NCBI GenBank assembly: GCA_018713665.1 | Contig: DVOI01000054.1 | Span: 1-50,014 of the forward strand | Source of the DNA: Candidatus Ornithoclostridium faecigallinarum | Lineage (GTDB): Bacteria; Bacillota; Clostridia; Christensenellales; UBA3700 | Direction of reading: 5' to 3' | Length of the DNA stretch: 50,014 bases | In this document: in pieces, positions 1-50,014 of the stretch | How positions within the stretch are numbered: the stretch's first letter is position 1 | Layout of the letters: every line of letters starts with the position of its first letter | Program-made: the position numbers and the translations under genes | The notes under the pieces: generated by a model | What the model saw: only the letters and a program-made list of their open reading frames with translations | Databases searched by the model: none | Told to the model about the DNA's origin: nothing

Positions 1-314
1 TCGGCAGGCAGCATGATGACCTTGCCCTTGCCGAACACGCCGATGACCTCGTGAGGAATGGTCGTGCCGACGGTCGAGACGGTGATCATGTTGCGCTTCG
101 CGATTGCGGTCGCCTTCTTGATCGCCTCGGAGACTTCGGCCGCTTTGCCCATTCCGAGCCCGAGCCTGCCCTGTCCGTCGCCGGCGACTATCAATGCGGA
201 GAACCTCATCGTCTTGCCGCCCTTGACAACCTTGGTGACGCGGTTGATGGCGATCAGCTTGCTGTTGATGTCGTCCTTCTCGCCTTGCTGGAATCTGTTT
301 TCTCTTCTAGCCAT
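1..314 (-). CDS. rpsE: 30S ribosomal protein S5 (3' end runs off the window)
   Basis: Manual translation from ATG 314: [49 protein letters not shown]...; follows rplR. Confidence 0.97.
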
Positions 315-329
315 TGGTCATTCCTCCGA

Positions 330-698
330 TTAAAACTTCAGGCCGGCTTCTCTCGCGCCGTCCGCGACGCTCTTTACGCGTCCCGTGTAGAGGTATCCGC
401 CTCTGTCGAACACCACCTCGGTGATGCCCGCCGCGAGCGCCTTCTCCGCAGCCGTCTTGCCGACGATCGCGGCAGCTTCGGTCTTGGTCTTGCCCTTGAG
501 CTGATCCGCAAGCGCCTTGTCCAACGTCGAGCACGCCGCGAGGGTGTGACCCTTGACGTCGTCGATGATCTGTACGGAGATGTTGTTGGTGCTCCTGTAC
601 ACGTTGAAGCGCGGTCTCTCGGCGGTGCCGGAGATCTTGTTGCGAAGCCTCTGGTGCCTCTTCTGTCTGATTGCGTTCTTATCTATCTTGTTGATCAT
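330..698 (-). CDS. rplR: 50S ribosomal protein L18
   Basis: [13 protein letters not shown] and [14 protein letters not shown] motifs; spc operon order. Confidence 0.98.
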
Positions 699-708
699 AG
701 CTCACTCC

Positions 709-1251
709 TTATTTGGTACCCTTCTTGCCTTCCTTGCGGACGACCACTTCATCCTTGTAGCGGATACCGTAGACGTGATAGGGATCGGGCTTTCTCAGCG
801 CTCTGATGTTCGCGGCGATCTGTCCGACGAGCTCGTTGTCGATACCCTTGACAATGATGTCCTTTTCGCCCTCGACGTCAAAGGTGATGCCGGGAACTTC
901 GTTGACCTCGATGTTGTGCGAGTAGCCGATGTTGAGCACAATCTTGCCTCCTTGCTTGACCACCCTGTAACCGACGCCGTTGATCGTGAGCGACTTTTGG
1001 TAACCCTTGGTCACGCCCTCGACCATGTTGCCGATCAGCTTGCGGTAAAGCCCGTGCATGGACTTGACTTCCTTTTCCTCGTTGCTGCGAGTGCAGTGGA
1101 GCACGCCGCCGTCGATGTTGACGGAGATGTGCTTGTCGACCGCCCTTTGCAATGTGCCCTTGGGGCCTTTGACCGTCACGACATTCTCGGGGCTGACCGT
1201 AATTTCGACGCCCGCGGGGATGACGAGGGGCATTCTTCCGATTCTTGACAT
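709..1251 (-). CDS. rplF: 50S ribosomal protein L6
   Basis: MSRIGRMP, VTVKGPKGTL, GVGYR motifs. Confidence 0.98.
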   Translation of the reverse strand: MSRIGRMPLVIPAGVEITVSPENVVTVKGPKGTLQRAVDKHISVNIDGGVLHCTRSNEEKEVKSMHGLYRKLIGNMVEGVTKGYQKSLTINGVGYRVVKQGGKIVLNIGYSHNIEVNEVPGITFDVEGEKDIIVKGIDNELVGQIAANIRALRKPDPYHVYGIRYKDEVVVRKEGKKGTK

Positions 1252-1261
1252 GTCGACCTCC

Positions 1262-1660
1262 TTACCAGACGTACGCGAGCACTTCGCCGCCTACGTTCTC
1301 TTTGCGAGCCTGCTTGTCGGTCATGACGCCCTTGGACGTGGACATAATCGCCACTCCGAGGCCGCCCAAAACCTTGGGGAGCTTGTCCGCCGGAGCGTAA
1401 ACTCTCAAGCCGGGCTTGGATATTCTCTTGATGCCGGTAATTGCGCGCTCTTTCTTCGCACCGTACTTCAATGCAATCGTCATCGTCTTGATGACGCCGT
1501 CTTCTTTGACTTCGACCGAGTTGATGTAGCCCTCTTCGACGAGAATGTCGGCAATCGACTTCTTCATCTTGGAGAAGGGAACTTCAACCGTCTCGTGCTT
1601 CGCGGTCAGTCCGTTGCGGATACGTGTGAGCATATCGGCGATGGGATCTGTGATGTTCAT
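1262..1660 (-). CDS. rpsH: 30S ribosomal protein S8
   Basis: [30 protein letters not shown]. Confidence 0.98.
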
Positions 1661-1675
1661 ATCTCTACCTCCAAA

Positions 1676-1861
1676 TTACCAGCTGGCCTTCTTGACCCCG
1701 GGGATCTCGCCCTTGTAGGCAAGGTTCCTGAAGCAGATTCTGCAGATGCCGTACTTTCTCAATACGGAGTGCGGTCTTCCGCAGATCTTGCATCTGGTAT
1801 ACGCCCTCGTGGAGTACTTGGGAGCCTTTTGCTGCTTGTTGATCATAGCTTTCTTTGCCAT
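1676..1861 (-). CDS. rpsN: 30S ribosomal protein S14, type Z (zinc-binding, 61 aa)
   Basis: CKICGRP...CRICFR, two CxxC motifs. Confidence 0.98.
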
Positions 1862-1873
1862 ATCTGTAACTCC

Positions 1874-2428
1874 TTATTTCTCGAAAGGCATACCGAGCAA
1901 CGCAAGCAGCTCTTTTGCCTCGGCATCCGTCTTCGCCGTGGTGACGAAGCAGATGTCAAATCCTCTGATTTTCTCGATCTTGTCATAGGAGATCTCGGGG
2001 AAGATCAATTGCTCCTTGACGCCCATCGAGTAGTTGCCTCTGCCGTCGAACGAGTCGGCAGGGACGCCCTTGAAGTCTCTGACGCGCGGCAGCGCGACCG
2101 AGATCAACTTGTCCATGAAGTCGTACATCTTCGCACCGCGGAGCGTAACCTTGGCGCCGATGACCTGACCTTCTCTGACCTTGAAGTTCGCGACGCTCTT
2201 CTTCGCCTTCGTGGCGACGGGCGCCTGCCCGGTGATCGCCTTGAGCTCTTCGGTCGCGAGCTGCATGCTCTTGCTGTTGTCCTTGATGTCTCCGAAGCCG
2301 GCGTTGACGACAATCTTGACGAGCTTGGGGACTTCGTTGACGTTCTTGTATCCGAATTTCTTGATGAGCGCGGGAACCGCCTCGTTCTTGTAGGTGTCCG
2401 CAACTCTGTAAACTCTCTCTTCTTTCAC
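1874..2428 (-). CDS. rplE: 50S ribosomal protein L5
   Basis: [26 protein letters not shown]; GTG start. Confidence 0.98.
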
Positions 2429-2443
2429 GTTGAGGTCCTCCGA

Positions 2444-2896
2444 TTACTTGCTCTCTTCGTCCGTCTTCTTCGCAGACTTCTTGGTCGCGGTCTTGGACTT
2501 CGAGGCGGTCTTTGCGGTCTTCTTCGCCGCGGTCTTCGCCTTGGCCTTGCTGACATTGTCGAGGCTCGCGCCGCACTTCTTGCAGACGCGCTCCTTGTTC
2601 GCCTTGCCGTCCTCGCCGACCGTCACGCTGTGACCGACCTTGGTGGCCTTGCCGCAGGAGGGGCAGACAATCATGACGTTGGAGATGTCAATCGCCCTCT
2701 CCTTCTCGACGATGCCGCCCTTTTCACGGCCGCTGCGCGGTTTGACGAAGTGCTTCTCCGTCTTGAGACCGGCGCCGCTGACGACAACTCTCGCGCCGTC
2801 ATCCTTTTTGATGACCTTGTCGACCTGTCCGCTCTTGCCTTTATCTTCTCCGGCGATCACGATGACCGCGTCGCCTTTTTTGATGCTGTAACTCAT
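2444..2896 (-). CDS. rplX: 50S ribosomal protein L24 with two CxxC motifs and a Lys/Ala/Thr-rich C-terminal extension
   Basis: IKKGDAVIVIAGEDKGK (KOW motif), IDISNVMIVCPSCG; ATG at 2896 after a GAGGAGG SD. Confidence 0.96.
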   Translation of the reverse strand: MSYSIKKGDAVIVIAGEDKGKSGQVDKVIKKDDGARVVVSGAGLKTEKHFVKPRSGREKGGIVEKERAIDISNVMIVCPSCGKATKVGHSVTVGEDGKANKERVCKKCGASLDNVSKAKAKTAAKKTAKTASKSKTATKKSAKKTDEESK

Positions 2897-2909
2897 TGTC
2901 CTGTCCTCC

Positions 2910-3278
2910 TCAAATGACCTCGGGCGCAAGGGAGATGATCTTCATGTAGTCCTTGTCGCGAAGCTCTCTTGCGATTGGTCCGAAGATACGGGTGCCTCTG
3001 GGCTGCTTTTGGTTGTCGATGATGACGGCGGCGTTGTCGTCGAACCTGATATAGGAGCCGTCGTTCCTTCTGACGCCCTTTGTGGTCCTGACGATGACCG
3101 CCTTGACGACCTCGCCCTTCTTGACGGCGCCGCCGGGGATGGCGCTCTGCACCGCCGCGACGATTACGTCTCCGATATTGCCGCTCCTGCGGAAAGAACC
3201 GCCGAGCACCCTGATGCATTTGATCTCTTTGGCGCCGGAGTTGTCCGCAACGTTGAGTCTTGTTTCGGGTTGTATCAT
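2910..3278 (-). CDS. rplN: 50S ribosomal protein L14
   Basis: [21 protein letters not shown]. Confidence 0.98.
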
Positions 3279-3294
3279 TTCGGTTCCTCCCGGC

Positions 3295-3549
3295 TTATTT
3301 AGCCTTTTCCACTATTTTGACGACGCGCCAGCACTTGTCCTTGCTGAGCGGTCTTGTCTCGGCGATCAACACTCTGTCGCCGACGCCGCACTCGTTGAGC
3401 TCGTCATGAGCCTTGAACTTCTTGGTCCTGTTGACGATTTTGCCGTACAAGGGATGCTTGACGCGCTCCCTGATGGCGACGACAACGGTCTTGTCCATCT
3501 TGTCGCTGACGACAACGCCGACCCTGTTCTTCCTGAGATTTCTTTCCAT
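3295..3549 (-). CDS. rpsQ: 30S ribosomal protein S17
   Basis: [20 protein letters not shown]. Confidence 0.98.
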
Positions 3550-3557
3550 GATTTACC

Positions 3558-3800
3558 TCACTTCGCCTTCTTGGCGGACTTCTTCGCCGCCTTCGCGGGC
3601 TCGACGCTGAGACCGAGCTCTCTCTGACGAATGACCGTCATGCATCTGGCGATGTCCTTCTTGGTCGCGGCAATCTTGCTGTTGTTGTCGAGATTGCCCG
3701 CTTTGTGCTTGAAGCGAAGGTCGAACAATTCCTGTTTGAGCGCCGCAAGCTTGACCTGCAACTCATCGTTGGTCATTTCGAAAAAGTTAGTTGTTTTCAT
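3558..3800 (-). CDS. rpmC: 50S ribosomal protein L29 with basic C-terminal tail
   Basis: [10 protein letters not shown]...[10 protein letters not shown]; lies between rplP and rpsQ. Confidence 0.96.
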
Positions 3801-4233
3801 CGTTGTTCACCTCGCTCTGCTCGGCGCTTTCCGCCTTGACGAACTTGCACTTGACCGGGAGCTTGTGTCCCGCAAGACGCAACGCCTCTCTTGCGACTTC
3901 CTCGGAAACGCCCGCCATCTCGAACATCACTCTGCCCGGCTTGACGACCGCCACCCAGTACTCGACGCTTCCCTTACCGCTACCCATACGGGTCTCGGCA
4001 GGCTTCTTGGTGATAGGCTTGTGGGGGAAGATGTCAATCCACACCTTGCCGCCTCTCTTGATATATCTGGTCATTGCGATACGGGCAGCCTCAATCTGAT
4101 TGGAAGTGATCCAACCCGGCTCGAGCGCCATCAAACCGTACTCGCCGTACGCGACGCGGTTGCCCTTTGTCGCCTTTCCCGTCATTCTGCCGCGGTGAAC
4201 GCGACGTCTCTTGACTCTCTTAGGCATCAACAT
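3787..4233 (-). CDS. rplP: 50S ribosomal protein L16
   Basis: [19 protein letters not shown]. Confidence 0.98.
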
Positions 4234-4904
4234 TATGCATTTCCTCCTTCGCCTGTGACAGCGGTCTTGCCGAGGATCTCACCCTTGTACACCCACGTCT
4301 TGACGCCGATGATACCGAAAGTCGTCCTTGCCTGCGCAAAACCGTAATCGATATCCGCTCTGAGCGTCTGAAGGGGGATGGATCCCTCGTGATACTTTTC
4401 GCTTCTCGCGATTTCGGCGCCGTCAAGTCTGCCGGAAACCATGACCTTGACGCCCTTGGCGCCCGCTCTCATCGCGCGGCCGATCGCCGACTTCATCGCG
4501 CGGCGGAAAGACTTCCTTTCTTCAAGCTCTTTGGCGATGTTCTCCGCAACGAGCTGAGCGTCGACATCCGGTCTCTTGACCTCGAACACGTTGATGCTCA
4601 CTTCCTTGCTCTTGGAGATCTTCTTGACCTCATCGGTCATCTGATTGACGCCCGCACCTTGCTTGCCGATGAGCACCGACGGCTTGGATGTGTAGACGTT
4701 GACGGTCAACACGCCGACCGAGCTGATGCGACTGATCGCAATGCGACTGATCGCCATTTCGTAATACTTCTTCTTGAGGAACTCTCTGATTTTGTAATCC
4801 TCGATGAGGTAGTCGGAGAAGGACTTCTTGTCCGCATACCACTGGGCGTCCCATTCCTTGTTGACGCCGATCCTCATGCCTTTGGGGCTGACTTTCTGAC
4901 CCAT
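4233..4904 (-). CDS. rpsC: 30S ribosomal protein S3
   Basis: [31 protein letters not shown]. Confidence 0.98.
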
Positions 4905-4905
4905 G

Positions 4906-5301
4906 TTATCTCTCCTCCGTTTTCGTATCGAGAATGACGGTGATGTGGCTGGTCCTCTTGTTGATTCTCGAGGCGCTGCCCTTCGCCCTCGGCATCACCC
5001 TCTTGAGGATGGGGCCGGCATTGGCGTAGCACTCTGCGACATAAAGTTCGCCCTTGCTCATGTTGAGATTGTTCTCCGCATTCGCTGCTGCGGACTCGAG
5101 CACCTTGAGCAACGGCTCGCACGCCGCCTTGCGTGTCGACTTGAGGATCGCGACCGCTTCGGTGTATCCGACGCCGCGAATGACGTCGAGGACAATCCTC
5201 ACCTTGTCGGGAGAGATCCTGACATACTTGGCGACGGCCCTGGGACGCTTGTCCGCGCTCTCTTGACGCGCCGCGGCTTTTTCTCTTATTCTCTTTGCCA
5301 T
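4906..5301 (-). CDS. rplV: 50S ribosomal protein L22
   Basis: [29 protein letters not shown]. Confidence 0.98.
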
Positions 5302-5320
5302 TTTTCAGTTCTCCTCCGAA

Positions 5321-5599
5321 TTACTTCTTGCCGGTCGTCTTCTCTCCGGCGTGACCCTTGAAGGTACGCGTGGGAGCGAATTCGCCCAACTTGCATCCGA
5401 CCATATCTTCGGTGATGTATACGGGAACGTGCTTGCGACCGTCGTGAACGGCGATCGTGTGTCCGACCATCTCGGGGAAGATAGTAGAAGAACGCGACCA
5501 GGTCTTGACAACCTTTTTCTCGTTCGCCTCGTTCATGGCGATTATCCTCTTGATCAACCTCTCTTCAACGAAAGGCCCTTTCTTAACAGATCTGCTCAT
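5321..5599 (-). CDS. rpsS: 30S ribosomal protein S19
   Basis: [20 protein letters not shown]. Confidence 0.98.
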
Positions 5600-5615
5600 T
5601 CTTCTGTCCTCCGCA

Positions 5616-6440
5616 TTAGTTGATACGCTTGATGATCATCTTGTTGCTCTTGTTCTTGTGCCTGGTCTTGTGACCGAGAGTGGGAACGCCCCACGGGGTA
5701 ACAGGACTGGGCATACCGATCGGAGACTTGCCTTCGCCGCCGCCGTGCGGGTGGTCGTTCGGGTTCATGACCACACCTCTGACGGTAGGTCTGACGCCCA
5801 TGTGACGATGACGTCCCGCCTTGCCGATGCTGACGATCTCGTGCTCGAGGTTGCCCACCTGACCGACCGTCGCGCGGCACTTGACGAGGATGTATCTCAT
5901 CTCGCCGCTGGGAAGTCTCAAGGTCGCATACTTGCCTTCTTTCGCCATCAGCTGAGCGCTTCCGCCCGCCGCTCTCGCGATTTGACCGCCCTTGCCCGGC
6001 TGCATCTCGATGTTGTGGACCAAGGTACCGACGGGAATCTTCTCGAGAGGCAACGCGTTGCCTGCCTTGATGTCCGCGGTCTCGCCGCTCATCACGGTGT
6101 CGCCCACCTGCAGTCCGACGGGAGCCAAGATGTATCTCTTCTCGCCGTCCGCATAGTTGAGAAGGGCGATGAACGCGCTCCTGTAGGGATCGTATTCAAT
6201 CGACGCGACCTTCGCCGGAACTCCGTCCTTGTTGCGCTTGAAGTCGATGATGCGGTACTTCGCGCGGTTGCCGCCGCCGATGTGTCTGACGGTGATGCGG
6301 CCGTTTGCGTTGCGTCCGCCCGTCTTGCTCCTGCTCTCGAGCAGGCTCTTCTCCGGTTTGTCCGTCGTAATCTCGCTGTACGAGAGACTCGTCATATGAC
6401 GACGGCCGTCCGAAGTCGGATTGTATCTCTTAAGTGCCAT
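5616..6440 (-). CDS. rplB: 50S ribosomal protein L2
   Basis: [22 protein letters not shown]. Confidence 0.99.
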
Positions 6441-6455
6441 TGTCTATTCCTCCTA

Positions 6456-6746
6456 TCAGGACAAGCTATCGAAGAACTCGATGGGCTTGCTGTCCTTGGA
6501 AAGTTGAACGATCGCCTTCTTGTACGAGGAAGTCGTGCCCTCATACCTTCCCATGCGCTTCTTCTTTCCGTCGTAGTTGGCGGTGTTGACTTTCTCCACC
6601 TTGACCCCGAAGATGTCCTCGACTGCGACTTTGATTTGAGTCTTGGTCGCCCTCTTGTCCACCTTGAAGGTATATCTCTTGGCTTGGATGCCGTCGTAAC
6701 TCTTCTCAGTCAGCATAGGACTGATGATGATGTCGTACATGTTCAT
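6456..6746 (-). CDS. rplW: 50S ribosomal protein L23
   Basis: Start at MNMYDII (6746) after GGAGG; TEKS, ATKTQIK, YKKAIV. Confidence 0.96.
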
Positions 6747-7381
6747 TCTGCTACCTCCTCGGCGCCGTACTTGGCGTTGAGCTTTTCGACCGCCGCCTTG
6801 GTGACGATGCACTTGCCGTTGGCGGCAAGCTCATAGACGTTGATGACATCGACGTTGGTCACGGTCAAGCCCGGAATGTTGCCGCTCGCCCTCAAAATCG
6901 TCTCGTCGACGGTGTCGGTCACGACCAAAACTTTGCCGTTGACCGCAAAGTTCTTGAGCACAGCCGCCATCAACTTTGTCTTTGCGTCCTCAAGCTCGAG
7001 CTTGTCGACCACGGTCAGACCGCCGTCCGCAACTCTCGCGGAAAGAGCGCTGACGAACGCCGCCCTCTTCATCTTCTTGTTAATCTTTTGAGAGAAATCT
7101 CTCTGCTTGGGCGCGAACACGACGCCGCCGCCCGTCCATTGCGGACTGCGAATGGAGCCTTGGCGAGCCCTGCCGGTGCCCTTTTGACGCCACGGCTTCT
7201 TGCCGCCGCCTCTGACCTCGCTGCGGGTCAAAGTGCTCTTGTTGCCCTGTCTTTGGTTGGCGAGATACGCGACGACGACTTGGTGCACGAGAGCTTCGTT
7301 GTATTCGCATCCGAACACGCTGTCGCTGACGTTCATCTTGCCGACTTCTTTCGCCTTCATATTATATACATTGAGTTCCAT
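6743..7381 (-). CDS. rplD: 50S ribosomal protein L4
   Basis: [19 protein letters not shown]. Confidence 0.99.
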
Positions 7382-7395
7382 ATCTCTTGATCTCC

Positions 7396-8040
7396 TTACG
7401 CCTTGCTGGCCGTCTTGACGACGACCGTGCCGCCCTTGGGACCCGGAACCGCGCCCTTGACGAGAATCAGATTGCGATTCTTGTCGACCTTGACAACGGT
7501 CAAGTTCTGGACCGTCACGCGCTCATTGCCCCAATGTCCGGACATCTTCTTGTTCTTGAACACTCTCGACGGTGTCGAGTTTGCGCTCAAAGAACCGACG
7601 CCTCTGTGGTAACCGGAACCATGAGCCATGGGGCCGCAATGTTGGTTCCATCTCTTGATGGCGCCGGTGAAACCGTGACCCTTGCTGGTGCCGACAACGT
7701 CGACCTTGTCGCCCGCCGCGAACACGTCGCAGGTGATCGCGCCGCCCACTTCGTACGCCGAGCAATCGTCCAGCCTGAACTCCTTGAGAGTGCGCATCGG
7801 CTTGACGCCCGCCTTGGCGTAGTGGCCCTTCAAGGGCTTGTTGGTCAGCTTGTCCGCTCTCTTGTCGTCCTTGTAAGAGCCAAACGCCACCTGTACGGCG
7901 TCGTAGCCGTCCTTGTCCACGGTCTTCTTTTGAACGACGGGGCAGGGACCTGCCTCCACGACCGTGACCGGGATCACTATGCCGTCTTCGGTGAAGACTT
8001 GGCTCATCCCGAGTTTCTTTCCAATGATTGCTTTATTCAT
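7396..8040 (-). CDS. rplC: 50S ribosomal protein L3
   Basis: [22 protein letters not shown]. Confidence 0.99.
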
Positions 8041-8093
8041 AGATAAAGTTCACCTCCGATATTTCCTGCCGCCGAAGCGGCCGAATTGTCTTG

Positions 8094-8402
8094 TCAGAAT
8101 TTAATCTTTATATCCACGCCTGCGGGCAAGCTGAGCTTCTCGAGCGCGGTCATCGCCGCCTTGGTCGGGCTGTAGATGTCAATCAGTCTCTTGTGAGTGC
8201 GCAGCTCGAACTGCTCGCGGCTGTCCTTGTCCTTGTGCACAGCGCGAAGTATCGTCACGACCTCTTTCTCGGTCGGAAGCGGAATGGGTCCGCCCACTTT
8301 GACGCCGCATCTGGTGACGGTCTCGACGATCTTGCTTGCAGCTTCGTCGATGAGATTGTGATCGTAGGCTCTGAGCCTGATCCTGATGATGAGTCCTGCC
8401 AT
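8094..8402 (-). CDS. rpsJ: 30S ribosomal protein S10
   Basis: [33 protein letters not shown]; ATG at 8402 after AGGAG. Confidence 0.97.
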
Positions 8403-8580
8403 TTTTCTTCTCCTTTTACTAACTTTTTTAGCGCGTCTTTCACGCAGCCGTGTGTTCCGCATCGCCGCAATTTTAAAAGGCGGGCAGTCCGCCTCCGTTA
8501 GTCGCCCGATCGTTCGGACATTTGTCCGCATAAGTTCTCCGCGTCCGGTAACCTTATGCTTCACCCCTTTGCAGCGTGCA
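8403..8580 (-). promoter_or_regulatory. Structured 5' leader of the S10 operon (probable clostridial ribosomal-protein leader)
   Basis: ~180-nt UTR with hairpins such as CGGACA-AA-TGTCCG; position typical of r-protein autoregulatory leaders; family match recalled, not searched. Confidence 0.65.
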
Positions 8581-8586
8581 TTCGAC

Positions 8587-8615
8587 ATTATAAAGAAGCA
8601 AAAAACTTAAGTCAA
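8587..8615 (-). promoter_or_regulatory. sigma-A promoter of the S10 operon
   Basis: TTGACT-17bp-TATAAT. Confidence 0.85.
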
Positions 8616-8744
8616 ACGATTTGACAAAAAAAGTTTTTTCGAAATGTAAAATTTATGTAAAATTTTTCTTAAAGTAACACTTTGCGGCGATTTGGGTATT
8701 ATTTTGCTCCGGCTTCTCTTCCCTAGCCCATGCGGACGGAGCGC

Positions 8745-9953
8745 TCACAGCTCTCCGCCCATCAAAAAGTCAATCGCGTTCACCGTCAATATGCCGTCGT
8801 GATCGCGGACGAAAATGTCGTCAAGGGTGACGATATACTTCGGGTGGTTGTCATGAATCAACGCAAAGGGACGAAGTTCTTGAGCAAGCTTGTCCTCGTC
8901 TGCCACGGTGACCGCCACTTGCACGTAAAACATTTTTCCTTTCCCGTCCTGCGCCACAAAGTCGACTTCTTTGTCTTCGACCTTGCCCGTTGCCACCTTA
9001 CAACGACGGCGTTTAAGCTCGAGAAATACGAGATTCTCCAAAATCTGCGACAACTCGAGCGTCCTGTTGTTGAGAATGTAATATTTGAACCCGAAGTCCG
9101 TCACATAATACTTGTTGATCAATTGCAAATATCCTTTGCCGACAACGTCGTATCTGTCCGCTTTGAACACAAAAAAGCAATCGCGCAACGTCTCAAAATA
9201 GCTGCTCACCGTGTTGTACGACACCTTTATCCCACTCGAATTGAGAGTGTCCGCAATGCGCTTGACGGACGTCAAACAACCGACATTGTAGAGCAAAAAG
9301 TTCAAAATCCCCTCTACCACTTCGCGGCTTGCGGAAGAGTTGCGTTTGAGCACGTCCTTTTGCAAGATCGTGCGATAGACGCTTTCGATATATTCTCGCT
9401 GTTCGGCGCTCCCCTTCTCGAACATCAACGCGCCGGGAAGCGCTCCGTAGGTGATGTAGTCCATGAACATCGCACGCCTGTCCGTGCCGCCGTGCCACTC
9501 GGCATATTCGGCAAGCGACAGAGGCAACACGTTGATCTCGACATAGCGGCCGGTGAGCAACGTCGCAATCTCGGACGACAAAAACTTGGCATTCGAGCCC
9601 GTCAAATAGAGATCGACCTCGGGACGAATGAAGAGGCTGTCCGCAACTCTCTCGAACCCGTCGACGTGCTGGACTTCGTCAAGAAAAATATACAACTTTT
9701 CGCCCGGACGTATTTTCGCCGACAAAAAGCGAAAAAGCTCGTCTTTGTCCAAAAGCGACGCATTGGACATGTCCTCAAAGTTGATTTTGATTACGCTCTC
9801 CTTCGGAACGCCGTCCGCAAGCAACTTTTCGATGTACAGATCGAAAATTGTGGACTTGCCGACACGGCGCATGCCTGTCACCACTTTGATTAATTGCTTG
9901 TCACGGTAACGTTCGAGCCAATCGATGTATTGCTTGCGCGGTATCAATGCCAT
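8745..9953 (-). CDS. AAA_14 ATPase with DUF4143 domain
   Basis: Walker A GMRRVGKS, Walker B FLDEVQ, LTGS, LTGR, KYYVTDFG, C-terminal EVDFV. Confidence 0.9.
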   Translation of the reverse strand: MALIPRKQYIDWLERYRDKQLIKVVTGMRRVGKSTIFDLYIEKLLADGVPKESVIKINFEDMSNASLLDKDELFRFLSAKIRPGEKLYIFLDEVQHVDGFERVADSLFIRPEVDLYLTGSNAKFLSSEIATLLTGRYVEINVLPLSLAEYAEWHGGTDRRAMFMDYITYGALPGALMFEKGSAEQREYIESVYRTILQKDVLKRNSSASREVVEGILNFLLYNVGCLTSVKRIADTLNSSGIKVSYNTVSSYFETLRDCFFVFKADRYDVVGKGYLQLINKYYVTDFGFKYYILNNRTLELSQILENLVFLELKRRRCKVATGKVEDKEVDFVAQDGKGKMFYVQVAVTVADEDKLAQELRPFALIHDNHPKYIVTLDDIFVRDHDGILTVNAIDFLMGGEL

Positions 9954-9971
9954 AGTTGCCTCCTTGATTCA

Positions 9972-10001
9972 AGTATACCCCAAAAAAAGAGGGGCTGTCA
10001 A
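9972..10001 (-). promoter_or_regulatory. sigma-A promoter of the AAA ATPase gene
   Basis: TTGACA-18bp-TATACT. Confidence 0.7.
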
Positions 10002-10005
10002 GACG

Positions 10006-10158
10006 AAATTGAAAACTTTTGTCAAAAACAGGAAAAGTTTTCAGTTTCGTGCAAAAACGGAAAAACCGTTACTGTATATGAAGATTTCGGCAAGATCACG
10101 ACAAGTTCAAAAAGCGAAATTGAAAACTTTTGCCAAAAACGGGAAAAGTTTTCAATTT
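10006..10158. repeat. Two copies of a 42-bp spaced palindrome (putative operators)
   Basis: AAATTGAAAACTTTT-N12-AAAAGTTTTCA(G/A)TTT at 10006-10047 and 10117-10158. Confidence 0.85.
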
Positions 10159-10336
10159 GAACTTCGCTGCAAGAGCAATCAAAAAACCGCCCATTTCTTT
10201 GCGGCTTTTGCGCAAAAGTTGAAAACAAAACAGCACAAAAGTTGAAAGCGGCAAGCAAAAGCCTCGATGAACGTTGACTTTTTCAAGTTGCTGCCGCTAT
10301 TGAGCAAAAGATAAATTTATGACCTTCCATAGAAGT

Positions 10337-10981
10337 ATGCGCCGCTATCCGCGCGCCTTACCCCAAGTTCCGAGGCGCGTGTCTCGACCGCACAAACCGA
10401 TAGATCCAGCAATCGCGCTTAGCCGTGAAGAGTGGTGCAAATTCGCTCCGTTCGGGTTGCGAGATATAATAAACACATAACACGACAATCGCACTAAAAA
10501 TAGATTTAAGACCGTCCATAGGGAATGGGGAAAAGCCGCCAAAAACGCCGACAGCGTTTTGGCTGTCGGCGTTTTTGTCGGTGCAAAGCAGTTTTGATGA
10601 AGAGATTTTGCGCTGAGACGAGTCGCGTCCCCGCAGGTCAATACCCTCTGCGGTCTTAACAAGGGGCAAGACGAAGTATCGGCGCAAAAGATCTCGTCAA
10701 AACCTTGTCCTCATCCCCGATGGGCGGTCCTGCGCCGAGACGTTCCGAACGGAGCGAAGATGTGCCGCTGTCCGCGCGCTTTGACTCGAGTTGCACGACA
10801 CGTGTCTCGACCGCACAGACCGATAGATCCAGCAATCGCGCTTAGCCGTGAAGAGTGGTGCAGATTCGCTCCGTTCGGGTTGCGAGGCGGCGACCCAGTG
10901 TACTAAAACGTACACGGTCAGCCGACGAGACGTTCCGAACGGAGCGAAGATGTGCCGCTATCCGCGGCTAAGCGCGATTGC
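10337..10981. repeat. Mosaic of three related REP/MITE-like units (A 10337-10463, B 10736-10886, C 10926-10981)
   Basis: 10378-10463 vs 10801-10886 identical at 84/86 nt; 10736-10776 vs 10926-10966 at 40/41; unit B has a 14-bp inverted repeat CCGAACGGAGCGAA/TTCGCTCCGTTCGG. Confidence 0.9.
10541..10576. terminator. Bidirectional intrinsic terminator
   Basis: AAAAACGCCGACAGC-loop-GCTGTCGGCGTTTTT, 15-bp stem including A/T tails. Confidence 0.75.
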
Positions 10982-12878
10982 GCATGGCGTTGAGAATAGC
11001 AAGCACCGCCACCCCCACATCCCCGAACACGGCGAACCACATGTTCGTGATGCCGAATGCGGACAGGATGAGGATGAGGAGTTTGACGGCGAGCGCGAAG
11101 ACAATGTTTTGCTTGACGATCGCCATCGTCTTGCGTGCGATGCGCTTTGCGGTGGGAATGCCGCGCAGGTCGTCTTTCATCAACACGATGTCCGAAGCCT
11201 CGATTGCCGCGTCGCTGCCGACGCCGCCCATCGCAATGCCGATATCCGCTCTCATCAATACGGGCGCGTCGTTTATGCCGTCGCCGACAAAGCACAACTC
11301 GTCCCCTTTGCTCTTGGCGGCAAGCAACTTTTCGACCTCGCCGACCTTGTCGCCGGGAAGCAGCGACGACTTGACGTCGCTCACCCCGAGCTTTGCCGCA
11401 ACGCTGTCTGCAACGCGCGCATTGTCGCCGGTGAGCATGACCGTGCGGCAGCCGAGCGCGTTCAATCCCCCGATCACCTCGGCGGACTCGGGCTTGACCT
11501 CGTCCTCGATGACGAGCGCACCTTTGTAGACGCCGTCCTTTGCGACATAGACTACGGTGCCGACCGCGTCGACTTCGTCGAAGGCTATGCCGCGCGCCCT
11601 CATCAATTTGGCGTTGCCGCACAAGATCTCTCCGCCCTCGCCCGTCGCGGCTATGCCCTCGCCGGCGACGTCGGTCAACGTGTATCCGCCGTCCGGCTCC
11701 TTGCCGTAGGCGGCGACGATCGAGCGAGCGATCGGATGAGTCGAGTCCTTTTCCGCGCTCGCCGCAAGCCGTAGTATCTCGCCGCGGTCTTTTTCGGGTA
11801 CGACCGCCGTCACCGCGAAGTTGCCCTTCGTCAAAGTGCCCGTCTTGTCAAAGACAAAGATGTTCGCCTTGTCGAAACGCTCGAGATAGTTGGAACCCTT
11901 GACCAAAATGCCGTGCTTGGACGCCGCGCCTATACCCGCAAAGAAGGTCAACGGTATCGAGATCACCAACGCGCATGGGCACGACACGACAAGGAAGCTG
12001 AGCGCGCGGTACACCCACGTCGACCACTCGCCCGTCACCGCGCCCGGGATTACCGCCAACAGCAACGCGACCGCGACCACCGCCGGCGTGTAGTATCTCG
12101 CGAATTTGGTGATGAAGTTCTCCGCCTTGGATTTTTGCTCGGCGGCGTTCTCGACAAGGTCGAGGATCTTGGCGACCGTCGAGTCGTAAAACTCCTTATC
12201 CACCCGCACTTTGAGCTGCGAGGTCAAGTTGACTGCGCCGCTGACCACCGCATCCCCCGCGGCGACGTCGCGCGGAAGCGATTCACCCGTCAACGCCTTG
12301 GTGTCGAGCGACGACGCGCCCTCTGCGATCGTGCCGTCGAGCGGCACCTTTTCGCCCGGATCGATCAAGATGAATTCCCCCACCTTGACCTCGGACGGGT
12401 CTACCGTCACTACCTCGCCGTCTCTGATCACGTCCGCGCTGTCGGGACGGATGTCCATCAGCGCCGAGATGGACTTGCGCGATTTGCCGGTCGCGTAGCC
12501 CTGGAACCACTCGCCCACCTGATAGAACAACAGCACCGCGCACGCCTCGTCGAAGCCCTCGATCTCCATGCCCGTCGCGCCGCGATATATCGCCAAGGCG
12601 AACGCGCCCAAAGTCGCGATGCACATCAAAAAGTTTTCGTCAAAAACCTGTCCGTGCGCGATGTTGCGCGCCGCACGCCAAAGCACGTCGTACCCTATCG
12701 CCAAATAGACGACCAAATAGAGCCCGAACGCCAAAAGCCAGCCGTACCGACCCGGGATCATCGCCGCCCAGCCGTCCGTCACCCTGTCCACTGCGAACAG
12801 CACCGCGAACGCCGCCAGACAGACGACGATGCGGATCAATTGCCGCCTCTGCTTGCGGCTCATCTTGTAGCCGTCCAT
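10968..12878 (-). CDS. cadA: Heavy-metal translocating P1B-2 ATPase (Zn/Cd/Pb; CadA/ZntA type) without an N-terminal metal-binding domain
   Basis: TGES, CPC, DKTGT, HP, GDGINDAP, conserved Lys and DVG in the last helices; start MDGYKM at 12878. Confidence 0.92.
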   Translation of the reverse strand: MDGYKMSRKQRRQLIRIVVCLAAFAVLFAVDRVTDGWAAMIPGRYGWLLAFGLYLVVYLAIGYDVLWRAARNIAHGQVFDENFLMCIATLGAFALAIYRGATGMEIEGFDEACAVLLFYQVGEWFQGYATGKSRKSISALMDIRPDSADVIRDGEVVTVDPSEVKVGEFILIDPGEKVPLDGTIAEGASSLDTKALTGESLPRDVAAGDAVVSGAVNLTSQLKVRVDKEFYDSTVAKILDLVENAAEQKSKAENFITKFARYYTPAVVAVALLLAVIPGAVTGEWSTWVYRALSFLVVSCPCALVISIPLTFFAGIGAASKHGILVKGSNYLERFDKANIFVFDKTGTLTKGNFAVTAVVPEKDRGEILRLAASAEKDSTHPIARSIVAAYGKEPDGGYTLTDVAGEGIAATGEGGEILCGNAKLMRARGIAFDEVDAVGTVVYVAKDGVYKGALVIEDEVKPESAEVIGGLNALGCRTVMLTGDNARVADSVAAKLGVSDVKSSLLPGDKVGEVEKLLAAKSKGDELCFVGDGINDAPVLMRADIGIAMGGVGSDAAIEASDIVLMKDDLRGIPTAKRIARKTMAIVKQNIVFALAVKLLILILSAFGITNMWFAVFGDVGVAVLAILNAMRNRA

Positions 12879-12885
12879 ACCGCCC

Positions 12886-13104
12886 TCACCTGACGATGCG
12901 GCAGTCCGGCTCCACCTTGCGGCACACCTTGACGACCTCGTCCATAATCTCGTCAAAACGGCTTTCGTCCGCGTCGATCGCCATGCGCTGAGTCATAAAG
13001 CTGATGCTGACCGAGTTGACGCCGTCCAGCTTGGCGACGTGCCGCTCCATCTTCGCCGCGCAATTTGCGCAATCGAGATCTTGAAGCTTGAATACCTTTT
13101 TCAT
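12886..13104 (-). CDS. Stand-alone heavy-metal-associated (HMA) domain protein
   Basis: MKKVFKLQDLDCANCAAKMER, 72 aa, GGGAGG SD. Confidence 0.92.
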   Translation of the reverse strand: MKKVFKLQDLDCANCAAKMERHVAKLDGVNSVSISFMTQRMAIDADESRFDEIMDEVVKVCRKVEPDCRIVR

Positions 13105-13154
13105 ATAGTCCTCCCGCCGCTGTTGCGGCATATTCAAATTATTTCCTGTCTTTG

Positions 13155-13187
13155 CTTGAACACTTGGACGGTTGAGCAAATGTTCAA
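13155..13187. promoter_or_regulatory. Internal SmtB/ArsR-type operator
   Basis: TGAGCAAATGTTCA (13173-13186) fits TGAA-N6-TTCA with one mismatch; flanks repeat those of 13566-13590. Confidence 0.65.
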
Positions 13188-13223
13188 GTTTGAGTCGTTT
13201 GAAAACGGGCTTTTTGCCCGCTC

Positions 13224-13556
13224 TCACTTGCCCTCGTTGATGTGCGTGAGCCCGTATTCCATGATCTTGACGACGTGGTCGTCGTCCAGCGAATATTTGA
13301 CCTCTTTGCCCGCCTTGGTCCCCTTGACCAGCTTGGCTCCGCGCAATATCCGCAATTGGTGCGACACCGCCGACACCGTCATGCCCAAGATCTCCGCAAT
13401 CTCGCCAACGCACAAGTCCGCCTGCCCCAGACAGCCGAGAATCTTCGCGCGCGTCGAATCGCCGAACATCTTGAACAGATCCGCCAAATCGTAGATCACG
13501 TCGTCGGACGGCAGCGCTCTCTTCACTTTTTCGATTATGTCGAGTTCCTTTTCCAT
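13224..13556 (-). CDS. ArsR/SmtB family metalloregulator (alpha5 site, CzrA/SmtB type)
   Basis: LFKMFGDSTR, LCVGEIA, SAVSHQLR; DxH-x10-H-x2-E in DDHVVKIMEYGLTHINE. Confidence 0.93.
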   Translation of the reverse strand: MEKELDIIEKVKRALPSDDVIYDLADLFKMFGDSTRAKILGCLGQADLCVGEIAEILGMTVSAVSHQLRILRGAKLVKGTKAGKEVKYSLDDDHVVKIMEYGLTHINEGK

Positions 13557-13566
13557 ATTATCTCAC

Positions 13567-13623
13567 TTGAACACTTCTTCAAATGTTCAATCATATTATA
13601 TGCCACGTTTGACCGCGTGTCAA
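13567..13623 (-). promoter_or_regulatory. Consensus sigma-A promoter with a downstream SmtB-type operator
   Basis: TTGACA-17bp-TATAAT (13623-13595); TGAACACTTCTTCA box at 13568-13581. Confidence 0.85.
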
Positions 13624-13748
13624 TAGTTTGGACACAAATTTTTTCGAAAATTTTTTGAATGCCGCGCGCTCTATATTCAACCGCTCTTCACCCAAGCGGA
13701 CACGCCGCTTTTTTGCCCATGCGCCGTATGTACCGCTTTGTATTGCCT

Positions 13749-14096
13749 TGATATAATGCAACTGCAATCTCCTCTGTTTCAAAAAGTGTGCAAAGTGACG
13801 CGTTTTTTGAAACGGCGATACACTGATTTGCTCCTCTTGTTGATTATTTGCACCAATTGGCACCAAAGTGATGAAATTGTTGCAGCGGTGAGGCAAATTT
13901 TGGGTTACTCTGCCTTCAAACCGTTGCGATTCGAAGCGTAATTTTTGAACCCCAAGAATGCGCATAATTTGATTAATAATCGATAGCTTGATTAAAGCTA
14001 GCAAAGAACCGATTGGATAAACAGAACCGCGAAGTATTGGGCGAGCGACTTGCGATGATTTTGCGGCCTCGTGGAGGCAGCATAGTTGCATATCAT
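13749..14096. other. AT-richer non-coding element with imperfect terminal inverted repeats and multiple internal hairpins
   Basis: TGATATAATGCAACT at the left end pairs with AGTTGCATATCA at the right; hairpins near 13776-13813 and 14027-14066 are rich in G-U pairs on the + strand. Confidence 0.45.
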
Positions 14097-14158
14097 AACA
14101 TTATCCGTATATCAAAAGTCAAAATGAAAAGTAGCTTTTTGTGTATAAGGTTACGATT

Positions 14159-14190
14159 ACATCTCGCCCAACCGCGCTTGGGCGAGATGT
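14159..14190. terminator. Perfect 13-bp hairpin, terminator-like
   Basis: ACATCTCGCCCAA-CCGCGC-TTGGGCGAGATGT; no clear U tract. Confidence 0.45.
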
Positions 14191-14241
14191 GATAACGCCC
14201 TCGTAGAATGACCGCGCTAAAATTCGACATAGAACTCTTTA

Positions 14242-14564
14242 GATAAACAGAACCAAGCAGCTTTAAGCGAGCGACTTGGTGCAGGTTTGCGGCGAAAGGG
14301 TTGTGACGCGTACCTCAATGGTACGCGAGCGTTCCGAGAGACGCAAAGATGCCCAAACGAGCCGCTTAAAGCGGTGAACTGAGCCGCGCCGCAAAGCGAG
14401 CGCGGAACAGAAAATGCCGCGTCGGAGGGTGAGTACCCCCGGGAACCATTGCGCCTGCGTATATGAGGCGTAAGCCGATTGAGCAGGACAGCGCAATGGT
14501 GCCCTTTCAAAAAGCGGTGAAAAAGTCCGCGCCCCCAAAGGGAGCGCGGAACTGAAAGGTTGCC
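14242..14564. repeat. Palindromic REP/MITE-like mosaic
   Basis: Long hairpin GCTTTAAGCG...CGCGTACC-TCAAT-GGTACGCG...CGCTTAAAGC; direct repeats 14368-14418 and 14511-14564 flank a hairpin at 14446-14500. Confidence 0.7.
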
Positions 14565-14566
14565 CC

Positions 14567-14770
14567 TCAAAGAGCCGCCGCCTCGTTCAACTTTTCCACC
14601 AACTCGTCGACGTCGACGCCGTGCACGGCTGCCGCGTCCTCGACGGTCTCGTTGTGCGCAAGCGCGCAGCCCAGGCAGTGCATGCCCGCGGCGAAAAGTA
14701 CGTTGGCGATCGCTTCGGCATTGCCGCATTTGAGCGCGTCCGCAATCAACATATCCTTTGTTATCTTCAT
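14567..14770 (-). CDS. DUF1858 domain protein (hybrid-cluster-associated redox disulfide domain)
   Basis: ITKDMLIAD...GMHCLGC...ETVEDAAAVHGVDVDELVEKLN; promoter TTGCCC-17-TATAAT at 14857-14829. Confidence 0.88.
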   Translation of the reverse strand: MKITKDMLIADALKCGNAEAIANVLFAAGMHCLGCALAHNETVEDAAAVHGVDVDELVEKLNEAAAL

Positions 14771-14865
14771 AGTGTGTTACCTCCGTATCCCACCTTCAAT
14801 TCATACCTTTTTGGTGGGGATTGTTGTCATTATAGCACAGCCCTCGACTTTGGGCAAGCGTTTGC

Positions 14866-15984
14866 CTATAACAAATATGTGACGAAGAGATAGGCTATCC
14901 CTGCGACAACCGCCGCAATCGCCAAACCGAGCAGCGTCGCCTTGACCGGCGACACCGGCGCCTTGCCGTACGCCTTGCCCGTCCTGCCGTTGACTACGCA
15001 GCCGTAATCCTTTTTGCGGTAGCGGTAGCTGCTGATCCAAAGGGGCGCGCAGACATATTTGTAGGTCGTGCCCGAATAGACGGGGCTGATGTTGATGTAG
15101 TCCACCCTGTCCGCGCGCGGATAACGCGCCTTAACCCTCGCCCTGAGGTCGTCGATGATGATGCCCTGCGCGGTATCCCAGCAGTCGTCGAGCCCGTCGG
15201 AATATCTTTCCGCCGAATAGCCGGACATGAAGTCGTCGTCATAGGCGAGCGCGTTGACGGTGTCGAAACCGCCCAGCTTGCCCAGCGCCTTGCCGTCGAT
15301 GTGCTTGCTCGCCTCGACCTGTATGTCGTCGTAATCCTGATTGATGACGCCGCTGACGTGGAACCACCTGACGCGCGTCTCGGTGCGCCTGTTCTTGCCC
15401 GTGCCGACGATGACCGTGTATGTCTCGCCCAGCCTCGCCTCGTACGTCGCGTCGACGTGACTGTCGAACGTCCACACCGGGATGTAGACGCCGCGCATCT
15501 TTTGCATCCGCGCCTCTTTTTTGAGCTTGCGCGGCGCGAGCCACTTCTTTTTGAGCCACTTGCGCCAAAAGCCCTTCGCCTCGTCCTCGGGCACCTTGAA
15601 CGGCAGCACCGCGTTGGGCTTGAGCCCGGGAAGCTCGTCGCGCTCTATGATGTTGGGCGCGCCGCAAAACGGACAGACGTCCGCGGTCTCGTATTCTTCG
15701 AGCACGGACACCGCGCCGCACGACGGGCACTTGTATGCCTTGGTGCCGCCCCACGCCTCGAACTCGCGCTCGGAAAGCGTCGTATAGACAAGTTCCTGCG
15801 CGGGCTTGGCGGCGATGTCGCGCTCGGTGCCGCAATATGCGCATTTGAGCTTTTGCGTCGCCGGGTCGAATTTGAGAAAGTTGCCGCACGAAGGACACTT
15901 GTACGTCTCCGAGGTCACCTTTTTCGGCTCCTGCGGCGTCTGCGCCCCGTCCGCCTGCGAAAGAGGCACTCTTTCTTCGCTCAT
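14866..15984 (-). CDS. Zn-ribbon membrane protein, YdjG-like
   Basis: Four CxxC motifs (CPSCG, CAYCG, CPSCG, CPFCG), VLPF, YIPVWTF, VNGRTGK, C-terminal TM helix. Confidence 0.8.
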   Translation of the reverse strand: MSEERVPLSQADGAQTPQEPKKVTSETYKCPSCGNFLKFDPATQKLKCAYCGTERDIAAKPAQELVYTTLSEREFEAWGGTKAYKCPSCGAVSVLEEYETADVCPFCGAPNIIERDELPGLKPNAVLPFKVPEDEAKGFWRKWLKKKWLAPRKLKKEARMQKMRGVYIPVWTFDSHVDATYEARLGETYTVIVGTGKNRRTETRVRWFHVSGVINQDYDDIQVEASKHIDGKALGKLGGFDTVNALAYDDDFMSGYSAERYSDGLDDCWDTAQGIIIDDLRARVKARYPRADRVDYINISPVYSGTTYKYVCAPLWISSYRYRKKDYGCVVNGRTGKAYGKAPVSPVKATLLGLAIAAVVAGIAYLFVTYLL

Positions 15985-17099
15985 GACAGTTTCTCTCCGC
16001 ATTCGGGACAGAACTTGGCGCCCGGCTTGACCTCTTTACCGCACTTGGGGCACTTGGCGACCAAGGACGCGCCGCATTCGGGGCAGAACTTCGCGCCCTT
16101 CTTGACCTGCTTGTGGCAGCTCGGGCACTCAACGGTCTCGACCATCGGCTTGCCGCATTCGGGGCAGAACTTCGCGCTCTTCTTGACCTTGGCTCCGCAA
16201 TGCGGACAGGTCGCCTTGCCGTCGTCCTCGCCTATGCCCGTCATGTTGTCGGCGAACATCTTGCCGATGCCCAATCCGGCCCCGACTCCGACGCCCGCGC
16301 CCGCGAGTCCGCCCGGATTCTTTGCCGCGTCGCGCATCGCCTCGACCGCCTGCATCTGCGCATAGCCCTGCATCGCGCCGCCCATCACGCCGACGGACGT
16401 GCGCTTGTCCATCATCTTCTCGACCTCTTCGGGCAGCGAGATGTTCTCGATGTAAAGCGAGTCGATCTCGATGCCTATCTTGGCGAAGTCTTCCGCCATC
16501 TTTTGACGGGTGATGTCGGACAGTTCGTCATAGTGCATCGCGAGATCGATCGCCGGGATGCCCGACTCCGCAATCGCGGTGGACAGCTCGGACACGATGA
16601 TTTTCTTGAAGTAGTCGTCGACGTCCTTGACCGTCAGCTCGCCCATAGAACCGAACAACTCGTTCATCGCCGCCGTAGGCGTGCCGACCGAGAAGGAATA
16701 GACGCCGAAACCTCTGACCCTGACCATGCCGAACTCCTTGTCGCGCATCATCACCGGGTTGGACGTACCCCACTTGTTGTCGATGAATTGCTTGGTCGAG
16801 ATGAAGTAGATGTCGCCCGTGTACGGCGTCTCCCAGAAGTATTTCCAATTGTAGAGCGCGGTCAGCAGCGGGATGTTCTTGATGTCCTCCAGCTTGTAGG
16901 TGCCCGGTCCGAACACGTCGGCAAGCTTGCCCTCTTGGATGAACATCGCCTTTTGCCCCTCGCGGACGACCAGCACGGAATTGCGCATGATCTCCTCTTT
17001 ACGCTCCAAAGGATATTTCCACACAATGGATTGAGGATTGTCATTCTCCCATTGTATGACCTTGCGATATTGCTTTCTCAAAAAATCGAAAAGACCCAT
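15981..17099 (-). CDS. SPFH/Band-7-like protein with three C-terminal double-zinc-ribbon repeats, YdjI-like
   Basis: VVREGQKA, FGPGTY, KWGT, IENISLPEEV; three CxxC...AKFCPECG repeats. Confidence 0.85.
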   Translation of the reverse strand: MGLFDFLRKQYRKVIQWENDNPQSIVWKYPLERKEEIMRNSVLVVREGQKAMFIQEGKLADVFGPGTYKLEDIKNIPLLTALYNWKYFWETPYTGDIYFISTKQFIDNKWGTSNPVMMRDKEFGMVRVRGFGVYSFSVGTPTAAMNELFGSMGELTVKDVDDYFKKIIVSELSTAIAESGIPAIDLAMHYDELSDITRQKMAEDFAKIGIEIDSLYIENISLPEEVEKMMDKRTSVGVMGGAMQGYAQMQAVEAMRDAAKNPGGLAGAGVGVGAGLGIGKMFADNMTGIGEDDGKATCPHCGAKVKKSAKFCPECGKPMVETVECPSCHKQVKKGAKFCPECGASLVAKCPKCGKEVKPGAKFCPECGEKLS

Positions 17100-17129
17100 T
17101 ATTGCGTCCTCCTAACGTTTGTTATCTCG

Positions 17130-17158
17130 ATTATATATCATATGCGCGCACCCGTCAA
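17130..17158 (-). promoter_or_regulatory. sigma-A promoter of the SPFH operon
   Basis: TTGACG-17bp-TATAAT. Confidence 0.75.
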
Positions 17159-17177
17159 CCGAATGCGCGTACTTCGC

Positions 17178-18287
17178 TCAAAGCCTGCGCTCGAACTCGT
17201 CGTAGCCGAATTCCCTCACCGTCTCGAGCGTGCCGTCCGTATGCCGCACGCATATCGACGGCAGACGCATGCCGTTGAACGTGTTCGTCTTGACCATCGT
17301 GTACAGCGCCATGTCGAGGAACCTGAGCCTGTCCCCGACCGCGAGCGGCGCGTCGAACGAATAGTCGCCGATCACGTCGCCGGCAAGGCATGTCGGTCCG
17401 CCCAGGCGATAGGTGTGCGCCTTCTCCCCCGGCTCGCCGCTCCCCTCGAGAGGCGGACGATAGGGCATCTCCAACACGTCGGGCATATGACACGCCGCCG
17501 ACGCGTCGACGATCGCGATGTCCATGCCGTTGCGTACGATGTCCTCGACGCGGCAAACCAGCGCGCCTGCGTTGAGCACGACCGCCTCGCCCGGCTCCAA
17601 GTAGACTTCTGCGCCGTACCTGTCTTGAAGCCGCTTGACGACCCTCACCAGCCTGTCGCGGTCGTAGTCCTTGCGCGTGATGTGGTGGCCTCCGCCCAAA
17701 TTGATCCACTTGCACCTCTTGAGCAAGTCCCCGAACCTCGCCTCGAGCGCGTTCACCGTCGCTTCGAGATCGTCCGAGTTCTGCTCGCAAAGGGTGTGCA
17801 TGTGCACGCCGTCCAACATCTCGGCGACGTCTTCGGGCAGCTCGTCAGCTGTCGTCCCCAGCCGCGAAAAGTCGCCGCAAGGGTCGTAAATGCCGTGCCC
17901 TCTTTGGGTGGAAAATTGGGGGTTGAGCCGCAAGCCGACCTGTTTGCCAGCCGCCTTTGCGCGCGGCAAAAATTTTCGTGCCTGTGTCGGCGAATTGAAT
18001 ATTATGTGATCGACATAACCGATCAATTCGTCCCACTCTTCTTCGTTGTAGGCAGGCGAAAAGACGTGCGTCTCGCCGCCGAAACGCGTCTTGCCGAGGC
18101 GCGCTTCGTAAAGCCCGCTTGCGGTCGTGCCGTCCAAATAGCGCGATATCAGCGGATAGGTGCAAAAAGCGGAATACGCCTTTTGGGCGAGCAGTATCTT
18201 GCAGCCCGCCGCCTCGCGTACTCCGCTCAATATCTCCAAGTTGCGGATGAGCGCCGCCTCGTCTATCTCGAAATAGGGCGTGCGCAT
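17178..18287 (-). CDS. nspC: Carboxy(nor)spermidine decarboxylase
   Basis: Start MRTPYF at 18287; LAQKA (PLP Lys), YDPC, SRLG, HTLCEQ, NLGGGHHIT, CHMPDVLEMPY, TCLAGD. Confidence 0.93.
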   Translation of the reverse strand: MRTPYFEIDEAALIRNLEILSGVREAAGCKILLAQKAYSAFCTYPLISRYLDGTTASGLYEARLGKTRFGGETHVFSPAYNEEEWDELIGYVDHIIFNSPTQARKFLPRAKAAGKQVGLRLNPQFSTQRGHGIYDPCGDFSRLGTTADELPEDVAEMLDGVHMHTLCEQNSDDLEATVNALEARFGDLLKRCKWINLGGGHHITRKDYDRDRLVRVVKRLQDRYGAEVYLEPGEAVVLNAGALVCRVEDIVRNGMDIAIVDASAACHMPDVLEMPYRPPLEGSGEPGEKAHTYRLGGPTCLAGDVIGDYSFDAPLAVGDRLRFLDMALYTMVKTNTFNGMRLPSICVRHTDGTLETVREFGYDEFERRL

Positions 18288-19546
18288 CACTCCACCAAGT
18301 CGGGGTGTTCTTCCACCTGCCACGGCAAGCCGTTCTTGTTCAGCTCGTCCATGTACGGATCGGGGTCGAACTCCTCGCATGTGAACACGCCGTCCCTGTT
18401 CCACTTGCCCGTCAGCAGCATCTTGGCGCCTATCATCGCCGGTACGCCCGTCGTGTAGGATATCGCCTGTGACTCGACCTCTTTGTAGCACTCCTGATGG
18501 TCGCAGACGTTGTAGATGTAGGCGGTCTTGCGCTTGCCGTCCTTGACGCCGGTGAAGATGCAGCCGATGTTGGTCTTGCCCTTGGTGCGCGGACCGAGCG
18601 ACGCCGGATCGGGCAGCAGCGCCTTGAGGAACTGTATCGGCACGATCTCCCTGCCCTCGTACATTATCGGCGAAGTGGACAGCATGCCGACGTTCTCCAA
18701 ACACTTCATGTGCGTCAGATAGCTCTGCCCGAACGTCATGAAGAAGCGGATGCGCTTGACCCCCTTGATGTTCTTGGCGAGCGACTCTATCTCTTCGTGA
18801 TGGAGTAGGTACATGTCCTTGACTCCGACGCCGTCAAAGTCGTATTGACGCTTGATGCTCATCGGCGGGATCTCGACCCACTTGCCGTCCTCCCAATACG
18901 ACCCCGGCGCGGAAACTTCGCGCAGATTGATCTCGGGATTGAAGTTGGTCGCGAACGGATAGCCGTGGTCGCCGCCGTTGCAGTCGAGGATGTCGATGGT
19001 CTCGATCGTGTCGAACAGATGCTTTTGCGCGTACGCGCAGAACACCTGCGTCACGCCCGGGTCAAAGCCCGAACCGAGCAGCGCGGTCAAGCCCGCCTTC
19101 TCGAACTTCTCCTTGTAGTCCCACTGCCACGAGTAGTCGAACAGCGCGGTGAAGCCCTGCTCTTTGCACCTCTTCTCGTACCTCGCCTTCCAGACGGGAT
19201 CGTCGAGATTTTCGGGCTCGTAGTTGGCGGTGTCCATATAGTCGACGCCGCATTCGAGGCAGGCGTCCATGATCGTCAGGTCCTGATAGGGAAGCGCGAT
19301 GTTCATCACGAGGTCGGGCTTGACCTCGCGGATGAGAGAGACGAGCGCGTCAAAGTCGTCCGCGTCCACCTCGGCGGTGGATATCTTTGTCGCAGTCTTG
19401 CCTTTGAGCTTCGCCGCCAAGTCGTCGCACTTGGACTTGGTGCGGCTGGCGATGACTATCTCGCCGAACACGTCGCTGTTCATGCAGCACTTGCGGATTG
19501 CGACGGAAGCGACCCCGCCGCAGCCGATGATCAAAACTTTTGCCAT
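18287..19546 (-). CDS. Carboxy(nor)spermidine dehydrogenase/synthase (saccharopine dehydrogenase family)
   Basis: IIGCGGV Rossmann motif, ALPYQDL, DTANYEP, GFDPG, FATNFNPEIN; translationally coupled to nspC. Confidence 0.92.
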   Translation of the reverse strand: MAKVLIIGCGGVASVAIRKCCMNSDVFGEIVIASRTKSKCDDLAAKLKGKTATKISTAEVDADDFDALVSLIREVKPDLVMNIALPYQDLTIMDACLECGVDYMDTANYEPENLDDPVWKARYEKRCKEQGFTALFDYSWQWDYKEKFEKAGLTALLGSGFDPGVTQVFCAYAQKHLFDTIETIDILDCNGGDHGYPFATNFNPEINLREVSAPGSYWEDGKWVEIPPMSIKRQYDFDGVGVKDMYLLHHEEIESLAKNIKGVKRIRFFMTFGQSYLTHMKCLENVGMLSTSPIMYEGREIVPIQFLKALLPDPASLGPRTKGKTNIGCIFTGVKDGKRKTAYIYNVCDHQECYKEVESQAISYTTGVPAMIGAKMLLTGKWNRDGVFTCEEFDPDPYMDELNKNGLPWQVEEHPDLVE

Positions 19547-19547
19547 T

Positions 19548-20411
19548 TCACTTCTCCTTTATCCCGAGCGCGATTAACAATTCGCGCACGATCTTACATG
19601 CCGCGGCGGTAGAAGCGCCGCTCGCGTCGTAGTGGGGGCTGAGCTCGTTGACGTCCAGCCCTATCACGTTGCACCTTCTCGCGACAAAAGTCGCCGCGCG
19701 GCGCAATTTGTCAAAAGACACTCCTCCCGGTTCGGGCGTCCCCGTCCCCGGGAACACCGACGGATCGAGCACGTCGAGGTCGAGCGTAAAGTAGACGGGC
19801 TTGCCGGCGAGGTCTTGTACGACCCCCTCCAACCCGTCGAAGTCGAACTTGTGCATGTCCGTCTCGGACGCGGCGAAGACGAACTCCGACCTGTCGCCCG
19901 AACGTATGCCGAATTGGTGTATCCTGCCCTTGCCGACAAGCTCCCAACACCGCCTTAACACACACGCGTGCGAAAATTTCACTCCGAGATAGTCGTCCCG
20001 AAGGTCGGCGTGAGCGTCGAAGTGGACGATGTGCAGATCGGGGTATTTGCGCACCGCCGCTCTGACCGCGCCGAGCGTGACGAGATGTTCGCCGCCCAGC
20101 ATGAACGGGACCTTGCCCGCCGCAAATATGTCCGCCGCAGCCTCCTCTATCGCGGCGAGCACAAGCTGAGAGTCGCCTATCGCAAGCTCGAGATCGCCGG
20201 CGTCGCAGACGGCGACTTCGGACAGCTCGGCGTCGAGATAGGGGCTGTACTCTTCAAGCCCGATCGAGTCGACGCGTATCGCCCGAGGTCCCGACCTCGT
20301 CCCGGGGCGGAAGGAAGTCGTGCCGTCGAACGGCGCGCCGAACATCACGATGTCCGCCTCTTCGAACGGACGGTCGCAGCCCATGAATGCGTCAATCTGT
20401 CTGCTCAACAT
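19548..20411 (-). CDS. speB: Agmatinase (ureohydrolase)
   Basis: GAPFDGT, GGEH, FDAHADL, DLDVLDP, GTGTPE. Confidence 0.92.
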   Translation of the reverse strand: MLSRQIDAFMGCDRPFEEADIVMFGAPFDGTTSFRPGTRSGPRAIRVDSIGLEEYSPYLDAELSEVAVCDAGDLELAIGDSQLVLAAIEEAAADIFAAGKVPFMLGGEHLVTLGAVRAAVRKYPDLHIVHFDAHADLRDDYLGVKFSHACVLRRCWELVGKGRIHQFGIRSGDRSEFVFAASETDMHKFDFDGLEGVVQDLAGKPVYFTLDLDVLDPSVFPGTGTPEPGGVSFDKLRRAATFVARRCNVIGLDVNELSPHYDASGASTAAACKIVRELLIALGIKEK

Positions 20412-21252
20412 TTTTCAAAAGTTCCTCCACATATGCCGGAATGTAGAACGCGCCCTTGTGCAGCGTCGTAGTATAGTAGCGGCACTTGAACCCGCGCATG
20501 TTCCATCTGCGCTCGTTGAGATCGCGCAGCGGATGATACTTCTTGGAAGCGAAACCGAACAGCCAATGCCCCGAAGGATAGGTCGGGATGTGCGCCTGAT
20601 AGACCTTCGCCGCCGGGAAGGACTCCACTATCCTCTTGTGCGCGCGCTGGCAGGCGAGAGCGTCCTCGGCGTAAAACGGACTTTCGTGCTGATTGATCAT
20701 GATGCCGTCCTCGTGCAAAGCCTTGCAGCAATTGCCGTAAAACTCGCGCGTGAACAGCCCTTCGCCCGGCCCGAACGGGTCGGTGCTGTCGACGATGATG
20801 AGATCGTATTCGTCCTTGCAGCCTCTGACGAAACGCAAGCCGTCGCGGTAGTGTATCGTCACGCGCGGATCGTCGAGCGAACAGGTGACCTCGGGGAAAA
20901 ACTCGCGGCTGACTTCGACGACCTGTTTGTCGATCTCGACAAGGTCGATGTGCTCGACGTCGTCGTAACGGCAAAGCTCGCGCACCGCGCCGCCGTCGCC
21001 GCCGCCTATCACCAGCACTCTCCTGACGCGCGGATGCACCGCCATCGCCGGATGCACGATCATCTCGTGATAGATGAACTCGTCCTTTTGGGTGAGCATC
21101 ATGTAGCCGTCGAGCACGAGGAAGCGCCCGAACTCGGGGCTGTCGAACACGTCGATGCGCTGAAAGTCGCTGTGTCCGCTGTAAAGCTGCCTGTCCACGC
21201 GGATGGACAGCTTGACGTCCTTGGTGTGCAATTCCGAAAACCAATAATCCAT
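20392..21252 (-). CDS. speE: Polyamine aminopropyltransferase (spermidine synthase family)
   Basis: DEFIYHEM, GGGDGG, VEID, DSTDP, IPTYPSG. Confidence 0.95.
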   Translation of the reverse strand: MDYWFSELHTKDVKLSIRVDRQLYSGHSDFQRIDVFDSPEFGRFLVLDGYMMLTQKDEFIYHEMIVHPAMAVHPRVRRVLVIGGGDGGAVRELCRYDDVEHIDLVEIDKQVVEVSREFFPEVTCSLDDPRVTIHYRDGLRFVRGCKDEYDLIIVDSTDPFGPGEGLFTREFYGNCCKALHEDGIMINQHESPFYAEDALACQRAHKRIVESFPAAKVYQAHIPTYPSGHWLFGFASKKYHPLRDLNERRWNMRGFKCRYYTTTLHKGAFYIPAYVEELLKNVEQTD

Positions 21253-21255
21253 TGC

Positions 21256-22710
21256 TCATTCCTCCACGACGTTGAGCTTCTCGATCGCCGGATCTTCGGG
21301 CCCCGTCATCTGGCAGCCCTTCTCCTTGGCGTAGGCGATGTAGTCGAGTATGCGGCGCGTGATGCGCTCGCCGGGCGCGAGGATTGGGATGCCGGGCGGA
21401 TAGCACATCACGAACTCGCTGCAAATCCTGCCCTCCGTCTTTTCGATGGGAAGCATCTCCTCTTTGTCCGCGTAGAACGCGTCCTGCGGACTCATCTCGA
21501 CGATGGGCTCGATGTATTCGTGCTTCATCAAGCCCGCCTTTGACTTTTTGTACAACCGGCGTATCTCCGCGAGCGCGCTGACAAGCCGCTCGATGTCCCT
21601 CTCCCTGTCGCCGATGGACAGATAGGCGAGGATGTTGCCGAGGTCGCCGAACTCAATCTGAATGTCGTACTCGTCGCGCAGCAGGTCGTAGACCTCTATG
21701 CCGGCGAGCCCTATGTCAAGAGTGTTGACCGACAGCTTTGTCTCGTCAAAGTCGAACACGGTGTCGCCGTTGACGAGCTCTTTGCCGTATGCATAGTAGT
21801 CGCCGATGTCATTGATCTCATCGCGGGCGTAGCGCGCCATGCGCATCACCTCGCCGAACGCCTGCTCGCCTCTGAGCGCGAGATTGCGGCGCGAGATGTC
21901 GAGCGAGGACAGCAGCAGATAGGACGCGCTGGTCGTCTGCGTGAGGTTGATCACCTGGCGGACGTAGCCGTCCTGCATCGCGGGCCCCGTCAACAGCAGC
22001 GAGCTCTGCGTGAGCGAACCGCCCGACTTGTGCATGGACACCGCCGCCATATCCGCGCCTGCCGCCATTGCCGAGACGGGCATGTCCTTGCCGAAATAAA
22101 AATGAGTGCCGTGCGCCTCGTCGACGATGCAAAGCATGCCGGCGGCGTGAGCGAGCGACACGATCGCGCGCAGATCGCTGCAAATGCCATAATAGGTGGG
22201 ATTGTTGACGAGCACCGCCTTGGCGTCGGGATTGGCGGCGATCGCCCTCTTGACCGCGTCCACGCTCATCCCGAGCGATATCCCAAGCCTGTCGTCCGTC
22301 TCGGGGTCGACATAGACGGGCACCGCGCCGTTGAGGACCATCGCGGTCATAACGCTGCGGTGGACGTTGCGGGGCAGGATGATCTTTTCGCCGCGCTTGG
22401 TCACCGTCAAGATCATCGTCTGTACCGCCGACGTCGTGCCGCCGACCATGAGGAACGCGCCGTGCGCGCCGAACGCCTCGGCGGCGAGCTGCTCCGCGTC
22501 CCTGATCACCGAGACCGGGTGGCAGAGATTGTCCAGACACTTCATCGAGTTGACGTCGAGCGACACGCACTTTTGCCCGAGAAGCTCGGTCAATTCGGGA
22601 TTGCCTCTGCCGCGCTTGTGCCCCGGTACGTCAAAGGGCACGAGACGCATGCTCTTCATCTCTTGAAGGGCTTCATAGATGGGTGCGCTCGTCTGCGACA
22701 GCTTTTTCAT
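21256..22710 (-). CDS. speA: Orn/Lys/Arg decarboxylase class I (probable arginine decarboxylase)
   Basis: VPGHK, RNVHRS, PTYYG, DEAHG, SMHK, YPPGIP. Confidence 0.88.
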
Positions 22711-23477
22711 TTGCGTGCGGAAAAGACGTTGCGTCCGCTGAAGATCTCGATCATCTCGCGGCGCAGATTGTCCATGATTTCGAGCCTCGTGCGGGGCGGC
22801 AGTTCATAGACGTCTGTCTTGAAAAGATAGTTTTGAAGGTCGATGTCCTTGACCATCATCTTGGTGTGGTAGATGTTCGCCTCATAGACGTTGATGTCGA
22901 CCGCGTCGTAGCGGCGCAGCGTCTCGGGCGCGATGTAATCCTGTATGGACTTGACGTCGTGGTCCATGAACAGCTTTTGCCCGTCGACGTCGCGCGTGAA
23001 ACCGCGCACGCGGTAGTCGAGCGAAATGATGTCCGAATCAAAAGAATCAATCAAATAGTCGAGCGTGGACAAAGGGGTGATCTCGCCGCAGGTCGCGACG
23101 TCGATGTCGACGCGGAAAGTCGCGAGCGAGGTCTCGGGATGAAACTCCGGATAGGTGTGCACGGTGACGTGGCTCTTGTCCAGATGCGCAAGCTGGGTCT
23201 CCCCTGCCGGGATCATGCTGTCCTCGGCGATCAGCACGGCAACGGACGCGCCCTGCGGCTCGTAGTCCTGGCTGGCGATGTTGAGCACCTTGGCGCCGAT
23301 CATATCGGTCAGCGTCGTCAAAATGTTGGTCAGCCTCTCCGAGTTGTACTGCCCGTCGATGTACGCGATGTAATCGCGCTGTTCGCGCGCGGTCTTGGCG
23401 TAGCAGACATCGTAGATGTTGAAGCTGAGCGATTTGGTCAGGTTGTTGAAGCCGTACAGCTTGAGTTTGTCTCCCAT
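22707..23477 (-). CDS. speD: S-adenosylmethionine decarboxylase proenzyme (long, E. coli-like class)
   Basis: [32 protein letters not shown] self-cleavage site, TCG; alternative in-frame TTG start at 23531. Confidence 0.95.
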
Positions 23478-23490
23478 AAGCGTCTCCCAT

Positions 23491-23777
23491 GAGAAAGGCG
23501 ACATGCACTCCGCATATCGCCCGTAAAACAACCGTCAATCCTCCACGGATATCTTCAGAGTCTATATAGCAAATACACTTTTACTACTCTTATTGATTGT
23601 TTTACAAGCGGTTTGTGCTTTCGCACTGTTTGTTGAGTAACCAACTCATAAGATCGAGCGAACTCGATCACAATAAGGCAACTTGCGTTGCGATCGGCAG
23701 TGGACCCGGCTGTCCGTATGGCCTTATCCTTGCGGGAGGTCCGAATATTTGCATGGATACTCTGTGATATCCCATGT
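23491..23777 (-). ncRNA. Candidate cis-regulatory structured RNA (polyamine operon leader)
   Basis: Closing helix 23544-23575 with 23746-23776; GCAA, UUCG and GAAA tetraloop hairpins on the minus strand; competing pairings; terminator-like hairpin at 23497-23521. Confidence 0.7.
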
Positions 23778-23783
23778 ACCCCT

Positions 23784-23812
23784 ATTGTAACCAAAAGAAA
23801 GGGATAAGTCAA
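23784..23812 (-). promoter_or_regulatory. sigma-A promoter of the polyamine operon
   Basis: TTGACT-17bp-TACAAT. Confidence 0.8.
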
Positions 23813-23822
23813 CTATATCGAC

Positions 23823-23859
23823 AAATAAAAAACGCGCGCGCCGAAACGCACGCGCTTTT
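23823..23859 (-). terminator. Intrinsic terminator of the MFS gene
   Basis: GCGCGTGCG-TTTCGG-CGCGCGCG followed by TTTTTTATTT on the minus strand. Confidence 0.7.
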
Positions 23860-23873
23860 CGTGAACCTGTCTC

Positions 23874-25334
23874 TCATTCCGCAAACCTTCCGCCGCCGTG
23901 AGAGGCACTATCGGCGATATCGACGGCTGCGCTCTCGCCGCTTACGTCGTCTGCCGCCGCGGCGCGGCGCTTGGCAAGCTCCTCTTTGATCGTATTGAAG
24001 CGGTCGCGCCCCATGTTCGCCCTGTGCGAAAAGACGATAGAGACAAGGAAGATAACGCCGGGAAGCACGCCGAGCACGACGCGCACCGCCATAAGCGCGC
24101 TGTCGGGCTGATCGATCACCGTGCCGTCCATGCTCTCGGTGTAGCCGAACGCCTCGAGTACGAGCGATACGAGCGCGATGGATACGCCGCTGGCGATCTT
24201 GTACATGAATTGAGTTATGCCGTAGTAGGCGCCCTCGCGGCGGACGCCGTTGACGTACTCGTCCACCTCTATGACATCGGGCACGCCCGCATAGGGCAAG
24301 ATCTGTATAGCCGACATCCCGGCCCCTGCGAACACACACAAAAGCACCGTCGACCAGACCGTCTCTGCCGGCACGAAGATTGCGAACAACAGCACGAACG
24401 CCATGTACACGCATGCGACGACGTAGACCTTGTGCTTGTTGTACTTCTCGCTGAGCTTGACCCATAGTGCGGACGACGCTATCGCGCAGACGAGCGGAAT
24501 CGCAACAAAGATCATCGCCATCGCGCCGCCGCCGAAGCCAAGCGAGTCGTTGATGAAGAACATGAACACCGCCATGATGATGTCAAACCCGACCATGCTG
24601 AGCAGGTAGCACATCATGATGTTGCGGAACTCGGGCAGCTTGAAAAATTCTTTGAGCGTGGTGAAAAAGCCCTTGTCGTTCTCGGGCGCGTCGGACACGC
24701 GCTCTTTGATGTTGTAGCCGCTGAAAAACATGATCGCGACCGCAATCGCCGCAAATATGCCCGCGGCGAGAAGATAGGCGCGCTTGCTGTCGCCGAATAT
24801 GCCGTAAAACACGCTCTCGACGCCGTCCGCAAGCAGCGCGAACACCGCCGCGCCGATGATGAGCCCGACGTTGGCGAGCGCAATACGGATGCCGTTGAGC
24901 GAAGTCCTCTCGTCATAGTCGTCCGTCATGTTGGCGGTAACGGAGTTGTACGGGATGTAGACGACCGTCCATGCGGTGTTGAACAGCATGTAGGCAAAGG
25001 TGTAGTACAGCATTTTTTCCCATTGTTGATCGGCGCCGCCCGGCACCAGCCAAAGCAACAGAAAACACAGCCCGTACGGCAGCGCGCCGAACAGCATATA
25101 TACCCTGCGCTTGCCCCACTTGCTTTGAGTCTTGTCGGTGATGCGCCCCATCAGGTAGTCGGTGATTGCGTCCCACGCCTTGGCGATGAGGAACACCGCC
25201 GACGCCAGCCCGGGCGAAAGCCCGCCGACATTGACGAAAAAGTAAAGCAAATAGAAGGAGATCGCCGCGAACAAAATGTTGGCGGACAGATCCCCGAGAC
25301 CATAACAGACCTTTTCTTTAACGGACAATTTCAT
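23874..25334 (-). CDS. MFS glycoside-pentoside-hexuronide (GPH/MelB-like) cation symporter
   Basis: EKVCYGLGD, WDAITD..MG.ITDKT.SKWG.RR, G.RREG.YYG; about 12 hydrophobic segments. Confidence 0.9.
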   Translation of the reverse strand: MKLSVKEKVCYGLGDLSANILFAAISFYLLYFFVNVGGLSPGLASAVFLIAKAWDAITDYLMGRITDKTQSKWGKRRVYMLFGALPYGLCFLLLWLVPGGADQQWEKMLYYTFAYMLFNTAWTVVYIPYNSVTANMTDDYDERTSLNGIRIALANVGLIIGAAVFALLADGVESVFYGIFGDSKRAYLLAAGIFAAIAVAIMFFSGYNIKERVSDAPENDKGFFTTLKEFFKLPEFRNIMMCYLLSMVGFDIIMAVFMFFINDSLGFGGGAMAMIFVAIPLVCAIASSALWVKLSEKYNKHKVYVVACVYMAFVLLFAIFVPAETVWSTVLLCVFAGAGMSAIQILPYAGVPDVIEVDEYVNGVRREGAYYGITQFMYKIASGVSIALVSLVLEAFGYTESMDGTVIDQPDSALMAVRVVLGVLPGVIFLVSIVFSHRANMGRDRFNTIKEELAKRRAAAADDVSGESAAVDIADSASHGGGRFAE

Positions 25335-25380
25335 ATTCTCCCGCGCGGCAGAGCCGCTCTCCTCTCTTGTATCCGTATCG

Positions 25381-25485
25381 ATTATACCACTTGCAAGCCG
25401 TCTCGCGCAATGCCCTCGCGAAAATTTCGCAATTTTCGCCGCGTGGGCGATTTTCCTTTGTTTTCGGCGCGGTTTGTGCTATCAT
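25381..25485. promoter_or_regulatory. Divergent promoters for the MFS gene and gltX
   Basis: Minus: TTGCGC-18-TATAAT with TG extension (25410-25381); plus: TGnTATCAT at 25477-25485. Confidence 0.6.
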
Positions 25486-25506
25486 AAAAGAAACACGCGA
25501 GGTATT

Positions 25507-26955
25507 ATGGAAAAAGTAAGAACGAGATTCGCCCCCTCTCCCACGGGCTTTATGCATATCGGCAACCTGCGTACCTGCCTGTACGCCTACCTCTACGCCA
25601 AAAAGCGCGGCGGCACCTTCGTGCTGCGCATTGAGGACACCGACCGCGAACGCTACGTCGAAGGCGCGGTCGACGTCATCTACCGCACCCTCGAGACCGC
25701 CGGCATCTCCCACGACGAAGGCCCCGACAAGGACGGCGGCTACGGTCCCTATATCCAAAGCGAACGCAAGCCCCTCTATCTCGAATATGCGAAAAAGCTG
25801 GTCGAGACGGGCGGCGCGTACTATTGCTTTTGCACAAAAGAGCGCCTCGCCTCCCTCGGCGGCGAAAACGGCGTGCACAAGTATGACAAACATTGCCTAG
25901 GTCTGTCCAAAGAAGAGGTCGAGGCGCGCCTCGCCGCAGGCGAACCGTACGTCATCCGCCAAAACGTCCCCACCGAGGGCGTGAGCGAATATGACGACAT
26001 GGTGTTCGGGCACATCGCCGTCCCCAACGCCGACATGGAGGACAACATCCTCATCAAGTCGGACGGCATGCCGACCTACAACTTCGCCAACGTCGTCGAC
26101 GACCACCTGATGCACATCAACTACGTCATCCGCGGCATGGAATATCTCTCCTCCACTCCCAAATACAATCTGCTCTACGATTCGTTCGGCTGGGAGAGAC
26201 CGCACTATATGCACCTGCCGCCCATCATGAAGGACGCGCAGCGCAAGCTGTCCAAGCGCTACGGCGACGCCAACTTCGAGGACTTCCTCGCAAAGGGCTA
26301 TCTGCCCGAGGCGATTGTCAACTACATCGCGCTGCTCGGCTGGAGCCCAAAAAACGACCGCGAAAAATTGAACATGGACGAATTGATCGAACTGTTCGAC
26401 GTCGACGGCATCTCCAAGTCGCCGTCCATCTTCGACGAGGCAAAGATGCGCTGGCTCAACGGCGAATACATCAAGGAGATGACCCCCGAGAAGTTCGTCG
26501 AGCGCGCGCGCAAGTTCTTGGACGAGAGCGCGGTCGCCGGCAAGTACGACTATCTCAAAGTCGCAAAATTGCTCATCCCCCGCGTCGAGATCTTGTCCGA
26601 AATTCCCGAAAAGGTGGAATGCCTGCGCTCGTTCGGCAAGTACGACCCGACGATGTTCGAACACAAAAAGATGAAGATCACGATGCCGCTCGCGCTCGAA
26701 GTGCTGCAAAAGTGCGCCGAACTGCTCCCCTCCGTCGACGAGTGGACGGACGAGTCGCTCAAAGCCGCGCTCAACGCGCTCGCCGAAAGAGAGGGCAAAA
26801 AGACGGGTCAGATCTATCTTCCCCTCCGCCTCGCAATCACCGGCGCGGCAACCACCCCCGGCGGCGCAACCGAAATGGCGGAATTGCTGGGCAAAGAAGA
26901 GAGCCTCAAACGCCTCGACTTCTCGATCGGATTGCTCAAAGAGGCGCTTGGATGA
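25507..26955 (+). CDS. gltX: Glutamate--tRNA ligase
   Basis: RTRFAPSPTG.MHIGN, LRIEDTD, KLSKR. Confidence 0.97.
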   Translation: MEKVRTRFAPSPTGFMHIGNLRTCLYAYLYAKKRGGTFVLRIEDTDRERYVEGAVDVIYRTLETAGISHDEGPDKDGGYGPYIQSERKPLYLEYAKKLVETGGAYYCFCTKERLASLGGENGVHKYDKHCLGLSKEEVEARLAAGEPYVIRQNVPTEGVSEYDDMVFGHIAVPNADMEDNILIKSDGMPTYNFANVVDDHLMHINYVIRGMEYLSSTPKYNLLYDSFGWERPHYMHLPPIMKDAQRKLSKRYGDANFEDFLAKGYLPEAIVNYIALLGWSPKNDREKLNMDELIELFDVDGISKSPSIFDEAKMRWLNGEYIKEMTPEKFVERARKFLDESAVAGKYDYLKVAKLLIPRVEILSEIPEKVECLRSFGKYDPTMFEHKKMKITMPLALEVLQKCAELLPSVDEWTDESLKAALNALAEREGKKTGQIYLPLRLAITGAATTPGGATEMAELLGKEESLKRLDFSIGLLKEALG

Positions 26956-27506
26956 TCAACGTCGTCTTGGTCAACCCCGAAATTCCCAACAACACCGGCA
27001 ATATCGTCCGCACATGCGCGGCGACCGGCGCGGTCCTGCACGTCATCGAGCCGTGCGGATTCAGCTGGGAAGACAAATGCCTCAAACGCAGCGGTCTCGA
27101 CTATTGGGAGATCTCGGACGTGCGCAGATATCCCGACATGCACGCCTTCCTCGCCGCAAACTTCGGCGACAAGGCGGCGAACACAGGCGACGTTCCGACC
27201 GACCTCAAAGTGACGAAGACAAACACGGGCACGCAATTTTTGTACGCGTCGACCAAGTCCAGACACACTCATTGCGAGGTGAGTTACCAAAGAGATTGCT
27301 ACGTCTTTTTCGGCAGAGAGACAAAGGGACTGCCCGAGGACATCCTGCACGCCAATTACGACGATTGCGTGCGCATACCTATGCGCGCAAACGCGCGCTC
27401 GCTCAACCTCGCCAACAGCGTTGCGATCATCGTCTACGAATATCTCCGGCAGCACGACTTCGCCGGCTTGAAAGAAGACGGCAAATTGACGCAATACGAC
27501 GATTGA
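26952..27506 (+). CDS. trmL: tRNA (cytidine/uridine(34)-2'-O)-methyltransferase
   Basis: PEIPNNTGNI.RTC, RSGLDYW, FGRETKGLP, RSLNLANSV; ATGA overlap with the gltX stop. Confidence 0.93.
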   Translation: MINVVLVNPEIPNNTGNIVRTCAATGAVLHVIEPCGFSWEDKCLKRSGLDYWEISDVRRYPDMHAFLAANFGDKAANTGDVPTDLKVTKTNTGTQFLYASTKSRHTHCEVSYQRDCYVFFGRETKGLPEDILHANYDDCVRIPMRANARSLNLANSVAIIVYEYLRQHDFAGLKEDGKLTQYDD

Positions 27507-27535
27507 AAAAGCGAGGCGAACCGCCCCGCTTTTTT
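27506..27535 (+). terminator. Intrinsic terminator after trmL
   Basis: AAAAAGCGAGGCG-AAC-CGCCCCGCTTTTTT. Confidence 0.7.
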
Positions 27536-27674
27536 GCTGTTTTGAAATCGGCACCGCGTTCGGTCGAACTTCCCTTTCGGCGAAAACGACGCTCGCGAAA
27601 AAGGCGCGGCTCCTTGGAACCGCGTCTTTTCTTCTGCATGGGACGGCTCGGGGACCGTCCTTTTCATTGTCTCG

Positions 27675-29411
27675 TCAAACCTTCTTGTCCGCCTTGTAGG
27701 ACGTGTGAAGGAGCTTGTGCGCCTTGGCGCTGTTGGGGAAGCCGAAGTAGTCGTCGTAGATGACGTTCATCACCGGCGAGTCGGACGAACGGCGCAATTT
27801 GTTGGTCGCGTCCGACGTGTAGAGAGCCTTTGCCCTCGCCTCTTTGAGCTCGGTGGAGTTGCGGACGCTGTCCGAGAGCGTCGGCTGTCCGCCGCCGTTG
27901 ACGCAGCCGCCCGGGCACGCCATGATCTCGATGAAATCGTACTTCTTCTCGCCGGACTTGACTTGCTCGACAATCTTGCGCGCGTTGGAAAGCCCGGACG
28001 CGACCGCGACCTTGATCGGGTGTCCGGCGACGAGATAGGTCGCCTCTTTGATCGGTTCGGCGCCGCGCACACTGAAGAAGTCGAGCACCTCAAAGCTGCC
28101 GTCCAACATATGCGCCGCCGCTCTCAACGCCGCCTCCATGACGCCGCCCGTCGCGCCGAAGATTGCGCCGCCGCCCGACGCCAATGCGAACGGATTGTCG
28201 AATTCTTCGTCGGGAAGCTCGGCGAACTTGATGCCCGCGGTCTTGATCATACGCGCAAGCTCGCGCGTCGTCAATGCCGCGTCGACGTCGTCATTCATCT
28301 CCTCGCGCGTGCACTCGTATTTCTTCGCCGTGCACGGAATGATGCTGACGACGTACAGGTTCTTGGGATCGATGCCGTTCTTTTCGCACCAATAGCTCTT
28401 GAGCAGCGCGCCGAACATCTGCTGCGGCGACTTGCAGGTCGAAAGGTGCGGAATCATCTCGGGATAGGTCTGTTCGACGAACTTGATCCACCCCGGGCAG
28501 CACGACGTGAACATCGGCAGCGGCTTGCCCGTCTTGATGCGGTTGATCAGCTCGCTCGCCTCCTCCATGATCGTGAGGTCGGCGGTGACGTCCATGTTGA
28601 ACACCGCGTCCGGACCCAGCCTGCGGATCGCCGCGACCATTTTGCCCTCGACGTTGGTGCCGACGGGCATGTCGAACGCCTCGCCCAGCGTCGCCCTGAT
28701 TGACGGCGCGGTGAAGAACACCACCTTTTTGGACGGATCGGAAAGCGCCGCCCATACGTCGCCCGTCGTCGTCCTCTCGGACAGCGCGCCCACCGGGCAG
28801 GCGACAATGCATTGTCCGCAGCCCACGCACGGCGAATCGACGAGCGGTCTGTCGAACGCGCTTCCGATGTGGACGTGGAAGCCCCTGCCGATCGGACCGA
28901 TCGCGTTGACGCTCTGCTTGCGGCACGCGGCGACGCAACGCATGCAATTGATGCATTTGTCGTTGTCGCGGACGACGTACGGCGTCGACATGTCGATGGG
29001 CAAGACGAAGTCCTCGCCCTTGAACCTGTCCTCGTCGACGTAGTAGCCGAGCGACAGTTTTTGAAGTTCGCAATTGTGGTTGCGCTCACACGAAAGACAC
29101 TTCTTTTTGTGCTTGCTGAGAATGAGTTCGAGCGTCAGCTTGCGCGAACGGCGGCACTTCTCGGTGTTGGTGCGCACCTCCATGCCCTCCGCGACCGGAT
29201 AGACGCACGCCGCGACAAGCCCTCTCGCGCCCGTCGCCTCGACCACGCACATGCGGCACGAACCGACGCAGCTGACGTCTTTGAGATAGCACAGCGTCGG
29301 AATCTCGATGTGAGCCTTGCGCGCCGCCTGCAATATCGTCGTCCCCTCGGGGACGGTGACCGCTATGCCGTTGATCTTGAGATTGACCATTTTTTGCTGA
29401 TCGTTTTCCAT
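27675..29411 (-). CDS. hydA: [FeFe]-hydrogenase catalytic subunit (group A3, HydA/HndD)
   Basis: H-cluster motifs FTSCCPGW, PCTAKKYE, EIMACPGGCVNGGGQP; N-terminal 2Fe-2S and 4Fe-4S motifs. Confidence 0.93.
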   Translation of the reverse strand: MENDQQKMVNLKINGIAVTVPEGTTILQAARKAHIEIPTLCYLKDVSCVGSCRMCVVEATGARGLVAACVYPVAEGMEVRTNTEKCRRSRKLTLELILSKHKKKCLSCERNHNCELQKLSLGYYVDEDRFKGEDFVLPIDMSTPYVVRDNDKCINCMRCVAACRKQSVNAIGPIGRGFHVHIGSAFDRPLVDSPCVGCGQCIVACPVGALSERTTTGDVWAALSDPSKKVVFFTAPSIRATLGEAFDMPVGTNVEGKMVAAIRRLGPDAVFNMDVTADLTIMEEASELINRIKTGKPLPMFTSCCPGWIKFVEQTYPEMIPHLSTCKSPQQMFGALLKSYWCEKNGIDPKNLYVVSIIPCTAKKYECTREEMNDDVDAALTTRELARMIKTAGIKFAELPDEEFDNPFALASGGGAIFGATGGVMEAALRAAAHMLDGSFEVLDFFSVRGAEPIKEATYLVAGHPIKVAVASGLSNARKIVEQVKSGEKKYDFIEIMACPGGCVNGGGQPTLSDSVRNSTELKEARAKALYTSDATNKLRRSSDSPVMNVIYDDYFGFPNSAKAHKLLHTSYKADKKV

Positions 29412-29415
29412 ATCG

Positions 29416-31308
29416 TCACCTCCTCTCGATCGCGCCGAACTTGCAATTGCTCTCGCAAAGTCCGCACTTGACGCACTTGGTCCTGTCAATCACGTGCGGC
29501 TGCTTGACCGCGCCGCTGATTGCCTTGACCGGACAGTTGCGCGCGCACAGCGTGCAGCCGCGGCACTTGTCCGGATCGATGTAGTAGCTCATCAACGCCT
29601 TGCACACCTTCGCCTTGCACTCCTTGCGCAGGATGTGATCCTCGTATTCGTCGCGGAAATAGCGCATCGTCGACAGCACCGGGTTGGGCGCCGACTGACC
29701 GAGCGCACACAGCGACGACTGCTTCATGTGGTTGGCAAGCTCTTCAATCTTGTCCAAATCCTCGGGCTCGCCCTTGCCCTCGGTGATCTTCGTCAACAAT
29801 TGCAACAGCCTCTTTGTGCCGATACGGCAGGGCGTGCACTTGCCGCACGACTCGTCCGCGGTGAACTCCAAATAGAACTTGGAGATGTCCACCATGCACG
29901 AATCTTCGTCCAAAATGATCATGCCGCCGCTGCCCATCATCGAGCCTATCGCAATCAAGCTGTCATAGTCGATCGGAGTGTCGATGCACGACGCCGGAAT
30001 GCAGCCGCCCGACGGTCCGCCCGTCTGCGCCGCCTTGAACTTTTTGCCGTTCGGAATGCCGCCGCCAATCTCTTCGACGATCTCGCGCAAAGTCGTGCCC
30101 ATCGGCACTTCGACAAGTCCGACGTTGGTGATCTTGCCGCCCAAAGCGAACACCTTGGTGCCCGAAGACGACTCCGTCCCTATCGACGAGAACCACGCCG
30201 CGCCGTTCATGATGATGGGGTTGACGTTCGCCCACGTCTCGACATTGTTGAGAATGGTCGGCTTGCCGAACAAGCCCTTGACCGCCGGGAACGGCGGACG
30301 GGGACGAGGCTCGCCTCTGTGCCCCTCTATGCTGGTCATCAAAGCGGTCTCCTCGCCGCAGACGAACGCGCCCGCGCCCAGCCTGATCTCGATGTCGAAA
30401 TCAAAACCGCTGCCCAAGATGTCTTTGCCCAGCAATCCGTATTCGCGCGCCTGCTCGATCGCGATGTTGAGCCTCTCGACCGCGACCGGATACTCCGCGC
30501 GCACATATATGTAGCCGTAATGGGAACCGATTGCATAGCCTGCAATCGCCATCGCCTCGAGCACGCAATGCGGATCGCCTTCGAGCACCGACCTGTCCAT
30601 GAACGCGCCCGGGTCGCCCTCGTCCGCGTTGCAGCAGACATACTTGACGTCGCCCTGCGACGCCTTCGCAAACGACCACTTGCGCCCCGTCGGGAAGCCC
30701 GCGCCGCCCCTGCCGCGCAAACCCGACGCCAACATCTCGCTGATGACGTCGTCCGGGGTCATCGTCGTCAAAACCTTTTCGAGCGCCGCATAGTCGCCGG
30801 CGGCAATCGCCTCGGTGATGTCCTCGGGCGCGATCACGCCGCAATTGCGAAGCGCAATGCGCATCTGCTTTTTGTAGAACGGCGTCTCCGCGAACGGTAT
30901 GATGTCGCCGCTCTCGGTCACCGTACCGGCATAGAGCAGCTCCTTGACAATGCTCCCGCCCTTGACAAGGTGCTGTTTGACCACAGTCTCGGCGTGCTCG
31001 GGCGTCATCTGCGCATAGAACGCGCCCTCGGGGTAGACAATCATAATCGGCCCCAGCGAGCAAAGCCCGAAACAGCCCGTCTTGACGACCAAGACGTCGT
31101 CGAGCCCCATCTCCTTCAACGTCGCTTCCAATCTCTCGATGACCTTCATCGAGTGGGACGACGTGCACCCCGTGCCGCCGCATACGAGCACCTGCTTGCG
31201 GTAGCCCGTCTTTTTCGCCAGCTTTTCGCCCTCCTCTTTGACGAGGCGGCGCACCGCAATCAAATCCTTTTTGGATTCGCGGATCTTGTCCAACTCTTTG
31301 ATTGTCAT
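29416..31308 (-). CDS. hydB: NuoF-like diaphorase subunit of a bifurcating hydrogenase (HydB/HndC)
   Basis: GLRGRGGAGFPTG, CNADEGDPG, GAFVCGEETAL, ESCGKCTPCR, C-terminal 2x4Fe-4S. Confidence 0.93.
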   Translation of the reverse strand: MTIKELDKIRESKKDLIAVRRLVKEEGEKLAKKTGYRKQVLVCGGTGCTSSHSMKVIERLEATLKEMGLDDVLVVKTGCFGLCSLGPIMIVYPEGAFYAQMTPEHAETVVKQHLVKGGSIVKELLYAGTVTESGDIIPFAETPFYKKQMRIALRNCGVIAPEDITEAIAAGDYAALEKVLTTMTPDDVISEMLASGLRGRGGAGFPTGRKWSFAKASQGDVKYVCCNADEGDPGAFMDRSVLEGDPHCVLEAMAIAGYAIGSHYGYIYVRAEYPVAVERLNIAIEQAREYGLLGKDILGSGFDFDIEIRLGAGAFVCGEETALMTSIEGHRGEPRPRPPFPAVKGLFGKPTILNNVETWANVNPIIMNGAAWFSSIGTESSSGTKVFALGGKITNVGLVEVPMGTTLREIVEEIGGGIPNGKKFKAAQTGGPSGGCIPASCIDTPIDYDSLIAIGSMMGSGGMIILDEDSCMVDISKFYLEFTADESCGKCTPCRIGTKRLLQLLTKITEGKGEPEDLDKIEELANHMKQSSLCALGQSAPNPVLSTMRYFRDEYEDHILRKECKAKVCKALMSYYIDPDKCRGCTLCARNCPVKAISGAVKQPHVIDRTKCVKCGLCESNCKFGAIERR

Positions 31309-31309
31309 A

Positions 31310-31804
31310 TCACGCCTCCCTGTACTTGGCGATGATCGCCTTGACCTTGCCCGGTTCGAGCTTGCCGTAAACTTCGTCGTCAATCATCATGACCGGCGCA
31401 AGTCCGCATGCGCCCACACAGCGGCAGCTGTCAATCGAAAACAATCCGTCTTCGGTGCATTCGCCGCACTTGATTCCCAATTCCTTTTCGACAGCCTCCA
31501 AGATCTTGTCCGACCCCTTGACGTAACACGCGGTGCCGAGACACACGCTGATGCGGTGCTTGCCTTTTGGCGTCAACGAAAATTGCGAATAAAAAGTGGC
31601 CACCCCGTAGACCTCGGAAAGCGAGACGCCCATGCCTTCGGCAATGATTGTCTGCACCTCGATCGGGAGATAGCCGTAGATGCCCTGCGCGCGCTGCAAG
31701 ACGTGCACCAAGCTGCCGGGGATGTGCTTTGACTCCTCGATGACGGCTTGAAGCTCCGCTTTCTGCGCGGCGGTACCGTGGAAAGTCGATTTCTTTTCGC
31801 TCAT
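31310..31804 (-). CDS. hydC: NuoE-like 2Fe-2S subunit (HydC/HndA)
   Basis: VATFYSQF, CLGTACYVKG, CVGACGLAP. Confidence 0.93.
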   Translation of the reverse strand: MSEKKSTFHGTAAQKAELQAVIEESKHIPGSLVHVLQRAQGIYGYLPIEVQTIIAEGMGVSLSEVYGVATFYSQFSLTPKGKHRISVCLGTACYVKGSDKILEAVEKELGIKCGECTEDGLFSIDSCRCVGACGLAPVMMIDDEVYGKLEPGKVKAIIAKYREA

Positions 31805-31838
31805 ATTCTCCTCACCTTAAAAACGCGCCCCGAAGGGC

Positions 31839-31889
31839 TCGTTTATTATTTAACAATGTTATTATAGCATACGCGCGCGCCCTTTTCAA
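31839..31889 (-). promoter_or_regulatory. sigma-A promoter with a Rex-like operator at the transcription start
   Basis: TTGAAA-17-TATAAT with TG extension (31889-31861); TTGTTAA-ATAA-TAAACGA (31856-31839) versus consensus TTGTTAA-N4-TTAACAA. Confidence 0.7.
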
Positions 31890-31996
31890 CAGCTTTGGGC
31901 AACAATTTGAAAAAGTTGCGCAAAGGAAACCTCTCCTTCCCAAAGACAAAAAAATGCGCCTTACGGCGCAAAAACCGAATACAGGTCGCAAATCTC

Positions 31997-32872
31997 CTAT
32001 ATAATCACAAAGTCGCCCGGCGTGACGAACAGCGCGCTGATGATCGCAAAGATCACCGCGAGCACCACTTGGTGCAACACGTACACCCACAGCGCGTGCC
32101 TGCCCCAGAACGAGAACGGCGCGTACCAATTGTACTCCCCGAGCCACGGCAAGAGCGAACGCCGCTTGGGATAGAGCACCGGCGCAATCGCCGCGCCTAT
32201 CAGCATGTAGCCGGTCGTCGGGAACACCGGATAGTAGTCCGTCGAGACCACGACGTCGGCGGAATTGGGAACGGCGCCTTTCATCCAATGAGCGAGCCAA
32301 AAGAAAGAGTCGTCGGCGGCGAACGCATATCTGTCCCTTTCATAGACCTGCATAAAACCGTAATCGATGAAGATGATTGCAAGCCCCAACACTAGACAGA
32401 CGAGCGCCGTCTTGTGCTTTTCGCCGCCGCAGCAGATGTCCACAATCACCCAAAGCAGAATGGAAAACGCGAACATGTGCAATATGCCGAACGTAATCGG
32501 CGAGCCTATCTCCGTCGTCACAACGGTGATTATGCCTGCAAACAGCGCGACCTCGACGCCCCTCTTGAAGTTGTTTTTTGAAAAAGAACAGGAAATGCCG
32601 CAAAGCAGCGCGAACAGCCAGACCACGATGTCCTGCACGGTGTAGCGCAGGTCGGAATGCCAATATTCGCGCGCCCGCAAGATCAGCTCGCGCAAAAACT
32701 CGCTGTCCGTCGCCGCGTACCATGTGTTGCCGAACTGCAATGCGATGTCGTACATCGTGTGGTCGAACACCATGAGCAGCACGCAAACGCCGCGCAAAAA
32801 ATCAAGCTCCCAAATGCGGGAACGTCTGCCGCCGAGCGCGCCTTTTGTCGTGTTCAATGCCTCGCTTTGCAT
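31997..32872 (-). CDS. DUF1624 / HGSNAT-like membrane acyltransferase
   Basis: RIWELDFLRG...MVFDH, FGILH, DYYPVFP, WGRHAL.VY.LHQ. Confidence 0.85.
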   Translation of the reverse strand: MQSEALNTTKGALGGRRSRIWELDFLRGVCVLLMVFDHTMYDIALQFGNTWYAATDSEFLRELILRAREYWHSDLRYTVQDIVVWLFALLCGISCSFSKNNFKRGVEVALFAGIITVVTTEIGSPITFGILHMFAFSILLWVIVDICCGGEKHKTALVCLVLGLAIIFIDYGFMQVYERDRYAFAADDSFFWLAHWMKGAVPNSADVVVSTDYYPVFPTTGYMLIGAAIAPVLYPKRRSLLPWLGEYNWYAPFSFWGRHALWVYVLHQVVLAVIFAIISALFVTPGDFVII

Positions 32873-32918
32873 ACGACGATTATAGCACGCGCGCGCGCTC
32901 AAGTCAAACCGCGCGGCA

Positions 32919-34046
32919 TCATTTTGTGAAAACGTGTACGTCGACCGTCAATTCGATTCGGCGCAAAAGTCCGTCCCCCTCCGCTCTTATCTTCGCGCCG
33001 TAGCGGCGGTACAGCACCTCGCGAAGTCCGAAGACGTCGCAATCCTTTTCGCGGCACGCCTCGAAACACGCCCTGACTCTGTCCTCTATCGCCGCCGCAA
33101 TCTGCTCGACCGCGCTCTCGTCGAGCACTCCGACCTGCCTGCCGCCCTCGGAATGCGGCTTCTCCGCAGGACGGCACATCACCGTCAACTCGAGCTTCGC
33201 TTCCCTCTCGCCGACCGCGCGGAAGTCGGGATGAGAATCCAAGATCACCGCGTCCAGCCGCCTGCCGTCCCCGTCCTCGTAGGGAATCGTGCCGCTGTTG
33301 ATGCGCTTGGTGCCGTATGACAATCCCTTGCTCTCCTCGCCGTCCAGCCTCAGCGCATAGCCCTCGCGCGTCATCACGATGGTGTCGGTCAGCTCCAGGC
33401 GATAGGCGTCGTCCGTCGCGTCGGGCGCAATCGAACCGTCCTTTTCCTCAATCGCGGTGACGAGCGGCATATAGCTCGCTCCGCCCAGCGTGAACCAATC
33501 AAAATAATACCGCTGCAACGTCATGGGGTTTTGCCCCGCCTCGTCACGGTTGGACTGCAACATTTCGAGCAGGTGATAGCTGACCGCCTCCCCCACGGTC
33601 AACTTTGTCTTGAGCAATTCGCCGGCTTCGCCGGGAACGGCGACGATGAGAGCCGTGTCGCGGACGAGATCGGACTTGAAGATGTATTCGAGCGCCTCCT
33701 GCGGCCCTGCTTTGAGCAAGTCCGTCCCGAACAATATCACGTCCGTATGCGCAAACGACGCCCTCAATCCCGACCCGAGCGACAGGTTCTCGACCGCCTC
33801 GGCGACGGTCGCGCCCTCGCTGCGGAAGATTGCGAATTTGTCTCCGCCCGACGCGGTACCGCCGTTTTGCGGCACTACAATCTGCGCGGTCAACGTCAAA
33901 TCTCCCGGCGCGCCGTCCAGCGCGACCCCGACCACTATCGCACGGTCGAGCAGATTTATCCCCGACGACAGACTGCCCAGCAGTGCGAACATCACAAACA
34001 GCAGCGGTATCACCAGCCACTTGCGCGCCGACGGTTTGAGCTTCAT
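32919..34046 (-). CDS. Spore germination receptor C subunit, Ger(x)C
   Basis: AIVVGVALD, G.TV.EAV, CDVFGL; third gene of the gerA-type operon. Confidence 0.82.
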   Translation of the reverse strand: MKLKPSARKWLVIPLLFVMFALLGSLSSGINLLDRAIVVGVALDGAPGDLTLTAQIVVPQNGGTASGGDKFAIFRSEGATVAEAVENLSLGSGLRASFAHTDVILFGTDLLKAGPQEALEYIFKSDLVRDTALIVAVPGEAGELLKTKLTVGEAVSYHLLEMLQSNRDEAGQNPMTLQRYYFDWFTLGGASYMPLVTAIEEKDGSIAPDATDDAYRLELTDTIVMTREGYALRLDGEESKGLSYGTKRINSGTIPYEDGDGRRLDAVILDSHPDFRAVGEREAKLELTVMCRPAEKPHSEGGRQVGVLDESAVEQIAAAIEDRVRACFEACREKDCDVFGLREVLYRRYGAKIRAEGDGLLRRIELTVDVHVFTK

Positions 34047-35122
34047 GCGTATGCCCTCCTTTGACGTCTTCGGCGCGACAGCTCCCACGCAGCGTACACC
34101 GACATCGGCACCGCGTATTCGACGACCGCGGCGAGATAGCGCACTCCGCCCGTGAAGAAGTCGTGAGCCGCGCCGACGTTGCCGACCGCAAGCTTGCAGA
34201 CAAGCCCCAGGGCGACCGCCGCGATCACCGCCGCCGCGCCTCTGTGCCCGACGAAATGCGCGGTTCCCTCGGCAATGGTCGTCACCAACAGCGACAGCTT
34301 TATCGTCGCCATAATCAGCCACGCGCTGACGACCGGGAAGTCGAGCGCGCCGAGCAATTTGGACAGCTTGTTGAACACCGAAAGCTTGGCAAACGCAAAC
34401 GACGCATAGGTTGTCCCTCCGCCGAAAACGCATGCCAAAGCGACGGTGAATCCTATCGTGAACAACGCTATGAAAGCGAGAGATATCAACACGGGCACGT
34501 GTTTTCTGCGCACATCGACGACGACCGAACAGAACATCAACGGCGTGAAATCGCCGAACCAAAACAGGTACTTGTCGCAGGCGGAGACCACCCCCGCGTC
34601 GGGCATGACAGGCAGCACCGCGTCAGGATCGCCGTTGAAGTCGGCGAGCAAAATGTTGAGCACGACCACCGCGCCGACCAGCCATACCGCGACCTGCGCA
34701 ACGCGTGCGATCACGTTGAATCCCTTGTAGGCGATATAGGCGAGCGCGGGAACGAGTCCGGCAAGCACCAGCCTCCAAAGCCCCACGTCGAACAACGTCG
34801 TCGCCGCATAGGCGACCGTCTCCGAACAGAACAGCACCGCCTTGAACGCGCTGCCGACGACCGCGAGAACGATCGCCGTATTCTTGACCGCGAGCGGTAT
34901 GTCGAGCGATCGCAGTCCGCCCGCGCACGCGATCTTGTAGACAAACGCGAACACCGCTATGTCAAGCGTGATCATGATCGCCGCCGCCAGCCAAAACTGC
35001 CTTCCGCACTCACCCGCAAAATAGCGCGGAAGCATCAATACCTTGAACGTCACCGACGCGATGAACGCCAGCGCGGCGATCTGGGACGGATAGGCGCTTG
35101 TCGAAGTCGTTCCTCCCTTCAT
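34043..35122 (-). CDS. Spore germination receptor B subunit (GerAB/APC family)
   Basis: About 10 TM segments, LMLPRYFA, KGFNVIAR; coupled to gerA and gerC. Confidence 0.8.
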   Translation of the reverse strand: MKGGTTSTSAYPSQIAALAFIASVTFKVLMLPRYFAGECGRQFWLAAAIMITLDIAVFAFVYKIACAGGLRSLDIPLAVKNTAIVLAVVGSAFKAVLFCSETVAYAATTLFDVGLWRLVLAGLVPALAYIAYKGFNVIARVAQVAVWLVGAVVVLNILLADFNGDPDAVLPVMPDAGVVSACDKYLFWFGDFTPLMFCSVVVDVRRKHVPVLISLAFIALFTIGFTVALACVFGGGTTYASFAFAKLSVFNKLSKLLGALDFPVVSAWLIMATIKLSLLVTTIAEGTAHFVGHRGAAAVIAAVALGLVCKLAVGNVGAAHDFFTGGVRYLAAVVEYAVPMSVYAAWELSRRRRQRRAYA

Positions 35123-36552
35123 CTCATCCTCCTGTGATTGACGTTGGGCACGCTTTCGGGCCGCGTAGTCTGCTCGGTCAGACTGCCCTTGAAGAACGCG
35201 TCCTTCCAATCGCCGGGCAGCGCCGGCGCGAACGGCGCGAGATAGGACGTGCCGAAATTGCGCAGATCGGCGAGATAGGCGATCAGCACGACCGCGCCGA
35301 GTATGACGCCCAAAAGCCCCATGACCCCTGCGACCGCGACAAACGTCAGCCGCAGTACCGACGCGGTGTTCGCCTCGTCCGGCACGCAATACATCCCGAT
35401 TGTCGAGACGGATATAATCAGCACCGTCGGCATGGACAACAGCCCTGCCGACACCGCAATGTTGCCCAAAATGAGCGCGCCCACTATCGACAGCGCGGTG
35501 CCGATGTAGCGCGGCATCCGCACGCTCGCCTCGCTGAGAATCTCGAACACCGTCAGTACGACGAGCATCTCGAGCGTCGGCGTCAGAGGTATCCCGTAGA
35601 CCGAATTCATGATTGTAATCAGGAATTTGAGCGGAAACATTTGATATTGAAACTCTTGCAAAGCGACATACGCCGCCGGCAAAAATATTGCAATCGCCAA
35701 CGCCATAATCCGCACGCACCGCAGCAGCGTTGCGCGATAGCTCTTGATGTAGTAATCCTCCGCCGACTGAAGGTGCTCGAACATCACGAACGGCACCGTC
35801 AAGACGACGGGCGAACCGTCGACAATCACCGCGACCCTGCCCTCGAGCAACTTTGCCGTCGCAATGTCCGGCTTCTCGGTCGAGCCGACCTGTTCGAACA
35901 GAGAGCGGTTGTCGTCCTCGAGATAACGAGCGATGTACGCCGCCTCGACCACGCCGTCGATGTCGATTGAGTCCACCTTGCGCTCGACCTCGGCGACGAC
36001 TTTGGGATCGGCAACCCCGTCAATGTGGACCAAGCATACCGAGGTACCGCTCAATCTCCCCACCGTCTTCACCTTGAGCCTCAATTTAGGCGTGCGCAGC
36101 CGGCGGCGTATCATCGTCATGTTGGTCTTCATGTCCTCGACAAAGCCCTCGCGCGGACCGCGCAGCACGTTGCTGACCGGCGGCTCGGCAATCGCTCTCA
36201 CCGAATATTTGCGTTCCGAAAAGACGTATGCGGACGGCGCGCCGTCGACAATCAACACGATGTCTCCTCCGGCGACGGTGCCGGCGATTTCCTCTTCGCC
36301 TATCTCTTCTATCGGCGTCGTGGGCCGCGTCTTCTGCGCCAAAACAGTCGATATGTCTCCGGTTTTGACCTCTTTCCGACAGCTTTTCAACGGGCGCACT
36401 ATGTTGAGCTCGAATACCTCTTTGTCAATGATTCCGTCCGGCCATACGAACGCGCAATCCGCGCCCATCGCCTTTAACCGCATCACTATCAAATCCGCCG
36501 CGTCGCCGAACTCTTCTTTGAGCGCAGATATCGTCTCTTCGAGTTTTATCAT
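35119..36552 (-). CDS. Spore germination receptor A subunit (GerAA/GerKA)
   Basis: RGPREGFVE, TEKPD, LLEGRVA..VDGSP, EASVRMP, LSIVGALILG. Confidence 0.93.
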   Translation of the reverse strand: MIKLEETISALKEEFGDAADLIVMRLKAMGADCAFVWPDGIIDKEVFELNIVRPLKSCRKEVKTGDISTVLAQKTRPTTPIEEIGEEEIAGTVAGGDIVLIVDGAPSAYVFSERKYSVRAIAEPPVSNVLRGPREGFVEDMKTNMTMIRRRLRTPKLRLKVKTVGRLSGTSVCLVHIDGVADPKVVAEVERKVDSIDIDGVVEAAYIARYLEDDNRSLFEQVGSTEKPDIATAKLLEGRVAVIVDGSPVVLTVPFVMFEHLQSAEDYYIKSYRATLLRCVRIMALAIAIFLPAAYVALQEFQYQMFPLKFLITIMNSVYGIPLTPTLEMLVVLTVFEILSEASVRMPRYIGTALSIVGALILGNIAVSAGLLSMPTVLIISVSTIGMYCVPDEANTASVLRLTFVAVAGVMGLLGVILGAVVLIAYLADLRNFGTSYLAPFAPALPGDWKDAFFKGSLTEQTTRPESVPNVNHRRMR

Positions 36553-36652
36553 AACTTTGGTGTGCGCCGCCGCGCGTTTGTTATACGAATTTTCGTCCTC
36601 TTTCGCCTTCTTTAGCCCTTTTGCGCCGCGCACGCGGTATTATAATCGAGTC

Positions 36653-38917
36653 ATGAAACTCTCACGTTCCCGAACGGGGGAAATCGCGCTCTATCTGCTG
36701 TCGATTGTCCCCTTCTTCCTCGCATCCGAAGCCAAGATCTACGACGGCATGACAGGGCTGTCGCTCGGCATATATGTCGCGCTCATCTTTTGCCGCTGCG
36801 ACTACTTTCTCATCTCGCCGATGTACTTTGCCGCAAATGCGCTTGCCGACTCCTCCGTCAAAGGACTGATCTGCTGCGCGGCGCCGATTGTTTTGCTCGG
36901 CGTTGCAAAAGCGCTCCACTATTTCGCCGCGCGTCCGATGGGAATGCTCGCCGCCAACATATATGCGATGATCGGTCAATTGCCCTCATTTTTCTTTTTG
37001 TCCCCAGGCTTCCCTCTGCGGCTTGCAATCGCATCGGTCGCCTCGAATCAATTGCTGTGCTATTGCGCCACCGTAATCGGCTACGCCCTGATTGTGCGCG
37101 GCGTCAAAAACCGCCTCAGTTCGGACGAGACAATCGGCGGCGCAGTCGTCCTCATCGCGTTGAGCATAGGCCTTTACCGCCTCGATGTATTCGGATTCCC
37201 TCCCTTTTTCGCGCTTTTCGGCTGGATTGTCCTTGCGTCGCTCCGCTCTTTCTCCACCCCGGCAGGACTGCTGATTTCATTTTGCATGGGAACGGGCGGA
37301 GCGATTGCCGCGCTCGACTTCGCCGTCTGCGGCGCCGCGGTCGCAATGTACGTCACCGCATGCGCGTTCCGCAAGCTGCCGCGCTTTTTCTCGTTTGCCG
37401 CCGTCATGGTCGCCGACTTTTTGGTCGGAGCTCTGACGGAGGCATATCCCTACACCTTGCTTCACGTCTTGGCGTTGACTGTCGGCGGACTGTGCTTCCT
37501 TCTCTTGCCCAAGAAGGTACGCGCGCACCTCGCGGTCTACACCCCCGAAGACAGGGCGGCGAGCGCAAAGCGAATCCTCGCGCACGGCCGAAGCGAGGTG
37601 TTCGCGCGGCTCAACGGCGTTGCCGGCGTGTTTTACGAAATGGGCAAAAACTTCTCCGTAAGCGGCGACCGCCCGGAGACGCGTTTGCCCGCAAGCGAAC
37701 AGGTCGCCCAAGACGTAATGATGCGCGTCTGCGCGCGCTGTCCTTCGCGCGACAACTGTCAACGCGCACTCGGAGGCGACACGTCGTCGCTGTTCGCCGC
37801 CGCAGCTTCCGCCGCGCTGTCGCAAAGCGGCGCGGCTCCGCAGGATATGCCGCCGTTCGTGCTTTCGCGGTGCGACCGCGTCGACGCCCTTGTCAACGAG
37901 TGCAACGCCGCGGCGGTTCGCTGTCGCAGACGCGAAGAGACGTCGCGAAAACTCGACCTCGCCAGACGCGTAATCGCCGAGCAAATGTACGGCGTGGGAA
38001 ATATAATCAGCGCGGTCGCGGACGACGTCAACGAGGGCGTCGCAATGAATGACAGCGAAGACGAGCTCATCGAAAAATTGGGCTATCGCAACATCGTATG
38101 CACAGAGGCGGTCACCTATGGCAGGAACGGAGATCTGCGCGCGTCGTTGACGGTGCGCCGCTCCGATCGGGACAAGGCGCTTTTGGACAAGACTGTCGAC
38201 GAGGTCTTCTGCCGCAAAATGCAGCGCGACGGCGCACCTCGCCCCGCAGGCGGCGACCGCGTCTCGATAGCGTACCGTCCGCTGCCGCGCTACGGCGCAA
38301 TCTACGGTGAGGCGAGCGCGCGCAAATTCGGCTCGGACGGCAACGGCGACAGCCGCACCGTGCGCAAGCTCGGCGGAGACAAACTCTTCGTCGCCGTCTG
38401 CGACGGCATGGGCAGCGGCAGTCACGCCGCCGAACAGAGTTCCTCGACTCTTGCGATGGTCGAGCACTTTTACAACGCAGGCTTCGGCGACGAAGCCGCT
38501 CTCAACATGATCAACCGCATGCTCATGCTCAAAGAGAGCGACGACTTCGCCGCGCTCGATCTGTGCGTGTTCGACCTCGAGACGGCAATCGCCCACTTTG
38601 TCAAACTTGGCGGAGTGCAAAGTTTCGTCAAACGCGCCGACATCGTCGACGTCATCGAGCCGTCCGCTCTCCCCATCGGCATTGTCGAAGAGGCGCATCC
38701 TTACACCGTCAGCCGCATGCTTTCGCCGACGGATTGCGTCGTCATGGTCTCTGACGGCGTCGCCGACGCGCTCGGCGCGGACGGCATCAAACTCATCTTG
38801 ACGCGCACCGACAACATCTCCCCTCAAGAGCTGTGCGACAAACTGCTTGCGCTCGCGACCGAACACGGCGCAAAAGACGATTCCACCGTCGTCGCGGTGC
38901 GCCTTTTCGCCGCATAA
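36653..38917 (+). CDS. spoIIE: Stage II sporulation protein E (membrane PP2C phosphatase)
   Basis: Hydrophobic N-terminal domain, CxxC-x5-C central motif, CDGMGSG, ALDL, SDG, KDDST. Confidence 0.88.
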   Translation: MKLSRSRTGEIALYLLSIVPFFLASEAKIYDGMTGLSLGIYVALIFCRCDYFLISPMYFAANALADSSVKGLICCAAPIVLLGVAKALHYFAARPMGMLAANIYAMIGQLPSFFFLSPGFPLRLAIASVASNQLLCYCATVIGYALIVRGVKNRLSSDETIGGAVVLIALSIGLYRLDVFGFPPFFALFGWIVLASLRSFSTPAGLLISFCMGTGGAIAALDFAVCGAAVAMYVTACAFRKLPRFFSFAAVMVADFLVGALTEAYPYTLLHVLALTVGGLCFLLLPKKVRAHLAVYTPEDRAASAKRILAHGRSEVFARLNGVAGVFYEMGKNFSVSGDRPETRLPASEQVAQDVMMRVCARCPSRDNCQRALGGDTSSLFAAAASAALSQSGAAPQDMPPFVLSRCDRVDALVNECNAAAVRCRRREETSRKLDLARRVIAEQMYGVGNIISAVADDVNEGVAMNDSEDELIEKLGYRNIVCTEAVTYGRNGDLRASLTVRRSDRDKALLDKTVDEVFCRKMQRDGAPRPAGGDRVSIAYRPLPRYGAIYGEASARKFGSDGNGDSRTVRKLGGDKLFVAVCDGMGSGSHAAEQSSSTLAMVEHFYNAGFGDEAALNMINRMLMLKESDDFAALDLCVFDLETAIAHFVKLGGVQSFVKRADIVDVIEPSALPIGIVEEAHPYTVSRMLSPTDCVVMVSDGVADALGADGIKLILTRTDNISPQELCDKLLALATEHGAKDDSTVVAVRLFAA

Positions 38918-38938
38918 AAAAACCGCCCGAAGGCGGTA
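38916..38938 (-). terminator. Intrinsic terminator between convergent spoIIE and DUF1893
   Basis: ACCGCC-TTCG-GGCGGT followed by a T run on the minus strand. Confidence 0.75.
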
Positions 38939-38950
38939 TGCCCTAAAGGG

Positions 38951-39382
38951 CTATCTCTTGCTCAAATCGCTCAACTTTCGCCTGATTGCGCGCTCCGCTT
39001 CGAGCGGATTGTCAATGCCTTCCACCGCCTCTTCCATCGGGCACATCCCGGTGCCGAGACGGTTGATTATCCTCTCCGTTTCGACCTCACATTCGGCGAC
39101 GATGCCATGCTCTTCAAGCGTCCGTTTGCCTCCGCTCGACATCACCTGCGCCCATACGCACGCCGCGCCGAGGCGGATATAGAGCATCGCCGCCGCCCTG
39201 CCGACAATCTTGTCGGCGAACGAAAATCCGCAAAAATCGCCCCCGTCGTTCAACCATTGCACAAGCGGCTTTATTCCCCTCTCGCAAGAGGTCAAAAGCC
39301 TCTCTCCGTCGCTCGCCGCGACGGTGTAACCGTCGCGGACGAGCCGTTTCAGATCTTGGATGTCATAGCGCATTATCGACAC
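38951..39382 (-). CDS. DUF1893 domain protein
   Basis: RGIKPL, ADKIVGRAAA, INR.GTGMCPME; start uncertain (39382 or 39373). Confidence 0.85.
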   Translation of the reverse strand: MSIMRYDIQDLKRLVRDGYTVAASDGERLLTSCERGIKPLVQWLNDGGDFCGFSFADKIVGRAAAMLYIRLGAACVWAQVMSSGGKRTLEEHGIVAECEVETERIINRLGTGMCPMEEAVEGIDNPLEAERAIRRKLSDLSKR

Positions 39383-39406
39383 GGGCTCCGAAAATCATGC
39401 TTTTTC

Positions 39407-39997
39407 TCACACGCTCTTTTTGCTGTCCGACAGCAACGCCGCACGCAGTGCGATCACGATCGCCGGCACTGCGACCGCCTGCAAAACCATGCCGAGCAGA
39501 CCGCTTTGAATTTGGCTCCATACAGTCGCCGCGTCGAGCGAAGAGACGCCTTGGAAGATTGACGCGAGTGCAAGAAATACCGCTCTGCCGGCGACTTCGG
39601 CAAGCAATACCGCCGGAAACGCCGCCCAAGCGTTGCGGACAATGAGCTTTGAGAACGCACCGCTCACCGCCGCGAACACCGCGAGTTCGGCAATCATATA
39701 CGGCAGTCTCGCCGCCGCAGGCATCGCGTTGCCGAGCGCGGAAGTGATTGCAAAGCTCACAATCGGCGCGGCTATTCCGGCTCCGAGCCCCCACTTGAAG
39801 CCGAGCAGGCATCCGCCCAACAATATCGGCGCGTACATCGGCAGCCACCGCACGCCGCCCGACGCACCGGCTGTGAGGTGTACTATCTGCGGAAGCGCGA
39901 CCGCGAGCGCAATCACAAACGCCGCGACCGCCGCCTTGACGGTCAGTCTCACTCCCGTCTTTGCTCTCTTTCTTTCCAATACGGTTTCAATCAACAT
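39407..39997 (-). CDS. ECF transporter S component
   Basis: LPQIVH...WLPMY.P.LLGG, MP, MIAEL; about 6 TM segments. Confidence 0.8.
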   Translation of the reverse strand: MLIETVLERKRAKTGVRLTVKAAVAAFVIALAVALPQIVHLTAGASGGVRWLPMYAPILLGGCLLGFKWGLGAGIAAPIVSFAITSALGNAMPAAARLPYMIAELAVFAAVSGAFSKLIVRNAWAAFPAVLLAEVAGRAVFLALASIFQGVSSLDAATVWSQIQSGLLGMVLQAVAVPAIVIALRAALLSDSKKSV

Positions 39998-40009
39998 ATA
40001 TGTACTCCT

Positions 40010-41149
40010 TTATGCTTTCAGTCTTGCCGAGAAGTCTTTCATCATCTCGGATATCTTGATGCCCTGCGGACACACTCTCTCGCAGCTGCGGCAACCTATG
40101 CACGCGCTCGGCCACTTGTCTTTGGACATCGCCCCGAGCGCCATCGGCGCGATAAAGCCGTCGTCGCCGGTGAAGCGGTGCTCGTTGTACAGCTTGATCA
40201 ACTCGGGAATGTCGAGGTGTTTGGGACAATGGCTCGTGCAATAGCGGCACGCGGTGCACGGCAGCGACGAGGTCGCAATCATCTCGTCCGCTATCTTTTG
40301 CAGCGCGGCGAGCTCTTTTGCGTCAAGCGGCTTGTCCTCGGCAAACGTCGCGACGTTGCCCTTGACCTGTTCGAGATCGGACATGCCCGACAAGATCATC
40401 GTCACATCGGGGATGGTCTGCAGGTAGCGGAACGCCCACGCCGCGATCGTCTCATCCGGGCGCAGAGCGCGCAGTGCCGCCTCGTCCCTTTCGTCCAAGT
40501 GCACAAGCCTGCCGCCTCTGAGCGGCTCCATCACCCAAATCGGGATGTTCCGTTTGCGGATGAGCTCAACCTTTGCCTTGGCGTCCTGGAAGGTCCAATC
40601 CAGCCAATTGATCTGCAATTGGCAGAACTCCATGTCCTCGCCGAACCTCTCCAAAAAGCGCTCGATCACGTCAATGCTGCCATGCGCCGAAAAGCCGAGA
40701 TGCTTGATGCGCCCCTTGTCGCGCTGCGCGGTCAGATAGGCGTGAGTGTGATACTTTTCCTCGTTGAGATAGGCGTCGATATTGAGTTCGCAGACGTTGT
40801 GGAAGAGATAGAAGTCAAAGTAGTCGGTGCGGCACTTTTTGAGCTGTTTTTCAAAGATCTCCTCCGCCTTGCCCATGTTGGACAGGTCGTAACCGGGAAA
40901 CTTGCTCGCCAGATAAAAGCTGTCGCGCGGATAGGCGCTCAGCAATTTGCCGACGACGTTTTCGGACTCGCCGTCGTGGTAGCCCCACGCGGTGTCGAAG
41001 TAGTTGACGCCGTGCGCGATTGCGTAGTCGAACATCTCCTTTGCCGCCGCCTCGTCGATGTCGGCGTAATTCCCGCCTTTGATCGGAAGCCTCATCGTCC
41101 CGAAGCCGAGTGCGGACAGCTTTTTGCCTTGGAAGTCTCTGTATATCAT
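40010..41149 (-). CDS. Aldo/keto reductase with C-terminal 4Fe-4S dicluster
   Basis: LGFGTMRLP, YFDTAWGY, GFSAH, MEPLRGG, CTACRYC..CP, CIGCRSCERVCPQ. Confidence 0.9.
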   Translation of the reverse strand: MIYRDFQGKKLSALGFGTMRLPIKGGNYADIDEAAAKEMFDYAIAHGVNYFDTAWGYHDGESENVVGKLLSAYPRDSFYLASKFPGYDLSNMGKAEEIFEKQLKKCRTDYFDFYLFHNVCELNIDAYLNEEKYHTHAYLTAQRDKGRIKHLGFSAHGSIDVIERFLERFGEDMEFCQLQINWLDWTFQDAKAKVELIRKRNIPIWVMEPLRGGRLVHLDERDEAALRALRPDETIAAWAFRYLQTIPDVTMILSGMSDLEQVKGNVATFAEDKPLDAKELAALQKIADEMIATSSLPCTACRYCTSHCPKHLDIPELIKLYNEHRFTGDDGFIAPMALGAMSKDKWPSACIGCRSCERVCPQGIKISEMMKDFSARLKA

Positions 41150-41184
41150 ATTTCCTCCTCGGCGCATACGCGCCCTGTACTTTT

Positions 41185-41213
41185 ATTATAAATGCACGGG
41201 CGCGCGCTGTCAA
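41185..41213 (-). promoter_or_regulatory. Consensus sigma-A promoter
   Basis: TTGACA-17bp-TATAAT. Confidence 0.85.
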
Positions 41214-41267
41214 ATACCTCTTTTTTATCTCATATCATTGCCGAAAACTATGATGAAGCCCCCTTCA

Positions 41268-41295
41268 TAAAGAAAGCCCGCCCTTTCGGGCGGGT
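41268..41295 (-). terminator. Intrinsic terminator after ypeB
   Basis: CCCGCCC-GAAA-GGGCGGG-CTTTCTTT. Confidence 0.75.
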
Positions 41296-41299
41296 CGAT

Positions 41300-42652
41300 T
41301 CACATCAACAGTTCGCCGTCGTCGCCGTCGATGACCTGCATCACCTCCAGCTCATGACCCGTCTCGGCGTCGACAAAGACAAAGTATTTGTCCCCGTCGC
41401 ACTCGCCGTACACCTCGTAACACAACTTCTCCTCGCCGCCTCCCGTCGGAATCACCGCAAGGCGGACGCTCTCAATCGTAAAGTCGTCGCGGTAGGCGGC
41501 GCGCACCTCCTCTTCGGTCAATTCTACCGCATAGTCGACCTCGTCTTCGCGGTTGTGGTTGTAGATATATTGCAGCGCCTCGAAGCCTATCACCTTGCCC
41601 GTCTGCAACGACACCTTGACCTTGACCATGTCGGGATAGAAGACTATCCCATCGCGCTCGTAGCACAGATTGACGAAAAGTTCGCTGTCGGACACCGTGC
41701 TCCACACCGCGGTCATGCCGTCGTAGCCGTGGTCGCGGCAATATATCTTCGCGACCTCGACGCCCTCGTCTTTTGAGAAGGTCGGCATCACCATCTCTTC
41801 ATAGATGTCGAACATCACGAGATGTCCGCCCGTCTTGCTGAGCTGCACGGTGCCCGACTTGCCGTCCGCAGTCACAAAGGAGAACATATAGCTGTCGAAA
41901 TAGCCGTTCGCCTCGGCGGTGAATTCCACACTCGTCACCTCGTATTCGCTCAAATACTCCTCCGCCTTTTGCGCCGCCTGCTCGCGCGTCAGCTCTTCGC
42001 CCTTCAACGCGTGCGGCTCGGGGTCGTCCAAGCCGTCGCTGAACGGTCCGTCATAAATCAGCGACGGATATTGCACCGCACTGTCCTCGACGCCGTCGAC
42101 TATGTCGCGGAAAGGGTCATCATCGCCGATTGCCTCGACAAAGTAGTAGCCGTCCTCGCGCATACCGTCGCCCATCGCGGCGAGGCGTCTGCCCAGCTCG
42201 AGCGCCGCTTCGTGAAGCTCGTCCAGCGACTCGCGGTCTTTGTCCGTCAACGGCTGTTCGTAATCTATCTTCTTGACGATGTATTTTGCAAAGTCCTGCA
42301 ATTGATTGCAAAACTTGATTGTCGGTTCGAGTTGATATTCGTCCCTGACCAGCGCGCTCAAACTCTGCCCGGCAAGCTCGGCGTTGATTGCGGTGTCCAG
42401 CATGAGTTCCGTCTGCATCGCGCCCGTCGACGCGACCTTCATCTTGGACAGATCGGTCTCGATGTCAAGCATGCTGTCAAGCAACTTGAAGTACGCCGCG
42501 CGATAGTTGTTCTCGGCGTCGGTACGCGCGTCCCCCGCCCTCGACACATATACTCCGAGCAAAACCGCAAGTACGACCGCCGCCGCCAAAAACAACGCGC
42601 ACACCGCGACGGCTATTTTATATTTTTTCCTGCCTGTGTTTGTATTCTCCAT
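41300..42652 (-). CDS. ypeB: Germination protein YpeB (PepSY domains)
   Basis: N-terminal TM, YPSLIYDGPFSD, YPDMVKVKV, LCYE, VDAETG.E; downstream of sleB. Confidence 0.9.
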   Translation of the reverse strand: MENTNTGRKKYKIAVAVCALFLAAAVVLAVLLGVYVSRAGDARTDAENNYRAAYFKLLDSMLDIETDLSKMKVASTGAMQTELMLDTAINAELAGQSLSALVRDEYQLEPTIKFCNQLQDFAKYIVKKIDYEQPLTDKDRESLDELHEAALELGRRLAAMGDGMREDGYYFVEAIGDDDPFRDIVDGVEDSAVQYPSLIYDGPFSDGLDDPEPHALKGEELTREQAAQKAEEYLSEYEVTSVEFTAEANGYFDSYMFSFVTADGKSGTVQLSKTGGHLVMFDIYEEMVMPTFSKDEGVEVAKIYCRDHGYDGMTAVWSTVSDSELFVNLCYERDGIVFYPDMVKVKVSLQTGKVIGFEALQYIYNHNREDEVDYAVELTEEEVRAAYRDDFTIESVRLAVIPTGGGEEKLCYEVYGECDGDKYFVFVDAETGHELEVMQVIDGDDGELLM

Positions 42653-42659
42653 TTTTACC

Positions 42660-43367
42660 TCACTTGGCAAAGTTGTGATTCCCGATTGAAAGCATGACAG
42701 GGCGCGACCATATCCATGCGCTCGTCGCGGTCGCCGGGTTGTAGTAGTACAGACAGCCGTTGGTCGGGTCCCAGCCGTTCATCGCGTCGCGCGCCGCCTT
42801 GTAGGCGGTGTCGTTCGGCTCCAAATTTATCTGCCCGTCCGCGACCGCGGTGAACGCGTACGGCTGATAGATCACCCCGGCAATCGTGTTGGGAAAACTG
42901 CTGCTCTTGACGCGGTTGAGCACGACCGCACCGATTGCGACTTGCCCGATATACGGCTCTCCCCTCGCCTCGGCGTAGATGCACTTGGCGAGAAGATAGA
43001 CGTCGGACGACGAGTAAGAACTGTTGCCGCCCGAGCCGCTCGACAGACTCATCCCAAGCGCAGCCGCCGTCTTTGCGCCGACTATGCCGTCGACGGCAAG
43101 CCCGTTGCGCTGTTGAAAGCGCTTGACCGCCGCAAGCGTGTTCGAGCCGAATATTCCGTCCACCGCGCCTGCGTCATAACCCCAATTGTTGAGCTTTGTC
43201 TGCAATGTGCGCACCTGCGCGCCGCTCGACCCGACTTTGAGCACCGCGGCGCTCTGTTCTTCGCCGCCGGCAATCGGCACATACAGCGCAACCGCGGCGA
43301 CCAGCACCGCCAATACCGAGACCGCGCAGACAATCCTTGCGACCAAGACCTTTTTTGTTTCGTCCAT
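42660..43367 (-). CDS. sleB: Spore cortex-lytic enzyme SleB
   Basis: PG-binding domain (VDGIFG) plus Hydrolase_2 (EARGEPY.GQVA, GWDPTNG..YYYNP). Confidence 0.93.
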   Translation of the reverse strand: MDETKKVLVARIVCAVSVLAVLVAAVALYVPIAGGEEQSAAVLKVGSSGAQVRTLQTKLNNWGYDAGAVDGIFGSNTLAAVKRFQQRNGLAVDGIVGAKTAAALGMSLSSGSGGNSSYSSSDVYLLAKCIYAEARGEPYIGQVAIGAVVLNRVKSSSFPNTIAGVIYQPYAFTAVADGQINLEPNDTAYKAARDAMNGWDPTNGCLYYYNPATATSAWIWSRPVMLSIGNHNFAK

Positions 43368-43368
43368 T

Positions 43369-43722
43369 TCACTCTCCCAAAAGGCGGTCAAGCCCGAACA
43401 CCGCACCGCCGGGGCGCGACTCGACCGCAAGCCTTGCCGACCCGTCCACCGTCACGGTGACGACGTCGCCGTCAATCTTTACGGTCACTCTTCCGCCGCG
43501 CCCCTCGCGCCGCAACGCGTCCTCGCATGCCGCCGCTATGTATTCTTCGCTGCCCTCGACGCAGTCGAGCGGCTCGATGACATAAGCCGCCGCGTCCAAC
43601 ACGCCGAACGGATCGCCGTCGGTGTAGACTTTCAGCGTGACCGCATCCGACTCCCCGAAGACGTTGACGAGCACAAACGCCGCAATGAGCGCTACAACCA
43701 CGATAACGACGACCTTTTTCAC
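43369..43722 (-). CDS. Small membrane-anchored hypothetical protein co-oriented with sleB
   Basis: GTG start, KKVVVIVVVALIAAFVLV N-terminal anchor; stop 1 nt before the sleB ATG. Confidence 0.65.
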   Translation of the reverse strand: MKKVVVIVVVALIAAFVLVNVFGESDAVTLKVYTDGDPFGVLDAAAYVIEPLDCVEGSEEYIAAACEDALRREGRGGRVTVKIDGDVVTVTVDGSARLAVESRPGGAVFGLDRLLGE

Positions 43723-43729
43723 ATCGGCG

Positions 43730-43758
43730 ATTATTGCCTGCGGCGCGGCGGGATATAC
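43730..43758 (-). promoter_or_regulatory. Forespore sigma-F/G-type promoter
   Basis: GTATA-15bp-GGCAATAAT matches GYATA-N15-GGnnAnAHT. Confidence 0.6.
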
Positions 43759-43965
43759 CTCGGCGCGCTCACCGCGATATCCGCGCACTTTCGGCAGCAG
43801 TCAAAGCGCAAAAAAACGGCGCAAACTCTTGACAGAATCGGGCGCGCCGCCGCAAACGAAAAAGCGAAAAACCGCTCTTTGAAAAAAATTTTCAAAAAAT
43901 GCGTCCGTCTCTCTTGACAAAACCGCACAAAAAAACGCGCCTTGCGGCGCGCAAATTCGCAGGCC

Positions 43966-44784
43966 TCAAAGATATTCTATAGCTCGCGGCACCGTCTTTA
44001 CGACCGCGCGATAATTCGCGTCGCAAAAGCCGCGCTCCAACGTCCGCCGCGCGTTGTCGGCGTCTGCTACGATCGAGCAGACCGCGCTGCCGCTGCCCGT
44101 CATCACCGCCTCGCCGAACGCGCCTGCCATCCTCTCTTTGAGCCGCGCTATTTCGGGACACAGCGCGACAGCCGGCGCTTCGAGCACATTGTAGCGTGCG
44201 GTCTCCCCTCTCAAAACGCCGTCTATCCCCGCGCCTTGCCGCCCGATCTCGTCATATTTGCGGTAGACCTCTGCTGTCGAACCGCCCCTGTCCCGACGGG
44301 CGATAACGATGTCAAGCTCGCTTTGTCTCAACGGCTCGATCAGCTCTCCCCTGCCGCGCACGCGCGCCATCCCGCCGTGCATCATATACACGACGTCGCT
44401 GCCTATCGAGCGCGCCGCCTCTTCGGCTTGGGCAAACGTGATCAGCCCGGCGTCCGCCGCATAGCGCAGCACCGCGCTCGCGTCCGCGGACGATCCCCCA
44501 AGACCCGCGCCGAACGGTATGCCCTTGACGATGTCGACCGCAAGCGATACGCCCGACAGCCTCTCGACCGCCGAAGCGGCGCGGTAGGCGGTATTCTCGC
44601 CGCCGCAAGGCTTGCCGTCCATCGTCACCGCGACTTTTGCGGCGCGCGAAACGGCGAGCGTATCGAATACGCCCACCGTACAATTGATCATGTCGAGCAG
44701 ATGATAGCCCTCGCCGTCCGTGCCCGTGATGTCGAGCGCGAGATTGAGCTTGGCGTACGCTCTCAATTCGGTCGTCTTGTCCAC
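43966..44784 (-). CDS. ispE: 4-diphosphocytidyl-2-C-methyl-D-erythritol kinase
   Basis: AYAKLNLAL, GYH, KGIPFGAGLGGSSADA, GSDV, MTGSGS. Confidence 0.95.
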   Translation of the reverse strand: MDKTTELRAYAKLNLALDITGTDGEGYHLLDMINCTVGVFDTLAVSRAAKVAVTMDGKPCGGENTAYRAASAVERLSGVSLAVDIVKGIPFGAGLGGSSADASAVLRYAADAGLITFAQAEEAARSIGSDVVYMMHGGMARVRGRGELIEPLRQSELDIVIARRDRGGSTAEVYRKYDEIGRQGAGIDGVLRGETARYNVLEAPAVALCPEIARLKERMAGAFGEAVMTGSGSAVCSIVADADNARRTLERGFCDANYRAVVKTVPRAIEYL

Positions 44785-44796
44785 GACCTTATTATA

Positions 44797-46278
44797 TCAC
44801 ATCGCGAGCATTCTGTAAACCACGATCTTTTCGCCGCCCTCGGCGGGGAACTCCACGGACGGATTGAAACTTTCGACCTCTTCCGCCCTCACGCAGAGCC
44901 GCTTGGCAAGATCCCACGCCGTCTCGCCCTTTTTCGCCGACACAACGACGATCGCCTCTCCGTCGTCTTCGAGCTTTTCGCCGACCGTCGCCTCGGTGAC
45001 GACCGTCGCGCGACAGGTGCGCGTCGCGAGCGCAGAAAACGCCAGCGTCGCCCCGACTTCGATCTCGCGCCCGCGCTTGACCTTGGCGAACAGGTCGCAG
45101 CATCCCGCGCTCACGAACGCAGAGTCGCCCTCTTTGACGTCTCGCGCTTCGTGGTCGAGCGCATAGGGCAGCTCCACCTTGACCGACGACTTGCCGCCGT
45201 CCTCCGTCTCGTATACGACGCAGGCGGTCACGACACCTTCGGTGACGATAGAGCCGTCCTTCGTCGTGACCGAAGTCAGGTCGCACTCGGCGACCCGAGC
45301 ACATACGACGCGCGCCGCGTCCGCCTCTCCGTCGGCTACGGACACGCTGCCCGAGATGCGTTCGCGGTATGCACCCGTGTCGACAATTTCGTCGAAAGAC
45401 AGACACGGGCACGAAAATTCGAGTTTGTGACACGGCGAGTAGACATCGCAGATCACCTCTTCGTCAAACTGCCTCAACACAAAGCCCGACACCGTCGCCT
45501 TCGCGGTGAGCGTGAGCGTTGCGTCGTCCGCCTTGCCGCCCACGTTGAGCGCGCTCTCCTTCATCGAGACGACCGCCAAAGCGCAGCAGTTTTCGGGCGC
45601 GTCGATCGACTTTGCAAAAGGCATCGAGAAGGCCTTGCGGCACATCTCTCCGTCCGAAAGATAGATGACGTCGGCGCAGATCTCGCCGTCTATCGACAGC
45701 CCCGTCTCGGTAGCGGTCTGTTTGCAGATCACGGCGGCAGTCGTAAAGCCGAGCACCTTTTCCACGCCGCTGCCGACCGAATATTTTTCCTCTGTCTCGA
45801 CCTCTGCGTCTATGTCGGCGACGGTCTCGATGAGCGAAAGCGTGCGCCTCTTTTCGCACGTTCCGTCCTCGCCGTCGAACACGTCGAGGCTTTGCGTCTC
45901 GACCGCCGTCGGCGACAATTGCACGACTATCCTCACCGCGACCGAGTTGCCGCGCAGCTCGGTCTCAGTGTCCGCGATCGTCGCGTCGACAAGCGCCTTT
46001 GCGCCGTCGCCCACACCCTCGTCGGACAGCAGCTTTGAAAAGTCGGTGACGTGATCCGCCGAATCGACGCCCTCTTCCGTCTCGTATATCACGTTGACGC
46101 CGATCTTGCCCGACACCGCAATCTGTCCGGCGGTGATCGCGGCGCGTATGTCGCCGACGTCCGCGCTCACGCACAGCAGCGACTTGATCTCGCTGTCGGC
46201 GCTCACATTGCACTCCACTACGAATTGTCCCGCCCCGAGTTTTCGGATGCGGTCGAATTGGATTTGTTTGGTTTGCAT
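44797..46278 (-). CDS. sipL: SPOCS (DUF3794) repeat spore coat morphogenetic protein with degenerate C-terminal LysM (SipL-like)
   Basis: Three repeated beta-rich units (G...V.Y), C-terminal KKGETAWDLAKR; synteny with ispE. Confidence 0.8.
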   Translation of the reverse strand: MQTKQIQFDRIRKLGAGQFVVECNVSADSEIKSLLCVSADVGDIRAAITAGQIAVSGKIGVNVIYETEEGVDSADHVTDFSKLLSDEGVGDGAKALVDATIADTETELRGNSVAVRIVVQLSPTAVETQSLDVFDGEDGTCEKRRTLSLIETVADIDAEVETEEKYSVGSGVEKVLGFTTAAVICKQTATETGLSIDGEICADVIYLSDGEMCRKAFSMPFAKSIDAPENCCALAVVSMKESALNVGGKADDATLTLTAKATVSGFVLRQFDEEVICDVYSPCHKLEFSCPCLSFDEIVDTGAYRERISGSVSVADGEADAARVVCARVAECDLTSVTTKDGSIVTEGVVTACVVYETEDGGKSSVKVELPYALDHEARDVKEGDSAFVSAGCCDLFAKVKRGREIEVGATLAFSALATRTCRATVVTEATVGEKLEDDGEAIVVVSAKKGETAWDLAKRLCVRAEEVESFNPSVEFPAEGGEKIVVYRMLAM

Positions 46279-46306
46279 AGTCCACCCTCGCAAGTTTTCT
46301 ACCTCA

Positions 46307-46334
46307 AATATATGCGCTCTTTGGCGGGATATGC
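46307..46334 (-). promoter_or_regulatory. Mother-cell sigma-E-type promoter
   Basis: GCATAT-14bp-CATATATT upstream of sipL. Confidence 0.55.
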
Positions 46335-46454
46335 AGCGCGAAACGGCTCGAATTTTCGGACATTCCGAAGAATAGGCGCAAGTTAACATACCTGTCAAAG
46401 TTCACTCGCGCGTTGCACAAAAATCATATTATAAAGAACCGGTGATAAACCAAG

Positions 46455-46557
46455 TTTTATCCATTTCGCTGGACAAATTTATTAAAATTGCTATTTTGTT
46501 CAGTAGATTGGATAAAATTGTTGAAGTCGTTGATTTTGTTTGATGTACTGAACAAAA
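46455..46557. repeat. Degenerate ~40-bp tandem palindromic repeats
   Basis: TGGACAAAT...ATTTTGTTCA and TGGATAAAAT...ATTTTGTTTG; perfect inverted pair TTTTGTTCAGTA/TACTGAACAAAA. Confidence 0.6.
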
Positions 46558-46651
46558 AGAGGTGCGTCGCCCGGACGGAACTTTCCCAAACTCGCACCAA
46601 TTCGGCGATCGTTTCTTCGCTCTTGGTCGCCGTCTCTTCGCACTTGATCAT
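46457..46651 (-). pseudogene. Truncated GNAT acetyltransferase (YjaB-like N-terminus only)
   Basis: LVRVWESSVRATHLFL, then an abrupt switch to AT-rich repeat-derived sequence near 46553. Confidence 0.75.
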
Positions 46652-47178
46652 TCTTTGTCTCCTTTGTCATAGATTGCTTCCACGATCATTGTTGCAAGCG
46701 TTTGGGCGTCCTCTTTGCAATCGTCCTCCAACCATTTCATCGACACGTTGTACAGCATCCCGGCATAGAGATAGGGAAGATAGCGGTTTGAGTCCTTGTT
46801 GTCGCGCTCGAAATTCTGCGCGAATCTCTTGTTGAGATAGTCGAGATAGAGGTCGGTCAAATGAGCCTTCTGCAACAATTTGAAAGGCTCTTTATTTTGC
46901 TTGAACATCGTCAAAGTGTCGAAAGCGATCTTGATATGATCCTCTTTTCCCCGCGGGATAATGCGCTGTTCGAACACAAATTCGCGCGTGTGCCGCTCGA
47001 AGTAATATATGATGACGTCTTCCTTGCTCTTGAAGTAGCGGTAAAATGTAGCCCTGCCGACGCCTGCCTTGGCGACGATGTCCGTAACCTTGATCTTTTC
47101 GTACTCGTACTCGTGCATGAGCTTGAAAAGCGCGGTCACGATGTAGTGTCTTGTGTACTCGTCGGGCGAATATTCCAT
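46648..47178 (-). CDS. TetR/AcrR family transcriptional regulator
   Basis: IKVTDIVAKAGVGRATFYRYFKSKEDV HTH; AAGGAG SD. Confidence 0.92.
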   Translation of the reverse strand: MEYSPDEYTRHYIVTALFKLMHEYEYEKIKVTDIVAKAGVGRATFYRYFKSKEDVIIYYFERHTREFVFEQRIIPRGKEDHIKIAFDTLTMFKQNKEPFKLLQKAHLTDLYLDYLNKRFAQNFERDNKDSNRYLPYLYAGMLYNVSMKWLEDDCKEDAQTLATMIVEAIYDKGDKE

Positions 47179-47252
47179 GAGACAAAAACTCCTTTTTTGT
47201 TTCGTTTGCGGCGACAGAAAGCGCCGTTTTGTCTTATCGCCTTTTGAGGCGG

Positions 47253-47306
47253 TTGATTTCTTGTCCTTCCTCGTCTTATGATACACTTGTCTCACAAAGA
47301 AGTCAA
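47253..47306. promoter_or_regulatory. Overlapping divergent promoters with a central TetR-type operator
   Basis: Plus TTGATT-18-TATGAT; minus TTGACT-17-TATCAT; palindrome TGATACA-CT-TGTCTCA at 47279-47294. Confidence 0.7.
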
Positions 47307-47357
47307 CCGAAACGCGCGTCGGCACTCTCGAGACGAAATATAAAACGAGGTGAAAAA

Positions 47358-47891
47358 ATGCAAGAAAAAGATTTCGTATCCTACGAATACAAGACCGTGT
47401 CGGTCAAAGCAAAAGACCAATCCAAGGCGATAGACCTGTATGAAGCGTTCGGCTGGGAGATCACGGCGACCGAGCGCACCGTGCTCGACAACGTGACGAT
47501 CTCGATGAAAAGAGACCGCAAGATCAACCACAAAGCCGAACTCGTCAAGTTGGAGAGGCAAGCCGAAAACGCCTTTGATGCCGTCAACGGTTTGGAGAAG
47601 GCAAAGACGCAAGGAGCGCGCGTGTTTGCCTATATTTTCGGATGTATCGCCGCTTTGGTTCTCGGCGGAGGTATGAGCCTTTGCATGCTGCCGGACAGCG
47701 CCGCGGCGATGGCGGCAGGGATCGTCGTCGGCATCGTCGGCATTGCGATGTGCGCCGTAAATTATCCTATTTTCAAAAAGCTCGTCGTCAAAAAGACGAA
47801 AAGTCTGCTCCCCGTCATTGACGAGACTGAGGAAAAACTCGCCAACATTCTCGAAAAGGGCAACGACCTTTTGAACGCGGAGTTGATCTGA
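47358..47891 (+). CDS. Hypothetical protein with two TM helices
   Basis: GAGGTG SD; DFVSYEYK, YEAFGWE, coiled segment, two hydrophobic helices. Confidence 0.8.
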   Translation: MQEKDFVSYEYKTVSVKAKDQSKAIDLYEAFGWEITATERTVLDNVTISMKRDRKINHKAELVKLERQAENAFDAVNGLEKAKTQGARVFAYIFGCIAALVLGGGMSLCMLPDSAAAMAAGIVVGIVGIAMCAVNYPIFKKLVVKKTKSLLPVIDETEEKLANILEKGNDLLNAELI

Positions 47892-47925
47892 ACTTCGCCG
47901 CAACCGCAAACGAGGGACCTTCCGC

Positions 47926-48819
47926 ATGAAAAAACTGTTTTCAAAATTGCTCGACATTCTCAAACATCCGCGCGGATGGTCCCTGTTTGTCTTCTATATT
48001 CTTTTTGCATGCACTTTGACAGCGGCGATCGCATTTGCAATTTTAGCGCCCAAACAGACGATATTGTGCTATGTGTGCTATGCACTTGCCGCCGCCGGTC
48101 TTGCCTACTTTGTTTACACGATCGTATATCTTGCCCCAAAGATCAAAAACTCAACTGTTCGAGCGATGCACCGGCATCGCTTCACCGACAATCTGCTCAA
48201 CGATTACGGCTTTCGCACCGTCGTCTTTGCAACGGTAGGATTTGTCGTCAATATAGGATACGCGCTGTTACAGACGATCGTCGGCATCGTTGCACGCTCG
48301 ATATGGAACATCGCGATCGCCGCCTTCTACTTTGTGTTGATCGCGCTGAAAGGGATCGCGTTCTTGGGCGGCAAACGCGCAAAAAACAACTTCGAGAAAA
48401 CGCGGAAAGTCTATCGCGTTTGCGGCTGTCTGCTCTTTCTGCTCGCCGTAACGCTGTCGGCGATCGTCATTTTGATGAACAAAACGAATATGCACTTTGA
48501 ATATGCGGGGATGATGATCTATGCCGCGGCGGCGTATACGTTCTACAAGATCATTGCCGCCGCCGTACAATTTTCAAAAGCAAACAAGCGCGGCGGACTT
48601 GTCGTGCAGGCGCTTCGCAACTTCAACCTCGCCGACGCGCTGTATTCCGTGTTCGTGTTGCAGGTCGCGATGATTCAGGCGTTCGGGAGTGCGCAAGACG
48701 CGTTTGCAAACAATATAACGGGCGCAGCAGTGGCCTTGCTGATCTCGGGCATAGGACTCTTTATGATCGTAAAATCTCACACGTTGAAGCCTCCGCCCGA
48801 TGAGGACGGCGAATGCTGA
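47926..48819 (+). CDS. Hypothetical polytopic membrane protein
   Basis: About 8 hydrophobic segments; co-oriented with the previous gene. Confidence 0.8.
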   Translation: MKKLFSKLLDILKHPRGWSLFVFYILFACTLTAAIAFAILAPKQTILCYVCYALAAAGLAYFVYTIVYLAPKIKNSTVRAMHRHRFTDNLLNDYGFRTVVFATVGFVVNIGYALLQTIVGIVARSIWNIAIAAFYFVLIALKGIAFLGGKRAKNNFEKTRKVYRVCGCLLFLLAVTLSAIVILMNKTNMHFEYAGMMIYAAAAYTFYKIIAAAVQFSKANKRGGLVVQALRNFNLADALYSVFVLQVAMIQAFGSAQDAFANNITGAAVALLISGIGLFMIVKSHTLKPPPDEDGEC

Positions 48820-49000
48820 CGCCGTGTTTTTACTCGTCTGCAACAGAGCAAAGCGACTTTTGTATGCCCTCTACCGCTCGATTGATGCCACGAGACGTCA
48901 CACCTCACAAGGCAGCGTTTAAGTGAAAGAAAGCAGTCTGTCTCTCCCCTAGAGGGGGAGGCGCGCAAACTCGGGCAAAAAAAGCAGCGAACTTATCTCT

Positions 49001-49066
49001 TTAATGTTCCGCCGTGATAATGTCATTGGAAGACCATACGTTCTTTTTGAATTCAAGTGTTGCCAC
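49001..49066 (-). pseudogene. 21-codon ORF (MATLEFKKNVWSSNDIITAEH), probable truncated phage-structural-like gene or small peptide
   Basis: Perfect AAAGGAGGTG SD, GTG start, upstream TGnTATACT; not in the supplied ORF track. Confidence 0.5.
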
Positions 49067-49134
49067 GTCACACCTCCTTTATGTCAACAGTATAACATGT
49101 ATTTCCTTCAAAAAACTCCCGAACTTTTTGACAG

Positions 49135-49165
49135 AAAAAAGAAGCGGCAATTTGCCACTTCTTTT
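49135..49165 (-). terminator. Intrinsic terminator
   Basis: AAGAAGTGGCA-AAT-TGCCGCTTCTT-TTTT. Confidence 0.75.
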
Positions 49166-49186
49166 AATATGTATTGAGTTTTTGAA

Positions 49187-50014
49187 TCAAACAGCGCCTT
49201 CTCCAATGATTGGCTCTTGCACTCCGTCCCATGCATCTTCAAGATATAGCAATGGCAATTCCACTAGATTCTTAACGCCCAATCTTACATCCAAAGATTT
49301 GTCTGCTGTTTCAAACTCTCCAGGCCAAATAAAAAAGTACCATCTAGCTGTTTCGCCGTATGCGATTTCTGTAGTCTGCGTAAACATTTGTCCTTCTTTC
49401 TCTAAACAATATGGAAGAAGCGCATATTTGTCATCAGCCACAAAATACATCATTTGCTCAAAACCTGCACTTAGAATTACAGACTTCGATAGATTATGAA
49501 CTAATACGCTACCACACCAATGCCTTCCTGTATAATTGCACTCTTTAATATCCTGCTCACTCTGCACCTTTCCGTTATGATACTCTATCAAAATGGATAC
49601 GGTGTAGTAGACAATGCCGTTGAGTTTGACCTCGTACTCTTTGCCGTTCTCAAACGGCAACACCCTGTCCACCTCGCCGTACAATGCGGTTATGTCGTTT
49701 TGAATTGAAGTCAACACCTCGGCGAAATTGTCATTGTCTCCCATTGCCGCATTGATTGCGTCCAATTGCAATTGCATTTGAGACACTTGGGCTTTGACTC
49801 CTTCATCGTCGGAGCTATTGGTCAGCAGGTCTTCTTGCAACATCTCGACTTGAGCCTTCAACTCATTGAATTGCAACGTGTCACCGCCCTTGTTCTCGAG
49901 GTCTGTAATCCTGTCATCCAGCTTGTCAATCAACTTGACGGAGGTCTCAAGTTTTTGCACCCTGGTTCTCAGGTTGTTGATCTCGGTTTGCAACGCATTG
50001 TCTTTGCTTTGCAA
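49187..50014 (-). CDS. Coiled-coil hypothetical protein (5' end beyond the window), lower GC, possibly phage-fibre-like
   Basis: Open frame to the window edge; heptad pattern then an aromatic beta-rich C-terminal domain; followed by a terminator. Confidence 0.7.
   Translation of the reverse strand: MQSKDNALQTEINNLRTRVQKLETSVKLIDKLDDRITDLENKGGDTLQFNELKAQVEMLQEDLLTNSSDDEGVKAQVSQMQLQLDAINAAMGDNDNFAEVLTSIQNDITALYGEVDRVLPFENGKEYEVKLNGIVYYTVSILIEYHNGKVQSEQDIKECNYTGRHWCGSVLVHNLSKSVILSAGFEQMMYFVADDKYALLPYCLEKEGQMFTQTTEIAYGETARWYFFIWPGEFETADKSLDVRLGVKNLVELPLLYLEDAWDGVQEPIIGEGAV

Follow-up and report, generated by a model that had tools for sequence, protein, structure and literature searches.

An extended ldcC-family RNA in the leader of a clostridial polyamine operon and its putative role as a transcription-terminating OFF switch

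Known polyamine-linked leader RNAs and the speD leader

The ldcC RNA motif, one of the widespread orphan riboswitch candidates, was described in 2017 as a cis-regulatory candidate upstream of arginine, ornithine and S-adenosylmethionine (SAM) decarboxylase genes, and in the text of that paper, as in Rfam, it consists of a hairpin with a bulge and a possible pseudoknot whose bases never vary (PMC5737381). In the literature searched, which covered subscription journals only to a small extent, neither a ligand nor a larger structure is reported for it. The only validated class of polyamine riboswitch found in that literature is a rare SAM-I variant, the spermidine riboswitch of Salvail et al. (2023), which forms a cis-acting leader of speE, speB and decarboxylase genes in Firmicutes and terminates transcription on binding spermidine (PMC10853860). 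The speF, odc1 and potE motifs are likewise candidate cis-acting RNAs before polyamine genes, with mostly unknown ligands, but they come from other taxa (alpha-proteobacteria, Veillonella) and form different, smaller structures (PMC11477304, PMC8632094).

The window analysed here is a stretch of 50,014 nucleotides from Candidatus Ornithoclostridium faecigallinarum (contig DVOI01000054.1), whose minus strand carries a polyamine operon headed by speD (Table 1). An earlier note, made from the sequence alone, had proposed that the leader of this operon is an undescribed RNA, a claim that by the note's own criterion would fall with an Rfam match. A cmscan search against Rfam returned such a match, to RF02440 at 23694-23742 on the minus strand (61 bits, E = 1.3e-10, model positions 1-54 of 54; the curated gathering score is 37.2 bits). 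The domain concerned, GGACC...GGUCC at 23742-23702, is the ldcC RNA motif, and the leader is therefore not undescribed; by this sequence match it is a member of the known orphan family ldcC. The cmscan alignment displays the features of the motif, a bulge with the conserved AAGGCCAUACGGACAGCC followed by the tail aAUGCCGA, and the closing pair covaries in relatives (GC 28, UA 9, CG 5). The segment precedes speD and an Orn/Lys/Arg decarboxylase gene within their 5' UTR, a position that matches the description in the text of the 2017 paper (PMC5737381).

The Rfam scan of positions 23400-23900 gave no SAM-family (including SAM-I), T-box, lysine or guanidine match at E values up to 10, in agreement with the earlier note, which had recognised no SAM-I, T-box, lysine or guanidine consensus. 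An AGUAGUA string in the leader presumably does no more than resemble T-box AGTA boxes, and other sub-threshold matches in the region were treated as chance. The models for speF, odc1, potE and potC, the last being another polyamine-linked candidate cis-regulatory RNA motif, did not match the leader either, as far as they are in Rfam.

The TTGACT-17-TACAAT promoter that had been proposed for the leader is present, with 10 of 12 matches; the promoter scan found one such site against 0.7 expected in shuffles, and TACAAT occurs at the same place in four loci of the same genus (L003, L012, L015 and L018). Transcription would thus start near 23777. The start codon of speD is the ATG at 23477-23475, where the conserved N-terminus begins and which is preceded by GGGAGA. 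A GGAGG (23543-23539) with an in-frame UUG (23531, opening an ORF at 22707..23531) had also been pointed out; both are there, but the UUG was ruled out as the speD start because the conserved N-terminus begins at the ATG. A DUF805 match (E = 1.7) was treated as chance. The names carboxyspermidine dehydrogenase-like and carboxyspermidine decarboxylase-like, given to the last two genes of the operon, are our reading of their Pfam families.

Metatranscriptome contigs span the leader, the terminator and the beginning of speD in four runs from four studies; such contigs cannot show ends, strand or level. Depth spikes over two conserved cores have loose ends, pointing to homologous RNAs or DNA of other organisms.

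Table 1. Features of the leader RNA, its expression platform and the operon, in window coordinates
Feature	Position	Strand	Description	Basis
Putative sigma-70-type promoter	23784..23812	-	TTGACT 23812-23807, 17-nt spacer, TACAAT 23789-23784	promoter scan
Whole conserved RNA, putative aptamer	23547..23772	-	P1a 5' strand to P1a 3' strand; about 215-226 nt	
P1a	5' 23766..23772; 3' 23547..23553	-	GGAUAUC / GAUAUCC	fold; weak comparative support
P1b	5' 23759..23764; 3' 23556..23561	-	CAGAGU / ACUCUG (invariant GACUCUG)	fold; pair counts
P1c	5' 23746..23752; 3' 23569..23575	-	GCAAAUA / UAUUUGC	fold; covariation
ldcC RNA motif (Rfam RF02440, SpF59_sRNA)	23694..23742	-	hairpin, conserved bulge AAGGCCAUACGGACAGCC, tail CACUGCCGA	cmscan
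P3 hairpin	23678..23691	-	GCAAC-GCAA-GUUGC	fold; covariation
P4	5' 23671..23677; 3' 23589-23595	-	CUUAUUG / CAAUAAG	complementarity, nearly invariant
P5 hairpin	23652..23669	-	GAUCGAG-UUCG-CUCGAUC	covariation
P6	5' 23644..23651; 3' 23602-23609	-	UUAUGAGU / GCUUGUAA; 8 pairs	covariation
P6a region	23628..23642	-	consensus GGUUA-loop-UAACC; degenerate in window	covaries elsewhere
P7 variable hairpin	23615..23626	-	GUGC-GAAA-GCAC	fold
Conserved junction	23577..23588	-	AGUAGUAAAAGU	alignment
Conserved internal loop between P1c and P1b	23562..23568	-	UAUAUAG	alignment
Switching segment	23595..23611	-	CCGCUUGUAAAACAAUC; P7 base, P6 3' strand, junction, start of P4 3' strand	complementary to 23518-23533
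Antiterminator partner	23518..23533	-	GGUUGUUUUACGGGCG; overlaps base of terminator 5' arm	
Terminator-like hairpin	23491..23522	-	GGGCGAUAUGC-GGAGU-GCAUGUCGCC(U), then UUUCUC	fold
speD (S-adenosylmethionine decarboxylase proenzyme)	22707..23477	-		Pfam AdoMet_dc; conserved N-terminus
Rest of operon	17178..22710	-		Pfam
Orn/Lys/Arg decarboxylase gene	21256-22710	-		Pfam
speE	20392-21252	-		Pfam
Agmatinase-family gene	19548-20411	-		Pfam
Saccharopine-dehydrogenase-type gene	18287-19546	-	carboxyspermidine dehydrogenase-like	Pfam
Orn_DAP_Arg_deC gene	17178 to about 18290	-	carboxyspermidine decarboxylase-like	Pfam

Architecture and covariation of the extended RNA

The ldcC hairpin is one part of a larger conserved RNA, which is closed by a three-part helix, P1, and continues 3' of the hairpin into a domain formed by P3 to P7. 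The RF02440 model has 54 nt, about three quarters of the conserved RNA lying outside it, and no Rfam family matches the 3' domain. This differs from the published motif, since here and in every independently sampled member examined the hairpin is embedded in a P1-closed RNA and is accompanied by a conserved 3' domain of about 150 nt, outside the Rfam models and also found without the hairpin. The extended architecture appears to be unpublished, judging by the text of PMC5737381, the alignment of which may show more.

When the region 23470-23780 was folded without constraints, all three P1 helices were predicted (-102.7 kcal/mol, z = -3.81, none of 100 shuffles as good). The three-segment closing helix drawn in the earlier note is thus recovered, and all the hairpins it listed (GGACC...GGUCC, GCAA, UUCG, UGAGU/ACUCA and GAAA) are present on the minus strand. 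UGAGU/ACUCA (23648-23644 with 23638-23634) can form in the window instead of P6a and is a local variant of the P6/P6a region, not a conserved feature.

The structure is more than a chance fold, since its architecture is found again in relatives and in over 100 further species. Among 15 loci found through ldcC (14 from relatives, plus the window), 14 match a model of the 3' domain, R1, the exception being L014. All four ldcC matches outside the own genome in a phylum sample adjoin an R1 match, and all 11 ldcC loci in a sample around the genome G211 have one directly 3' (149-166 bits). In these samples ldcC was searched independently of the 3' domain. Loci L019-L138 were gathered by a pattern taken from the 3' domain and form a non-random sample, in which invariance at the 20 pattern bases is forced because the pattern selected the set. 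About 20 of 109 loci have the 3' domain without the ldcC hairpin, and the extended RNA occurs in roughly 3-7% of the genomes sampled.

Covariation is seen in most helices, namely P3, P5, P6, P6a and P1c. With helices defined by hand, 91.6% of cells were paired and 19 of 31 pairs had changed on both sides in alignment A2 (MAFFT, 92 sequences); none of 500 shuffles reached any of these measures, and slid controls were 28-48% paired. The model-fitted alignment A3 gave 95.9% and 24 of 31. Every pair of P3 and of P5 has changed on both sides, with 97.9% of P3 cells paired in A3, and most other lineages carry UUGAG...CUCAA at the P5 position. The eight pairs of P6 are 95.9-96.7% paired and four to six of them have changed on both sides, and P6a covaries outside the window (for example GAUUA/UAAUC and GGCAA/UUGCC). 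At the P7 position, as judged by inspection, most sequences have a hairpin with unrelated letters.

Elsewhere sequence conservation limits such counts. P4 is 98-99.8% paired and nearly invariant, so that its covariation is uninformative; since neither P4 nor the 3' strand of P1b ever varies, complementarity is what argues for both helices. P1b has 93.9% of cells paired, with only A/G changes opposite U on its 5' side and an invariant 3' strand. In P1c, 243 of 336 cells were canonical in an anchored alignment, whereas 1000 shuffles averaged 211.8 and reached at most 238, and its position 4 is U-A in 14 sequences and A-U in 12. The flank duplex of P1a averaged -8.5 kcal/mol for cognate and -6.5 for swapped strands, with the cognate best in 3 of 54; comparative support for P1a is weak and was treated as lineage-specific. 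For P1 as a whole the corresponding values were -22.5 and -19.4, and the cognate was the best of 16 in 31 of 118 loci, a modest excess in a test limited by the sequence conservation of much of P1. From the full-length MAFFT alignment A1, RNAalifold returned only 22 pairs, including GGUC/GACU and GUAGUAA/UUGCUAU between invariant stretches; this result was set aside because A1 misplaces the variable helices.

The junctions AGAGUAGUAAAAGU, UAUAUAG and GAAACGG are invariant. The conserved junction AGUAGUAAAAGU is partly forced in the pattern-selected loci, yet it is also seen in loci found through ldcC alone.

The competing pairings of the earlier note exist in the window, but were rejected as conserved features. 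The pseudoknot GAUAAGGC/GCCUUAUU (23728-23721 with 23679-23672) has no comparative support, pairing in 70.8% of cells against 71.1% in shuffles, and the switch CGAUCGCAA/UUGUGAUCG (23696-23688 with 23673-23665) needs an extra UG (23670-23669) whose letters occur in only 7 of 55 rows.

Gene context

Of 106 loci with at least 600 nt downstream, 104 have genes for polyamine synthesis or transport, identified by Pfam, after the RNA in the same orientation. The first gene among these loci is speD in 52, a decarboxylase gene in 40, a gene for a potA-like ATPase in 8 and a CASDH-type gene in 4; in three loci (L034, L078 and L135) the only regulated genes detected are a CASDH-type gene and its decarboxylase partner. 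Carriers are genomes of the Clostridia type and the Bacillus type and three contigs labelled Bacteroidota. The earlier note would have counted an absence of conservation or covariation upstream of polyamine genes against its structured leader; both are present. The own genome holds one copy of the RNA, so it is not the dispersed repeat (MITE) that the note had weighed.

The alternative that the element is chiefly a stand-alone, trans-acting small RNA, with its place before polyamine genes secondary, draws on its Rfam record, which bears the name of the Streptococcus sRNA SpF59 and is typed 'Gene; sRNA'. A terminated leader of about 285 nt would also accumulate as a small RNA, and the conserved cores reach high word depth in metatranscriptome contigs, a depth that may come from DNA or from many organisms summed. 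We consider this alternative, which the earlier note had also offered as a standalone ncRNA, highly improbable: in 104 of 106 loci the RNA occupies a fixed place, preceded directly by a promoter and followed on its own strand by polyamine genes; the terminator 5' arm is complementary to the aptamer, which makes sense only in cis; and the genome contains a single copy.

Expression platform, predicted switch and candidate signal

Downstream of the RNA lies the terminator-like hairpin that the earlier note had proposed, with a stem of 10-11 pairs (GGCGAUAUGC at 23521-23512 with GCAUGUCGCC at 23506-23497). Its U-run in the window is weak (UUUCUC) and the hairpin is absent from the terminator-scan list; relatives of the same genus have the same stem with UUUUU. 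In a scripted search, 125 of 130 loci had a hairpin with a U-run in the 330 nt downstream.

A segment of the aptamer is complementary to this platform. The duplex between the switching segment and the platform averages -16.3 kcal/mol for cognate partners, against -9.8 for shuffled and -13.5 for swapped platforms, and is -15 or stronger in 72 of 120, compared with 8% of shuffled platforms and 13% when another aptamer segment is used. Of 117 loci, 81 have YRAGY, the complement of the P6 3' strand, in the terminator 5' arm, a frequency that compares with 18% for shuffled arms. L105 and L023 provide a compensatory example: they carry ACUUA or ACACUU and their terminator arm is CUUAGGUGUG. Aptamer and platform covary modestly: the cognate outscores every one of 20 swapped partners in 12 of 120 loci, with 5.7 expected by chance, and in the YRAGY-arm test it falls in the best 10% in 17 of 71.

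In the window the switching duplex (23611-23595 with 23533-23518) has a computed energy of -24.2 kcal/mol, and the aptamer-plus-terminator fold is favoured at -95.5 over a forced antiterminator fold at -90.5. A transcript cut at 23507, without the 3' arm of the terminator, folds into the antiterminator helix. Antiterminator and terminator overlap only in the basal 3-5 bases, and in the isolated 3' piece an 11-bp antiterminator helix coexists with the full terminator; their exclusion in the window depends on the helix extending into three G's at the terminator base. The computed complementarity and folds indicate a layout of aptamer, antiterminator and terminator, in which switching appears to depend on the pairing of the P6 3' strand with the terminator 5' arm.

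Platforms of the SAM-I and lysine types follow the same principle, in which an aptamer helix, an antiterminator and a terminator exclude one another. They usually switch through the 3' strand of the closing helix P1, whereas here the internal P6 3' strand and the P7 arm next to it would do so, from a position 60-200 nt 5' of the terminator. The spermidine riboswitch is an unrelated RNA, as no SAM-family model matches at E up to 10: its four-stem SAM-I fold contrasts with the P1-closed, multi-domain RNA described here, with its internal switching strand, but the layout suggests the same logic as the spermidine-dependent termination described in PMC10853860.

Because of this layout the RNA is most likely an OFF switch. 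In the folded aptamer, which a ligand presumably locks, the weak P6, rich in A-U and G-U pairs, would keep its 3' strand; the downstream hairpin would then form and transcription would stop before speD. In the unlocked aptamer, the P6 3' strand and its neighbours would pair with the antiterminator partner, open the base of the terminator and let RNA polymerase read into the operon. What the data show is that the RNA belongs to the ldcC family, has the larger conserved fold with covariation in most of its helices, precedes polyamine genes and is complementary to its terminator. Ligand binding, the identity of the ligand and the direction of regulation are what we infer here, and we regard it as probable, with a good deal of room for doubt, that the leader is a cis-acting, transcription-terminating OFF switch formed by an ldcC-family RNA of about 215-226 nt whose signal is probably spermidine or a close polyamine. 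The riboswitch or attenuator suggested by the earlier note thereby remains a strong candidate, conserved, cis-acting and with a terminator-based platform.

The same layout could also be operated by a protein or another factor that holds the fold; the protein might be either a polyamine-loaded regulator or a pathway enzyme. Such a protein-dependent attenuator would agree with the lack of a reported ligand for ldcC in the literature searched; a large RNA with long invariant single-stranded stretches suits a protein site too, and the invariant P1b 3' strand GACUCUG is conserved beyond the need for pairing. We nevertheless think it unlikely. The RNA spans broad taxa, from Clostridia-type and Bacillus-type genomes to the three contigs labelled Bacteroidota, in which polyamine genes are the only shared neighbours; no candidate regulator gene was seen in the gene contexts inspected; and its size, its multi-helix junction and the number of invariant bases at junctions are what one expects of a metabolite aptamer.

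If the OFF switch responds to a metabolite, the end product of the pathway, spermidine or a close polyamine, is our best guess for the putative ligand and the most likely one. The switch would turn off both synthesis genes and potA-like transporters, in keeping with a response to the end product. In other Firmicutes, the same set of genes is controlled by a validated spermidine OFF riboswitch (PMC10853860). That the same aptamer and platform sense agmatine, putrescine, arginine, SAM, decarboxylated SAM or MTA instead has little probability in our judgement. The operon, by its Pfam families, does consume arginine and SAM and pass through agmatine and putrescine, forms lacking the ldcC hairpin could differ in specificity, and the main associated genes are the arginine, ornithine and SAM decarboxylase genes named in the text of PMC5737381. 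An OFF-switch layout, however, suits an end product over a precursor, and SAM aptamer models find no match. The CASDH/decarboxylase pathway neither consumes decarboxylated SAM nor releases MTA, and the loci in which only this gene pair is regulated therefore argue against either compound as the common ligand.

A bolder version of the spermidine reading, which we put forward tentatively and rate at somewhat less than an even chance, is that the whole P1-closed RNA of about 215 nt constitutes a second polyamine (spermidine-type) riboswitch class, unrelated to the first and far more widespread, which switches through an internal strand instead of P1 and has its heart in P4-P7 and the junctions, the ldcC hairpin being common yet dispensable. 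The forms without the hairpin, invisible to Rfam, might sense a different polyamine.

Should the whole RNA of about 215 nt be the aptamer, most of the binding fold would be missing from constructs based on the published hairpin, and the lack of a reported ldcC ligand would be explained; full-length constructs and a short list of polyamines would then make the ligand question directly testable. The analysis also yields a search model for the hairpin-less forms that Rfam misses and a predicted mechanism of switching that singles out particular bases for mutation. For the window alone, the outcome is an annotation: the leader of speD belongs to a known RNA family and is a predicted OFF switch. 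More broadly, the analysis connects the synthesis and uptake of polyamines in many gut Clostridia to a candidate regulatory RNA.

The speD leader and the ldcC family

The leader of the polyamine operon, about 300 nt long, had been put forward in the earlier note as an undescribed riboswitch or attenuator. All the helices named there were found in place when the sequence was read directly, and an unconstrained fold of 23470-23780 (-102.7 kcal/mol, z = -3.81) predicted the terminator-like hairpin, the outer helix in its three parts and the hairpins with GCAA, UUCG and GAAA loops. The reading as a riboswitch-like polyamine leader stands; the claim that the RNA is undescribed does not. Its GGACC...GGUCC domain is the hairpin of Rfam family RF02440 (SpF59_sRNA, ldcC RNA), the sole above-threshold match when the whole window was compared with Rfam 15, scoring 61 bits (cut-off 37.2) and covering the full model. 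Every testable feature of the family was found, and the locus is assigned to this orphan family.

According to the text of the 2017 paper (PMC5737381), the ldcC motif is a bulged hairpin that may include an invariant pseudoknot; it usually lies in the 5' UTR of a decarboxylase gene (for arginine, ornithine or SAM), also precedes potA and a C39A peptidase, and has a suggested role in polyamine homeostasis. No report of a ligand was found in the mostly non-subscription literature searched. The validated spermidine riboswitch, presented in the text of PMC10853860 as a SAM-I variant, is a different RNA from the window's leader, which has no SAM-family match. Neither SAM-I nor T-box matched in the Rfam scan, as the sequence-only reading had anticipated.

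Features of the leader and operon in the window
Feature	Position	Strand	Basis
MFS_2 transporter gene, upstream neighbour	23874-25334	minus	Pfam
Strong intrinsic terminator of MFS_2 gene	23855-23834	minus	terminator scan
Promoter-like site TTGACT-17-TACAAT	23812-23784	minus	promoter scan
ldcC hairpin (RF02440)	23694-23742	minus	Rfam 15
3' domain	23554-23701		model R1
Conserved cores	23680-23743, 23552-23615		word depth
Predicted antiterminator helix	23611-23595/23533-23518		predicted fold
Gene 1, speD (AdoMet_dc)	start ATG 23477-23475	minus	Pfam
Gene 2, Orn/Lys/Arg decarboxylase		minus	Pfam
Gene 3, speE		minus	Pfam
Gene 4, agmatinase-family gene		minus	Pfam
Gene 5, saccharopine-dehydrogenase-type gene		minus	Pfam
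Gene 6, Orn_DAP_Arg_deC-type gene		minus	Pfam

Because the MFS_2 terminator sits just before the leader promoter, the leader is its own transcription unit; the operon starts about 300 nt beyond the promoter-like site. From our reading of the Pfam hits, two spermidine routes seem to lie side by side in the operon (17178-19546 and 20392-23477, minus strand): speD with speE, and the saccharopine-dehydrogenase-type with the Orn_DAP_Arg_deC-type gene, the latter two being a putative carboxyspermidine dehydrogenase and carboxyspermidine decarboxylase. An upstream in-frame UUG was rejected as the speD start, the N-terminus from the ATG recurring in relatives. The exact start of the last operon gene is in doubt because the ORF at 17178-18704 overlaps the preceding gene.

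Contigs from four metatranscriptome runs, each from a different study, span the leader and continue into speD; being stored as contigs, these runs are uninformative on starts, ends and termination. Both conserved cores had a high word depth, and their flanks diverged. In gut metatranscriptomes, those of chicken among them, the depth reached 269 over the cores versus about 10-20 beside them, and loose ends at 23693 and 23724-23726 led into different flanks. The cores are common to many organisms in these samples.

An extended RNA around the hairpin

Relatives were found with the ldcC model alone, in 17 of 61 genomes (own genome counted), and the flanks of their matches contained the same long RNA. 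From 5' to 3', it comprises the 5' strands CAGAGU and GCAAAUA, the ldcC hairpin with CACUGCCGA, the P3 hairpin, CUUAUUG, the P5 hairpin, UUUUAUAAGUUGGUUACUUUAUAACC, a variable P7 hairpin, ACUUGUGAAACGGUCAAUAAGAGUAGUAAAAGU, and the 3' strands UAUUUGC, UAUAUAG and ACUCUG. The conserved RNA is about four times the size of the Rfam model. The part outside the hairpin matched no Rfam family in the window or in four representative loci.

R1, a covariance model of the 3' domain (helices P3 to P7; 155 positions, 31 pairs), had one match in the own genome and matched 99 of the 100 sources searched. The exception, locus L014 of genome G033, gave no R1 match even at E up to 1. It has a 51-bit ldcC match before speD with only consensus fragments downstream, and is a divergent or decaying form. 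Two samples were drawn independently of the 3' domain, with one genome common to both. The phylum-wide draw (150 other genomes) yielded RF02440 in four genomes and R1 in five, all four ldcC matches adjoining an R1 match and one genome having R1 alone. The class-wide draw, around a Neobacillus genome, yielded RF02440 in 11 of 151 genomes, including the centre genome picked for carrying the RNA, and at all 11 loci an R1 match lay directly 3' of ldcC. Two ldcC matches at contig ends of genome G008 (L011, C14:14-62, and L018, near the end of C33) look like one locus split by assembly inside the conserved RNA, not two copies.

In A2, a MAFFT alignment of 92 sequences, the hand-drawn helices P3, P4, P5, P6 and P6a were paired in 91.6% of cells, with both-side changes in 19 of 31 pairs; none of 500 shuffles reached any of the measures, and slid controls were 28-48% paired. 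The model-fitted alignment A3, which is biased towards the structure used for its fitting, gave 95.9% and 24 of 31 pairs. P4 is uninformative on covariation because it is nearly invariant. Within the closing helix, P1c covaries (position 4: 14 U-A, 12 A-U), with 243 of 336 cells canonical versus a shuffled mean of 211.8 and maximum of 238 (1000 shuffles). In P1b, 93.9% of cells are paired; the 3' strand, GACUCUG, is invariant and the 5' strand changes only between A and G opposite U. The pairing is compatible with these data, and compensation gives no proof of it. Comparative support is weak for P1a, the window's outermost GGAUAUC/GAUAUCC, and the alignment count gave none for GAUAAGGC/GCCUUAUU, a pairing proposed in the earlier note.

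Gene context and distribution

Searching the species-genome collection with a pattern of the 3' domain yielded at least 120 stretches; as the pattern selected these loci, its 20 bases are necessarily invariant among them. Among the matches listed, the majority were Clostridia-type (Oscillospiraceae, Ruminococcus, Lachnospiraceae, Blautia, Acetobacterium, Clostridium), a few were labelled Neobacillus or Rummeliibacillus, and three contigs were labelled Bacteroidota. Same-strand polyamine synthesis or transport genes were present in 104 of the 106 loci listed for this pattern that had 600 nt or more of downstream sequence. The first gene in these 106 was speD (52), a decarboxylase (40), a potA-like ABC ATPase (8, a label based only on ABC_tran and TOBE_2), a saccharopine-dehydrogenase-type, carboxyspermidine dehydrogenase-like (CASDH-type) gene (4), an M28 peptidase (1) or a C39-like peptidase (1).

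Where the listed matches had enough upstream sequence, the ldcC core string was found in 89 of 109, that of L032 being a chance match on reading; in about 20 of the 109 the hairpin was absent or replaced by another small hairpin. The loci L032, L042 and L064 (labelled Bacteroidaceae, Salinivirgaceae and Prevotellaceae, respectively) have a short form that consists of P1b and the 3' domain and lacks the ldcC hairpin, P3 and a clear P1c. This form precedes, in L042 and in L064 (the latter on a 403-kb contig), a decarboxylase with 72-74% protein identity to the window's. Horizontal transfer of the operon, leader included, may account for the Bacteroidota-labelled loci. Five loci (L045, L055, L063, L102 and L113) carry a further small hairpin, located after the ldcC tail (GAAUGCCGA) and before P3 (columns 104-127 of alignment A4), and several of them precede potA-like transporter genes, not synthesis genes.

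Terminator pairing and a proposed switch

In 125 of 130 loci, a script picked a hairpin with a following U-run no more than 330 nt downstream; a few picks are doubtful. Many of these terminators start with CGCAAGU, which is complementary to ACUUGUG, the invariant 3' strand of P6. For 120 loci, the aptamer segment that starts with the P7 3' arm and runs to the first bases of the P4 3' strand was paired with the terminator 5' arm and the 14 nt preceding it; duplexes averaged -16.3 kcal/mol with cognate arms, -9.8 with shuffled and -13.5 with swapped arms. Duplexes of -15 or below were obtained in 72 of the 120 loci, versus 8% with shuffled arms, 36% with swapped arms and 13% with another aptamer segment. 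Of 117 terminator 5' arms, 81 contained YRAGY (18% of shuffled arms did), and the variable P7 arm showed a modest preference for its cognate terminator over other terminators (-6.2 vs -4.6; cognate in the top 10% in 17 of 71). In the window, CCGCUUGUAAAACAAUC pairs with GGUUGUUUUACGGGCG at -24.2 kcal/mol, the helix predicted for a transcript cut before the terminator 3' arm; only the basal three to five terminator bases are contested, and a shorter helix of 11 bp is compatible with terminator formation. For the complete leader, aptamer plus terminator (-95.5) and forced antiterminator (-90.5) are close.

In the proposed switch, helix 1:2 would be aptamer P6, 2:3 the antiterminator and 3:4 the terminator, the same layout as in the classical terminator/antiterminator arrangement; with this layout, a folded, presumably ligand-locked, aptamer would terminate transcription. 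The leader resembles a terminator-type riboswitch by layout, with putative ligand binding. An OFF switch before both synthesis and uptake genes would fit an end product. The CASDH-type and decarboxylase-only loci argue against dcSAM or MTA as the ligand, and our best guess is spermidine or a close polyamine.

Compared with the literature read, which included the text of the 2017 paper and was mostly non-subscription, so that an earlier description may exist, the full RNA architecture, the hairpin-less forms undetectable by Rfam, the occurrence in Bacteroidota-labelled contigs and the conserved P6-terminator pairing appear new. With the extended RNA, the long-standing question of the ldcC ligand becomes directly testable.
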